64,000 nucleotides of DNA from positions 128,216,001 through 128,280,000 of the forward strand of contig OX597815.1 of the NCBI GenBank assembly GCA_951406725.2, in the 5' to 3' direction. Below are positions 1 to 64,000 of this stretch, piece after piece (position 1 is the first letter of the stretch; every line of letters starts with the position of its first letter). The notes under the pieces were generated by a model. The model had not been told where the DNA came from. It was given only the letters and a program-made list of their open reading frames with translations, and did not search any database. Source of the stretch: Octopus vulgaris. Lineage: Eukaryota. A program made the translations under genes and the position numbers.

Positions 1-786
1 TTAAAGATGTTTGCTTTTAGAGAGATTATGTGTATACATGAGTGACTGATAGGATGTGTGTGTTGAGTTGGTAAAAAATATTAATTTAAGACAACATACT
101 CCAACAGGTGCATCACTTCGTCTGTTGTTGGAGTATCACAGTCGGAATGTTCATATGCATTTCATATATTTAATTATCATGTATGAATCCCAGTCAAGGT
201 TTCCAAGTGTGTCAAAATTAAAGTCATGACTAATGAGTTCATTAATAAGAAATGGAATCCTGCATGTATATATGTAAGCAGGCAAGTATGATATATCTAT
301 GTCCATATGTACATCATGCATATAATTATTGTATTACATCCAGCAGGGATTTCTTGCATTTCAGAAATTAATGAGTCACAACTAATGATTTTATTAACAA
401 GGAAAAGAACTGAATACAAAAAATAATAATATCAGGCTAATTTCCAAAGATATTTCATAACCTATCTTCCCAATTTCATGGCCATAAACTTCAAAAAAGA
501 AAAAAAAGAAGAAAAAAAAATCAAATGAAAGAAGAGTTAAGAAACTGGTAAAACATCATCAAAATTAAGCAAGTGTTAATAATGTTAATTAGACTAATGT
601 AAATGGGTAGATTTTATAAATATATATATATATACTAAATGCAACAAACATGGAATGCTAAATTCAAATGTATATCATGAAACAAAAATAAGATTAATAA
701 AGAAATGTTGCTACACATTAAACTGTAGTATAATTTCATATATGCATGTATATATATATATATGCATGTATGTATATATATATATA

Positions 787-1127
787 TGCTGAGACCCCCT
801 TCAGTCATGACTGACCATGGGATTGCACCTAGAAAGTTACTCTCCCAGGCACAAGTCTGGGCAAGTTTGTTTTATGGAAGACCACCACTTGCCCATGCAT
901 ACGAATCCCCCCTCTCCACGCCATCGATGTTATCCAAGGGAAAGGCAAAAGCCGATACAGCTCAGCACCAGTGATATCACAATTCATTTCTTCAGCTGAG
1001 TGAACTGGAGCAACGTGAAATAAAGTGTCTTGCTCAAGAACAAAACACACAGCCCGGTCCAGGATTTGAACTCACAACCTCATGATTGTAAGCTCGATGC
1101 TCTAGCCACTGAGCCATACACCTTCAC
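787..1127 (-). mobile_element. tRNA-derived SINE
   Basis: Minus-strand A box TGGCTCAGTGG and B box GTTCAAATCC, then CTTGAGCAAGACACTTTATTTCACGTTGCTCCAG core; flanked by (TA)n. Confidence 0.8.
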
Positions 1128-1214
1128 ATATATATATTTTTTTATATGTTTCAGCCCTTAGGTTGAGGCCATGCTCGAGCACCACCAGTGTAATCACCTT
1201 TTCAATAGCCAATC

Positions 1215-2090
1215 TTACGTGATTGGCTTTTGGTAAAGGATAGGATTTGATACAGCTGTGCTCTTTTGAGTTTCTTGCCATGATATAGTTTCATCTGGGA
1301 CCTTGGATAACAGGAGTTGTTTCTTGAAAACATCTACTCCTACTTCATGAAGATCCCTCAGATGTTTTGGCAAGGCATTAAATCGCTGTGAGCCCTTGAA
1401 TACCAAGCTATTGCAATGCATAGTCCTCACTCTAGATGGGATAGCTGGGAGCCTTGGAACAGTGCAGCGACATCCATTTGGTGGATGGTATAGCTCTTGA
1501 CACCAAAGTTTGATACCAGCCCCTCTAGGATCTTCTATACATAAATTACTGCATACCTCTCTCATCTTCACTCCAAGGAGTAGAGTCATAGCTCTTTCAG
1601 TCTCTCTCAGTAGCTCAGCTGTTCCATTGATGTCATCTTCCTGATATAGCACTGCTGAACTACCTTAAGTTCCACTATCAATTTGACACTGTAGGGTGAT
1701 CACAGTTGAGAGCAGTAGTCCACTCCATAGAACCAGCATAGTTTCCTGGTCACTTGTTCTGAAGGTTCTCAGAATCAATCTGGCCAGACACCAGCACACT
1801 GACACCATCTTGGTGATATGTACCTGAAATAAGGCATCGTTGCTTATATCAATCCCCAGATCACACACTGTATGTGACTCTGGAATTGTTGCTCCTTTTG
1901 GTCCAAAATATCATTGTTGCAATTGGAATGCCCATTAGCTGGTAGCGTAAAGACTTAAATTTACCTACATTAAATTACGTTTTCTTCAGCCCATTTATAT
2001 ATCTTTCTGTAGATTAGCATCAGAAGGTTTGTTGACTGTTTGTACTACTTTTGTGTCATCAGCATAGCTAGTAAGTGCAGCTGCCTGTGT
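1215..2090 (-). mobile_element. Degenerate CR1/L2-like LINE RT C-terminal fragment
   Basis: LTSYADDTKV (about 2045-2075), DLGIDIS, ILRTFRTSDQETMLVLW and NSLVFKGSQRFNALPKHLRDL..VDVFKKQL; broken by stops and frameshifts. Confidence 0.8.
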
Positions 2091-2292
2091 AATTGATGGC
2101 ATGTTTGAATATATATATGCAAATGCATATATATATATATATATGCATGCATATATCTATATACCTATATATGCGCACACACACACACATATATACATCT
2201 ATATATCTATATGCGTATGTGTATGTATGTATGTATGTATGTATGTATATATATATATATATAAAATTAAATAAAGTATTATTACCATTATC

Positions 2293-2325
<33 letters not shown>

Positions 2326-2828
2326 GTACCCAACAAGTTTAACCTATATAGGTACAATATACAAATGAATGGAGTAGGGTATTAAAATACCACTTGCTAG
2401 AAAGAGGAGTTAACACTCCAAAACCACAAATTCATATATACATATCATCATCATTTAAGGTCTGCTTTCCATGCTGGCATGACTTGGACGGTTTGGCAGG
2501 AGCTGTCTAGGCAAAAGATTGCACCAGACTTCTGTGTCTGCTCTCGTATGGTTTTTATGGTTGGATGCCCTTTCTAACATCAACCAGCCACCCACAGAGT
2601 GGACTTAGTGCTTTTTTACATGGCGAGGTCAGTTTTGGCATGGTTTTTACAGCTGGATGCACTTCCAGATGCCAACCATTTTATAGTGTGGGGTAGATGC
2701 TTTTTATGTGGCACTGGCACTTGCAGGATCACCAAGTAACTTGCATCATCATCATCATTTAACATCCGTTTTCCATGATAGCACGGGTTGGACGGGAAGT
2801 ACAGGTTATATATATGTGTGTGTGTGTG

Positions 2829-3138
2829 GAGGTGCAATGGCCCAGTGGTTAGGGCAGCAGACTCGTGGTTGTAGAATCGCAGTTTCGATTCCCAGACCGG
2901 GCGTTGTGAGTGCTTATTGAGCAAAAACACCTAAAGCTCCACGAGGCTCCAGCAGGGGGTAGTGGCAATCCTTGCTGTACTCTTTCGCCACAACTTTCTT
3001 TTACTCTTTCTTCTGTTGGCCTGCTCGCTTAGCCAGCTGGGTGTCATCATTTGAAGGCTAAAACAATGCAAAGTGCATTGTGACCAGCAATGTGTAGCAA
3101 CATCTGATAGCCTGGTCGGTCACGGTGATCACGGTGAT
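2829..3138 (+). mobile_element. tRNA-derived SINE
   Basis: A box TGGCCCAGTGG, B box GTTTCGATTCC, tail with repeated TCACGGTGA. Confidence 0.78.
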
Positions 3139-3152
3139 ATATATATATACGA

Positions 3153-4779
3153 CTCTCTGAGAGTGAAAGGTAGACTATGATGCTTTTGTGCAAATGGCTG
3201 TACTTCATGGTAGTGAGACATGGGCACTGAATGCAGAAGACATGCATAGACTGGAGAGAAATGAAGGTTAGTATGCTCCATTCAATGTGCAACATCAGTG
3301 TGCATGTAAGACAAAGTGCAAACGTATTGAGAGAAAAGTTGGGCATAAAAAGAATCAAATGTAGTATGCAAGAGAGAAAACTACATTGATCTGAATATGT
3401 GGTGCATATGAATGAAGACAGCTGTATAAAGAAGTGCCGATCACTAAAAGTGGATGGTACCTGCAGAAGTGGGAGACCCAGGAAGACATGGGATGAAGTG
3501 GTAAGGACTGATCTCAGTATGTTGGGCCTCACAGAGGAAATGACCAATTGGCTGAGATGTCTGGCTATATGAAGTTCTTGAGAAGTCCCACCCATGTCAG
3601 CAAAACTGATTTCCAGAAGTGCTGTGTTCCATCCACACATAAGAGAACTTTTCACACACCCTTCCCCAACAAACCAAACTACATTTCTACATCTCTTCCT
3701 CACATTTCCTCTTTCATACACTATGCTTACCTGCCACACTCCATCCTGTCCTCTTGGCACTGTTTCACTGCATCATTGCTATCCACTAGCCCACCAACCT
3801 GTGTGTTCCACCCACACATAACAGAAAAACTCTTCACACATTCTATCCCAAATAACCAAACTACATCTTTACATTTCTTCTTTTCCTTGCATTTCCTCCT
3901 CCATGCACTATGCTTACCCATCACTCCCCAACCCTGTCCTCACAGCCCTGTTTCTTTGTATCACAGCTACCGGTGCCCCCCCCCCCCCCCACATACTGCT
4001 ATATACTTAGTTTTTCACCATTCACTGCATTTCCCTTCCCCATTTTCAACTCATACTTCTTTGGCAATGTCTTTCCACTTATATTATGACCTTCGAACCT
4101 CAAGATTATGCACCATAATATCTCTCTCTTCTGCTATTCAACCATCCCATTAATACCCTGATCCCCATCCCTTGTGAGTATGCCTAGCACTCTGTCACCA
4201 TCTCTATCCTACTGTTTCCCATGTTCTCTCTCTCTTTTGCTCTTCCCTCAGGTTAAGTAACCATGTATCTCCTTTACAGCAGCACACCTGTTTTTGTCAT
4301 CATTCCTGAGCTCACTTTCTTTCTATCTCTCTCTCTCTCTAGCAGGGTAATCTTGTACCTCCTCTACAGCAAGACACCTGCTTCTGTCTCTTTCTGTCTC
4401 ACTATAACCATTCATCAGCTGACACAAGATCACTTCCTCCAATGTCTCCACCCCGCTTAAAAGACTTTTGTCTTGCAAAGTTACTTGGTGACCCTGTCAG
4501 TGCAGGTGCCACTCAAAAAGTGCCCAATCCATGCTGTAAAGTGGTTGGTGTTTGGAAGGGCATCCAGCTGTAAAAACCTTGCCAAAACTGACCTCACCTG
4601 TGCTTGTGCCTTGCAAAAAGCATTAAGTTCACTCTGCTGAGTGGTTGGTATTAGGAAGGACACCCAGCTGTAAAAACCCTGTCAAAACAGACACAGAAGT
4701 CAAGTGCACTTCTGTCTGGCCATCTCCTGTCAAACCATCCTATCCATGCAAGCATGGAAGGCGACATTAAATGATGATG
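3153..4779 (+). mobile_element. Older RTE LINE 3' end (degenerate thumb region plus long pyrimidine-rich 3'UTR)
   Basis: Degenerate SLRVKGRL, HGSETWAL and GRPRKTWDEVV; ends in the shared tail ...GCATGGAAGGCGACATTAAATGATGATG. Confidence 0.8.
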
Positions 4780-4784
4780 TCTAT

Positions 4785-5105
4785 GAAGGTGTATGGCTTA
4801 GTTTTAGGGTAATCAGTTTACAATTGTAAGGTTGTGAGTTCAATTCCCAATGGCACATTGTGTCTTTGAGCAAGACATTTTATTTCATGTTGCTCCAGTC
4901 CACTGAGATGGCAAAAATGAGTAGTACCTATAATTCAAAGGGCCAACCTCGTCCCACTTGGTGTCATGCAGAATCACCTTGAGAACTACATTAAGGGTAC
5001 ATGAGCCTGTGGAGAGCCCAGCTTTTTGCACTTTGATTTCACAAGCAGGCTGTTCTGTTGCTCAGATAAACTAGAACCCTCATTATAACAGATGGAGTGC
5101 CAGTT
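4785..5105 (+). mobile_element. tRNA-derived SINE (related to 787-1127)
   Basis: GAAGGTGTATGGCTTAG...GTTCAATTCC...TTGAGCAAGACATTTTATTTCATGTTGCTCCAG. Confidence 0.72.
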
Positions 5106-5302
5106 GTATCTACCTGACTGGCTCCTGTGCCAGTGGCATGTTAAAAGCACCCACTACACTCTTGGAGTGGTTGGCATTAGGAAGGACATCCAGCTGTAGA
5201 AACATTGCCCGATCAGACTGGAGCCTGGTGTGGCCTCCTGGCTTGCCAGTCTCCAGTCAGACCATCCAACCCATGCCAGCATGGAAAACGGATGTGCGAT
5301 GA

Positions 5303-5341
<39 letters not shown>

Positions 5342-5372
5342 TGCATATGAGATTTGGTCAATGAGTATCTGA

Positions 5373-5716
5373 ACTGCGTGGCATCTTGGGCAAGTGTCTT
5401 CTGCTATAGCCCCGGGCCGACCAAAGCCTTGTGAGTGGATTTGGTAGACGGAAACTGAAAGAAGCCTGTCGTATATATGTATATATATATATATAAGTGT
5501 GTGTGTGTGTCTGTGTTTGTCCCCCTAGCATTGCTTGACAACCGATGCTGGTGTGTTTACGTCCCCGTCACTTAGCGGTTCGGCAAAAGACCCCGATAGA
5601 ATAAGTACTGGGCTTACAAAGAATAAGTCCCGGTGTCGATTTGCTCGACTAAAGGCGGTGCTCCAGCATGGCCGCAGTCAAATGACTGAAACAAGTAAAC
5701 AAGAGAGTAAACGAGT
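5373..5716 (+). mobile_element. Abundant SINE family, young 5'-truncated copy
   Basis: CTTGGGCAAGTGTCTTCT..GCCTTGTGAGTGGATTTGGTAGACGGAAACTGAAAGAAG + (TA)/(TG) + ..CAGCATGGCCGCAGTCAAATGACTGAAACAAGTA; related copies at about 10993-11150, 31820-31990, 38727-38860, 53830-54320 and 59020-59200 (+), and 43760-44100 (-). Confidence 0.85.
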
Positions 5717-5735
5717 ATATGCATATATGTATATA

Positions 5736-6808
5736 TGAGGGGGTGCTGAAAAGTTCCTGGCTTTAAGGATATTGTGAAAGAGTAGAGCTGTTACATTTAC
5801 AGGGGAGATAAGACAACTATTGATAAGATATGCAAACAATCGATGGTATACAATATATTTTTCTCTTTTTTGCAGATTCAACGCAGGATGGCAGCTCCTA
5901 CAGTGGAATTTGGTAAAATTGAAGTACGAATAGTCATGAAGTTCCTCTTTTGGCAGGGCAAAGGAGTTGTGGAAATCCATGGTGAGATGAAGGAAGTCTT
6001 GAAGGATGGCTGCCCATCATACTCCACTGTGAAAATCTGGGTGTCAATTTTTCAGGCTGGTCATTTCAAGGTCACAGATGAACCCCAGTCAGGACAGCCA
6101 GCTTCTGCAACCACAGAGGGCAAAGCTGATGCTGTGCATATCATAATTTTCAAGGACTGCCGGGTTTCAGCTAGAGTCATCAAAGGTGATTTTGGACCAA
6201 TTTGCAGCAGGAGAGGTTGATTTTAGGACTCGTTTAGTCACCATGGATGATACTTGGTTTCATCATTATGATCCCCAAACCAAGGGCTTTCAGACCCAGA
6301 AGTCAGCTGGAAAGATTTTGGCCTCAGTGTTCTGGAACAAAGATGGAATACTCCTCATAAAATACCTGCCAGGAGTTGCACCACCAATGCAGAATACTAC
6401 AGGTCTCTGTTGGACAAACTGTGTGAAGCTTTCAAGCAGAAATACTGTGGGAAGCTGAAATGTGGTGTCGTTTTTGCATGACAATACACCAGCACACACA
6501 GCACATGAAACTATGTAAAATACATGACTTTGGCTTTGAATTGGTAGACCACCCACCTTACTCTCCTGATTTACCCACCACAAAGTAAAGAAACATCTGA
6601 AAGAAATGAAATTTCACTCTGATGCAAAAGTGCTGCTACAGAAGTCTGGTTGTAGGTCCTTTCTTCTGAGTTCTTTTACAGAAAAACTGAAGGACTGCTG
6701 CTATAAATATATGAATCTGAGAGAGAAATACGCTGAATAAAATCATAATTAACTGATCTTCCTGTATTTTCTTTTACTCAAAGCCAGGAACTTTGCAGCA
6801 CCCCCTTG
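5736..6808 (+). mobile_element. Mariner (Tc1/mariner) DNA transposon, defective
   Basis: ~29-bp TIRs (T/C)GAGGGGGTGCTG(A/C)AAAGTTCCTGGCTTT, TA TSD at 5734-5735 and 6809-6810; transposase remnants PSYSTVKIW..F..G...DEPQSGQP, VTMDDTWFHHYDP, LHDNTPAH and HPPYSPDL, with frameshifts and deletions. Confidence 0.93.
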
Positions 6809-7857
6809 TAACTATGTGAATATGCATAATTGTTGTTTGTTTTGTTGTTTCAATTTTTTTTCTTTTAAGATATAGATGAACACTAAGCAATGTGAAGTAA
6901 ACCCAACCATTGCCAAAAAATAAGCATCAATCAATTATAATTAATAACAGTAAATAATAATGTAATTCATAAAGCAGATTAAATTTGTATAAATAAAATA
7001 TATAAACAGAAATATAAATACATACACAATTAAAAAAATCTCAAAATTACACATGATTAGTGCAAGCACTTATAGGCTATGTACTTGCAAACTAATTCTA
7101 TTATGAAAGGCTAATGGTCTAAAAGACGTTTTAGCCATTATGAACTCATTCAGCTTAGTTAATATAAAATATATTTAAATTGAAGTTATACCTGTTGTCA
7201 TTTTCATTGATGCATAAATATCTTATCAAGGATCAGCTATAACATGTGTTACCCAAAATATAGTCCCTCATATTTTCAATTAAAAAATTTGTAAAATTAT
7301 ATGCAATTATTTCTTTAAAGACAGCTTAATACTTAAAGTAATAATGAAAAAACAAAAATTTAATTGCATTAATATTTATTTGGAACCAAAAACTGTTTGT
7401 AAATTTCTTACAGCTTTAACGTGACAGCAATAATTTCAGATTTTTTTTACTTGCCACATGTGAAAAGTATTAAATTTATAAAGTAATTTATGGAAAAAAA
7501 TTCAAGCAAAAAAAAAAAAAGAACCCCACAAAATCCTAAATAGACACTCAAGTATGAAATGTCATGTTTCACATAAAAAAAAAAAAAAACAGGTAAATGT
7601 GGATGAAAATTCAGGTGAGTAAATATCTTAAGATAAATCATATAAGCCCAATTTTTTATCAAAAAAATAGAAACTTTTTAAAAATTCCAAATTTTTTAAA
7701 GATATTAAAGTAGAAAGCTGAAATATCCAGAAATATAAATTTCTCTCTTTTTTTTTTTAATTACATTTTCCAGCAAATATCCAAATTTATTCCATATAGC
7801 TAATAAACAATTAACTCTCAGATGTCAAATAAGCACAAGAAACAAAATTTATCTTAC

Positions 7858-7922
7858 CTGTTGATAAGGGTTATAAGCTTGTGCCTGAGGTGGTTGTTGC
7901 TGTTGTGGTGGTTGTTGTTGTG

Positions 7923-7954
<32 letters not shown>

Positions 7955-8174
7955 GGGTTTGCTGGATAATTAAAATTTTGAATTGGTTGATTGGTTTGAT
8001 TAGTAGAACCAAAAGGACTAAGAGCTGAAGATGGTTGCTGTTGGGGAAATTGCTGTCCTGGCATCGTTGGTCCAGAAAACTGCTGCTGTGGTGGTAGTTG
8101 TTGTTGTTGTTGTTGTTGTTGTTGCTGTGGTTGTGAAGGTTGCAGTTGTTGGGTTGATTGCTGTGCTTGATAAC
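7858..8174 (-). CDS. TFG: TFG coding exon 6 (P/Q-rich low-complexity region with two Q10 tracts)
   Basis: 317 nt, attattag|GT TAT CAA GCA...TAT CAA CAG|GTAAGA; open frame compatible with a phase-1 join; composition typical of the TFG PQ-rich tail. Assigned by frame and composition, not by strong homology. Confidence 0.82.
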
Positions 8175-8266
8175 CTAATAATAGAAGTATGAATCACAAG
8201 GGTAGTATTAGAAATCTTTTGTCAAAACTTGAACTTAAGAAAAACAACAAATGACAAAAAAATTAA

Positions 8267-8447
8267 CCTTTTTGCTACCATATTTATCGAAATACACTGT
8301 TTTTGTCTCAATTAATTTTGAAAATAATGAAAAACTTGGTAAAATAACCATCATTTGCTATATAAACAAAAATTTTTGACAGAAGATTTTAATTCAGATG
8401 ACTTTAAATGAAATAGATTTATCTCAGGTGGATTGGTATCAAAATGG
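8267..8447. mobile_element. piggyBac-like MITE
   Basis: TTAA|CCTTTTTGCTACCA...TGGTATCAAAATGG|TTAA: TTAA TSD and short TIR; a second copy lies at 37983-38195. Confidence 0.7.
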
Positions 8448-9776
8448 TTAATGAAGATTTTCACTATATAACCATTTGTGCCAAAACTTATTTGAAACAA
8501 TAATAGGGAAAAACAGTGTTAAATCTAAAAGATAGACAAGAGCCAGCCATTGAAGAATTTCAACCAGTAGTATCAAGCAAATAGATTTAAGGATAATAAA
8601 ATTAAAAAGGAAGAAGAAAAGATATGAATGAAAGACATCCAATAGTAAGATAGATGGTTCTGCAAAACTGAATATTTACATTTGAATGGATGATACAAAT
8701 ATAGCAACTGAACAGCTTTGGTCATCTCTGAGCAGATTTTATAGACGGAAAGATAGCCAATCAAACACTTCAAAGGTCAAAGCAGTCTTGGGGTCACCCT
8801 GGACAGAAATTCTGCATCTACTTAACAGTCAAATGTGTTTATGTACAAAAAAGTTTGGTAGCTGCCACCAAAGAGAATGGAAAATTGTATGACTAATTCA
8901 GGAGTGTCAAACTTGTTTGGTTTTGCAAGCAGGACTGAAGCCTTAACTATATCCTTCAGAGTTTTATTCCTAAAACCGTATTCATAATACAGGCCAAAGT
9001 AAATGGACAAAGGAATCATTATAGATCATAACAATAGTAACAATAAAGAACAGAAAGAATATGAGGCATTAGCAAAATCCCTTAGAGTGGGAATGGGGGT
9101 ATAAATAGTACAAATAAATGCAGAGTTCTTCAAAAGACCAGTGTGGCAGAAAGCTTACTGTCTTAACTGCAAAAACTTTCAATATTGTTCATGTCACTAG
9201 AAACTATTTGAATGAACAAAGTGAACATGACTGAAGGTGACATGTATAGACAAAGTGAAGGGGAAATATGTTGCATCAATTGGTATTTGGATTTGTAAAC
9301 TTCTTTTCTATTGGTTGAAATAAAAAAAATTTCCTTAAGATGTGGGGCACTTCTTTACCCAGCTGTTCTCATCCATACCAGCACATTTTGTCTCTTTTGC
9401 ACACCACATCTGATGCCACTTATGTTCATTTTTTCTCTCAAGACATGCTCTGTTGCTCATGCACAATGACATTGCACATCCAGCAAATAATAATAATGAT
9501 GATAATAATAACAATAATAAAAATATTAATAATAATAATATCAAATCCAAATGACACAAAATCATAAGCAGCAGCAAGTGTAGTTAATTGTGTCGATCCC
9601 AGTATTTGCTTGGTTAGTTATTTTATCAACTCAGGAAACACAAAATGTACAGTCAGCCTTCATGTAATGAAACTAATGAAGATATCAGGGAGTCTTTTGG
9701 GGGGGGGGTGACTGAATGTTCTCTCTAAAGTATTTTTACTTCAGAATAAAAATACATGTAGAAGTTGGCTAATGTG

Positions 9777-9960
9777 TGTATAGTAGAACAAGTAGAAAGA
9801 TAAATTTTTCAGTGTGTAAATACTGATAGAACAGCATATATAGGATAAAATCCTTTCAGAGCAGAAAAGTTTGTCAGCAACCAGCCTTTTATCTTATGTA
9901 TGCTATTCTATCAGTATTTACGTGTTGAAAAATATATCTTTCTACTTGTTCTACAATACA
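9777..9960. repeat. 74-bp-arm imperfect palindrome (MITE-like hairpin) in a TFG intron
   Basis: Arms 9777-9850 and 9887-9960; 9 mismatches by my count, no gaps; 36-nt loop. Confidence 0.85.
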
Positions 9961-12900
9961 TTTCAACGCTTCAAAAACAAACTTGCTTGTTTACATATGG
10001 TGTAACGTATGTATAATTTTCTTCTCTCCTTTTTCAACTGGGGTAACCATATATCTTAACAGCAAGGCACCTATATCTGTTCCTCTATCATAATTTAAAC
10101 TCATCTCCCACAAAACCACCCCTCAATATTACACCCTTTTCAGTTGAGGGTTTTTGTCTTGTGAGTTATTTGGTGACCTCACTAGTGCCAATGCCACATA
10201 AAAAAACACTTAATACACTCAGTGAAATGGTTGGCATTAAGAAGGACATACAGTTTCAAAAACCATGCAAAAGCAAGCATTGGAGCTTGGCAGGGTCCTC
10301 TAGCACATCAGCTCTTGTCAAACTGACCAACCCATGCCAGCATGGAAAACAGATATTAAATGGTGATGACGATGATGAATAAATCTCATTTTTACACGAA
10401 GAGGTGACATTTCAAACTAAGAAAACTCCTTATTAAATTGAAAGGAGTGGGCAGTTAGAGGTGAAACTTTTCCAAAAATGCTCTCATTGAAGTTTAGCAT
10501 GCACATTACTAAACTTCATGTTTATTTCAGTACATATGTCCACTAGATAAAATAACTAGTAAAAGAGAAGGAAGAGGGGCAAATGCAACAACAGGGGAGA
10601 AAGAATAGAAAAGATGGATATGTTATCACAAGGAGAGATTGGTTATAATATTAAACTGAACCATTTGATAAATACAAAATAATGGATGGTGGTGATACTA
10701 GATCTTCATATGCCTGTCTATTACCTTCTTTTGATGTCATTATAGTTGTACTCCTATTTTGATGTTATTTATAGACGAGTTATTAATACATATAGAAAAA
10801 GAAACATTGAACATAGTATCAGGAGAGATGCACTGCTGTCACTTCATAATTCTAGTTTGTTAATTATCAATTGCATGCAGTCATGTTGCATGCACTCAAG
10901 ATTCATAAAGAAATGGTTAAATATCAACATTCCACTCAAACATAGGAAAAAAAGTCTCTTCAGCATTCTTTCAAAAAGGAACTTTCTCAAAACAGGTGCA
11001 GACATGGCTATGTGGTTAAGGAGCTCACTCTGCAAATGATGTGGTTTAGGGTTCAGTCCCACTGTGCAACACCTTGGGCAAGTGTCTTCCACTATAGCCT
11101 CAGGCCAAGTAATGCCTTGTAAGTGAATTTAATAGACAGAAACTCATAGTGTGTATGTGTATGTGTCTCTCTCTCCTTCTCTCTAATCACCTGCACTGTT
11201 TGAAAACAGTCCATTTTTATAATTATTGCATGGATCAGACAGTATTTGTTTAGGCAGGTTTCCTACATTTGGCTGCCCTTCTGTTACCAACTGTCACCTG
11301 TTTCCAAGCAGGATAATATTCCCTGGTAGCTGGACATGTTTTAACAGAAGATATGAAACATACAACATCATTTGTATGATGGTGCCACTCATTTGAAACT
11401 ATCATGTCAAGTCAAGACAAAGACACTCATGTATATGCACGTGTGTATGTGTATGTATGTGTGCATGCGTGCATATACAAGATCCACTCACAAAACTGTA
11501 GTTAGCCTGAGACTAAAATGGAAGATACATGCCACAAAGTGGTGTTAAACCTGAAACCATACGGTTACAAAACAAACTTCTTAACCACCCATATTTCTCA
11601 GAAAGATTACTATCTATGAGGCCATTATTTTAACTTCTATTAATCAAAGTGCTCTAATTAGTTTTCCTATACATGAGTTCTGGTTAAAATTGATTTACAA
11701 CTTTCAACCTATGTCCACCAATCTGCAACCTTTTTTATTTTTCTTCCTTTTGAACTTTTGATAGTGATATTTCTCAAATAACATGTGTAGAGTGCCTGAA
11801 TACAAGAGTATATTTAATCAATTTCTGTTTTATTCCAATGTCAGAGAATTTATCAAATGTTTAGTTGTTGTTCAGTTGTAATTATCCTTCTAAAATATTT
11901 TTAAAGGTTTCAAGATATGTATAAATATATCAAACATATAAAGTCACAACTGAAACACGCTAATCAGGAGGCATTTCCTTATTAACTTGTTTTACAAGTG
12001 AACAATGTTTTAATAAGATTTATACCCACAAAACCACTTTCTAACATCATACATCATAAAATATTCAATATAACCTTATATTTTCCTTTTTCAATTTGAA
12101 TTTATATTCAGCCTGTTCAAACAAATTTGTCAAATTTCAACTAGTATTTATGTATAAAACAAAAATTAGTCTGTTTTCAGAGATAAAGAAATTCTGTAAC
12201 ACTACAAATAACAAATATTGTTATAAAAAAACATCTCAAAAGGATGACATAAATTAAAAGCTAGTAACACACATAGCACATCCAAAAAAATCTACCACAT
12301 ACATATGTGCACACATGCCAACACCACAGATTCTTTTGAAAAATTAAAGAATTATTTTTGAGCAAATAAAAACAGGCAGGAATTTACTCTTTTCACCAAA
12401 TCATCAATTGTGTATTCCTTAATACTGTAGCCAAAACTGAAAAGAGTATCCTACATAGAAGTATTTATCAATTTTGGTCAGTCTTTATATGACCTGAAAA
12501 ATACCTAATCTTCCATACTGAGCAAGTACACTGATCCTCTGCTCTGGATTCTGGCAATTCCCTCATATATATGAGACTATTTTCGAGTGCTATTCTCAAT
12601 GGATCTGCATACCATTTACATGTGAAATGGTTCTGATCTTTGTATCTACTATCATATATCCTGCCTCCAAATATAGCTCCATTTAACAGTTAAGATTGTT
12701 GAACCAAATAGCATATTTTGCTAATAAATTTCATTTACTGACCAATTATATAAAAAATAAACCTATATTTTGAATCTACAAAGACCAGGCATTCCATTGA
12801 AGTACTAAGGATTTCTGTACAACTAGAAAAGAACACAAGAAAACATTTTGGAAAAGTTAATTACATACTTTAATAAAGTATATCTTATTGAAACAGAAAG

Positions 12901-14351
12901 TTACTACTGACAGATAAAATATAGTTATATTCAAACATGCTTAAACATGTCACAGATTTAAGGAAGAATGTAACTCAGTTAAAAATCTGAAACATTACTG
13001 TACCAAATTAGATAAACTGGATATCATTCTATATAAGATACAGTTGAGCACAAGCATACCAAGTTTAATTGTCATACTATGAAAGTTTGAAATATTTCAC
13101 TTATAAACATTAATTACCAAAATTTAGTCATTTGTCAATTATATATTTACAGACAAAAATTTTGCTGAAAATTAGATTTTCAAAAGTCTGTTGCTCAAAT
13201 GCACAAATGAACTATACATTTGACTTATTGGGAAACTGAAAAAAAAAACATATGAGAAGTTCAATACCTAATGTATTAGTCAATTTATGTACATAGATTT
13301 TAAAATGCAGGAGTTTAAAACCACGAACGTTTTTTTTAGCCAAAATGCATTTCATGCCAGAATTTGCTACGATGTGAAAGGAATTTAAACCAATGCTAAA
13401 GCCAATATATGTATATCTTTCACCAAACGAAATCTGTCCTTAACATCATTTAAATGCAACCATCTTTGTATATATTCCATGTATCTGAAATTCTTGTGTG
13501 CTATACCTCATAAGATTTAGTTGAAGTAAAGAAACCACACCCAGAGCATGCAATTATCAATGGATTAAGACTACAGCAAAAAGGAATGAAGGGTAAAGAA
13601 AAAGGCAGATATGTTTTAAAAGCATTAATAAGAAGAAAGGAAATTATATTGTTTTATTATTTCAAATGTTAGAAACCATTCCTCTTTTTTTATTAGTAAG
13701 AGATGGAAAAGTAAAAAATATTAAATATTTTTATTTTAGCATTCATGTAATGAAAAATTTGATCTCTATTTAAAATAAAACAGCCTCAGCATGCTATTAA
13801 AAGGTAGCAATGAATATTCATAATAAAAGTATACTTTAGATTAAGTGGCAGATACTGAAATATAATCTAACATATTTATTTCTGAGCTTCTACAGTAAAG
13901 TAAGAAATTCAAATTTAAACCAGTTATTTGATGTATCTAGTTACATTAAAGTAACATTAAATAGAAATGACTCAAGAAACTTTTCAAGTCTAAACTTTAG
14001 CTTAACATCAGGAATTTTTTTTATTATTAATGAGTCCACCAATAAGAAAATGATAGTCTATTTCTATATAACCATTTGCCACATTTAAACAAGTATGTGT
14101 TTGCACACATAGCCTATCAGCAGCACTTTTGCACCTCCAGAAAGATGGATGGAATATGTCCAAAATGCCACACTGCGCTCCATACAAACAAACATTGCAC
14201 AAAAAATATTTGGGATATCAATTGCTGGACCAAGAAATAATGATGTTCCTATGAATTCAGATAGCTTCCTTTGTGCTACAGTCTTGCTCAACAAGGTTTC
14301 ACTAGTTGATAAAGTTTAGAAGACTTGACAAATCCACTGTATCCTGTAAGA

Positions 14352-14617
14352 CAAGGGCCCCAACTACCAATCCATTGACCAGCACTGAAGCCATGGATCA
14401 TTAGGTACCAGACTGCACATAAAGAATAAAGTTTTAAACTTTATTTCTCTTTCAATGACAACTGCAGTGCGCTGGGTATTTTTGCATTATATATGTATTG
14501 CATATGTAATAAATTAGTTATCTATTCTATTTTGTTATGCATATGATCCCCTGGTCCATGGAAAAATTGTCTTCCATGAAACAAACGCTAGGTGCAAAAA
14601 GAAGTTAGGGACTGTTT
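14352..14617. mobile_element. hAT/Charlie-like MITE
   Basis: Ends CAAGGGCCCCAAC... and ...GGTCCATGGAAAAATTGTCTTCCATGAAAC...GGTGCAAAAAGAAGTTAGGGACTG resemble MER1/Charlie3-type termini; possible decayed 8-bp TSD (CTGTAAGA/CAGTACAA). Confidence 0.65.
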
Positions 14618-16352
14618 CAGTACAAAGAAATGTAATAATGAATAATCCCTTAACTTATAAAGTACTCACCTTCTTTAGTAAATTTATAATCTGCTCAACA
14701 CTTTCCGTCATTTTTTATGTGCTTTCACTCACATTGGAAACTAAGCAGATATTCAAGTTTTCTTGAATTGACTGACATAATCAGATCAATGAGATGAACA
14801 TGCAGCAATAATTATCAAGTTAAAAATTATGAACTAAAGAATGGCCCAGATAAACAAGAGTTTTCAGTTTAATTCAGCATAGTATATCACCTATCTATGT
14901 CCTGCCTCTCACAAAATGATTCACTATTAGTGCTGGTCAAAGCATATTATAGGAAGTAGTTAGGGCTGTGAATAGAGTGAAAGAGAAAGACAAGGATGAA
15001 AACACTATAGAGCAAAGAGCTTTTGAAGTTCAATGCCCAGAGTTATAGCAGATGAAATATGGCTGCCTAACATGACTAACCAATGTCTTTCAGCCAGAAA
15101 TATACAAGATTCAATAGCTGAATGAAATATTCATGAATAGGTCTTGAAACTATAAAACCAAGATGAGCTAAGAGGGAAGCCACAATGTGATCACTTGAAA
15201 TGTTAGAAATAGTGGCTAAATCACCCTCAAATCACACCCTACTCCCTTAAAAAAATAATTTTACCAATAAACATATTTTTAAACAGTTTAAGCCATTTCT
15301 CTATTATCAAGGAATGTTTGAGAATGAAAGTATTAACTTTAAATCTCCATGTCTTCCTTAATGCTAATACTACTTTTTAAATAAGTTCATTAAGGTAGGA
15401 AAATAATGTGTTATGTGTGTATATAAATTTGAGAGTAATTATCATGAGTACTGATGGAAATATTTTTGAATACCAAATGTTAGTAATACTTTATTATGCA
15501 TATGATAAAGTATGGTGCCTGATGACAACAGAAACTGAACAATTCAAAATTGCAGATATTTACTAAAACATAACACAACAGATGAATTTATGGACCTTAT
15601 GGTTTCTCTGTCAACACCGAGTCTTTCTTAAAAATCACAACACAATGAACATAGCAACATTTAATCAGATATCTTTTTTGTCAATAGGAAACATCTGGCT
15701 TTATAATCATGCCATTTTAAACAATAACCAAAAACAATGGAAGAGATTAGTAAAAAATAAACAAAAGAAAGTTGAGTAATTTATACACTAGAGAAGAGAT
15801 AAAGCAAAATCATGGAAACCATTGCATTTAGTATTTGTACTGAGTTTAGACAGACAAAAAGCCTTATCTTTATACTCTGCTATGTTACACCTTATAAATT
15901 ATATTCAAAGCTACCTTGTATATTTTCTGGTGAATTTATTCTAGAACAAAAATCCTCCCAACTCCAAAACATGAATCTAAAAAATACAGATCCTTAAATT
16001 TTAAAGGTTTTCTACTTTACTTAAAATTCATTCAACCAATCTCTCCAATTTTTGTTAATTTACCAATTTGAATCAAGCTTAAAATGCTTACACATGATTA
16101 TATGTTCCAAGGTACACTTCTCTGTCAATAGTTTAAATATATCCCTATTAAGTAAAAAGTGTCCAAAAAGAAAAAGAAAAATCTGAAAAATACTTAATAT
16201 TTTACTTTACCATCCACTGTAAGGAATTTATGTAAACACTTGTTTAGTAATAATACAAAATAAAATAAAAATCTATTAAGCAGCCGGGGGTTAAAAAGTT
16301 ATTCAAACAGCCACCTGAACTTGCCAGCATTCATAGTAACAGTAACACTCAC

Positions 16353-16718
16353 CTGGTTGATGCACTCCAGTATTAGGTGGGAATGTTTGGGGAGCTGGAT
16401 ATCTCATTGTTGGAGTCATCTGCTGGCCTGGTTGAAGAGGACCAACATTAACTGTTCGCTGTGCTTGTGGGTTTACATGATACTGTGGGTGGCCAGCAAC
16501 ATTGCTAGCAGGTATTTGCTGATTAAGAGAAAGACCTGGTGCTGGGATGGGTGAGGGAGTAGGTTGCTGATGTGAAAGTTGCTGGCGCTGTTGTAAATGA
16601 TATTGGTTGCTTGCCGAAGAACTAATACTTGATACACTGTCTGGGCTTCCGGGACGATCCGGAGCAGTGATGGCAGTTGGCACTGGTGTCTGAGCAGAGC
16701 TTTCATTTGGTGTGGGCC
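16353..16718 (-). CDS. TFG: TFG coding exon 5 (S/P/Q-rich)
   Basis: 366 nt, catatag|GG...CCAG|GTGAGT; encodes (G)PTPNESSAQTPVPTAITAPDRPGSPDSVSSISSSASNQ...GVHQP; DRPGSPDSVSS resembles TFG DRSGTPDSIASS; phase 1-1. Confidence 0.88.
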
Positions 16719-19499
16719 CTATATGATGGACAGGGAAACATAATCGAATCTAATGATATACTTATCAGCAGCAACAGCTGCATGTAGCCTTAGAAAGACT
16801 ATAGCTTATGTTGCAAGTAAACCCCAAAAGTAACTTAAGCATAAAGAAAACTATACAGAACCTTGATTTATTTTCTTTTTAATCTGAAATCTTTTGTAAG
16901 ATCTAATGAATTCTTTTTAGATAATCCATTAGATTAATTGAAATTTTGAATTTTAATAATTAAATTAAAATTAGCACCAAAATAGGTATTGAAAATGTTA
17001 TAAATACCCAAATAGCTACAGATACCAAGAAAAGCTGAGAAGAATGTTAAATAATGCTTAAACTAGAACTTAAAATAATCCTACATATAAAAAAACAAAA
17101 AAAAAAAAAAACGGTTTGAAATGATACTTTATAATGTTCTTTTCAGTAAGCCTCAACTGTATAATAATCTGTCTGATTTAGTCTATAAACATGTAATAAA
17201 TATATACAACTAAGATTGAATATTTAAATTAAATTCAAAATGTCGCCTGTCAAGAAGCAATTTATCAACTGTTATTCTATTCAGTGCAGTTTATTACACT
17301 TATACATAAGCACATATACAACAGACACACACCACGAACACTCAAGAAATGTTTGGCTCACAATAGTCTACAAAACTGACCATTGAAATATATCAAGTAA
17401 AGCTTTCTCTTTTTCTTTTCTTCTCATGATAAAAAATGGAGAGAAAAAGTAACATATTCCTTCTCATCTAGCAAGAGAATGGAAAACAATAAAAGAAAAG
17501 AACAACTTATAAAAATAAATTATAAACCACCCACTTAGGCTAAGCAGGTGTCTTAATAGTTAAGTACTATCTCAGAAAATACATGGATAACTGCCAAACA
17601 GTTGCAGTTTCAAACCTAGTCAGGGAAGGATTTCAAGGAAAAAAATTGCAATAAAAAAATTAAATACCAATAGTACAGCATGATGGTTGGGATAGAACTT
17701 AACTTGAAATATGGAATCTTGAGTCATCATCAAGCATAACTGGCTATTTTTACCACCTGGATATGCTCATCAGAATTGACTCAGGTGAGAGGCTAACAGA
17801 CAGCAACATTGCATTACAAGTTAAAACTGGTTTCTACAATGGTTTTACTACATTCAGTGGTTCACAGCAAGAGTGCAGCAGTGCATCTTGGAACTAACCT
17901 CAGTTGATAAAGTCTATACAAATGTAATTGTAATTTCTTCCTTTACTGGAGGAATAAACCATATGGATTTGCTAAGGATGTAAATTTAGAAAAAAATGCA
18001 TTTTTATATCTATTATAATTTATTGTATGTACACATATACATACTATATACTTACACACAAAGTGAGTACAAAATATTTTTAAGCATCTAAATAATGATT
18101 TAAAATAATTTACTAAAATTATCTTCACTTAAATGCATGGACATCCAAGTGAGAAATTTGTTATGGATAGCATCTATCTTAGTGGTAGCATCTACACACC
18201 TGTTTCTAACTAAGCCAAAAGTGCTACAGTTGCTAGACTAAATAAATATCAATTTTTAACCAACATAATAAATACATAAACAATAGCTTGTTTGTACATC
18301 AGCATTAAGAAATATATTAATTCCAAGTATATTTCTGTTATTTCCTAATCAAAACATCAGCTAATGCGAAAAAAAAAGTATTGATTAGGCAGAAACTAAA
18401 TACTTATAAATATGGTTTATAGCACACTGAACTGATTTCAATGTATTGTTTGCATTTATTTTATCAAATCCAAATGAAAGAAAAGCACAGTTTGGCCCTA
18501 GTGACATTGCAACTCAGATCAATGAGGGAAACACTGAACTTTGGATATCAAAAGGAATCCAAGCTGGTTTTCAACATCCCATGCCATCTCCACAATCCTA
18601 TATGCTATAAAAACAATTTGTCTTGTATACATCCATCCAGACATGCATTTCAGCATGCTCTACTCCTGGAAAGATTGTTGAGGTAGAACCTTCAACTAAT
18701 TCATTCATAGGGTTCTATCAAAAGTAACAGGTCACTTCCCTGCTAGATTCCAAGCATCACCAAGACTATGGAAATTATCCAACCATCTCACTCCTGGTCT
18801 ATTCCTAGCTCTCCTGCCAGCTGGCTTGGCTAGAAGAATCTGTCTTGTATACATCAATTAACAATATTCATCTAATTATGCTCCAGACATTCAGAATTAC
18901 TTCATCCCTTTGCTGCATATGATATGTTAGATGTTCCTGAGTGGATTTCATCATTATAGATCATTATTATTGAAATCAAAAATGGTTTTAGACAAAATTC
19001 AGATTCTGTTTTCATTTTCAAGTATAAGAACTTCGAAGTAGAACAAATACACAGAAATGTAAGCAGCAGGGAAACTGGCATAACTACATTTATATCATTG
19101 TAAACTCTTGCCAAGAAGATAACTCCTTTCATTTAAATAACTGAATTACTAATTTTAATTAGAAAGTATAAATGAATCTATTAGATAAATAAAACAGCTA
19201 GGAACCTAAAGTAAAATTTTGTTTAATTTTAATTCAGGGTATTTCAAGAATATAAATTATGTCTAAGGTTATGATTAATTGTGACCATAATTTGTTTGGA
19301 CTGTTAATCTCATCTTTAGATATATAAAATGTTTAACCCTTTAGCTTTTAAACCAGCCACATCTAACCCAAATATTCTACATGCTTTATGTTTAAACCAG
19401 CCAGATCTAGCCTGTCATCCCTACCCTACAATGTTATTTTAAAAAGATATTTTCACATCATCAAAATCTCAAAGCTACATGATAATGCATAATTCAAAA

Positions 19500-20255
19500 T
19501 CATCATCATTTAACATCTGCTTTCCATGCTAGCATGGGATGGATGATTTAACTGAGGACTGGTGAACCAGATGGCTGCACCAGGCACCAGTCGTGATCTG
19601 GCAGAGTTTCTACAGCTGGATGCTCTTCCTAACGACAACCACTCCGAGAGTGTAGTGGGTGCTTTTACATGCCACCAGCACGAGGGCCAGTCAGGCAGTA
19701 CTGGCAACGGCAACACTCAAATGGTGTTTTTTACATGCCACCTGCACAGGACTCATCCAGCAGTACTGGCAATGACTTCGCTCCAATGATGTTTTTCACA
19801 TGCTACCAACACAAGTGCCAGTAAGGTGATGCTGGTAACGATCGTGCTTGAATAGTACTGTTTACGTGCCACTGGCACAGAAGCCAGTCAGCTGCTCTGG
19901 CAACGATCACGCTTGGATAGTGCTCTTAGCACTCCACTGGCACGGGTGCCAGTCATCGAATTTGATTCAATTTCGATTTCACTTGCATCAACAGGTCTTC
20001 GCAAACAGAGTTTAGTGGCCAATGAAGGAAAGATGCGCATAAGTGAGCTGGTTACACCCCTGGCATACACCATGGGTTATGGTCTTAGTTGGCTTGCCAG
20101 GTCTTCTCTCGCACTGCAAGTTTCCAAAGGTCTCAATCACTAGATATTGCCTCAGTGAGGCCTAATGTTTGAAGGTCATGCTTCACCACCTCATCCCATT
20201 CCTGGGTCTACCTCTTCCACAGGTTCCCTCAACCACTAGGGTGTGGCACTTTTTT
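19500..20255 (-). mobile_element. RTE LINE 3' end
   Basis: CATCATCATTTAACATCTGCTTTCCATGCTAGCATGGG tail on +; modular 3'UTR; ORF end (GTCGRGRPR..DEVVKHDLQTLGL) at about 20150-20250. Confidence 0.88.
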
Positions 20256-20354
20256 AAATACTACATTTGAAAAAGTAATCTGAATGCTTACACTATGTTT
20301 TGATTAGTTCAATCTGTGGTCATCATTAGCTGTATTCCTGTATGTATACATATA

Positions 20355-20500
20355 ACTGAACTGGATTCAAATAAAGAACCTTTATTTCTAAACTAGAGGT
20401 AGTTTAACATTTTTATCCACTAGGGCAAATGTATGTTTCAGTGGCCTAGTGGATAGGAATGTTACTAGCCTTAGTTTAGAAATAAAGGTTCCAATTCAGT
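20355..20500. repeat. Imperfect palindrome (MITE-like hairpin) in a TFG intron
   Basis: GAACCTTTATTTCTAAACTA...TATCCACTAGG pairs with CCTAGTGGATA...TAGTTTAGAAATAAAGGTTC; outer ACTGAACTGGA/TCCAATTCAGT; 20-nt loop. Confidence 0.8.
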
Positions 20501-21678
20501 AACAGCAAACATAGCATTGATGAAAATATTAAAAACAGTTTTATCTCTAAAGATAAGGTTAAAAGAACAATTAGAATCACATAAATTATATTGTTTTATA
20601 CTAAGTCTTAAATAAATATGCATACATATAGTAAGAGAGAGATAATATATAATTATAATAAAAATTTGGCCTTATTCCCTTCTAGAGTCTAAAACATTGA
20701 AACAAAAGCTGTGTCTGAATTAAATATATATACATATTAATATACTTGCTTTGTATGATATCTACAAGATTCCACCATTCTATTCTTATACAGACATTGT
20801 TGTCATAACTATAGTTAATTTTTAACTATTTACTAAGCCCATGTGTTGAGACATGATTTGTAAAGCCTATGTGTATCTGTTCTCTACATATATCAGTCCT
20901 GAGTTTGTTTGAGATTTTAAATTTCTAACCTAAGCCAAGCAATTTAGTTGCTTTAATCAGCCTCAGTAAGACAGAATTCAAGTCCACATATATATGTTCA
21001 TTTCATTCACTTTATACTGACCAACATTGAGCTGAATCATCATCTTCACCACCATCATCATCATTTTACACCTGCTTTCCAAGCTGGCATAGGTTACTGC
21101 TCTCCTGGATAGGTTGGAAAACCACATCTCAGTTGTAAGTTTCATTTTGGATGCCTTTCCCAACACCAGCCAATTTACAGAGTGCATATTTTATGGCACC
21201 AGCAGAAGAGAGGCTGTCATGTCTTATTCCCCTTGGGCTGATGGAATGTATCCTCAATATAAAAACATAAACTTATGTCCTAAATGTAATATATAACTAC
21301 CTAGGTTTAAAATATCTGAGATACCTCCATTCTGTTTTATTTCCTTCACAGTGACGTTGTGATAGCTCTAAGTTTTAATTATTTATTGAGTGCTTTCATT
21401 GAAAAGTAGCTTAATTTTAGACAACTTGAAATATGTACTGTGGAGACATGTGTATTATATGTCCATATGTACATGAACATATATAGATATGATAACTTAA
21501 ACTGTGCAGGTATTTAAAAAAATCAAATTGAGAAGTAAGGAAACCTTTCTAGAGAATGGAAAATATATGAACTGCTAAAGCAACAAAAATTGAAAAATGG
21601 AATAATATAAAAAAAAAAGAATAGAACAAAAATCAAATAAGATAACAGAAAATTTACTAGGAATGACATGAAACTTAC

Positions 21679-21837
21679 CATCAGTGGAAAGACCAAAAGA
21701 AGACATTACTTTATTTTGTGTGTTTTCTTCCACAGCCCTTTGAGAAGACAGTGGATCGAATTCCTTGCTATGTGCAGCATTGGCTGGTAATCCACATTTG
21801 ATACTTGTTTGTCGTTTACCATTTGTTTCACCATTTC
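21679..21837 (-). CDS. TFG: TFG coding exon 4
   Basis: 159 nt, tttcag|GA...GATG|GTAAGT; encodes (R)NGETNGKRQTSIKCGLPANAAHSKEFDPLSSQRAVEENTQNKVMSSFGLSTD with the TFG FDPL...VMS.FGL motifs; frame continuous with neighbours. Confidence 0.92.
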
Positions 21838-22522
21838 CTGAAAGTAAAATGAAATCATGAATATTGATACACACACACATGTGATCATCGTTACATTTAT
21901 TTTTCAATACTAGCATAAGCAAGATGAATACATTATTGATGCATTGTTTTACAGTCAGATGTAGTGCTAGTGCCATGTAAAAAACAGCTATGTCAGTGCC
22001 ACATAGTAAGCACCCATGCCAGTACCACGTGTAAAACATCTGTGCTAGTGTCATGTATAAAGCATCCATGCCAGTGTCACATATGAAGGACCTGAACTGG
22101 TGCCACATATAAAGAACTGGTGCTGATGCCACATTAAAAGTATGGGTTGAACAGTTTCCCAAGAGGTGGCAAGCCAGAGGACTGCACCAAACTCTATATC
22201 TGCTTTGGCTTGGTTTTTACACTCAGGTGTCCTTCCTAATGCCAACCACTTTGCAGAGTGTACTGGGTGCTTTTCACATGGCACAAGCACTGGTGGGGTC
22301 AACAAGCAACCTGTAAGACAAAGACTCCTCAGCTGGGAGAGGAAGTAGTATTGAGGGAGGTGGCTTTGTGATGAGAGGTTAAAAAAATAGAGGAATAGAG
22401 ATACGAGTCTTGCTGTAGAAGAGAAACAAGGATACCCCAGTTGGAAAACAAGAGAGAGAGAGACTTAGAGAGAAAGCTATATATATATATATACATGCGC
22501 ACGCACACACACACACACACAC

Positions 22523-22741
22523 AGAGGAGATGCTAAAAAGTTCCGGGCTTTCGGTAAAAGAAAATACAGGAGGATCAGTTAATTATGATTTTATTCAACA
22601 TATTCTCCCCTCAGATTCTCAAGCCTATTACAGCTGTCCTTCAGTTTTTTTCGAAACCCTGTAAAAGACCTCGGAGGGTTGGGCCTCCAACCAGGCCTAT
22701 CACAATACCCTTAAAACCAGGAACTTTCCAGCAACCCCTCA
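22523..22741 (-). mobile_element. MITE derived from the same mariner family
   Basis: Same TIRs (GAGGAGATGCTAAAAAGTTCCGGGCTTT...AAAACCAGGAACTTTCCAGCAACCCCTC); body equals the reverse complement of 6640-6808 joined to the element's 5' ~45 bp. Confidence 0.88.
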
Positions 22742-22769
22742 TATAGTGAAGTTGTTAAATGATACTAAC

Positions 22770-22916
22770 TTAAAGAAGAGGTTTCTCCATCATCTGAGTA
22801 TACTCCAGGTGGTTCTAGTACATCAAGAAGTTGATTAATTCTGTTTCGTAAATCTTTGAGCTCCCGACGAATATATTTGACTTCATCACTTTCCAAATGT
22901 CGTGGTAATCCATTTA
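22770..22916 (-). CDS. TFG: TFG coding exon 3 (coiled coil)
   Basis: 147 nt, ttttag|TA...TTAA|GTTAGT; encodes (V)[48 protein letters not shown], matching TFG [35 protein letters not shown]; phase 1-1. Confidence 0.95.
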
Positions 22917-22959
22917 CTAAAAACATAAAATTAAACAATAATTAAACAGTTTCTCAATT

Positions 22960-23000
<41 letters not shown>

Positions 23001-23734
23001 CACACACAAATATACATACATACATACACATAAATACGCATACATATTAAGTCAGTTTCCTTTATATTTAAAAACCTTTGTAAAATTTTTTATTTTCAAA
23101 CATTGCCAATTACGTTGTTAATCCTTACAAAGTAACAAAGACAATCTAGCAGCCCCACCACTTTTCTGGTTTAAACAAAGGACCAATCTCTTACAAATAT
23201 TTTTTTGTCTGCATGTGCAAATTTAAATTCCTTTTTCTTTTTTAACAGAATTCTAAGTAATAATAGCCATGTTATATTTTCTTTTTATTTCCTTTATGAT
23301 AGACGCCTCAGTGAGCACTATACTCAAAGGCTTAATGGTGATCTTATTCTACTTCACAACCATAAATTATTTCAGGAAATCACTTTGCTACTATGACAAT
23401 ACATGAAATCAGGCCTTGGATAAGAAAAACACATTTAAAAAAAAATTATCCCTTGACACCTGTCGCACTGATCACCACAAGTGATCTATTCTTTCCAAAG
23501 ACCGTGATGCCTGGCATCTCACTGTCTTCCAGACAACAGTTTCCTTTGAAGATACCTGCAGACCATCCATGCAGACAAAAGAATAAGGAGGAAAATCAAG
23601 GACACTATGACAAACCCTAACTGGCCCTGAATAGGAATCATTGGGCATCAAAAAGCCTGCAATGGACATAAACATCCTCCCCATTAATCTTTGCTTGCAA
23701 AGCCAAGCCAAGAAGATTTTCACTGACAACAATT

Positions 23735-25040
23735 TTAGACCTTGCTTCCACACCTGAAACTTCCCTAGTTCTGATAGTGACTCAGCTATTAGAGCAAGGT
23801 CATCAGCATAGAGAAGCTCCCAGGGGCATCCTGTCTTGAATTCCTCCGTTATTGCCTGGAGGACTATGATGAATAAGAGGGGGCTGAGGACTGATCCTTG
23901 GTGGACCCCTTCCAGGAATTCTTCACTATACTCGTTGCCACTCAGACAGCATCCCTGTATATGACTGGTACAGCTCTCAATAACCACTCATCTATCCCTA
24001 TTTTCTGCATTGACCACCAGATAAGGGACCGAGGGACCCTGTCAAAGGCTTTCTCCATGTCAACGAAAGCCAGGTACAGAGGTTTATTTTTGGCTAGGTA
24101 TTTCTCCTGCAGTTGTCTTACCAGAAATATAGCATCAGTGGTGCTTTTCCCTGGCACAAACCCAAACTGCATCTTGTCTAAACTGACTCTCTCCTTTATT
24201 AGTTGGGCTACGACCATCTCCATGACTTTCATTTCTTGATCAAACAGCTTGATACCTCTGTAATTATTTGTATCTAATGCATCATCTTTACCTTTGTAGC
24301 GGTTGACTATGATGCTGCTACACCAGTCATTGGGTATGACTCCTTCATGTATCACCAGATTGACTATACGTGTGACTAGACTACAGCCGACACCACCAGA
24401 TATTTTAAGCATCTCTGCAGTGATTCCTGATAGGCTGGGGGTTTTCCCTATCTTCATACCTTTAATTGCTTTATCTACCAAGGTACTGTCAATTTGGATT
24501 GCTGGTTCCTCTGTTGGGTCGACATTCAGCAGACTCTCTTTCATTCTCTTCATTTAGCAACCTTTCATAGTGGCATTGTGAATGTCTCTCTTTGCAGCCT
24601 CATTAAATACAAGTGAGCCATCATCCATGCAGACACATTTCTCTCCTATGACATCATGATTCTCTCTCACACACTCTCTTGCAACACAAAACACTTCAAG
24701 TCTTTGGTCCTCATGATGCAGAACATAGGCAAATTTTTCTTATCTGCTTCTCCTCTGGCTAAGTAAACCTGTCTCCTAGCTTCCCTTCTGGCAATCTGAT
24801 ACAATTCCCTGTTTCCATCATTCTTCCGGTCCTTCCATGCCTGTTTCTTTTCCCTAATGGCCCTGTAAACTACATTGTTCCACCACCATGTTACCTTGGG
24901 TCGAGAGGGGACTTTGCACCATCCACAGATCTGGTCAGTAGCCCTCAACAGGTTGTCTCATAGGAACCTCCAGTTGTCTTCCACATCATGTGATGCTATA
25001 TCCCCCTCTATTTCGTCAAAAGCTTCAAGTGGTATTTACT
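23735..25040 (-). mobile_element. RTE LINE internal fragment in a TFG intron
   Basis: ORFs 24667-24948, 23942-24553 and 23472-23987 carry TWWWN, QFGFVPGKSTTDAIF, DMEKAFDRV, QGSVLSPLLF and YADD; frameshifts and a small internal deletion. Confidence 0.93.
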
Positions 25041-25159
25041 AAATCCTTCATTATTTTCAAAATTAAGTGAAATAAAAGCTGTGTATTTCAACAGAAATAT
25101 AACAAAGGAGTTGAGCAGAAAACATGCAAGATAAATTATACATAAGAAATACAAAATTA

Positions 25160-25261
<102 letters not shown>

Positions 25262-25861
25262 TTAAAATTTTATATTCATAAGACAGAGTGTGTATGAAAG
25301 TAGAGAGTAATAAATAATTGTAAAGCTTATACACATGTTGAAGTTCAAAGCTCATTCTGTTGCTACTCTAAAAAACAGGATTATTTTAGCAAAATTTCAT
25401 GTAATTGTTTTTTTTTATGTCATTGTTTGATGTCTACTTTTCTAAGCTTGCATGGATCAGATGGAATTTGTTGAGGCAGATTTTCTATGGCAATATGCCT
25501 TTCTTGTCACAAACACTCACTTGTTTCTAAGCAAGGTAATATTTCCCTATTGCTAGACATATTTTCATAGAAGATTGGAAACAAACAACATTGTTTGCGT
25601 AACAGTGATGCTTGTTTACAACCCTCACACATCAAGACAGGATATACAAAACAAATACACACTATATATATTTATATATATGTATACACATATACATGAC
25701 AAGCTTCTTTCAGTTTCCATCTACCAAATCAACTTTGATCAGCCCATGGTCATAGCAGAAGATGCTCAAAGTGATACACTATGGGACTTAACCCAAAATC
25801 ACATGGTTGGGAAGCAAGCTTCTCAGTCACAAAGCCACACCTACAGCCAATCATATTTCAT

Positions 25862-26200
25862 CAATCATCATCATCATCATTTCATGTCCATTTTCCATGC
25901 TAACCTGGGTTGGACAGTTTGACTGAAGTCTGGAAAGCCAGCAGCTGAACCAAGCTCCAATCTGAACAGGCAATGTTTCTACAGCTGGATGCCCTCTCTA
26001 ATACCAACCACTCAGTGTAGTGTGGGTGCTTTCATGTGTCACTGGAACAGGAGCCAGTCAGGCAGGCCTGGCATCAACCACATTTGGATAGTGCTTTTCA
26101 CGTGCCACTGGCACAGGAGCCAGTCAGAGGGCACTGGCATCAGCCATGTCCATATGGTGCTTTTTACGTGCCACCAGCACAGGAGCCAGTCAGGCAGGCT
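25862..26200 (-). mobile_element. RTE LINE 3'UTR fragment
   Basis: (CAT)n tail, CAGCTGGATGCCC core and repeated GTGCTTTTCACGTGCCAC modules. Confidence 0.8.
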
Positions 26201-26569
26201 TGGTGAGTTTAGAAAAACATATTTTAGACTTGTTAATGAGTACAGCTGATTGAATGGTCAATTGCATGAATCCTTAAGTTTTGATGAAATAATTCTGTTT
26301 ACCAACATACAATTACAACAGATTATATAAGCATTTGTAACATAAATGTATTCAATGTTTTTATATGAAAAACAAAATACTATAAATCTGATTGTGTGCA
26401 TTTACTAACTTACATTAAATTAAGATACTGGCTAGTTTACATAAATTTAGAAATTTCACTTAGATGATCATAGATTAATTTTACACAACATGCCATCCCA
26501 TCAAGCAGCTTTTCTCTTTACATTAATACTAAACATTATGGCAACTGATTAATTATCTTATGTAATTCA

Positions 26570-27600
26570 ATCTATACTTCCGAACTATAGCCAATCCTTT
26601 TGGTCTCCTGCCAAAATAACTTCTGCCAACTTTGCAGAATCCTCTTTCCCTCCACTTCACAACACTAGTTCTGTTAGTAGTAACCCCATAGAGAAGCCTT
26701 CATGTCCACTGTGCACAATTGGCAAACCTCCAGTTTATCACCTTCGACCTTTCCGAATCCACTACTTGTATACAAACCAAGTGTTAAAGTACATTCAGTC
26801 AGTTCAATCCAGTAAGGTCATCAGTCTCTTACATCACCCTCAAAAATTATATCTCAGAGCTCCCATACTCACCAAACTCCTCAATCTCTCGTTTACAGGG
26901 ATCTACCTTGATCTTTAGAAACATGCTAGTGTCCTATTCCTAAGAAAAGCAACTTCTCTGACCTGCCAACTGTTGCCTGACACATTCACTTCTAATATCT
27001 CAAAGGTAATAGAGATAACATCAACAATGAAGTCCTTCAATATCTTGAACCTTCACAATTGCTCCATTTGTTGAGCCTCACTGTCACCAACAATTTTTTT
27101 GGTAAAAGCATATCTTTAATATTCTAAGTACATGGCCCTTTTCTTCAGGGTCAAAAAGATATTTTAGCCAGCAACAATCACTGTTACTCTACAAAGCTTA
27201 TTTGTGGCCCACAACAGACAATTGCTTTCACATGTGAGGTGGTGCTACTGCTGTACAGACACCTTAGACCAAATGCAGAAAAAGGATCACTTAATTGGCA
27301 TAACATCATCTATACACTTCAGCCTCCAGCCTACAGGCATGCTGTCTCTTTTCTCAGTCTTTTCTACCATTACTACTATAGCCTTTGCTCCATGGAGCAG
27401 TCTAGGCTCACACACACTTCACTCAGGCACTTCTATTTGACTCATCTTTCTTCCTCATATAGCCCTGGTTGTGCCCAAGCCCTTTATCTCTACACTAATC
27501 ACTATGTCTAGTCCTCTCTTTTTAGGATAATAGCAATCTGGAATTCCTTTCTTGCAGGTGTTTGATTTACAAAGGTTCAAGAACATTAATGACATTGATC
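26570..27600 (+). mobile_element. Highly degenerate CR1/Jockey-like LINE RT remnant
   Basis: Fragments resembling KHASV.PIPKK..SD.AN...LTSNISKVIE (about 26920-27050) and YKAYLWP..WGGA...LQPPAYRHAVSFLSLFYHYY (27190-27380). Confidence 0.55.
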
Positions 27601-29049
27601 TCACTGCTCTAAATGGGCCTGCAAAGACCAAAGGCATTACCCCTACTATATCAAATATATAAAGAATAGTCAGAATAATGATTTCAAATTTTGGCACCAG
27701 GCCAGCAATTTTAGTGGGAGGGATTAGTCAAAAAGCAAAGTTGACCATGGTGAAATTTGAGCTTAAAATGCAGCATGCTCGAAGAAATACTGCAAAGCAT
27801 TTTCCCCAACATGAAAACCAAAGTTCATGCTACTATGTACCCGTGGAAACGAAGGCACATAGCTTAATTGAATCATATCTTTTCCTTTTATAATTATATA
27901 TGGAGAGCATGGGATGGTTGAATTTAGTTAAAAAGTGACAACTGGTAATCTGTTACTAAAACTCTACTGTCAAGCCCAAGACACTTTCAAACAATCCAAT
28001 CCACATCAGTGAAAATAGAGTAAGAACAGCTTGTAGGATGTTGTAAACAGTGATAGCACTGTCCTTCTATCATACTTAAACCTCTCATTACCCAGCATAA
28101 AGCCACCTCCCTCAATGCCCTCTCAGTTGAGAGAGTCTTGTCTTGCGAGATACTGAGTGACTTCACTGGTGCCAGTGCTATGCACAAAGCACCCAGTACA
28201 TTTAGTTAAGTAATTGGCATTAGGAAGGGCATCCAACTGTAGAAATCATGCCAAAGTAGATATTGTAGCTTGGCACAGTTCTCTGGCTCACCAGCTCCTA
28301 TCAAACCATCCAACTCATGCCAGCATGAAAACAGATATATGATGAAGAACTGGATCCCACTGGTCAAATTTGAAAAACAATAGATCTGATGGCTCTTGTT
28401 GAATACCTTTAATAATATAAATGTCAAAGTAATTGATTTGCTCTTTTAACAGATAAAATACAGACTTACACATAATTTAAAATTTTCATTTTCCACTGAA
28501 AATAACAAATCTAAAAATAGTACTACAATTTGTAACTATTCACACTACTATTGCAACTCTGATTTAGCTTTATATTTCATAAATAGAAATTTTTTATCAT
28601 TTAGTTTAATGATAAGGGCAGAGCCCAAAGATCTCTCAGAGTGCAAACAATTGCAATCAGAAGAGTCTTAATAGAATAATGTTTACCATAACATTTGCAG
28701 ATAAATGGTTGCAGTGAGTAGTAAAACAACCCCTGTGAAGGATAGTGTTTGGAGTGGAGTTTAGTAAGTAAAATACAGGAAAGACGACAAAAAAAAGAGT
28801 TGGGTGGGTGAGTTTATATGGAAGGTGTTTTTTGGGTTTTTTTTCAGATAAGAAACTGCTTGATTAAACAAGGCAAGGACTCAGAATATGAACATAGCTT
28901 GATAGGTGTGAATGATTGAAGAGTATTGGGAAGTGAAGGCTTATCAAACAAGAATCCAAACATAAAACAAACAAGAGCAAAGTTAATATCTGCTATCTAA
29001 CATAACCTATTTTAAGCAATATGCAGCAAAAAAGAAATTATCACCTTAC

Positions 29050-29242
29050 CTTCATCTTTGTATTTGATTGTAATATCATCATTTGTGGCTAGCTTTCCTC
29101 GATACACTCGCTGCATCATTAGAACTAATTCGTCATATGTAATGTCCACATTGTGAATTGGGATTCGACGAATATCATCTCCTAATTGCACTTTGATAAT
29201 TAACTTGCCAGAAAGATCCATCTGTTGGTCGTAGTTATTCAT
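29050..29242 (-). CDS. TFG: TFG first coding exon (PB1 domain N-part)
   Basis: Translates [64 protein letters not shown], closely matching the TFG N-terminus (human ..[38 protein letters not shown]..). Acceptor ttgcag at 29250-29249 leaves 6 nt of UTR before the ATG; donor G|GTAAGG at 29049; phase 1. Confidence 0.96.
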
Positions 29243-29599
29243 ATTTATCTGCAATTAAACAATCTAGTAATATCATAGGTAGAATATCATTTAGCTGATA
29301 AATGATAAATGCAAAACTTTATACATACACACAGACGTTTTTTACATTAGTTAGTTTAATGAAAATTGGCGATTGTTTTGTTCTTTCTAGACAAGAAGTT
29401 AGTGTAATTAATATTCAAGTTGAAGAGTTAGAGATAAGGAAATTCCAAAGGAAGTTCTAAAACAAAAAAAAAATAATCCTGCACAAACTGTTCAGTGGTA
29501 CTGAGAGCAGTGGTGGGAGAGCAACTAACATCCTGTAAGTTGTGGTTTTAGAATGGAATGGAGAATGTTGGTAGATCAAGGAAACAGACACTATCATCT

Positions 29600-30135
29600 T
29601 GTCATCATTTAACGGCCATCTTTTATGCTGGCATGGTTAGAATAGTTTGAGAGGAGCTAACTAGGCAGAAGACTGCACCAGGTTTCACTGTCTGTTTTAG
29701 CAGGGTTTTTACAGCTGGATGCCCTTCTCAAAACCAGATGGCTGCACCAGGCTCCAATCTGATCTGGCAGAGTTTCTACAGCTGGATGCTCTTCCTAACG
29801 CCAACCACTCCGAGAGTATAGTGCGTGCTTTTACGTGCCACCAGCATGAGCACCAGCCAGGTGGTACTGGCAACGACCACGCTCAAATGGTGTTTTTTAC
29901 GTGCCACCTGCACAGGGACCAGTCCAGCAGCACTGGCAATGACCTCACTCGAATGCTTTTTTCTCGTGCCACCGGCACAAGTGACAGTAAGGTGACAATG
30001 GTAACGATCACACTCGAATGGTACTTTTTACGTACCACCGGCACGGAAGCCAGCTAGCTGTTCTGGCAACAATCACGCTCGGATGATGCTCTTAGTGCTC
30101 CACTAGCACGGATGACAGTCATCGAATTTGATTTA
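29600..30135 (-). mobile_element. Two fused RTE LINE 3'UTR fragments
   Basis: The block CTGCACCAGG...CAGCTGGATG occurs twice (about 29672-29727 and 29742-29795), followed by modular 3'UTR. Confidence 0.8.
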
Positions 30136-31594
30136 TGCAAGATGTATATAATTTATTACACATTTAACCTTTCTTTTTTAACATAAATGTGTGCACACGT
30201 GTAAATAAAAGATTAACATCACATCTAGAGACTGATATCTGATTGAACAACCATTGTTTTATAACAAATGAATCAATGATTTCTTTCTCTAACCTCGAAG
30301 TAATTAAAACAATTTAATGTTTGTGCATGACCTTTTTTTGAAAAGCCATGACACAGTTATCAGTTAACTCCTACAATCATATCAGCTCTTTCTTCCACTA
30401 TTTTCATGCCACCTCTTCTGGGTGAGCACAACACAAAATCAAATAGTTGCATATGTATGCATATGTTAATGAACATAAGTGGGCCAAGTGGTTAAGGAGT
30501 TTGCTTTGCAAACATGAGGCCTAAGTTTTAATCCCACAGTGAGGAATCTAGGCGTAAGGCATTTTAACACAGCTTTGTGTTAATACAATTTCACTCACTA
30601 CAACTGTCAGCAGGACTATAACTGTAATTCAAAGGTTCAACTTCATCACACTATGTCATACAGATCCTACTCGAGCTGTTAAAGGTACATGTCTCTGGAA
30701 TACTCAGCCAATATGCATGCTAATTTAATGAAAACTGAACACTCATAAATCTCAACAATAAAACTCATTATTTTATGTGTGTGCAGGTGTATAATACACA
30801 CACATTTGTAGTGTGTGTGTGTGAGAGAGAGAGAGAGAGGTAGTGTCTTTGTATTTGCTGAAAACAAATGTCTTTGTCCTAGAGGCAGTGTTCTTCATTT
30901 CCAAACTTCTGTGAAAACATGTCCAGTCATGGGGAAATAGATGAGGGTTGCTGACAGAAAGGACATCTGACTAGAAAAATCTGCCTCAACAATTTCCAAC
31001 AAACCTGTGCAAGCATGGAAAAGCAGACATTTAAAATGACAATGATGGTATCCATGTGTGTGTGTGTCATTATTATAAACTTTTCCATGCATGAAGGAGT
31101 AATGCAGAATTTGTGGTGGCAGAGTCACTAGAGCCAGATGCTCTTCAATTTACTAACCCTCACCAGTTTCCAAGCAAGGTATTATTTCCCCATGGCCAGA
31201 CATTTTTCTCAGAGATTTTGAAAAGAACAACATCACTTGTATGTTAGTGAAACTCATCTATAACCATTACATGATGTGAAGACATGGACGCACACAAACA
31301 GGTATACGCATGCACACACAAGGGTCCTTTCAGTTTTTACGTAGCATATCTACTCACTGGTCTTTGGTCAGTCAAAGTGTCATGTCTACAGTAGAAGACA
31401 CTCATCCAAGATGCTGGTCAGTAGGATTAAATCCAAAAGCACACAGTTGAGAAGCAAGCTTCTTAACCATACAGTTATGCTTTGTGTGTGTGTGTGTGAG
31501 AGAGAGAGAGTGATTGGTCTTAATAGGGTTGGAGAAGCATTTCAAACTTGACAAAGCCCATCTTTCTCTATATTTGAACACAGCCAATTTCTTC

Positions 31595-31605
<11 letters not shown>

Positions 31606-31655
<50 letters not shown>
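31606..31655. repeat. (GA)n microsatellite
   Basis: Pure GA run of ~25 units. Confidence 0.95.
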
Positions 31656-31658
<3 letters not shown>

Positions 31659-34600
31659 AATTCAAGAGCTGGAGTGGTACTTTTTCAGGGAAAAATGACA
31701 AAGTTGGCCTCAACAGGATTTGAACTCAAAGTACAGAAAGTTAGAATGTGTACCAAAGGCATTGTACAGCCAAATGCTCTTTCTGTCACCAATCTATACT
31801 TGTTTTCACTCAAGATGTAGGTGTAGCACATGTAGAGGTGACTGAAAAGCTTGCTTCCCAACTATGTGCTCTTAGGTTCAGTCCCACTGTGCAGCACCAT
31901 GGGTAAGTGTCTTCTACAATAGCCCTGGGCCAACCAAAGCCTTGTGAGTAGATCAGTAGATGGAAAGAGAAAGAAGCGCATTGTGTGTGTGTGTGTGTGT
32001 AAAACATTATCTAGGTATCATTTGATGGTGGTAAATGAGCATCACTGTCTTAAAAGTGAGGTTGCTGGTTTCCAGTCTTTCATGAAAAACGTGCCTGGCT
32101 ATGAGGAAATATTACTTTGCTTGGAAGGAGGTGATAGGAAGGCCATTAAAAATCTGCCTCAAAATGCCATCTCACCCTTGCAATCATGAAAAATGAATAT
32201 TATGATGATGATGATAAACACAAGCACATATATACTCATTCATTATTACTTCTGGTTTTCATGCAAGGATTGGTTTGATAAACATATCGAGGAGCTGATT
32301 TATAGTCTTTCCTTTTGTTCGCCCTTACCCGTTTTTCAAATAAGGAATCTATTTCACATATCATCAAAGTCATAAACCAGTGCACATTTTGTTGACAAAG
32401 GAAATGGGAAGAGTTTTACATGTGACATTGCTGTTTTTGGACACTAAGGAACAGTACTTGAAAACACATAAAAATAGAGTCTGAATGCAAAAGAGAGAAA
32501 GAAAGTGAAAGGGAAACAAAGGCTGCACAGTATGAGAAAGAGAGAAAGAAACAGACAGGCAGATAGAGAGAGGGGGGATGGAGCATATCAGTATATATGT
32601 AATCACATAAGCACACACAATTTAATTTTTCAATGTATACTTATAATGATAATTAAGCATTTATCCATATTGTCACAGTGTATAACAAAAAGCATAAATA
32701 GTGTTTAATAGTATGTAGGCCCTTTAACAACTAATCAGTCAGTTACAAATTTCTTAGTTATAGTAAGCATTTATGTTTGGCGAGCAGGGTAGGGTTCTAA
32801 AATATTGATGTTTCTTTATTAGCCACACAGGGCCAAATACAGAGGAGACAAAATACAATGTAGAGCTTTTCTTTTGAAAAAAGGAGAAAAATAAAATTCC
32901 GATCAAAAGGGATCGTGAAAGAAAAGCACCAATCGAAAGGGATCGTGTATCATAGAAAATATTGTAAATGTTACAAGAAAGAAAAACAGATTAGGTTTAT
33001 TGGTGGAAAGAAAAGCCTACAGAAAAGACCATGGTAACCCTGGGCAATAATGTCCAATAAAGACACATTACAGTAAGTGACTCTTTTTTTTCCCCCTTTA
33101 AAATTATAGATAGGTAGCCAGACTTACAGACAAAGTGTATGTATGTATATATGCATGCATACACACACACACACACAAAGACTATATGTATGTATGCAAT
33201 AATGCATGCATGTAAGAGTATAATATCAACAAAAATGAACAACAATGCAGAATGTTTCAAGCCTATGACAAATAAATTGGTCACACCAGAAATAAAAAGG
33301 ATAAATTCTCACTGACCACCAAACAGAACATATAAAAGAAATATATATTTATATAACAGATATATATATAATAGATGTTTCAAAAAATTTGCATCATCAT
33401 CATTTAATGTTTTCCATGCTGGCATGGGTTGGACATTCTGACAAGAGCTGTTGTCTGTTTTGGAATGGTTTTTATAGCAGGATGCCCTTCCTAACAGTTA
33501 TACTGATTTTAAAAAATGATAAACATTCAATTTTCTGAATAAATTTTTTTAATAATGTAAACTAAGTTGGTTCAATTCCAGTTGAGATAGAGGAAAAGTC
33601 AAATAAATGCTTAAAAAGTATTAAAAAAAGACCAGAGAAAGAATGAACGAAAGAAAGAATATAAAAATGCTACCTATGTGAAAAGAGACATTCTTTTAAT
33701 GATATGGAATGTATCTGTTGCAGGAGCAAAGATTACAAAACTGAGAAAATAATGAAAGAATGGTTAATGCAGGAGTACATCACCACAAAAAGAAGAAAAT
33801 GACAAGTAAATCTAATGCAATGGAACTTGAAACTCTTGAACAAGCAACATACAGGAAAACAAGCCAAAAGATTCTCTAATGCAAGGGTACAATGTGTCGA
33901 ATAAAGGAAGAATTTGTATTTCACTCTGAAATATGTAATAATGATTGGTTTTAGTAGCGGAACTCAAAGATAAAGCTATAAATAACAGTATGTAAAATAC
34001 TTGGTTGGAACAAGTCAAAGGCTGGCTGTGAGACACGAACCCACATTTTCTGGGGCAGCCTTCAACTTTTTCCATCCAAAGGGTTTTTTATTTACTCCAA
34101 TATTTTACACATTTTAGCTTCATCTATTTTGAGTTCTACCATTAAAAACAATGTATTTCTTTATTTCAGGTCTCTCAAATTCTTACAATGTAAACAATAT
34201 AATGATGATATATTGTAGAGAGAGAGATAGATAAAGTCAACTGACTGGTACTTGTTATATCAACCCCAGGAAAATGTTGACTCAATCAGGATGTGAACTC
34301 AGATAATAAAGGGATAAAGATGAAAGGTCATTATGTCCAGTACACACAAGGCTGTACATTTAATAGTGTAGGAGGAGTTAACGAGTTAGCAGCAAATGAA
34401 TACTGCATGTGACTGGAAATAGGACATAAACTAATAATGTAGTTTGAATGGAGAATAGGTACTGAAATGAAAGAAGAGAAGGCAGGGTTGTTTGCTAACA
34501 CTTTAATTGATATGGTAGAAGTCAGAAAGTGCTCCAACAACATATTCAGCATCTCAGCAACAAATGAGACAGTTGTAAACTCATATGTAATAGACTGAAA

Positions 34601-35004
34601 CGTAGTCCCATCCATAGGCAAAGTTGCAAATTGCATTTTCACTTGCAAGTAAATTTCTATTAATATAATGCAGTAATTAGGAAAAGACACTGACAATAAG
34701 CAATGCATTTCACACCATTTTTCTTAATGGCAAATAAAGAATTATCTGCAAAATTGCTTCTTCTCCTTAGTAACTGATAAAACTAATTGACTAATTAGCC
34801 CCAAGTCCTTCTTACATTGTTACAAATACTTTAAGAATGATTTCACTGAGCCTGTTTAGCTTACTAGCTTCAAATCTTGGTGAATTAATAACTTTGTATG
34901 CTGTGGAATGTATTGTTAAATAGGAGGTCCCACTGTTAAAAAATATATATCCAGAGATATAATAAAATTATGTTGTTAACAGAAATTATCAACCCTTGTC
35001 ATTT

Positions 35005-35650
35005 GTCATTTAATGTCCGCTTTCCATGCTGGCATGGATTTGACAATTTGAATGAGAATTGGCAAGCTGGGAGGCTGCACCAGGCTCCAATCTGATTTGG
35101 CAAGGTTTCTACAGCTGGATGCCCTTCCTAACACCAACCACTCTGAGTGTAGTGGGTGATTTTACACGTCGCCGGTACAGGTGCCAGTTAGGTGGCACTG
35201 GCCATGCTCAAATGGAGCTTTTTACGTGCTATTGACATGGGTACCAGTCAGGCGACACTGGCATCGACCATGACAACAATTTCACTTGGTTCAACAGGTC
35301 TTTACAAGCACGGCATGTTGCCCAATGATTAAGGGGTGCTTTTGAAAGGGCCAGTTATGCAACAGTGGCATCGGCCATGACTACAATCTTACTTGACTTG
35401 CTGGGTCTTCTCAAGCACAGCATATCTCCAAAGGTCTCAGTTGCTTGTCATTGCCTCAGTAAGGTCCAACGTTCAAAAGTTGTGCTTCACCACCTCACCC
35501 CATGTTTTCCTGTGTCTACCTCTTCCATAGGTTCCCTCCACTTTTAGGGTGTGACACTTCTTCACACAGCTGTCCTCATTCCTACACATGATATGGCCAT
35601 ACCAGTGCAGTTTCTCTCTTGCACACCACAGCTGATGCTTGTCTAGTAAG
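35005..35650 (-). mobile_element. RTE LINE 3' end
   Basis: ORF 35473-35673 LHWYGH...EGTYGRGRHRKTWGEVVKH plus the shared 3'UTR/tail. Confidence 0.88.
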
Positions 35651-35860
35651 ATATCTGAGCAGTTTATGAGCATTTCAACTCCTACCTATGACTGTATATC
35701 ACATCACATTTGAATTATTCATTTTTCTGTCATTCTTCTGGAGATCCCATTGCACCTTTTGTGTATCCATTGTTCACACTGATATCAAGTTGCTGCTAAT
35801 TCCTTTCCCAGATATTGGACAAAGACACTTGCTAGATGGTCTTCTGGATTTTGAAGCCTC

Positions 35861-37836
35861 GGTCAATGAGGAAACTAGGGATAGATGAATGGCTGGTGAG
35901 GACTGTGCAAGCCATGTACAGAGATGCCGTAAGTAAGGTTAGGGTTGGCAACATGTACACAGAAGAATTCAAAGTAGAGGTTGGGGTCCACCAGGGTTCA
36001 GTACTCAGCCCCCTCCTATTTATCATAGTACTCCAGGCAATTACGGAGGAATTCAAGACAGGCTGTCCCTGGGAGCTCCTCTACGCTGACGACCTTGCTC
36101 TTATTGCTGAGTCACTATCAGAACTGGAGGAGAAGTTCCAGGTGTGGAAGGAGGGTTTAGAATCAAGGGGCCTTAGAGTCAACCTAGCTAAAACCAAAGT
36201 ACTAATAAGTAGGAAGGTAGACAATCCACAAATATCTTCAGGAAGATGGCCCTGCTAGATCTGTAGAAAAGGTGTAGGTAGAAACTCTATAAGATGTACC
36301 CAGTGTAAGCTATGGACACATAAGAGGTGCAGCAATGTCAAAGGTAGGCTAACTGGGAAGATAGTTTTTGTATGTGGCAGATGCTCGGGAGCATTAACCT
36401 CCGAAAATCTGCAGAAAACAACTTCCGTCACTTTCCAGGGGGAAAAACTAGAAGTAGTTGATAGCTTCCGTTATCTAGGTGACCAAGTCAGTAGTGGGGG
36501 TGGGTGCGCTGAAAGTGTAACTGCTAGAATAAGAATAGCCTGGGCAAAGTTTAGGGAGCTCTTACCTCTGCTGGTGACAAAAGGCCTCTCGCTCAGAGTA
36601 AAAGGCAGACTGTATGATGCGTGTGTACGAACAGCCATGCTACATGGCAGCGAAACATGGGCCGTGACTGCTGAGGACATGCGTAAGCTCGTGAGGAATG
36701 AAGCCAGTATGCTCCGATGGATGTGTAATGTCAGTGTACATACTCGACAGAGCGTTAGCACCTTGAGAGAAATGTTGTACCTAAGAAGCATCAGTTGTGG
36801 TGTGCAAGAGAGACGATTGCGCTGGTATGGTCATGTGGCGAGAATGGATGAAGATAGGTGTGTGAGAAAGTGCCAATCCCTAGCAGTTGAGGGAACCCGT
36901 GGAAGAGGTAGACCCAGGAAAACCTGGGACGAGGTGGTGAAGCACGACCTTCGAACTTTAGGCCTCACTGAGGAAATGACCAGCGACCGAGACCTTTGGA
37001 AATATTCTGTACGTGAGAAGACCAGGCAGGACAAGTGAGCCCAGCCCACTTATGAATGCCTTTCTTCCCTTGGACACAAAGACCTGTTGAGGCAAGCGAA
37101 GTCGATATAGAACCTCATCCGACGACAGACACCCATGCCAACCCCCCATGCTTGCGAAGACATGTTGGGGCAAGCGAAACCGAATTGAACCAGCCAGGAT
37201 CCCTGGCCTGGTGGTACGTAAAAAGCACTATCCGACTCGTGGCCGTGGCACGTAAAATACTCCAATGCGACCGTACAACAGGCACCCATGCCAACCCCCT
37301 TTGCTTGTGAAGACATGTTGGGGCAAGCGAAATCGAAATCGAATTGAACCAGCCAGGATCCCTGGTCTGGTGGTACGTAAGCACTATCCGACTCGTGGCC
37401 GTGGCACGTAAAATACTCCAATGCGACCGTACGACAGGCACCCATGCCAACCCCTTTGCTTGTGAAGACATGTTGGGGCAAGCGAAATCGAAATCGAATT
37501 GAACCAGCCAGGATCCCTGGTCTGGTGGTACGTAAAAAGCACTATCCGACTCGTGGCCGATGCCAGCACCGCCTCGACTGGCTTCCGTGCCGGTGGCACA
37601 TAAAATACACCAATCTGACCGTGGCCGTTGCCAGCCTCGCCTGGCACCTGTGCAGGTGGCACGTAAAAAGCACCCACTACACTCACGGAGTGGTTGGCGT
37701 TAGGAAGGGCATCCAACTGTAGAAACATTGCCAGATTAGACTGGAGCCTGGTGCAGCCTTCTGGCTTCCCAGAACCCCGGTCGAACCGTCCAACCCATGC
37801 TAGCATGGAGAACGGACGTTAAACGATGATGATGAT
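35861..37836 (+). mobile_element. RTE-clade LINE, 5'-truncated (RT C-half, PHD insert, thumb, 3'UTR, (GAT)n tail)
   Basis: GVHQGSVLSPLLF, LLYADDLAL, FRYLG, HGSETW, RRLRWYGHVARM and RGRGRPRKTW motifs lie in one frame interrupted only by TAG at 36256-36258; stop at 37038; tail GACGTTAAACGATGATGATGAT. Confidence 0.95.
37130..37560 (+). repeat. ~155-bp tandem repeat (about 2.8 units) in the LINE 3'UTR
   Basis: CACCCATGCCAACCCC starts at 37130, 37283 and 37439. Confidence 0.9.
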
Positions 37837-37982
37837 GTGTGCACACATTTTACTGAAGCTGTATAAAACTTCACAGAGTTCCATGTAATTGATCTTCACC
37901 TTTTTTGCACCTACATGCTTGTATGTGTGTATATATACACATATAAACACACACACACACACACACATATATTACACATTGA

Positions 37983-38195
37983 CCCTTTTGTTGCCATATT
38001 TTTGCTGATACACATTGGCGCGATTCCATTAATTTTGGAAATGATAAATAATTTAGTAAAATAATTTTATTATTAAGCTAGTGCTTGGAGCATAAATTAT
38101 ATTTTTGAAGTCCAGTTTTAATTTAGATCACTTCAAAATATGAAGTTTATATCATAGAACCAGAAGCATTCTTCAGCAGCTTGATAACAAAAGGG
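37983..38195. mobile_element. piggyBac-like MITE (same family as 8267-8447)
   Basis: TTGA|CCCTTTTGTTGCCA...TGATAACAAAAGGG|TTAA; internal similarity to the 8267 copy. Confidence 0.7.
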
Positions 38196-41100
38196 TTAAC
38201 AGTCATTCATACACAAGAGATATTTTTAATTTGTTGTTCTTTTATTATTGCAGAGTAAAAGAAAACCATGTTAAAGGAGTAATGGACAATTTGCTAGAAA
38301 GTCAATGGTTCATATTCTGCCACTGCACCTTGGCCAACACATCTTTTAACTCTTTCAGTCCAACAATGATAAGTACCACCCCACAACTAAAAAGTTATCC
38401 CTAAAATTTCAAATCGTATGGAATGGGTTCTTTTACAAAACCCTGTCCACTTCTATGCACTCTCTTAACCAGTATTTCACGGAAACTGCTAGGATTTCTA
38501 TATTCCCATTTAGGTCTTTATTTTATACAAAATGTGTGTGTGTGATGCAAGAAATACAGAAAAAGACAAGGTAAAAAAAAACACAGAATTAGGTTGATGC
38601 TCAAGAAATTGGAAAAAAAGGAGAAAAAGTCTTTTTCATTTTGAGTATCCACTCATATTCTGGAATTTAAGACAGACAAAGTGAGAAAAGAATGGAGAAG
38701 GAAAAATTGAGAAATACAAGCACATGTGCAGGCATGGTTGTATGGCTAAGAAGTTTGCTTCCCATTGCATGGTACCTTGGCCAAGGATCTACTATAGCCC
38801 CAAGTTGACCAAAGCCTTGTAATAGAATTTGGTAGACAGAAACTGGAAGAAGCTTAATGTATATATGTATGTGCAATGTGTATTTTGTTCACATATATTC
38901 CAAATATCATGAGCTACAAGTCATAATGCTATAGTCATTTCTCCCGTGAACAAACTATCCACTGGCTTTGTGCCTTCAAAGGTGTGTGAAATAAATCCTT
39001 TACTTAAAACACAGGTGAAGCTTAATAACAGCAGGGATGTCTAGCAATATTGCAATTCCTCAATAATGTATTTGTCAAATCCATGCCAGCATGATCGTCA
39101 TCATTTTAACATGCATTTTCTCATGCTTGCACGAATCAAATGGAATTTGTCACAGCAGATTTTTCAACATGTGAATTCCTTTGGAAAACTGGAAATGAAC
39201 AATGCTTGGTTACATCTGTCACACAATGTCAAGAGGAGGATGGGGGAACATTATACAAACACAAGTGTGTGTGTGTGTAATGTTCCCCTCCTCCTGACAT
39301 GTATACATATATAAATATATACACACGAATCCAGTAACATGTCCTACACCACAAAAAAGTGGGATCAGTGTAAAATTATTAGATGTGTTGTTAGTTTACA
39401 GTACTAGGTTCTTGGTATCCTACCAATCTGGTGAAAACAATAGGAACCCAATGAACTAAAGTCTTCCTTAAAATTGTCTAAATACTGAGTTAACAGAAGT
39501 CACTTTTGACTCATTGGCTGACTAATAACTATTATAGTCTATGTCACTACCTAAGTGTCTTGTTTGATTCATGATGACATAAACATTCATAAACAAAACG
39601 ATTCAAGAGACTTTCTCTATTAAGAGATGAAGTAAGATTAAAATAATTAACAGAGAGGCAAGTTCAGTATTACAACAAACACATCATCCCCCTTCCCAGC
39701 ATAAATTAGAAGACAGGGAAATGTAAGAACAACTTTATATTATGTAAGTATTGCAACCAGTATGCACAAGACAATGTAACTTAATTTGACATGGGTTGGT
39801 ATTGAATCAGCACTTTGAATTTCTTTGAGTGACAAGAAAGGAATTATGAGCAACATCACACTGCTAATAGATTTGATCCTTGACACCCTCAAAGAACATA
39901 ATGCAGAACCTCATCCTATTTTTAACCCTTGATATATAGCAATGTATGAATGTGCAACGTTATAAATTTCATAACTCAAGTAATAATAGTAAAACATCTC
40001 AAACACTGAACAAATGAAGAAAATAGCATACAAGTTATATATATAGGTATGTATCATCATTTAAAGTCCATCCTCCATGCTAGCATGGGTGGGACAGTAC
40101 CACAAGAGCTGACCAGGCTGAAGCCTGCACCAGACTTCTGTGACTGTTTTCGCAGGATTTGTATGTATGTATAAATGAATACACACACACACATTTTCAT
40201 ATCCACTATACTCTCTTCCTATACTATCCTATACTCTCTCCTGAAACAGGAGTGGTCATGTAGCTCATCTTCAGCAAGAAACTTGTTCTGCTCTGATCCA
40301 TTTCCCCTCAAACTCAACCCCTTTTCTATGGTTTATTTTCCAGCATAAAGTTTCCCACTCCCCACCTGAGGTTTGTCGTCTTGCAAGCTGTATGGCAACT
40401 TCCTTACTGTTGGCAGCATGGAAAAAAGCACCCAGTTCACACTGTAAGGTGGCTGATATTAAGAGAGGCATCCAACTGTAGAAAACATGCCAAACAGACA
40501 CCGTTTCACCTCGCTGTGAAAAAGTATCGGATGTGCCACTATGAGATTGCTGACAATTTTTCAGTTAGCAGTGTTGAGCTTAAAACTTCCTGATACAAAT
40601 TACAGAGGGATAGATAGGATTTTACTATATTGATCCACCTCAACTGCCCTACATGAAGACAAAGCTTTAAGTTGTGCTTTGATGAGCTATTGATTTCACC
40701 ACCATTCACCACTTGAAGTGAGCTGGGAATTACAAATGAAGGCCAAATATCCATTCTTATTTCTTTCAGCATTTGGTAAATTCTTGCAATCAAATTGTGA
40801 TTGTGTTTAATTTCTTTTATGATGCTGATTTCACAATTCTTGAATAGGACTTTCTTAATTCTGCTATCAAGCTAATTATATATGAACATACACAGCTAAA
40901 CTCATCTCATCCTCTTCAAATGACAAGCCTCGTTAACATTTATCACACCATTCTTGACCATATCATATTCCCTTACATTATATTGTATCATCATGAAAAA
41001 AGTGTGACACACTGAATAATGTGATCCAAGGTATACAATTCCAAAAAAAGGATGGAATGGAATACTGACCAGGAGCTAAACCATAACAACAAAGCCATCA

Positions 41101-42699
41101 ATTCCAAAGTAGGATTATTAACAGTACAATTACCATAGTAGCTTAGTCTCCTCCCAATAATGCCCTACTGTCATCAAAAAAGGAAGGACACATTAGATAA
41201 TATAGCCATAGATACTCTATGTCTAAAAAAAAAAAGATGCTGTCTGACCTGGGGTAAAGTAGACTTAGGCTAAACAACAACACACAATTCTGGCTTGCAA
41301 ACTATTTCTCAAATTGTCAAGCATATGTAGTATCAAAGAATACTTAAAGAAACTGGAAGTTCTTTTTTTTTATTATAAAGTACCATAAGGATCTATTTTT
41401 ACACTAACTCTTTAATCTACATCTACTGAAACAATTCCCCATATCACCACAAAACACATACAGCTGAGCCAATGAAAAAGTGTTTATGCAGTCACTCGAA
41501 GCACCAAATACAACAACCAAATTCCTCAGAGTAAACCCTGATGCCTCATCACCACTATCTTCACTTATTTTCCAGCTGAAGTAGCCATATATCTCCTCTA
41601 CATGATACCTGTTCCTTCCTCTATTATATTTTAACCTCTAATCACCTGGTGTTAGGCCACATCCCTCAATACTACACCTCCACTCAGTTGAGAGGCTTTG
41701 TCTTGCTAGTCACTTGGTCATCTCATTAGTGCCAGTGTCACAAAAAGCATCCAGTACACTCTGTAAAGTAGTTGGCATTGGGAAGAGCATCCAGCAACAG
41801 AAACCATTCCAAAGCAGACACTGGAGTTTAGCACAGCCTGTCCTGTGCACCAGACATTAAATGATGATGATGATGAACACATTGTTTTTTTAATCAAATC
41901 TATCTAATCAAGGCTACACGATAAACCACACGACTACTCCAAAACTATAACAGTCACCTAGGAACCTAACTCCAAAATAACAGCGCCTATCAAATTCAAT
42001 GACTCCTTTCTTACTAGAAACACTAGAGAGCATCAAATACAACCAACTATCACACCCAAGTGCAACAATATTTACAGCATGTATAGAAGCAAAGAAAACA
42101 ACATATAAACAACACACTCACAGACACAGCAATCTTTATCTACAAAGAACACATTAGATTCTTAGTGGATTTTGCAAGACCTACCTCAGACTTCAATCTC
42201 TAAACAAGAACATACAACAGTGCACCCCATACTTAAAATGAAAAATTTGGAAAAACATGTGCATAATATATTCCAGTAGCAAGTTCCAGACCTAACAATC
42301 ATTACCATTCTATGCAAACTTACTCTTAAACACAGACACATCTTTCAGTTGTCTTAAAATCATTATTCCTTCCACTCAGTCTTTGCAAACAAACATGTAC
42401 TCACAGTAAAATAAAATGAAAAAAAGCATAGTATTTGAAAAACTTAAAATACTATCCTGAGATAAACCACTAACGGTAAGTACAGAGGAACAGTAAATGT
42501 CAAGCCCTGACCAAGTCCACCTTGCCCATTTCAACCATGGCTACAACAAGAAGCTATATGTGTACAGGTATATGAATAAATAAGAGTGCCTCTATACTGT
42601 TGTATGATCTGCAACAAATGGCAGACAAATACTCCTCAAGTCATACTGCATGCTTTTAAAGGGGTAAAAACACATAAGAAAATGCACTTTCTAATATTA

Positions 42700-43165
42700 A
42701 AAAAGATGGAGGTAATGTTTGAAAAGGGTAGACCCAAAATGTGGAACAAAGTGGTGAGAAAAGATCTTCAGACATTGGGTCTCACACAGAGGATGACAAA
42801 GGACAGAGACTGCTGGTGGTTTGCTGTGCTTGAGAAGACACATCAAGCTAAGTTAAATTGTGGTTCTAACATACAGGTATATTCTCTACATACCTCTTCA
42901 ACTGAGTGATCCTAATCTTGCAGGCTTGTGGGTGCTGGTGTTACATAAAAAGCATGTAGGTACCATGTAAAAGCACCCATGCTGGTGCTGCATAAATGCA
43001 CCTATTACACTCTGTAAAGTGGTTGATGTTAAGGAAGGGCATCCAGCTGTAAATACCATGCCAAAACAGACATGGAGTCTGGGCAGCTCTTCAGCTGCTT
43101 AGCTCCTGTCAAACTGTCCAACTCATACCAGCATGGAAAACAGACATTCAACAATGATGATGATG
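42700..43165 (+). mobile_element. Degenerate RTE LINE 3' end
   Basis: GRPKMWNKVVRKDLQTLGLT..MTKDRDCW and the shared tail. Confidence 0.75.
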
Positions 43166-45084
43166 GATCAGTCATAGCTAAAATGCCTTTGATCATAAGT
43201 CTGCTCAATAACTACAAGCGTACAGAAGCTCACAGGAAGAGAGTGAAGTATATATAGTCACACTGATGTAAACATGAATAACGAGTACATGTCTGATGTG
43301 AGATATAGTACACCTGGAGTAATAGGTCACAACTACTCATTAGATTGACTACCAATGTGCAATAATGATGTAACATCTGGCTGCTTAACTCATTAGATAG
43401 TACCCAAATCTCCTCAAATCATACCATACCATGTTAAAAAGGGAAGAACCTATATTAAAAATGCAGTCTGAAGATGTACCAGGTCAGGAAAAAAAAATGT
43501 GATTGACACAGCTGGAATGTCTCCAATCATAATTCTGCTGCATCAGAGCTGACAAAAGGCTTAACAACTAGTCACACAGAATGATTCTAATATTGATGCA
43601 TCTTTTGTGATACAGTCAGACCATGACTGACAAGTCCAATCCATGCAAGCATGGACATAAAATTATGATGATGAGAATTTCAATTGAAATTTTTGTATTT
43701 TCAATATTTTCATTTCAATAAATTAAGTATTTTAACACTTCCAAATTGGTAAAACAATCCATACCTTTTGTTTGTTATTGGATTGCAGCCATGCTGGGGC
43801 ACAGCCTAGTAGAGTTTACTTCAACAAATCAACTCCAGTACTTATTTTTATTTTAAATTTGGTACCTATTCTATCAGCCACTTTTACCAAACCATTAACC
43901 TATGGGGACATAAAACAAAACAACACCAGTTGTCAAGCAGTGGTAAGGGACAAACACAAATACATACACACACACATACATACATGACAGATTTCCAGTT
44001 TCCATCAAACCCATTTACAAGGCATTGCTCGACCTGAGGCTGTAGCAGCAGATATTTGTCCAAGGCACTGCACAATGGAACTGAACCTGTTTCTAACCAC
44101 ACAGGAATTTTCAAGATCTGAACCAAAATCAACTTGTCAACTCCATTACATAGTTATGCAACAAGTATTATTTACTATTAAGAGTGCAAGAAATAATTAT
44201 TCGGTTAATTAATGAAAAAAAATTCACAGAATTTCACTCTTTTATAGGCATATTTAACATAATCTATTTCCATTATGAATTGTCATGTGAGAGAACAAAA
44301 CCTCTCATGCTATTTAGGAATTGTTTAATATCATTTGTTAGGAACTGAGATAAGAATGGGAAGTAAATGGAAAACAGAAAGGATACCTAAACAGTAAAAT
44401 AAAAAAAAAATAAGCATCCATAAGAAAAGTTAAACTATCCTATGCATATTTCTGAAATTGCATAACTATCATTTCCTTCTCTTCATGAAGAAAAAGAAGT
44501 TATACTTCTCATTTAGTAGTTTTTAGATAAAAGGCCAGATAATCATAGGACTAATTGTATTTCAATAGACAAAGCTCTCTCACTCAATCCTCAAGTAGTA
44601 TAGCAGCAGCAGTTATGGTTGTTGTCAATTTGTCAAGTCAACTGATTGAGCAAACAAAGCTCTGATCAAAGGCATTCCAGTCGTGACCACCCAGTGTTTT
44701 TAGTGGTATTTAGGACATCATTCTTTGTGTTCAGTGTTTAAGATGATGGTGGTGGTGGGGGGTAATTTAAGGAAGAATCTTTTTTAAATTTTGCTGCTAC
44801 TTTTAGCAGGTTAACAATCCCTGAGGGCAGTAAGTAGCAGGAAAAGTATACCTTTTAAGAAATATATTACAGTAAATGATGTATCATATTAGCATAAGAC
44901 CACAGATTTGTGAGGAGTATAGTCAATTACATCAATCCAAGACATGCTTAATACTGTGATGAATGGTAAAACTGATCCAGTAAAATTATACATACCACAG
45001 GTCCAAGAAACTACTGAATATACACAAGAGGAACAAAGATCTGACTTTATAGAATACTTTAAAAGGTTTAGTAAAACAAACAGG

Positions 45085-45316
45085 AGAAGCACCATCCGAA
45101 CATGGTCGATGCCAGTGCTGCCTGCCTGGCTCCCATGCCAGTGGTATGTAAAAAGCACCCACTACACTCTCGGAGTGGTTATCGTTATGAAGGGCATCTA
45201 GCTTTAGAAAACTTGCCAGATCAGATTGGAGCCTGGCACAGCCTACTAGCTTGCCAGTCCCCAGTCAAACTGTCCAACTTATGCCAGCATAGAAAACAGA
45301 CATTAAACGATGATGA
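45085..45316 (+). mobile_element. RTE LINE 3'UTR fragment
   Basis: AAAAAGCACCCACTACACTCTCGGAGTGGTT...CATTAAACGATGATGAT. Confidence 0.8.
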
Positions 45317-46209
45317 TTGTAATCAGCAGACAGTTACAAAAGTGACTCAAGTGGAGTTTCATGAAAAGAATTTTGTCTAAGGCACTTATAGTACCTTAGA
45401 CGAAATTCTTGGGTCCTGATTCATTTTTGTAACTTTCTACCAACTAAAAATTTAAAATAAAAGAGATTACAGTAATATTAATCTTCCAAAAAGCAATGGT
45501 GTATGGCCAAGACAAGAAAATGCCAAACTAGATGCTTTACTTAAACTTGGCCTTGTATCTTTGTTTTCAATTCAATCAGCTAAGCTCATCCCTCCAACAC
45601 AAAACTGACCTTGTACCATAACAAAATGACTTGATAATCCAATTAAAATACCTAATTGCTTACATATTAATTTCTAAATCATAAGCAAAGGATTAAGCTT
45701 CCCAGTGAGCTGAATCAGTGACTCAGTTGTAAACAATTCATTTTGTTTAAGCTGACTATTTCTCGTAAAAGCTATAATCAACCATTTTCCTTAGACTGTA
45801 ATTCCAAAAGCTTAGCTGCAATTATATATTTTTAAAAATCTGAAATTGCAAAACCTTGCAATTTCATGCTCAATTTTATGTTTAAACACTTCCTAAGCTA
45901 AAACTTCGAAGTTACTGTCAATCTTTATCTTGTATAAAATTAATAATGTACTCTATTAAAAAGTATTGAGTGACCCTTCAATTTAATGTCAAATTGTTTT
46001 TGTAACCTCACATAAAACAAGCATTACATATGTGCGTTTGTGTGTGTGTGTGTATTAGTATAGAGTAGCTTGGGTGAAGCATTGTGATATAAAATTAGAT
46101 AAGAACCTGTTGAGACCGAAACAATGCAAAATGAATTACAAAAGAAAATACTAAGCAAAATTTCAATTAACATTCTGCTTTCACTTTTGTATTTCCTTTT
46201 GCAAAGTAT

Positions 46210-46580
46210 CTTTACTTGTTTCGGTCCTTAGACTGCGGCCATACCGGGGCACCGCGTTGAAGAATTTTTTAATCGAATGAATCGACCCCAGGACTTATTT
46301 TTCTTCAAGCTTAGTACCTATTCTATCAATGTCTTTTAGCCGAACCGCTATCAAGGGGATGTAAACAAACCAACACCGGTTGTCAGACGATAGTGGGAGT
46401 CAGACAAATACACACACACACACACGACGGGCGTCTTTCAGTTTCCGTCGACCAAATTCACTCAAGTATTTGGTCAACTTGAGGCTACAGTAGAAGACAC
46501 TTGCTCAAGAGCCACGCAAGTGGGACTGAACACGGAAGTATGTGGTTGGGAAGCAAACTTCTTACTATACAGCCATGCCT
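46210..46580 (-). mobile_element. Abundant SINE family, near full-length copy
   Basis: Reverse complement of the 5373 family including the head (GGCATGGCTGTATAGTAAGAAGTTTGCTTCCCAACC...GTTCAGTCCCAC); many CpGs retained. Confidence 0.85.
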
Positions 46581-46682
46581 ATATATATAGAGAGAGAGAT
46601 ACATACAGACGATCAAAGAGAGATGTAGATATATAATAAACGGCAACGCATGAAACTCGGCCCTTTAGTCACTCTAACTTAC

Positions 46683-46918
46683 TTTGCCGTTTATTGATTA
46701 CACAAACACAAGTCATGACTTCAGAGAGGTAACCCACTGACCGTTTTCCCATAACTCTTAAAAATACGTATTATTAATGAAATGTTCCAGAGATACATTT
46801 TAGGTGGTGTACAAGACTATAATTATGTGGCGAGGACATGAAAAAAAAAATTATAAACAAGGAAGGAGGAGATCTTCCCCTCCTCCTCGCCGGTTGTAAT
46901 TTCTTTCCTGAATCCATG
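46683..46918 (-). other. Candidate non-coding 5' exon of TFG
   Basis: The first coding exon starts with an acceptor, so a 5'UTR exon must lie upstream. Here a GTAAGT donor (46682-46677) and a long pyrimidine tract plus AG (about 46980-46919) bracket CpG-retaining unique sequence. Tentative. Confidence 0.3.
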
Positions 46919-47731
46919 CTATAGACTTTGCAGACGAAAAACAAAAATTGGAAGAGAAGAAATGGCAAAAACAAGAGAGATAATTAGATGAAAGGATTAA
47001 GTTATTGCGATTTAAGATAAGTTTGTTAGTGGAGAAAATTTTGGAGAATGATGATGATGCCACTCAGCCTAATTTAAATCATGTTGGGGTACCTTTTACT
47101 AATGAAATATTACCTGAAATATAATTTAAGACAATGAGGAATTAGAAATATAAGAGCAGTGTATTTCTTAATTAAATTACATGGCAAGAATAAAAGTGAA
47201 AGGTAACTTATGGTTCTAGGAGTTAATCTAATGAATTTCAGAACCAAAATTGAGTTTATATCACTATATACTGATTTTGAAAATTACCTTTCTAATATGC
47301 TACAATAATGGATCTAAAAATTAAATAAAACCAAAACATATAAATACAAACAAGATAAAACGGCTCTTTTTAACCCTAAGTAATATGTAATGTTTCGTGT
47401 TATTTTAAGAAAATCTTGTGACAACACATATCGGATTTGGTACGTCCCACTAAATTTGTCTGAGTCAGGTTAAATTAGTGGACTTGATTTTTTAAAAATA
47501 AGTTAATTATTTGTTAATAATATCAGTAATTATCTTCAAATTTAAATAATTTATAGCATATAAACAAATTCTAAATAAATATTGGTTCTAATATTATAAG
47601 CATCATCTTACAAGCTCAGGCACTTACAGGAACACACACGCAAATTGAATAACACAGTTACTTTATTTTTTTAAATATATCAAAATAACGTTTGAAATGG
47701 TACTTGTCAATTGTCGTGGTCCCGGTTTTGC

Positions 47732-47838
47732 ACACGCGAATTCGCGCGCGCGCGCGCGTCAGACGTAGGTACTCGATACTCGAGATCCTACGAGGTGACT
47801 TGCGCATGCGCAGTGCAGAATTCGCGCGTGCGCGTTAA
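47732..47838. promoter_or_regulatory. CpG-dense subterminal module with (CG)8 and NRF1-type palindrome TGCGCATGCGCA (left arm; mirrored at about 50441-50547)
   Basis: Sequence ACGCGAATTCGCGCGCGCGCGCGCGTCAGACGTAGG...CCTACGAGGTGACTTGCGCATGCGCAGTGCAGAATTCGCGCG in an otherwise CpG-poor window. Regulatory function is inferred. Confidence 0.4.
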
Positions 47839-48161
47839 CCCCCTCCCCCCAAAAAAAGGTGTTGGATTTCACTAAAAATATATGTGTGTGTGTGTGTGTG
47901 TGTGTATATATAACATTTTCAATTTTACACAAAAAATTACATAGTCGCTTTCCTCGCGGATTTACAGAGAAATGAATTAATTACTATTTTACAGAATAAA
48001 ATTAATGAATTAATTATATAAATTAAATAATTCTTGAAAATTAATTAATATTAATAATATTTTTTGAACAAAGTAAATAATTTATAAAACTTGGTTAATA
48101 ATTTTTTTTACACAAACGCGAACGTATATAATTTGGTAAACTTAATGAATTAATTTCTTCT

Positions 48162-48583
48162 CATCATCATCATCGTTTAACGTCCGTTCTCCATGCCACC
48201 ATGGGTTGGACGGTTCGACCGGGGATCTGGGAAGCCAGAAGGCTGCACCAGACTCCAGTCTTATCTGGCAATGTTTCTACAGCTGGATGCCCTTCCTAAC
48301 GCCAACCACTCCGAGAGTGTAGTGGGTGCTTTTTACATGCCACCCGCACAGGTGCCAGGAGAGGCTGGCAACGGCCACGGTCGGATTGGTGCCAGTCGAG
48401 GCGGCTCTGGCATCGGCCACGATTCGGATAGTGCTTTTTACGTACCACCAGTCCAGGGGTCCTGGCATTTGCCGGGTGCCACACTTGCCCCAACATGTCT
48501 TCGCAAGCAAAGGGGGTTGGCATGGGTGCCTGTCGTGGGATGAGGTTCGATATCAACTTCGCTTGCCTCAACAGGTCTTTGTG
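48162..48583 (-). mobile_element. 5'-truncated RTE LINE 3'UTR inside the left inverted arm
   Basis: Matches the 3'UTR of the LINE at 35861-37836 (CACAAAGACCTGTTGAGGCAAGCGAAG...GGACGTTAAACGATGATGATGA). Confidence 0.9.
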
Positions 48584-49660
48584 TATAAATGTATAAATTT
48601 TTCGCACTAAATTCTTTCCGTAGAATTTATAAAAAAACGCGCAAAATTATTCCGTAGACTTTATCAAATTAAAAAACGCAAAATTAATATATTTTTGAAA
48701 TTGCAAATTATTTAGAATATAAAACAAATTAAGTTAAATTTTAAAAATAAATGTCATATACTTATACTCTGTAAGGTGCTGTGTTCACACTTCAATTTAC
48801 TATTTTCTAGAAATGTTGCTTTTCTAATTGAAACAATTTTTCTCAATCTCCATTTAAAAGTCCATAATGCCTCATGAGCCATATCAAAATGAACAACTTT
48901 GAATTACCCGGTGGTGGTGGTGTGAGGTTCTAATTTTTTTCTGATCTCTCTTTGCCCCCCCTAGATGGAGGTGTGGTGGGGAGACAGATGAAAGATGTTT
49001 CATTCTCTACTATATATGTATATATATATCTATATATCTATATATATATATATATATCTATATATCTATATATATATATATATATATTTCTTAAACCTAC
49101 ACGATATAGTCTATAAATTTGGGATGTTTTTGAAAGATAATATATTTTGTCATCAGAATATATATACTTTCTCACACTACAATTAAGATATATTTATTTT
49201 AAATCGTTCATCTTTTCCCGCGACAACAAAAATTGGGCGCGAAAATTTTTCTAAATATTAGCTGAATGAACAACTGAGATAAAGAGGGGGCAAAGAGAGA
49301 TCAGAAAAAAAATTAGAACCTCACACCACCACCGGGTAATTCAAAGTTGTTCATTTTGATATGGCTCAAGAGGCATTATGGACTTTTAAATGGAGATTGA
49401 GAAAAATTGTTTCAATTAGAAAAGCAACATTTCTAGAAAATAGTAAATTGAAGTGTGAACACAGCACCTTACAGAGTATAAGTATATGACATTTATTTTT
49501 AAAATTTAACTTAATTTGTTTTATATTCTAAATAATTTGCAATTTCAAAAAATATATTAATTTTGCGTTTTTTAATTTGATAAAGTCTACGGAATAATTT
49601 TGCGCGTTTTTTTATAAATTCTACGGAAAGAATTTAGTGCGAAAAATTTATACATTTATA

Positions 49661-50083
49661 CACAAAGACCTGTTGAGGCAAGCGAAGTTGATATCGAACC
49701 TCATCCCACGACAGGCACCCATGCCAACCCCCTTTGCTTGCGAAGACATGTTGGGGCAAGTGTGGCACCCGGCAAATGCCAGGACCCCTGGACTGGTGGT
49801 ACGTAAAAAGCACTATCCGAATCGTGGCCGATGCCAGAGCCGCCTCGACTGGCACCAATCCGACCGTGGCCGTTGCCAGCCTCTCCTGGCACCTGTGCGG
49901 GTGGCATGTAAAAAGCACCCACTACACTCTCGGAGTGGTTGGCGTTAGGAAGGGCATCCAGCTGTAGAAACATTGCCAGATAAGACTGGAGTCTGGTGCA
50001 GCCTTCTGGCTTCCCAGATCCCCGGTCGAACCGTCCAACCCATGCTGGCATGGAGAACGGACGTTAAACGATGATGATGATGA
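49661..50083 (+). mobile_element. 5'-truncated RTE LINE 3'UTR inside the right inverted arm (mirror copy)
   Basis: Reverse complement of 48162-48583 with the same junctions; the ORF track shows identical mirrored spurious ORFs, with one substitution (MPPW vs MPAW). Confidence 0.9.
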
Positions 50084-51749
50084 GAAGAAATTAATTCATT
50101 AAGTTTACCAAATTATTATACGTCTGTAAAAAAAAAAAAGTTTCACAAATTATATACGTTCGCGTTTGTGTAAAAAAAATTATTAACCAAGTTTTATAAA
50201 TTATTTACTTTGTTCAAAAAATATTATTAATATTAATTAATTTTCAAGAATTATTTAATTTATATAATTAATTCATTAATTTTATTCTGTAAAATAGTAA
50301 TTAATTCATTTCTCTGTAAATCCGCGAGGAAAGCGACTATGTAATTTTTTGTGTAAAATTGAAAATGTTATATATACACACACACACACACACACATATA
50401 TTTTTAGTGAAATCCAACACCTTTTTTGGGGGGGGGGGGGTTAACGCGCACGCGCGAATTCTGCACTGCGCATGCGCAAGTCACCTCGTAGGATCTCGAG
50501 TATCGAGTACCTACGTCTGACGCGCGCGCGCGCGCGAATTCGCGTGTGCAAAACCGGGACCACGACAATTGACAAGTACCGTTTGAAATTATGTAATATA
50601 TATGTAGTGGATGAAATAAAAGCAAATATTATATTTAAGTAAATATCGAGCAAACGATTAGAGCAGGTAAGAAGAAATATTAATAAGTCATTCTGTATCG
50701 CATACATAGTAGTCGACTTCAGACAAAGGCGATTTACAGAAAGAATATGAATAATTTTGCTTTTACAAACAGATATATGAAATGCATTTTACTCGGCGAA
50801 GACAATTTTACTGATAAAATAATATTTATTATTATTATTGAGGAAAAAAGGAGAGAAAAAAGCGATATACAAGTACCTAGAAAAGATGTAATAGGAAAGC
50901 TCTCAGTGACAAACAGCAGATGAGTCAATGTCGGGATGTGGCAAGGTCTCTTACAACGTTCACAAATCTTTAGGCCCCCACACTGCCTTCATAAATAGCT
51001 TGTTACTAATAATTAAAGTAACATTTTTCATGCCGTTGTTAACTAAGTTAGCTAGTTAAGCGTGCTATCGGCAATTTAATTTTTTTAGCTTATAAATATC
51101 TACCGAAATTTTTTTTTTAAGTGTGAGTGAACATGTATTTTTTTTAATTGATAAATAAAAATTAGAGCAGCAGTTTTCGTAAATGTCTAACACAGCAAGA
51201 TTTGGCATTTACCATGGCCTTTCCGTTAACCCATACTTGAAAAAAAAATAAATGCTTAATAATCTATTTATATCTTATTAGCGATGTTATATATTTTTTC
51301 CTTTGGGAACTATACATATTTAAGGAATTCGGGATGTTTAACGGGAACATTTATCGCTTTACCAATTCTTGTTCACTGATTCAATTCCATTGATTTGTCA
51401 ACAAAAGAAAATATCTGTGAAGCACTGAAGCTTAAATGATTTAACAAAGAAAGATAAAATACGTATCAGACGAAAAATAACATTTTTTGAAGCCTTATTT
51501 CGGGCAAAATTCTCGACGAATGAATTCCACAATCTGATTTCGTTTCTCAGTTGTCAAAAGTTCACTCAACTAAAGCTTGCTTGCAATTACCATTGAGAAA
51601 AACATAAATGCCATAACTTTCTCCTTTTCCTCTTCTCAAACCTGAGTTATGGTATATAATAAGGAACCATTATTGATGCCATATGCGTTCACTGTATGAA
51701 GTTGAGCTTAGCAATAAAAACAGTACATATTTATTCAGTGAAAGCTACA

Positions 51750-51802
<53 letters not shown>

Positions 51803-52364
51803 GGAAATATATTTAAAAAGAATGGAAGCTACCCTGTTAGTTTGCAATTAGTCAATGAAAACCATCTCCAAAGATTCAACCCAAAATAAAGTAATTTATA
51901 TTTCATAATTCGTGGTAATTTTCTCATTCTTATCCTCTTGCTTTGTAAAAGTGTGCCAAGAGATTATGGACAAATTTCTGAAAGAATCAATGAAGATTAA
52001 GTGACTGTTCTTATGTAGTGGCCTACTAAAATACAATACTATTATTTATCCAGAAGGCTGCCAATAATGAACCAATTTCGTTCAAGGAATAAATGATACA
52101 CCAGCATCACTTGAGCATTAGTGAATTTAGGTCAAAGCAGCTATGATTAAAAAATACATTTTTCTTTCTTTAAGTTATAGGTACATTCCTTTCCTTGAAA
52201 TACTATATATGAAATAATTCAAGCTGTTTTAGCATCAATTTCACTAGTTATGTTTTTTGAAGCATTTCATTTTATTTTAATCTCTGGATAAAATAATGAA
52301 CAGCTTATATATCAATAGACAAGAATGTAAGGTTCTCAATGTGAATTTATGCATTGAAATAAAC

Positions 52365-52668
52365 TTTGTTATATCTCAGAAGGGTCATTAGGCCATTAAT
52401 AAACACACACTGGTTTTATTTCACTTATAATTCATTAACATTCAACCAGTTAACTAATTGATTGTTTGATTAATTATTCAGTCAGTCAATCAACCAGGTT
52501 TGTCAAAGTCCTTTCATTACCATTCATGACTTCATCAATGACATGCCCTCTATTCCAGGTCTGCTTCAGACAAATGTTAACTAACTGATGAATGATAACA
52601 AAAGAAGTGAAACAGAACTACTGCATTTGTTTATTATTGGCATAATGACCCTCCTGAAATACAACAAA
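52365..52668. mobile_element. Old MITE-like inverted repeat
   Basis: TTTGTTATATCTCAGAAGGGTCATTAGGCCATTAATAAACA...TTTCACTT is the imperfect reverse complement of AAGTGAAA...TGTTTATTATTGGCATAATGACCCTCCTGAAATACAACAAA. Confidence 0.65.
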
Positions 52669-53224
52669 ATAAGCAAGTAATCTACCAATTTTAGATACAA
52701 CATTTCTATGGAGATTGTATGCAAAAAAGAAAAAAGTAAAAGATGGTCAAGTGCTGGACACTCCTGGGAAATGTCAGCAGTTCTTTCCCAATCATTGTTG
52801 GATAACTATCCATAACAAGCAGTGGCAGCATTGTGATATTGGTAAGTCTTTTGTGAGGTTGCAATAAGTAAAGCCATTAGAAATTGCAGGTAGAGCCAAG
52901 AGAGAGATGTGGTTTTGGTAGATAGAAATTCTGTGGACGTTTGTGTGAGTATATGTGTGTATATGCATGTTTGTGTGTGTGTGTCTTGCCACTTTATAAC
53001 TGAAGTTGCTTTGTCTACATACTTGTAACTAAGCAGTTTGGCAAAAAGAAACTAATGGAACAAGAACCAGGTTTTAAAATAAGTACTGGAGTCAATTGGA
53101 TCAACTCAACCGTTTAAAGTAGTGCTACAGCATAGCCACAGTCCAATGACTGGGACCAGTTAAAAACCTAAAAGACTAAATGTCAACTCTTTTTACTCAC
53201 TACTAAAAATTTTAATTTTCATAC

Positions 53225-53690
53225 ATGCTGGTGCCCTGTAAAATACACCTGAGCTGGTGCCGTGTAAATAGCACCCATGCCAGTACCACATAGGAGGTAC
53301 CTGTGCTAGTGCCACATATAAAGTACTCTTGTTAGTGCCATGTAAAAAGCACATGTACCAGTATCATGTAAAAAGCACCCACACTCATGCCATGCAAAAA
53401 GCATCTGTGCTGGTCCATGTAAAAGTACCTGTGCTGAAGCCACATCAGAAGCACCTGTGATGGTGCCACATAAAAGGCACCTGTACAAGTTCCACATATG
53501 AAGCACTCATGCTGGTGGTATGTAAAAAGCACCCAGTACACTCTGTAAAGTGGTTGATGTTAAGAATGGCATCCAGCCATAGAAACCATACCAAAACAGA
53601 CAACTGGAGCCTGGTGCAGCTCTCTGGCTGGACAGCTCCTGTCAAACTGTCCAAACCATACCAGCATGGAAAACAGACGTTAAATGATCG
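53225..53690 (+). mobile_element. RTE LINE 3'UTR fragment with ~22-bp minisatellite expansion
   Basis: About 14 degenerate TGCTGGTGCCATGTAAAAAGCACC units followed by the shared tail. Confidence 0.8.
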
Positions 53691-54719
53691 TCATGGTCAT
53701 CATCATCATCATCATTCTTCATCCAATCATGCCTATATCTTTCTTTATTTTTAGCCATCAAATAATTTGAGGGGCATATGGCCTGACTCATTTTCTTGTG
53801 CTTCTTGATTTTTGTAGCTCAAGCAAGGTTGTGTTGTGAAGAAGTATACTTCCCAACCACATGGTTTTGGGTTCCGTCCCACTGTGTGACACCTTGCACA
53901 AGTGTCTTCTGTTATAGCTCCAGGCTAACAAAGCTTTTTGACTGTGTGGTAAGAAGTTTACTTCCCATCAACATGCTTCCGAGTTCAATCCCACTGCATG
54001 ACACTTTGGCACAAGTGTCTTCTACTATAGCCTTGGGTCAACCAAAACCTTGTGAGTGGATTTTGGTAGACAGAAACTGAAAGAAGCCTGTCGTGCACAC
54101 GCACGCGTGTGTTTGTCCCCACCACTGTTTGACAACCAGTGCTAGTGTGTTTACATTCCCATAACTTTGCAGTTTGACTAAAAGAGCAAGATAGAATAAG
54201 TATCGGGCTTAGAAGAAACTACTTGGGTGGAGGCCATTCATTCAACTAAAATTCCTCAAGATGATGCCCCAGCATGGATGCAGTCTAATGACTGCAACAA
54301 GTGAAAGATAATGATAAAAGATATGTGTATGCATGAATGTGTGTATATGTTTGTGTATCCTTGCCTTCACATTATGTGATAGTTGTAAGCAAGTACTTCC
54401 ATCATATAAAAGTTATCCTTCCTTTCTAGTCATGTGTGATTGTGTAAACAAGCGCAGCCATGGGGAAGTATTACCTTACTTGGAAACAGATGAGGGTTGG
54501 TGACAGGAAAGGCATCTAGCCATAAAGAATCTACCTCAACAAATTCCATCTTACCCATGCAAGCATGAAAAAGTGGACATTTAAATGATGACGACGACGA
54601 TGATGATGATGTGGCTCTTATTCAAGTATTATAACATATTGTGTTCTTACTTAAACTCAAAACAAAGAATTGAATTGAACAAGAAAAATTTTATGATTTG
54701 CATTTTATAATACATTTTC

Positions 54720-55050
54720 ATCATCATCCTCATCATCATCATCATCATCATCATTATCATCATCATCATTTAATGTCCACTTTCCATGCTAGCATGGGTT
54801 GGACGATTTGACTGAGGTCTGGCAAACCAGATGGCTGCATCAGACTCCAATCTGATCTGGCAGAGTTTCTACAGCTGGATGCCCTTCCTAACGCCAACCA
54901 CTCTGAGAGTGTAGTGGGTGCTTTTACGTGTCACTGGCATGAGGGCCAGTCAGGCAGTACTGGCAACGGCCACGCTCAAATGGTGCTTTTTACATACCAC
55001 CTGCACAGGAGCCAGTCCAGCGGCACTGGCAATGACCTTGATCGAATGTT
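54720..55050 (-). mobile_element. RTE LINE 3'UTR fragment with expanded (CAT)n tail
   Basis: Near-identical to 19500-19790. Confidence 0.85.
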
Positions 55051-58000
55051 TTTTTTATTTAAATTTTACTTGTTAAATTTAATTAGATGAAAGATGAAAC
55101 AACTATTCATTTTATCATCTTTCTTCCTCTTTTTCTTTTTTCTTTTCTTTTTTTCCCCTTCTTTGCTCATGTTTGTTTTCTTCAGTTTGGGATTTGTATT
55201 TTAATGTGGTTTTGTATTAAATATGTATCATATACTTATGTGTTTATATATGTAACTATTAGACTCAAATCTTATTAATCAAAGTTGATTGCCAGCTCAG
55301 TACCAAAATTTTACCTTCCCTGTAAAAGAGTACCATGCTTGTAGCATGTGTGACCCTTACTCAACACTGCTATGCAACAAATTACTCAATTATGCTGTGA
55401 TTGCAGTAATAAACTGTATCACTGAGTTTTCCAATCATATTTCTTATAATAAGCTAATAATTACTAATAACTACTGAAATTGTTTTTGCAGTTACTGCTG
55501 TTATTATTTGCCAGAGTCAGTAGAGCATCAGGTCTGATAAAATACCTTGCAGTATTTGTTCTGACTGCATACAATCTGTTTACAAGTCCCATCAAGGTCA
55601 TCTTTGTCTTCCATTCTTCAAGGGACAATAAAATAAAGTACCAGTCAAATATTATGGTTTATAGTGCTGACTAACACACCCTAACTTCAGGCCTTGTGCC
55701 TATATTAGAAACACATAAAGTAGTGAGTTGGTAAAATCATTAGCACATCAGGAAAAATGCTTAATAATATTTCTCCCAGCTCTTTATGTTTTTAGTTCAA
55801 ATTCCACTGAGGATAAGTTTACTTTTCATCCTTTTTGGAATTTTGAGCAAATAAAGTACCAGTCAAGCACTGGGGATGATGTAATCAATTCACTCCCTCC
55901 TCGAAAATTGCAGCCTGAGTGCCTATCATTGAATAAAATAAATCATTATTATTATTTATTGTATCTATATGTCTTTGTCAAGAAACCTTATTCTTTCTCT
56001 CTCCATCCCACCCTTTCTGAGCTTTGTTGGTCAAGCACTGTTTAGCAAACATGGCTCTACTTCCTGCTCCAATATCCTATCATGATAAGTATAACCAGCC
56101 ATAATTATACCAATTAACCCTAACCAATAGTCTACTGTATGCTCCTCAAAAAACCCCTTTCAACTTTATTTAAGCTAACCAATCTTCCTTTCACCACATT
56201 ATTCGATAACGAAGTACTTCATTTCCATCAAACTGCTCTCAATCACTTTTGTTTTTTTCTTTCTCAAGCTCTCTCCTAATTAAGCATCACTTAATACTTG
56301 GTAATCAACAAATTTCTCATAAAGGAAATCAAAATCAATGCCTTCTAAATATTTTACATGTTGCATAAAGCCTGTTTTGACATTGACCCAGACAGTATTG
56401 TGAATCAATTCATCACTGAAGGAGAATTTTTGAATGATATAAGCCAATGGTTGTTTAGTGAGGATAGTCACTAGTTTATAGTATGAAAGTGTTTGTAGAA
56501 AAGTCCAGTAAATAAGCTTTTGAGAGGTATGTGTAAATAAATATCAGAAGGCAGTTTTTAAACATATAATTTAATTTATCAAATTATCACAAGAGCTAAC
56601 AAGTAGTAAGAGTGTAACCTCTGTGTGTATCAGGGAAAGCTTTATAGCTTAAGTTTGAAAAATAGATTTAGTTGGAAGTTGTCATAAGCTAACAGAAATG
56701 GAGTTAGCTTAAACAAAAATGTACCACTCATAATATGGCAGAGTTGTGGCTGATGTCATCCAGAATTTCTTGGACTGAAGTGGGCATAAATGAAATAGGC
56801 TGCTCATGATGTGGCAAGTCAAGAGCCGATATTATTCAGAGTTGGCTACACAACGTTGGTGTGAAAAATGAAGTTATTCCATGTTGAAAGTGAGATGTTG
56901 CTCAACTGCCATCTATCTGGTAACTGGTTGAAATGTGTGCTTCACTTCATGAGCAGAGAACTAACTCTAGTATTCATACATTCCCAGCCCTGATTGACTG
57001 AAGGATGCCATAGCACAACAGTGCTACGATGTGACAACTAAAATAGCTTCCCTGACATGCTACAGTGTCCCCTGCTCACACTACAAGTCGATACAAGCAA
57101 CAGTAATTCAGCAAGAAAAAAAGGAAGATAAAATGCAAAACAGAATACTCAAACAAGGGGGAAAAAATGAATACATCAAGAAAAACAATATTACAAATGC
57201 AAGAAAAGGCAAGTATACAAAAAGTGAGAAAATGATAGGCATTTAGGGCAAGTTCATATATATATATACAGTCTTGCAAAATTTCTTGGGCCAATGGACA
57301 CGAAGACCACTACAAGTGTAAAACTACTAGGAAAGAAGATCTGATTGAGAATATATGTATGTACCATATGTCAGGTGAGTACAGCCAAATGTATGAGTGT
57401 GAATGACTGAGTGAACGATTCCTACATAATCATAAACATGTACAACAGTGGATCAATGTAGTGTCTGTCAGTGGGTCAGTAGTTGCACATTTATGTGCAC
57501 TTGAATATGGGTTGTACAATCTTTACTAGTGGGTTGGTATAAGGAAAGAATGCAGTTATTTCCAAGCTTAGGAACACATGCAGCTGAAGTCAGATAGGAT
57601 CCTCTAACTTAGTGATTTTTATGTATACTGCTAGCAATCAATGTTCTTGCTAAGTGCATGTGTGCACATTGTGCATGTGCTAGGTAGTGCTTGATTTCAT
57701 GTGTGTATACCAAATGTATGTGATGTATACATGACAATGTGTGTGATACATTCATGGTTAAATGTATGTGTGAGTGAGCAGAAAGAAGGTGAAATCAGTA
57801 AGAAAAATATTTTTTGATGAAGAAAACAAATCAGTTTTTTTTCTGTTTTTTAAGAAAAAAATTTTACTGCAATGTTGAAAGCATTTATTGACTTAATCTC
57901 ATTCTTATCTCTTGAGCCAATGGAAATGGTGTAAGAATGTCTGTTTGTTCAGGTGTTGTTAGAAACTCAAAGTGAGCTGATGTGGGGCATTTGGTGCCGA

Positions 58001-59487
58001 CCAAGTCATTTTTGAAGATGAACAACAAAGAAAACAAAATGAAGAGAAACTTACTGGTTGTGTTGGTTGGTATCAGTGATGTTGCATGCAGTATACTGGA
58101 ATCTCAGTGGTGTTGCTGAAGACATTTATGTTCTGAGAAACAGTGTAGTGTATTTGAAGCATGACCATCAGTGTCTCAACAGCAGATGCAGTAGCAGTTT
58201 GGGCAAAGCTACATTGACAGTGAAAAATTGGCCACAGAGAAAAAATTCTCTGAGGTACATCAGCATTGTGTCATTGAACTTCCTTGATGTTGATAAGCTG
58301 CATAGCATTCTTGATGAAATGGTGCACTGACATCTCAGCAGTGTTTTTGAACTTGCCAAGCTGCATAATATTCTTCAGAGTTCTCAGTGAGCTGTTTGTA
58401 GTTTAGGTTGTATACTATTCTTTTCTTTAGGATTACTAATGTTATGGTGTCACCAAGAAATTTCTGTGAGGATCAACAGGGTAACAATCTGGTATTGAGT
58501 TGATGACAATCAAATGAACACAAATTCTGTAGAGATTTTAAATGAAAGAATATTAATTTCTTCACTGTTAAAAAATTTGGGATGTTTCTTATATGAATGA
58601 TTGAATAGTTATTTACACAGCAATAAATGAGACAAGGAGGCAAGTGGTTGTGTCTGGTAGCATGATAGTAGCCTACTGGAATGAAATGGTTGATACTAGG
58701 AGTTAGCTACTGCCACCAGTGATTCCACTGCCATTGTTGTCATCATCAACATCCCTGTTATTCATTGTTTCAATTGTCAGAGACACTGTGTTAAATATAT
58801 ACTTGATTTTCTTGTCAGAATAAATACATCAAAGATGAAATTTTGTCCCACCAGAAGTCTGAATGGTTAGTGTTTTGATGATGCCAGCAAAATTTAAGCA
58901 AATTGCATTCATGTCTCAGACAGTGATCCAAGTTCAATTAATTTCTAGGCGCTTTGTGATGGCCAAAATATTTCACACACACACACACACACACACATGC
59001 ATGCATATATGTGTATGTAGGTACAGGCATGGTTTTGTAGTAAGAAGTTTGCTTCCCAGCCACATGGCTTTTGGGTTCAGTCCTTTTGCATGGCACCTTG
59101 GGTAAGTGTCTTCAATTATAGTCCTGGGCATACTAAAGCTTTGTGAGTGGATTTCATTGATAGAAACTGAAAGAAGTCTATTTTGTCTGTGTGTGTGTGT
59201 GTGTGTGTGTGTTATGTGTGTGTGTGTGTGTGTGTGTATGTGTTATGTATGTGTAAATGCTGCCTCGACCTGACTTTGCATGATAGTTATGAATGAGTGT
59301 CACCATCATGCAGGTGGTACCCTTCATTTCCAATCTTCCATGGAAACATGTCTAGCCATGGGGAGTATTGCTTGGAAACAGGTGAGGTATGGTAACAGGA
59401 AAAGCACCCAGCTGTAACAAATCTGCCTTTAAAAATTCATTGTGATTCATGTGAGCATAGAAAAGTAGATGTTAAATGATGATGATG

Positions 59488-59518
<31 letters not shown>

Positions 59519-59965
59519 TCAAAAGAAGAAAATGGAGATTGGGAAGTTAATAATTGTTTAATATTAACAGCAAATTGGTCATATTCACTACAGCGTTTCT
59601 ATGAATATTCAATAAACATTAAAATTACATTTCTGTGACATGAGTGTAATATCATCAGAGGGAAAAAGATGTACCTTTGGATGCTATATGTGTGTTTGTG
59701 AATTCATTTCAGCAGACTGAATGTTACGGTTTATTATTTATATTATTATATGCTCGAGTGAGGGGTTTACTGGTTGATTAGATAAATACATCACTAGCCA
59801 CTAAAGCTTTTTTTATTCTCTCTCTATTTATTTTCTCATGTTCTTTTCTGTTGGAGAGTGTAGGCTTGAAACGTAAAAGACTTTCTCACCTTCCCAAGCG
59901 TTAAACTAATACACTTGTTTGTTGTTTACACACCAGTCTTCACCTTCTGTTTTTTTGTAAATTCC

Positions 59966-59968
<3 letters not shown>

Positions 59969-60024
<56 letters not shown>
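59969..60024. repeat. (TA)n microsatellite
   Basis: Pure TA run of ~28 units directly 5' of the RTE LINE. Confidence 0.95.
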
Positions 60025-60028
<4 letters not shown>

Positions 60029-62428
60029 GTATTTCGTGTTGCAAGACAGTGTGTGAGAGAGAATCGTGATGTGGTAGGAGAGAAATGTGTTCGCATGGAT
60101 GATGGTTCACTTATGCTAAATGAGGATGCAAAGAGAGAAGTTTGGAGATGCCACTATGAAAGGTTGCTGAATAAAGAAAATGATGGGATAAAGAGAGTCT
60201 GCCGAATGTCGACCCAACAGAGGGACCAGCTATCCGAGTTGACAGTTCTTTGGTAGTTAAGGCAATTAGAAGCATGAAGACAGGGAAAGCCCCAGGCCCA
60301 TCAGGAATTACTGCAGAGATGCTCAAAATATCTGGCAGTGTCGGCTATAGCCTAGTTACCCGTATAGTTAACCAGGTGATACACGAAGGAGTCATACCCA
60401 ATGACTGGTGTAGCAGCATAATAGTCAACTGCTATAAAGGTAATGCCCTAGATACAAATAATTACAGAGGTATCAAGCTGTTGGATCAGGTAATGAAGGT
60501 TACGGAGAGGGTCATAGCCCAACTGATTAGGGAGAGAGTCAACTTGGACGAGATGCAGTTTGGTTTCGTGCCAGGGAAAAGCACCACTGATGCCATATTT
60601 CTGGTGTGACAGCTGCAGGAGAAATACCTAGCCAAAGATAAACCTCTGTACCTGTCTTTTGTTGACGTGGAGAAAGCCTTTGACAGGGTCCCCCGATCCC
60701 TTATCTGGTGGTCAATGAGGAAACTAGGGATAGATGAATGGTTAGTGAGAGCTGTACAAGCCATGTACAGGGATGCTGTTAGTAAGGTGAGGGTTGGCAA
60801 CGAGTACAGTGAAGAATTCCGGTTAGAGATTGGGGTCTACCAAGGTTCAGTCCTTAGCCCCCTCCTTTTTATCATAGTTATCCAGGCAATAACGGAGGAA
60901 TTCAAGACAGGATGCCCCTGGGAGCTCCTCTATGCTGATGGCCTTGCCCTAATTGCTAAGTCACTATCAGAACTGGAGGAGAGGTTTCAGGTGTGGAAGC
61001 AAGGATTAGAATCAAAGGGCCTTAGAATCAACCTAGCTAAAACCAAAAGTTCTAAGTAGGAAGGTAGACAAATCACAAACACCTTCAGGTAGATGGCCCT
61101 GCTCGATCTGTAGAAAAGGCATAGGTAGAAACTCTATAAGATGCACCAAGTGTAAGCTATGGACACATAAGAGGTGCAGCAATGTCAAAGGAAGGCTAAC
61201 TAGGAAGATAGTTTTTGTATGTGGCAGATGCTCAGGAGCAATAAACACTGAAAATACGCAGCAACCATCTTCCGCCACATTCCAGGGAGAAAAACTAGAA
61301 ATAGTTGATAGCTTCCGTTACCTAGGTGACCAAGTCAGTAGTAGGGGCGGGTTTGCTTAAAGTGTAACTGCTAGAGTAAGAATAGCTTGGGCAAAGTTCA
61401 GAGAGCTCTTACCTCTGCTGGTGACAAAGGGCCTCTCGCTCAGAGTAAAAGGCAGATTGTATGACGCATGTGTATGAACAGCTATGCTACATGACAGTGA
61501 AACATGGGCTGTGACTGCTGAGGATATGCGTAAGCTTGCAAGAAATGAAGCCAGTATGTTCCGATGGATGTGCAATGTCAGTGTTCATACTCGACAGAGT
61601 GTAAGTACTTTGAGAGAAAAGTTGGACCTAAGAAGCATCAGTTGTGGTGTGCAAGAGAGACGTTTGCGCTGGTATGGTCATGTGGTGAGAATGGATGAAG
61701 ATAGTTATGTGAAAAAGTGCCACACCCTAGCAGTTGAGGGAACCTGTGGAAGAGGTAGACCCAGGAAAACCTGGGACGAGGTGGTGAAGCACGACCTTCG
61801 AACTTTAGGTCTCACCGAAGAACTGACTAGTGACCGAAACCTTTGAAAGTATGCTGTACATGAGAAGACCCAGCAGGACAAGTGAGGCCATAATCCCGTG
61901 GCCCCTACCTGGGATGTAGCCAGCCCACTTATGCATTCCTTTCCTTCTTGGGACATAAAACTCCACTTGTGAAGACCTGTTGAGGCAAGTGAAAATCAAA
62001 ATCGTAATCGATCAACATCAATGGAATTTGTAGCTGTGATACCAGTGCTGGTGGCACGTAAGAGAACCATCCGAATGTGGCCATAGCCAGCGTCGCCCTG
62101 ACTGGCCTCTGTGCTGGTGGCACGTAAAAAGCACCATCCGATCGTGGCCGTTGCCAGCTTCATCTGGTCTCTGTGCCGGTGGCACGTAAAAAGCACCATC
62201 CGATTGTGGCCGTTAGCCAGCCTCATCTGGCACCTGTGCCGGTGGCACGTAAAAAGCACCCACTACACTCACAGAGTGGTTGGCGTTAGGAAGGGCATCC
62301 AGCTGTAGAAACACTGCCAGATCAGACTGGGCCTGGTGCAGCCTTCTGGCTTCCCAGGCCCCAGTTGAACTGTCCAACCCATGCTAGCATGGAAAGCGGA
62401 TGTTAAACGCCGATGATGATTATGATGA
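60025..62428 (+). mobile_element. RTE-clade LINE, 5'-truncated, with frameshifts and stops
   Basis: GKAPGPSGITAEML, NYRGIKLL, QFGFVPGKSTTDAIF, DVEKAFDRV, YADG(D), PHD insert, RGRPRKTW; 3'UTR ending in GATGATGATTATGATGA; flanked by (TA)n on both sides. Confidence 0.95.
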
Positions 62429-62484
62429 TATATATATATATATATATACACACACACGCATACACACACACACATACACACATA

Positions 62485-62996
62485 TCAGTATATATAAAAG
62501 GCAGGTGGTGTGTGTGTGTTTGTGAATGTAATTTATGCACATCCACAAATTAGCACGCATGTTGCTCCAATTTTAGGAGGATATTCGTCATGATCCTAGC
62601 TGTATTTTTACCAGAGGCACCAGCAAATAGCAGTAAAAATAAATTTTCAAGTCAGAAATCACCATTGTTTGCAAACAGGAGTCAAGTCCTCTTCTAGTGA
62701 CGAGTAGGTTTTTGTTAAGACTTTTGTTGTTTTTTTTCCATCGAAGAAAAAAGTGTTTTGTTGATATATGGGAAAAACACACAAACGAACATGTATGCAT
62801 ACAAAAAACATGTATACCATAGGTGTAATTACGTACATGTGTGTATGTGTGTGTTACCCATATATATATATATAAACCAATTCAACAGATTTCCCCCAAA
62901 TTTGATGTTGATGTTACTTAGTTTGGTTTGAAATAAAGAACTTGATTAGCTTAATAACCCTAACTTAATCCTGTGCAAAGCCGGGTTATACTGCTA

Positions 62997-62997
<1 letters not shown>
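62485..62997 (+). mobile_element. Non-autonomous Helitron-like element
   Basis: A|TCAGTATATATAAAA 5' end; 3' GC hairpin CCTGTGCAAAGCCGGG 8 nt before CTAG|T; inserted in an AT dinucleotide with no TSD. Confidence 0.7.
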
Positions 62998-63039
<42 letters not shown>

Positions 63040-63040
<1 letters not shown>

Positions 63041-63270
63041 TAGCAGAGAAACCCAGCCCTGCTCTGGATTAAAATGGCATAAAGTTTCATTGTTTTACTT
63101 GTTTGGTTATTATAACCTGATTTCATTCGGATCTACTCGAGCCACATTTTAAGAGATGAAGAATTTTGCCCTAGAGGCCATACTTTTCAGTTGAACAAAA
63201 AGTTGCCATGCAAACTCAACAGCACTTTCAACATAGATGTACATATTTTCAGCTCAATCCAACCACATAT
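63040..63270 (-). mobile_element. Helitron-like 3' end (5' boundary uncertain)
   Basis: Minus strand reads CCAGAGCAGGGCTGGGTTTCTCTGCTAG|T: an imperfect GC hairpin followed by CTAG. Confidence 0.5.
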
Positions 63271-63425
63271 GCACACATTATATATATATATATACGCATT
63301 ATATATATGCATTAAATATATATATATGTACACATCATATATACATATGTATACACATGATATATATGTATATATATATATATACACACATATATATAAA
63401 TATAGATATATATATACACTTTATA

Positions 63426-63471
<46 letters not shown>

Positions 63472-63496
63472 TTATATATATAAATTATATATGTAT

Positions 63497-64000
63497 ATCA
63501 TAAATACCCCCCCCCCGGGTGAAGAATGTACCCCTCAGCATAGGCTAGTCATTAGTGACTTTAGGCTCAAGTCCAGAAGTATACCAAGAAGCAGACCAAT
63601 CCAAAAAAGAAGGATTTGGAAGCTAAAGAACCCTTCACATGGTCAGAGATTTAGGGACATCCTCATCAAGAAATTTGATAAGAGGGAGGAGGAGCTACAG
63701 ACATCGGACATAGAAGGTAGCGGGAAATTCCTATGGGACAGCTTGCTGAGTGCCACAGACCAAGTCTGTGGATGGTGCAAAGTCCCTTCCAGACCTAGAG
63801 TTATGTGGTGGTGGAATAGTACGGTAGACAAAGTCATTAGAGCAAAGAAATAGGCCTGCAAAGCCTGGAATGGAGTGGGTAGCAGGGAACTGTACCAGGT
63901 AGCCATAGGGAGGCTGGGTGGCAGGTATACATAGTCAAAGGCAAAACAGAAAAGAAGTTTGCCAATGTCCAGCAATGTGAGGACCAAAGAACTGAGGTAT
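63497..64000 (+). mobile_element. RTE LINE fragment (endonuclease C-end/linker), runs off the window
   Basis: GEECTPQHRLV.SDF...RRIWKLK...ATDQVCGWCK...WWWN; same family as 24667-24948. Confidence 0.88.

Follow-up and report, generated by a model that had tools for sequence, protein, structure and literature searches.

A 2.9-kb palindromic element with Merlin ends and probable arm-to-arm gene conversion in Octopus vulgaris

A giant palindrome in a 64,000-nucleotide stretch of Octopus vulgaris DNA (the window; contig OX597815.1, positions 128,216,001 to 128,280,000) is very probably a recent gene-less member of a multi-copy palindromic family with Merlin ends, one that would be moved by a Merlin transposase encoded elsewhere and whose two arms would be kept alike by gene conversion between them.

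The element measures 2882 bp (47699-50580), with GG...CC termini, and its features are collected in Table 1. Re-measurement returned the arm and spacer sizes of the preliminary description at the same coordinates, together with the GG...CC ends and the exact 9-bp duplication GTTTGAAAT on both flanks; the inverted repeat, put at about 89% of the element before, came to 88.7% by arm alignment. The two arms were found to differ by 4 substitutions and 5 indels (37, 3, 2, 1 and 1 bp). Such differences had been read as an argument against an assembly artefact, and that reading stood; however, the large indel is 37 bp rather than about 35 bp, and the differences are not all local, the 37-bp deletion of the window copy being common to three other copies (left arm of L049 and L051, right arm of L050). 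The internal tandem content of the terminal inverted repeats (TIRs) amounts to one 2 x 34-bp pair (48616-48686 in the left arm) and short motifs, and AATGAATTAATT repeats are also present. The modular internal repeats reported earlier are thus there, but those of the TTCCGTAGA type were taken over from a second Merlin family, in which they are subterminal repeats. Judged from the modules, the length of the arms is attributable to captured sequence and probably not to Foldback-type arrays. An in-silico fold of the inner 846 nt predicted the expected hairpin (z -48), which says nothing about the cell.

Table 1. Features of the palindromic element in the window
Feature	Coordinates	Strand	Basis or remark
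Left target-site duplication (TSD), 9 bp	47690..47698	.	Exact GTTTGAAAT; present once where other runs have the empty site
Right TSD, 9 bp	50581..50589	.	Exact GTTTGAAAT
Left arm, long TIR, 1261 bp	47699..48959	+	Arm alignment
Right arm, long TIR, 1295 bp	49286..50580	-	Arm alignment
Spacer, 326 bp, with (TA)n tract 49010-49087	48960..49285	+	
37 bp kept in right arm, deleted in left arm, between short direct repeats	50117..50153	.	
Merlin family-A end, left	47699..48089	+	Homologue of the end that follows the transposase ORFs on C11, C9 and C14 (79-83%, blastn with gaps)
Merlin family-A end, right copy	50192..50580	-	
LINE 3' UTR and (GAT)n tail, left-arm copy	48162..48585	-	Aligns to 37061-37837, right behind the RVT_1 ORF
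LINE 3' UTR and tail, right-arm copy	49660..50082	+	
Second-family Merlin remnant (GGCAC ends), deleted, left-arm copy	48612..48922	-	Holds the 34-bp tandem pair and transposase codons 48782-48843
Second-family Merlin remnant, right-arm copy	49326..49632	+	Transposase codons 49400-49461, 87-94% DNA identity

By alignment, each arm reads as a mosaic of a Merlin end (family A), a LINE 3' tail and the remnant of a second Merlin family. The captured LINE is an abundant one and presumably belongs to the RTE clade. A LINE 3' half with RVT_1 was also observed at 35836-37837 of the window, where its 3' UTR carries a 155-bp tandem triplication; UTRs of this family recur very often in the window. The second-family remnant is multiply deleted, retains 62 bp of transposase codons and has GGCAC-ended relatives at L068 and L070. 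All three modules of the right arm are mirrored by the left arm with identical junctions, and the cargo would therefore have entered once and then been copied. At L212, the whole spacer stands in front of a family-A transposase, and an inverted copy of the transposase 3' flank (87.5% over 88 bp) stands in front of the spacer; this single locus suggests that the parent of the family already had long TIRs, with the inverted 3' flank at its left end. The origin of the palindrome by simple duplication of the right end is weakened by the same locus.

Elsewhere in the window, a weak PB1 exon (29045-29197, minus strand, E 0.0011) and two Q/P-rich frames on the minus strand (7849-8193 and 16303-16749) were found, which suggest the exons of one gene, with the PB1 exon about 18.5 kb from the element; we take this gene to be TFG-like. 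No indication of a host function for the element was obtained from the present data.

When the terminal 152 bp were used as query, 276 candidates were returned, and the best 40, which were scored, proved 97-100% identical. The exact terminal 27-mer occurs 107 times in the genome (reversed control 0), and a spacer 31-mer has 80 exact matches (control 0) and 100 within two mismatches; we estimate that about 80 dispersed relatives of the window element are present. Loci were retrieved for copy comparison in sets of 28, 39 and 20 more. The mean distance of the 45 young full-length copies from their consensus is 0.12% over the unmasked columns of the arms. Shorter derivatives with TSDs of their own were also found (L145, 1588 bp; L146, 1720 bp; L153, 1330 bp; L141, 1906 bp), the spacer is wholly or mostly lost in L031 and L148, and only one end could be recognised at 12 loci. 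The copies share A/T-rich flanks and no strict target motif. As for rearrangement between copies, no inversion pair was seen, and where TSDs matched between loci this was due to TA runs or to segmental duplication; the pairs L040/L160 and L139/L140, 12 and 20 kb apart with the same flank, are such duplicates and not independent insertions. Two further loci had unusual structures: L147:501-582 is an 82-bp perfect palindrome of two element ends only, without a TSD, and L138:501-4719 holds a young copy that has lost about 100 bp at one end, with an older relative of 1075 bp at a distance of 370 bp.

The arms were compared across the 45 young copies over 1057 unmasked columns of one assembly, and no fixed substitution separated left from right arms. 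This points to exchange between the arms, because left and right arms would otherwise form two clades. The copies carried 74 variant alleles, 53 of which were singletons on a single arm. Where an allele occurred on exactly one left and one right arm, both arms belonged to the same copy in 9 of 11 cases (three of these in L175). Alleles shared within a copy numbered 20 against a null mean of 1.14 and a maximum of 11 (0/20000 shuffled pairings), and with site 697 and L175 left out they still numbered 10 against a null mean of 0.39 and a maximum of 4. In a tree with nine older copies, the arms paired by copy in six (L195, L197, L202, L206, L207 and L208) and did not in L199, L200 and L205, and the distance within a copy was 0.49% compared with 1.09% between copies. 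The young copies differ from their oldest relatives, which are 2.2-2.5% away, by changes that were present on both arms, at the outer ends (L141) as well as the inner ends (L142), and the subfamily-diagnostic changes on both arms include a deletion of about 36 bp. Intermediate states were observed as well: at sites 11 and 31, L043 has the derived state in its left arm and the ancestral state in its right arm, and the variant at site 697 is on the left arm only in L038 and L052 and on both arms in the window copy (W), L049, L050 and L051. Within this last clade the inner markers hold their sides, and L050 alone has the 37-bp deletion on the right arm, a pattern that could be due to a crossover flipping the centre or to mis-resolved assembly. 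Arm-to-arm conversion is partial, because 53 of the 74 alleles are single-arm singletons and three of the nine older copies are unpaired.

It is conceivable, though rather unlikely, that the arms were made alike during transposition, by template switching or by hairpin mismatch repair when the donor gap was refilled, and not by repair of resting copies. The lineage-level sharing at site 697 fits either timing, but the share of private both-arm variants is greater among older copies, at 13 to 33 singletons, than the 9 to 53 counted among the young, which fits a process that continues with time. It is very unlikely that the Merlin-derived family is real and the sharing between arms an artefact, in which assembly or polishing copied bases from one arm to the other. 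The arm data do come from one assembly and not from raw reads, and the same assembly holds other large palindromes near Merlin loci (L074, L084, L085 and L090); however, single-arm differences survive about 65-230 bp from both-arm variants of the same copy (L047, L172, W and L170), the 53 singletons remain, and the subfamily-level changes are found on both arms of nearly all young copies.

The affiliation of the family was read from its ends, its spacer and its TSDs. In the excerpted text of PMC8101967, Merlin elements are given 5'-GG ends and a TSD of 8 or 9 bp, and both terminal traits were found in the window family, with 5'-GG on both ends. A PF12762 profile search of the genome gave 476 candidates, and all of the best 150, which were scored, matched (150/150). 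At L067 (C11), one of the first 30 loci, the first 391 bp of the element (83%) lie downstream of an intact 294-aa ORF and spacer sequence lies upstream of it (96% over 78 bp); the ORF matches PF12762 (DDE_Tnp_IS1595) with an E of 1.3e-19 and contains D137, D198 and E239. The loci on C9 and C14 carry broken relatives of this transposase (92-95% protein identity) in the same layout of end and spacer. Spacer positions 49069-49234 are 87-96% identical to DNA upstream of family-A transposase ORFs, and positions 48964-49057 are also found upstream of the transposase in L212. The element is assigned to Merlin because its ends and spacer match the flanks of Merlin transposase genes, in company with GG ends and 8/9-bp TSDs, and it was likely moved, by cut and paste, by a family-A Merlin enzyme.

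An autonomous family-A partner with both ends and a TSD was not found at the retrieved loci (best 133 of 1265 candidates scored). The native left end of family A was not recovered from C11, C9 and C14, which are all disrupted there, and no clear left end of the autonomous element was seen in the contigs of four runs. The intact Merlin ORF at L067:1429-2313 (G000:C11:87618522-87619406) has one end only and lies inside another repeat, and it is a candidate immobile source of the enzyme; with a blastn identity of only 83%, the end at C11 is too distant from the young end for C11 to be named as that source. No RNA run was among those listed for the flank. One run, guessed to be RNA, yielded a short spacer contig and, across the transposase, a contig of 828 bp in which 2 bases are deleted, which is too weak for expression to be claimed. 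On C14, L121:4328-5929 is a frameshifted Merlin transposase whose C-terminal part is present as four tandem repeats.

TSDs were scored in 56 two-ended elements among the window and the first 67 loci. Exact 9-bp TSDs were found in 32 and exact 8-bp TSDs in 16, one copy had its TSD in a TA run, four had a 9-mer with 1-2 mismatches and three had none. The proposal to look for duplications at the termini of other copies was thus borne out in 49 of the 56 (the TA-run copy counted in), yet at 8 or 9 bp, one third of the exact TSDs being 8 bp. The nine older full-length copies gave an exact 8-bp TSD in four, an exact 9-bp TSD in four and a near 9-bp one in the last.

Mutator/MULE TSDs are typically 9 bp or longer. 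The assignment to the Mutator/MULE superfamily in the preliminary description had to be given up, and we attach hardly any probability to a Mutator/MULE or Foldback-superfamily element. The long TIRs and the 9-bp TSD in 32 of 56 copies would suit it, and MULE domains are present in the genome (7 matches), but the TSD is 8 bp in 16 of 56 copies, and the ends, the spacer and the internal coding remnant all map to Merlin (PF12762) loci. The MULE transposase partner that had been anticipated did not appear: none of seven MULE (PF10551) loci, from 177 candidates and with 1.5 kb of flank each, matched the element at E 1e-3.

The insertion itself was seen in its empty state, as the preliminary description had proposed to look for. 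In runs X1, X4 and X8, contigs that follow the left flank up to 47697 enter the right flank at once, the last TSD position being one base different, and of an X2 contig the extension beyond 47697 alone was observed; the runs compared carry two organism labels. The insertion in the window is recent, because the empty site is present in other sequencing runs. The earlier view of a young, non-autonomous, TSD-flanked element was upheld, the element being gene-less with dispersed copies that have TSDs of their own. The TSD 9-mer alone is weak evidence because it is partly self-complementary; it is the family copies with their own TSDs that settle the insertion. A local inverted duplication flanked by a chance 9-mer, which that self-complementarity might favour and which was to be expected if no other termini and no empty allele existed, has a negligible probability in view of the 107 exact ends, the family of about 80 dispersed members that have TSDs of their own, and the runs in which the site is empty.

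We propose that a family-A Merlin lost its ORF, and that the LINE tail and the second-family remnant would have entered one arm once and been copied to the other. The transposase would bind the outer ends, so that arm length would be tolerated. The close inverted arms would serve as repair templates for each other, which would lead to conversion, and exchange between them would occasionally end in a crossover that flips the spacer. Central or one-arm deletions would give the shorter derivatives, which may still be able to jump.

A sister palindromic family was also recognised. L213:2680-5744 (G000:C2:51656679-51659743) is a 3065-bp palindrome with 1.4-kb arms (96.6%) and an 8-bp TSD; its ends, GGTAAAATTAC, are unlike those of the window family, and the two have 260 bp of spacer and inner arm in common (91-92%). 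The sequence of the L213 ends was also found close to the Merlin transposase loci L059, L079 and L097. L214 has the same GGTAAAATTAC ends and an 8-bp TSD, and L201 is a chimera in which the sister GGTAAAATTAC ends are joined to a window-family interior; L211 and L212 were also grouped with this sister family (L213, L214, L201). Further palindromes were observed at Merlin transposase loci: L084:714-3112 (2.4 kb, 97%), L085:501-2603 (820-bp arms, 100%) and L074:504-1244 (742 bp, 99.5%), and at L090:4940-7775 a 1.1-kb inverted duplication surrounds what we take to be a helicase fragment.

The window element resembles Merlin (IS1016/IS1595-related), as described in the part of PMC8101967 used here, in its 5'-GG ends, its 8/9-bp TSD and its DDE_Tnp_IS1595 partner. 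That text gives Merlin TIRs of 24-462 bp, whereas those of the element (1261-1295 bp) lie outside this range at about 2.7 times its 462-bp upper bound; the absence of an ORF, the mosaic arms with a LINE tail and the concerted evolution of the arms also set it apart. Because its TIR length exceeds the Merlin range, the element is a variant derivative of Merlin and not a typical member. Merlin is abundant in Octopus bimaculoides according to the same excerpt (191 sequences, PMC8101967), and the accessible portion of PMC13282606 gives O. vulgaris 18 Merlin families, with 28,998 bp covered by 11 recent insertions of Merlin. The window family may already be in that library or in Repbase.

The element has the Foldback-type architecture of Galileo and FB, in which very long TIRs form most of the element (88.7% here). 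In the excerpt of PMC3573991, Galileo, a foldback-like element of the P-superfamily in Drosophila, is described with TIRs that reach about 1.25 kb, with non-autonomous copies made of two TIRs, with TIRs that grow by recruitment of internal sequence and with TIR-TIR exchange proposed from structure. As far as that excerpt goes, the window family is alike in its long-TIR non-autonomous copies, in TIR growth by internal sequence and in the proposed arm exchange, and differs in that Galileo has a P-superfamily transposase whereas the ends, TSD and partner are here of the Merlin type; exchange is here counted from variants shared within copies and one apparent flip. We found no report in the literature of a foldback Merlin (Repbase and Dfam lay outside this search), nor of TIR homogenisation in DNA transposons. 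Arm-to-arm conversion occurs in Y-chromosome palindromes and flip-flop in plastid inverted repeats. The window family is like both in having close inverted arms that would be homogenised by conversion, with occasional inversion of the spacer, but its palindrome is mobile, is only 2.9 kb long and sits at dozens of independent sites of different ages.

These results would extend foldback architecture to the Merlin superfamily, and they caution that a rule of "9-bp TSD plus long TIR" misfiles elements as Mutator. More tentatively, and we hold this broader picture to be on the improbable side, a Merlin lineage may repeatedly have given rise to kilobase-long palindromes that are mobile (two families or more, which share one spacer and differ in their ends), whose arms are rewritten so often that any cargo in one arm becomes fixed in both; each jump would then plant a self-correcting 1.3-kb hairpin of LINE tail and Merlin sequence, which in any transcript that it entered would be a mobile dsRNA trigger of silencing or of A-to-I editing, and each jump would add dated, polymorphic replicates for the study of palindrome conversion. 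The exchange between TIRs of the same copy that the excerpted source proposes for Galileo can, in the present family, be backed by counts. The genome has dozens of nearly identical palindromes that differ in age, and other individuals lack at least one of them; with this set, conversion in an animal germline would become measurable in its rate, its timing and the length of its tracts.

Follow-up and report, generated by a model that had tools for sequence, protein, structure and literature searches.

The 2,882-bp element at positions 47699-50580 of the window (the whole stretch of 64,000 nucleotides of Octopus vulgaris DNA that was analysed) belongs to a foldback family of approximately 100 copies, whose members carry the same foreign DNA in both of their arms. 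This passenger DNA was probably mirrored only once, in the founder of the family, when one end of the element was rebuilt inward, and the arms of the individual copies still seem to swap short tracts by conversion and, sometimes, by crossover.

The element is bordered by a perfect 9-bp target-site duplication (47690-47698, plus strand, exactly matching 50581-50589, plus strand). It starts with GG at 47699 and ends with CC at 50580, and the same ends were present in all 26 two-ended copies examined for this feature. The arms, defined by alignment of the left part of the region with the reverse complement of the right part, have 1,264 bp (left arm; 47699-48962, plus strand) and 1,298 bp (right arm; 49283-50580, minus strand), and flank a unique centre of 320 bp (48963-49282) containing a (TA)n tract. 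Aligned from end to end, they show 5 substitutions and 5 indels relative to each other; a 37-nt deletion in the left arm (50117-50153 of the right arm) is the largest of the indels. Each arm is composed, from the outside to the inside, of (i) the 3' end of the Merlin-A family, comprising its terminus and 3' subterminal region (47699-48160, plus strand, in the left arm), (ii) a LINE 3'UTR (48161-48584, minus strand, and 49660-50083, plus strand, the latter with a (GAT)n tail at its end), and (iii) a deleted remnant of a nested Merlin-B element (48604-48922, minus strand, and 49324-49640, plus strand). Passenger DNA makes up about 60% of the arm. The Merlin-B remnant, which includes approximately 60 nt of transposase-coding sequence, consists of blocks 84-96% identical to the Merlin-B copy L223 (a copy with 55-bp TIRs) and arranged in collinear order. 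In the predicted fold, 1,253 of the 1,264 bases of the left arm are paired to the right arm, and RNA of the element is predicted to form an almost perfect 1.25-kb hairpin. Possible host exons are found at 7849-8193 and 16303-16749 (minus strand) and at 44923-45066 and 52688-52837 (plus strand) of the window, two of them being glutamine/proline-rich; a Pfam search with four candidate exon frames of the window gave no match above the cut-off that would point to a host gene.

Judged by its GG ends, its 8-9-bp duplications and the ends that it has in common with an element encoding DDE_Tnp_IS1595, the element is a non-autonomous Merlin derivative. The latter element, L240 of the Merlin-A family, contains a 292-aa ORF with this domain (PF12762, E=1.3e-19) and its three motif blocks. 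It preserves only one end, to which the outer 390 bp of the window element (47699-48089) are 83% identical, while identity in the centre reaches 96%. L239 and L240 have the same terminus as the window element, and the DNA upstream of their transposase is 90-96% identical to part of its centre (49069-49219). Moreover, LINE-free relatives run on into a Merlin-type transposase fragment. Since the centre and the right arm are collinear with L240 and L239, the left arm appears to have replaced the original 5' end, i.e. it would be a derived copy for which the right arm served as the template. An intact autonomous copy in which both ends match was not detected; the Merlin-A transposase presumably mobilises the element in trans. 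The TIRs of transposase-bearing Merlin-A relatives are short (approximately 36-123 bp), and a clear 9-bp duplication was seen in two of four more distant relatives. A Mutator origin, first suggested by the 9-bp duplication, was rejected, because the links are to Merlin. Mutator/Foldback elements of the FB-NOF type resemble the window element in their long TIRs, 9-bp duplication and G at the ends. They differ from it in sequence: the non-LINE part of the arm or the terminus was present in 0 of 30 MULE-transposase loci (taken from 66 PF10551 matches, with 1.5-kb flanks).

The two copies of the LINE piece are 424 nt long, gap-free and 99.76% identical, with one substitution (48199/50045), and their junctions are the same in both arms, although microhomology blurs the boundaries by 1-3 nt. 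This agrees with the first-pass annotation of the window, whose coordinates fall within this margin and which had described a LINE 3'UTR of about 420 bp at mirror positions with identical junctions and one substitution. The piece derives from the 3'UTR of a LINE common in the window; it begins about 36 nt past the stop codon of the copy located at 35836-37837, whose ORF scores as a reverse transcriptase (RVT_1). The passenger thus represents the 3' terminal part of a non-LTR element that encodes an RT, and its tail is a short repeat, (GAT)n. Homologues of the window LINE are proteins of 1,000-1,100 aa with an APE endonuclease, an RT and a PHD-like finger (the best named one is from octopus), which is consistent with, and not diagnostic of, the RTE clade as described in the accessible part of PMC9115989. 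Comparison of empty and filled sites revealed that the LINE insertion was near-blunt and produced no target-site duplication. Two internal stretches of the LINE, of 28 and 27 nt, are kept in the older LINE-bearing copies L146 and L169, whereas the five two-armed copies compared with them have lost both stretches in each arm. The 3'UTR of free LINE copies in the window (37122-37559 and 62041-62260) has tandem units of 155 bp and 62 bp, whose number varies between copies.

The terminal 21-mer of the element has 114 exact matches in the genome and 208 within two mismatches (control: 2), and the motifs flanking the LINE occur 195 (inner) and 207 (outer) times; the size of the family, about 100 copies, was estimated from these numbers. 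Target-site duplications, with at most one mismatch, were detected in 63 of the 67 copies with two ends (9 bp in 36 copies and 8 bp in 27), the other 4 being without them. The window element is a young copy that has moved recently: in sequencing runs X3 and X4 one contig joins 47688 straight to 50580, which represents an allele that lacks the element and has the duplicated sequence only once. A contig of run X1 ends at 47697, as expected with the element present, and contigs of this kind cannot resolve the arms. In many copies (L074, L077, L078, L132, L135, L137, L138, L148, L149) one arm is long and the opposite end is short (40-110 bp), with intact target duplications and differing breakpoints, as from aborted gap repair. 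The short copies L142-L144, with close pairs of outer flanks, were considered as LINE-free members and rejected, as they are deletion derivatives.

From 61 candidate loci, 60 with two long arms were aligned (L136, with no second long arm, was left out, and L142-L144 were not aligned). Scored for the LINE in neither, one or both arms, as the first-pass annotation had proposed, all 60 two-armed copies carry LINE sequence in both, whereas four older relatives have an empty site. At least 400 of the 424 nt are present in both arms in 52 copies, and the remaining 8 show a partial deletion of the LINE in one arm. In loci L031-L149 the LINE is next to 145 of the 146 motifs of the outer flank and to 143 of the 143 motifs of the inner flank (overlapping loci may double-count one or two), and the only outer flank not adjoining it is a paralogous module in L146. 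Because the LINE is in both arms of every two-armed copy aligned, the mirroring is likely to have occurred once, in the founder of the family, and the window locus to have inherited the mirrored state. Thus, the earlier proposal that one arm was rebuilt from the other holds, but for the founder and not for this locus.

Using a pattern built from the paralogous module of L146 we obtained 14 matches, among which the true LINE site is empty in four loci (L164, L166, L168 and L172); a first, guessed empty-site pattern had given no matches, as the ancestral inner flank differs. These LINE-free copies are few, old and mostly truncated, and within the 9.5-9.9 kb fetched for each none of the four has a second arm across the empty site. 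Copies with one filled and one empty site were not seen among the loci examined. The Merlin-B terminus is still visible at the inner-arm position in L164, L166 and L168. The probable order of events is that Merlin-B inserted first, the LINE second, and the arm was then extended past both. The empty site in older relatives, together with the divergence values given below, bears out the initial reading of a single insertion later copied from arm to arm.

The process that we favour is break-repair conversion between the nearby inverted arms within the chromosome. A rare long repair tract passing the TIR edge would extend the arm and mirror whatever lies there, common short tracts would level SNPs and small indels, and an occasional crossover would flip the centre. 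The alternative closest to this explanation places the mirroring in the same founder, with the TIR already long: the LINE would have inserted into one arm, and conversion would have carried the 424-bp insertion to the other. We regard it as unlikely. Conversion does move indels of 13-37 nt across the arms, and the oldest LINE-bearing copies (L169 and L171, each with one LINE and a partial second arm) already have arms of 450-600 bp. Furthermore, L166 retains a 20-nt inverted match near the LINE site, a hint of an earlier arm reaching close to it. Against this stand the lack of a second arm across the site in all four empty-site copies and the lack of any filled/empty copy among the loci seen. 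In addition, everything beyond about 50-120 bp of TIR, the Merlin-B remnant included, needed extension at some time anyway. L169 and L171 were rejected as proven one-LINE intermediates; each could equally well have arisen from an element with two LINEs by a single deletion. The first-pass annotation had taken the LINE as a direct record of how very long TIRs grow. The passengers did end up in both arms, and the TIRs of transposase-bearing relatives are short; none of the intermediates seen fixes the route, which was probably extension across the LINE and less probably conversion into a long TIR.

If the arms did not exchange sequence, they would have split no later than the copies, and divergence within copies should equal or exceed that between copies. 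The opposite was found (0.21% within and 0.52% between, 60 copies), as predicted from concerted evolution in the first-pass annotation. The same relation was observed for 49 young copies (0.143 versus 0.198%) and for 9 older copies (0.47 versus 1.01%), with a permutation p <= 5e-5 in each group, as well as for the LINE alone (0.176 versus 0.238% in young and 0.42 versus 0.92% in older copies). The unique centre, used as a control, diverges between copies to the same extent as the arms (0.198% in young and 0.888% in older copies). For the SNP counts, 216 of 1,300 columns (simple repeats) were masked, leaving 1,084 columns. All of the arm comparisons rest on a single assembly.

Among 33 doubleton alleles, 20 sit in both arms of one copy, where 0.3 would be expected (a chance of 1 in 119 for each); by subfamily, the two occurrences fall in the same copy for 7 of 15 young and 12 of 13 older doubletons. 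The aligned sample comprises 60 of about 100 copies, so that some variants counted as private may be common to copies outside it. Private deletions are also present in both arms, of 37 nt in L131 and of 13 nt in L130. The length of the (TG)n tract is equal in both arms of 23 of 47 young copies (4.9 expected) and the T run gave a weak signal (15 of 37; 9.9 expected), with no excess for the C/A run (5 of 44; 6.1 expected) or (GGT)n (12 of 47; 9.5 expected). A GC bias of the converted alleles was not seen in these small counts (Fisher p 0.64 and 0.46). If conversion is unbiased, it would have touched about 23% of new mutations in the young and 37% in the older copies, i.e. roughly a quarter to a third.

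The homogenisation of the arms is patchy. Identical arms were found in 0 of 60 copies, 81 single-arm singletons remain, and one-arm variants have been passed through transposition: the 37-nt deletion occurs in the clade of four copies that includes the window element, and one SNP is found in three right arms. At one site L037 has the variant in both arms and its relative L043 in one, yet at linked sites a few hundred bases off L037 is asymmetric; L053 has older terminal alleles in one arm only. Variants fixed in subfamilies are symmetric. The initial suggestion that conversion keeps the element symmetric was probably right about the process, visible in the excess of private variants in both arms, and overstated its reach. 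In L032 the 37-nt deletion and a linked one-base insertion have swapped sides, while the inner markers stay with the centre, a pattern that likely reflects a crossover inverting the centre plus one conversion. This reading is weakened by the nature of the 37-nt deletion, which lies between direct repeats and recurs in L122.

Homogenisation might instead be tied to transposition itself. During gap repair the new strand would fold back and the first arm would template the second, so that new errors enter both arms at once. The many copies with one long arm, a short other end and intact target duplications are typical of aborted gap repair, and the symmetry of fixed subfamily variants would also fit. 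Such copying can be neither obligatory nor whole-arm, because one-arm variants (the 37-nt deletion in four copies and the right-arm SNP in three) survive several transpositions. The alternation of symmetric and asymmetric sites within a few hundred bases is also against it, as is the higher symmetric share in the older subfamily, which points to time in place, though more cycles of transposition would fit too. We consider this explanation doubtful. A more far-reaching version, which we judge improbable, would have arm copying built into replication through fold-back self-templating in gap repair. Any insertion near an end would then become a perfect inverted repeat, and about 100 self-repairing LINE-3'UTR hairpins would be sources of dsRNA (siRNA or A-to-I substrates) directed against that LINE.

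Long hairpins are hard sequencing templates, and the arms might in principle have been homogenised by the sequencing consensus or by polishing, particularly as one assembly was examined and the contigs of the runs do not resolve the arms. Such an artefact is very improbable. The arms are identical in none of the copies, and the 15 checked copies with both-arm variants keep 4-19 separate differences, in addition to the 81 singletons noted above. Identical variants, some in one arm and some in both, are seen again at loci that are not linked. Homopolymer runs should be levelled first, yet the C/A run shows no excess of equal lengths, and polishing does not account for a LINE that all two-armed copies have on both sides. 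That the LINE inserted twice, independently and sequence-specifically, once in each arm, is favoured by nothing beyond its abundance in the window and is refuted with near certainty, because the same 5' truncation point, tail and two internal deletions (28 and 27 nt) are common to both arms, and the near-identical paralogous outer module is LINE-free in 6 of 6 loci having it that were checked.

Conversion and rare crossover between arms, as proposed here, have precedents. The Galileo 2RT copies of Drosophila mojavensis (Marzo et al. 2013, PMC3573991) are non-autonomous and have TIRs of up to about 1,260 bp, obtained by recruiting internal sequence; the authors propose that repair of TIR2 from TIR1 ran beyond the edge of the TIR, and that conversion is drawn to long TIRs. 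Galileo is a member of the P superfamily and recruits its own internal sequence, whereas in the Merlin family described here the recruited DNA consists of two foreign insertions, with a known empty site. The accessible text on Galileo gives identity figures, with no private-variant test of ongoing within-copy exchange. In ISWpi1 of Wolbachia, at 2 of 22 loci, the two TIRs of the same copy have recombined, so that the interior is inverted and one TIR is converted to the other (Ling and Cordaux 2010, PMC3004938). This resembles the events suggested for L032, but the element is bacterial, with 23-bp TIRs and one informative site, and TIR growth or passengers do not feature in the portion of that paper available. 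Inverted arms of sex-chromosome palindromes are likewise kept alike by intrachromosomal conversion (PMC3403216, PMC8327919). Those palindromes, as the available sections present them, are large and static, unlike the 2.9-kb mobile elements of the window family, whose approximately 100 copies serve as replicates. Members of the Merlin superfamily, as summarised in the accessible part of PMC8101967, have 5'-GG ends, 8-9-bp target duplications and TIRs of 24-462 bp. The window family shares the GG ends, the 8-9-bp duplications and the DDE_Tnp_IS1595 relatives; it departs from that account in being a foldback in which the same end is present twice and another Merlin is nested, and its arms of 1,264 and 1,298 bp are about three times the top of the quoted range, which is a descriptive one.

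Arm-to-arm conversion in palindromes is textbook knowledge. To judge from the accessible parts of those papers, the extension of TIRs has already been published for Galileo and conversion between TIRs for IS elements. The novelty lies in a passenger that serves as a marker, in measurements across the whole family and in arms of this length in a Merlin, which extends the range of this superfamily to arms of foldback size. In the literature searched, from which most subscription papers were absent, this family is not described, nor is a retroelement that was mirrored into both TIRs or a test of private variants across a family. The repeat annotation of O. vulgaris, in the accessible text of PMC13282606, lists 2 recently active Merlin families with 11 insertions, and its repeat library or supplements may contain the window family. 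The growth and matching of very long TIRs have so far been argued mostly from structure, as in Galileo. Here they are recorded in sequence, by two foreign insertions with a known empty site present in both arms, and about 100 dispersed replicates allow the exchange to be counted. The family thus offers a clean example of, and a test system for, known processes, with no new mechanism. It also calls for caution in dating, as TIR-TIR identity makes a copy look younger than its age.

Four copies (L127, L130, L141 and L145) have the same LINE-bearing core and a different terminus, derived from sequence that older members have in their interior. They also contain tandem units of about 115 bp, in unequal numbers in the two arms. 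Both arms of these copies thus seem to have recruited a new end. The copy pairs L060/L082 and L034/L083 lie 8-12 kb apart and have common variants (L083 also has the left flank of L034), which suggests local hopping or segmental duplication. Beyond this family, 150 PF12762 matches were scored in the genome, and several Merlin families have open transposase frames of 300-320 aa (L175-L178, L187, L188, L190, L194, L195 and L197). In the Merlin-A copy at L239:2940-5775, the transposase and the DNA upstream of it are present as an inverted repeat (1.1 kb, 98.5%) on either side of another insertion; this is an independent foldback event in the same Merlin-A family. Related Merlin family members were also found inside or directly beside each other (L130, L172, L240 and L166): a mini-element of the younger type, 120 bp long, lies inside L166, and L130 (G000:C7:699800-706400) sits within a related element. 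This arrangement may reflect a preference for insertion into relatives.
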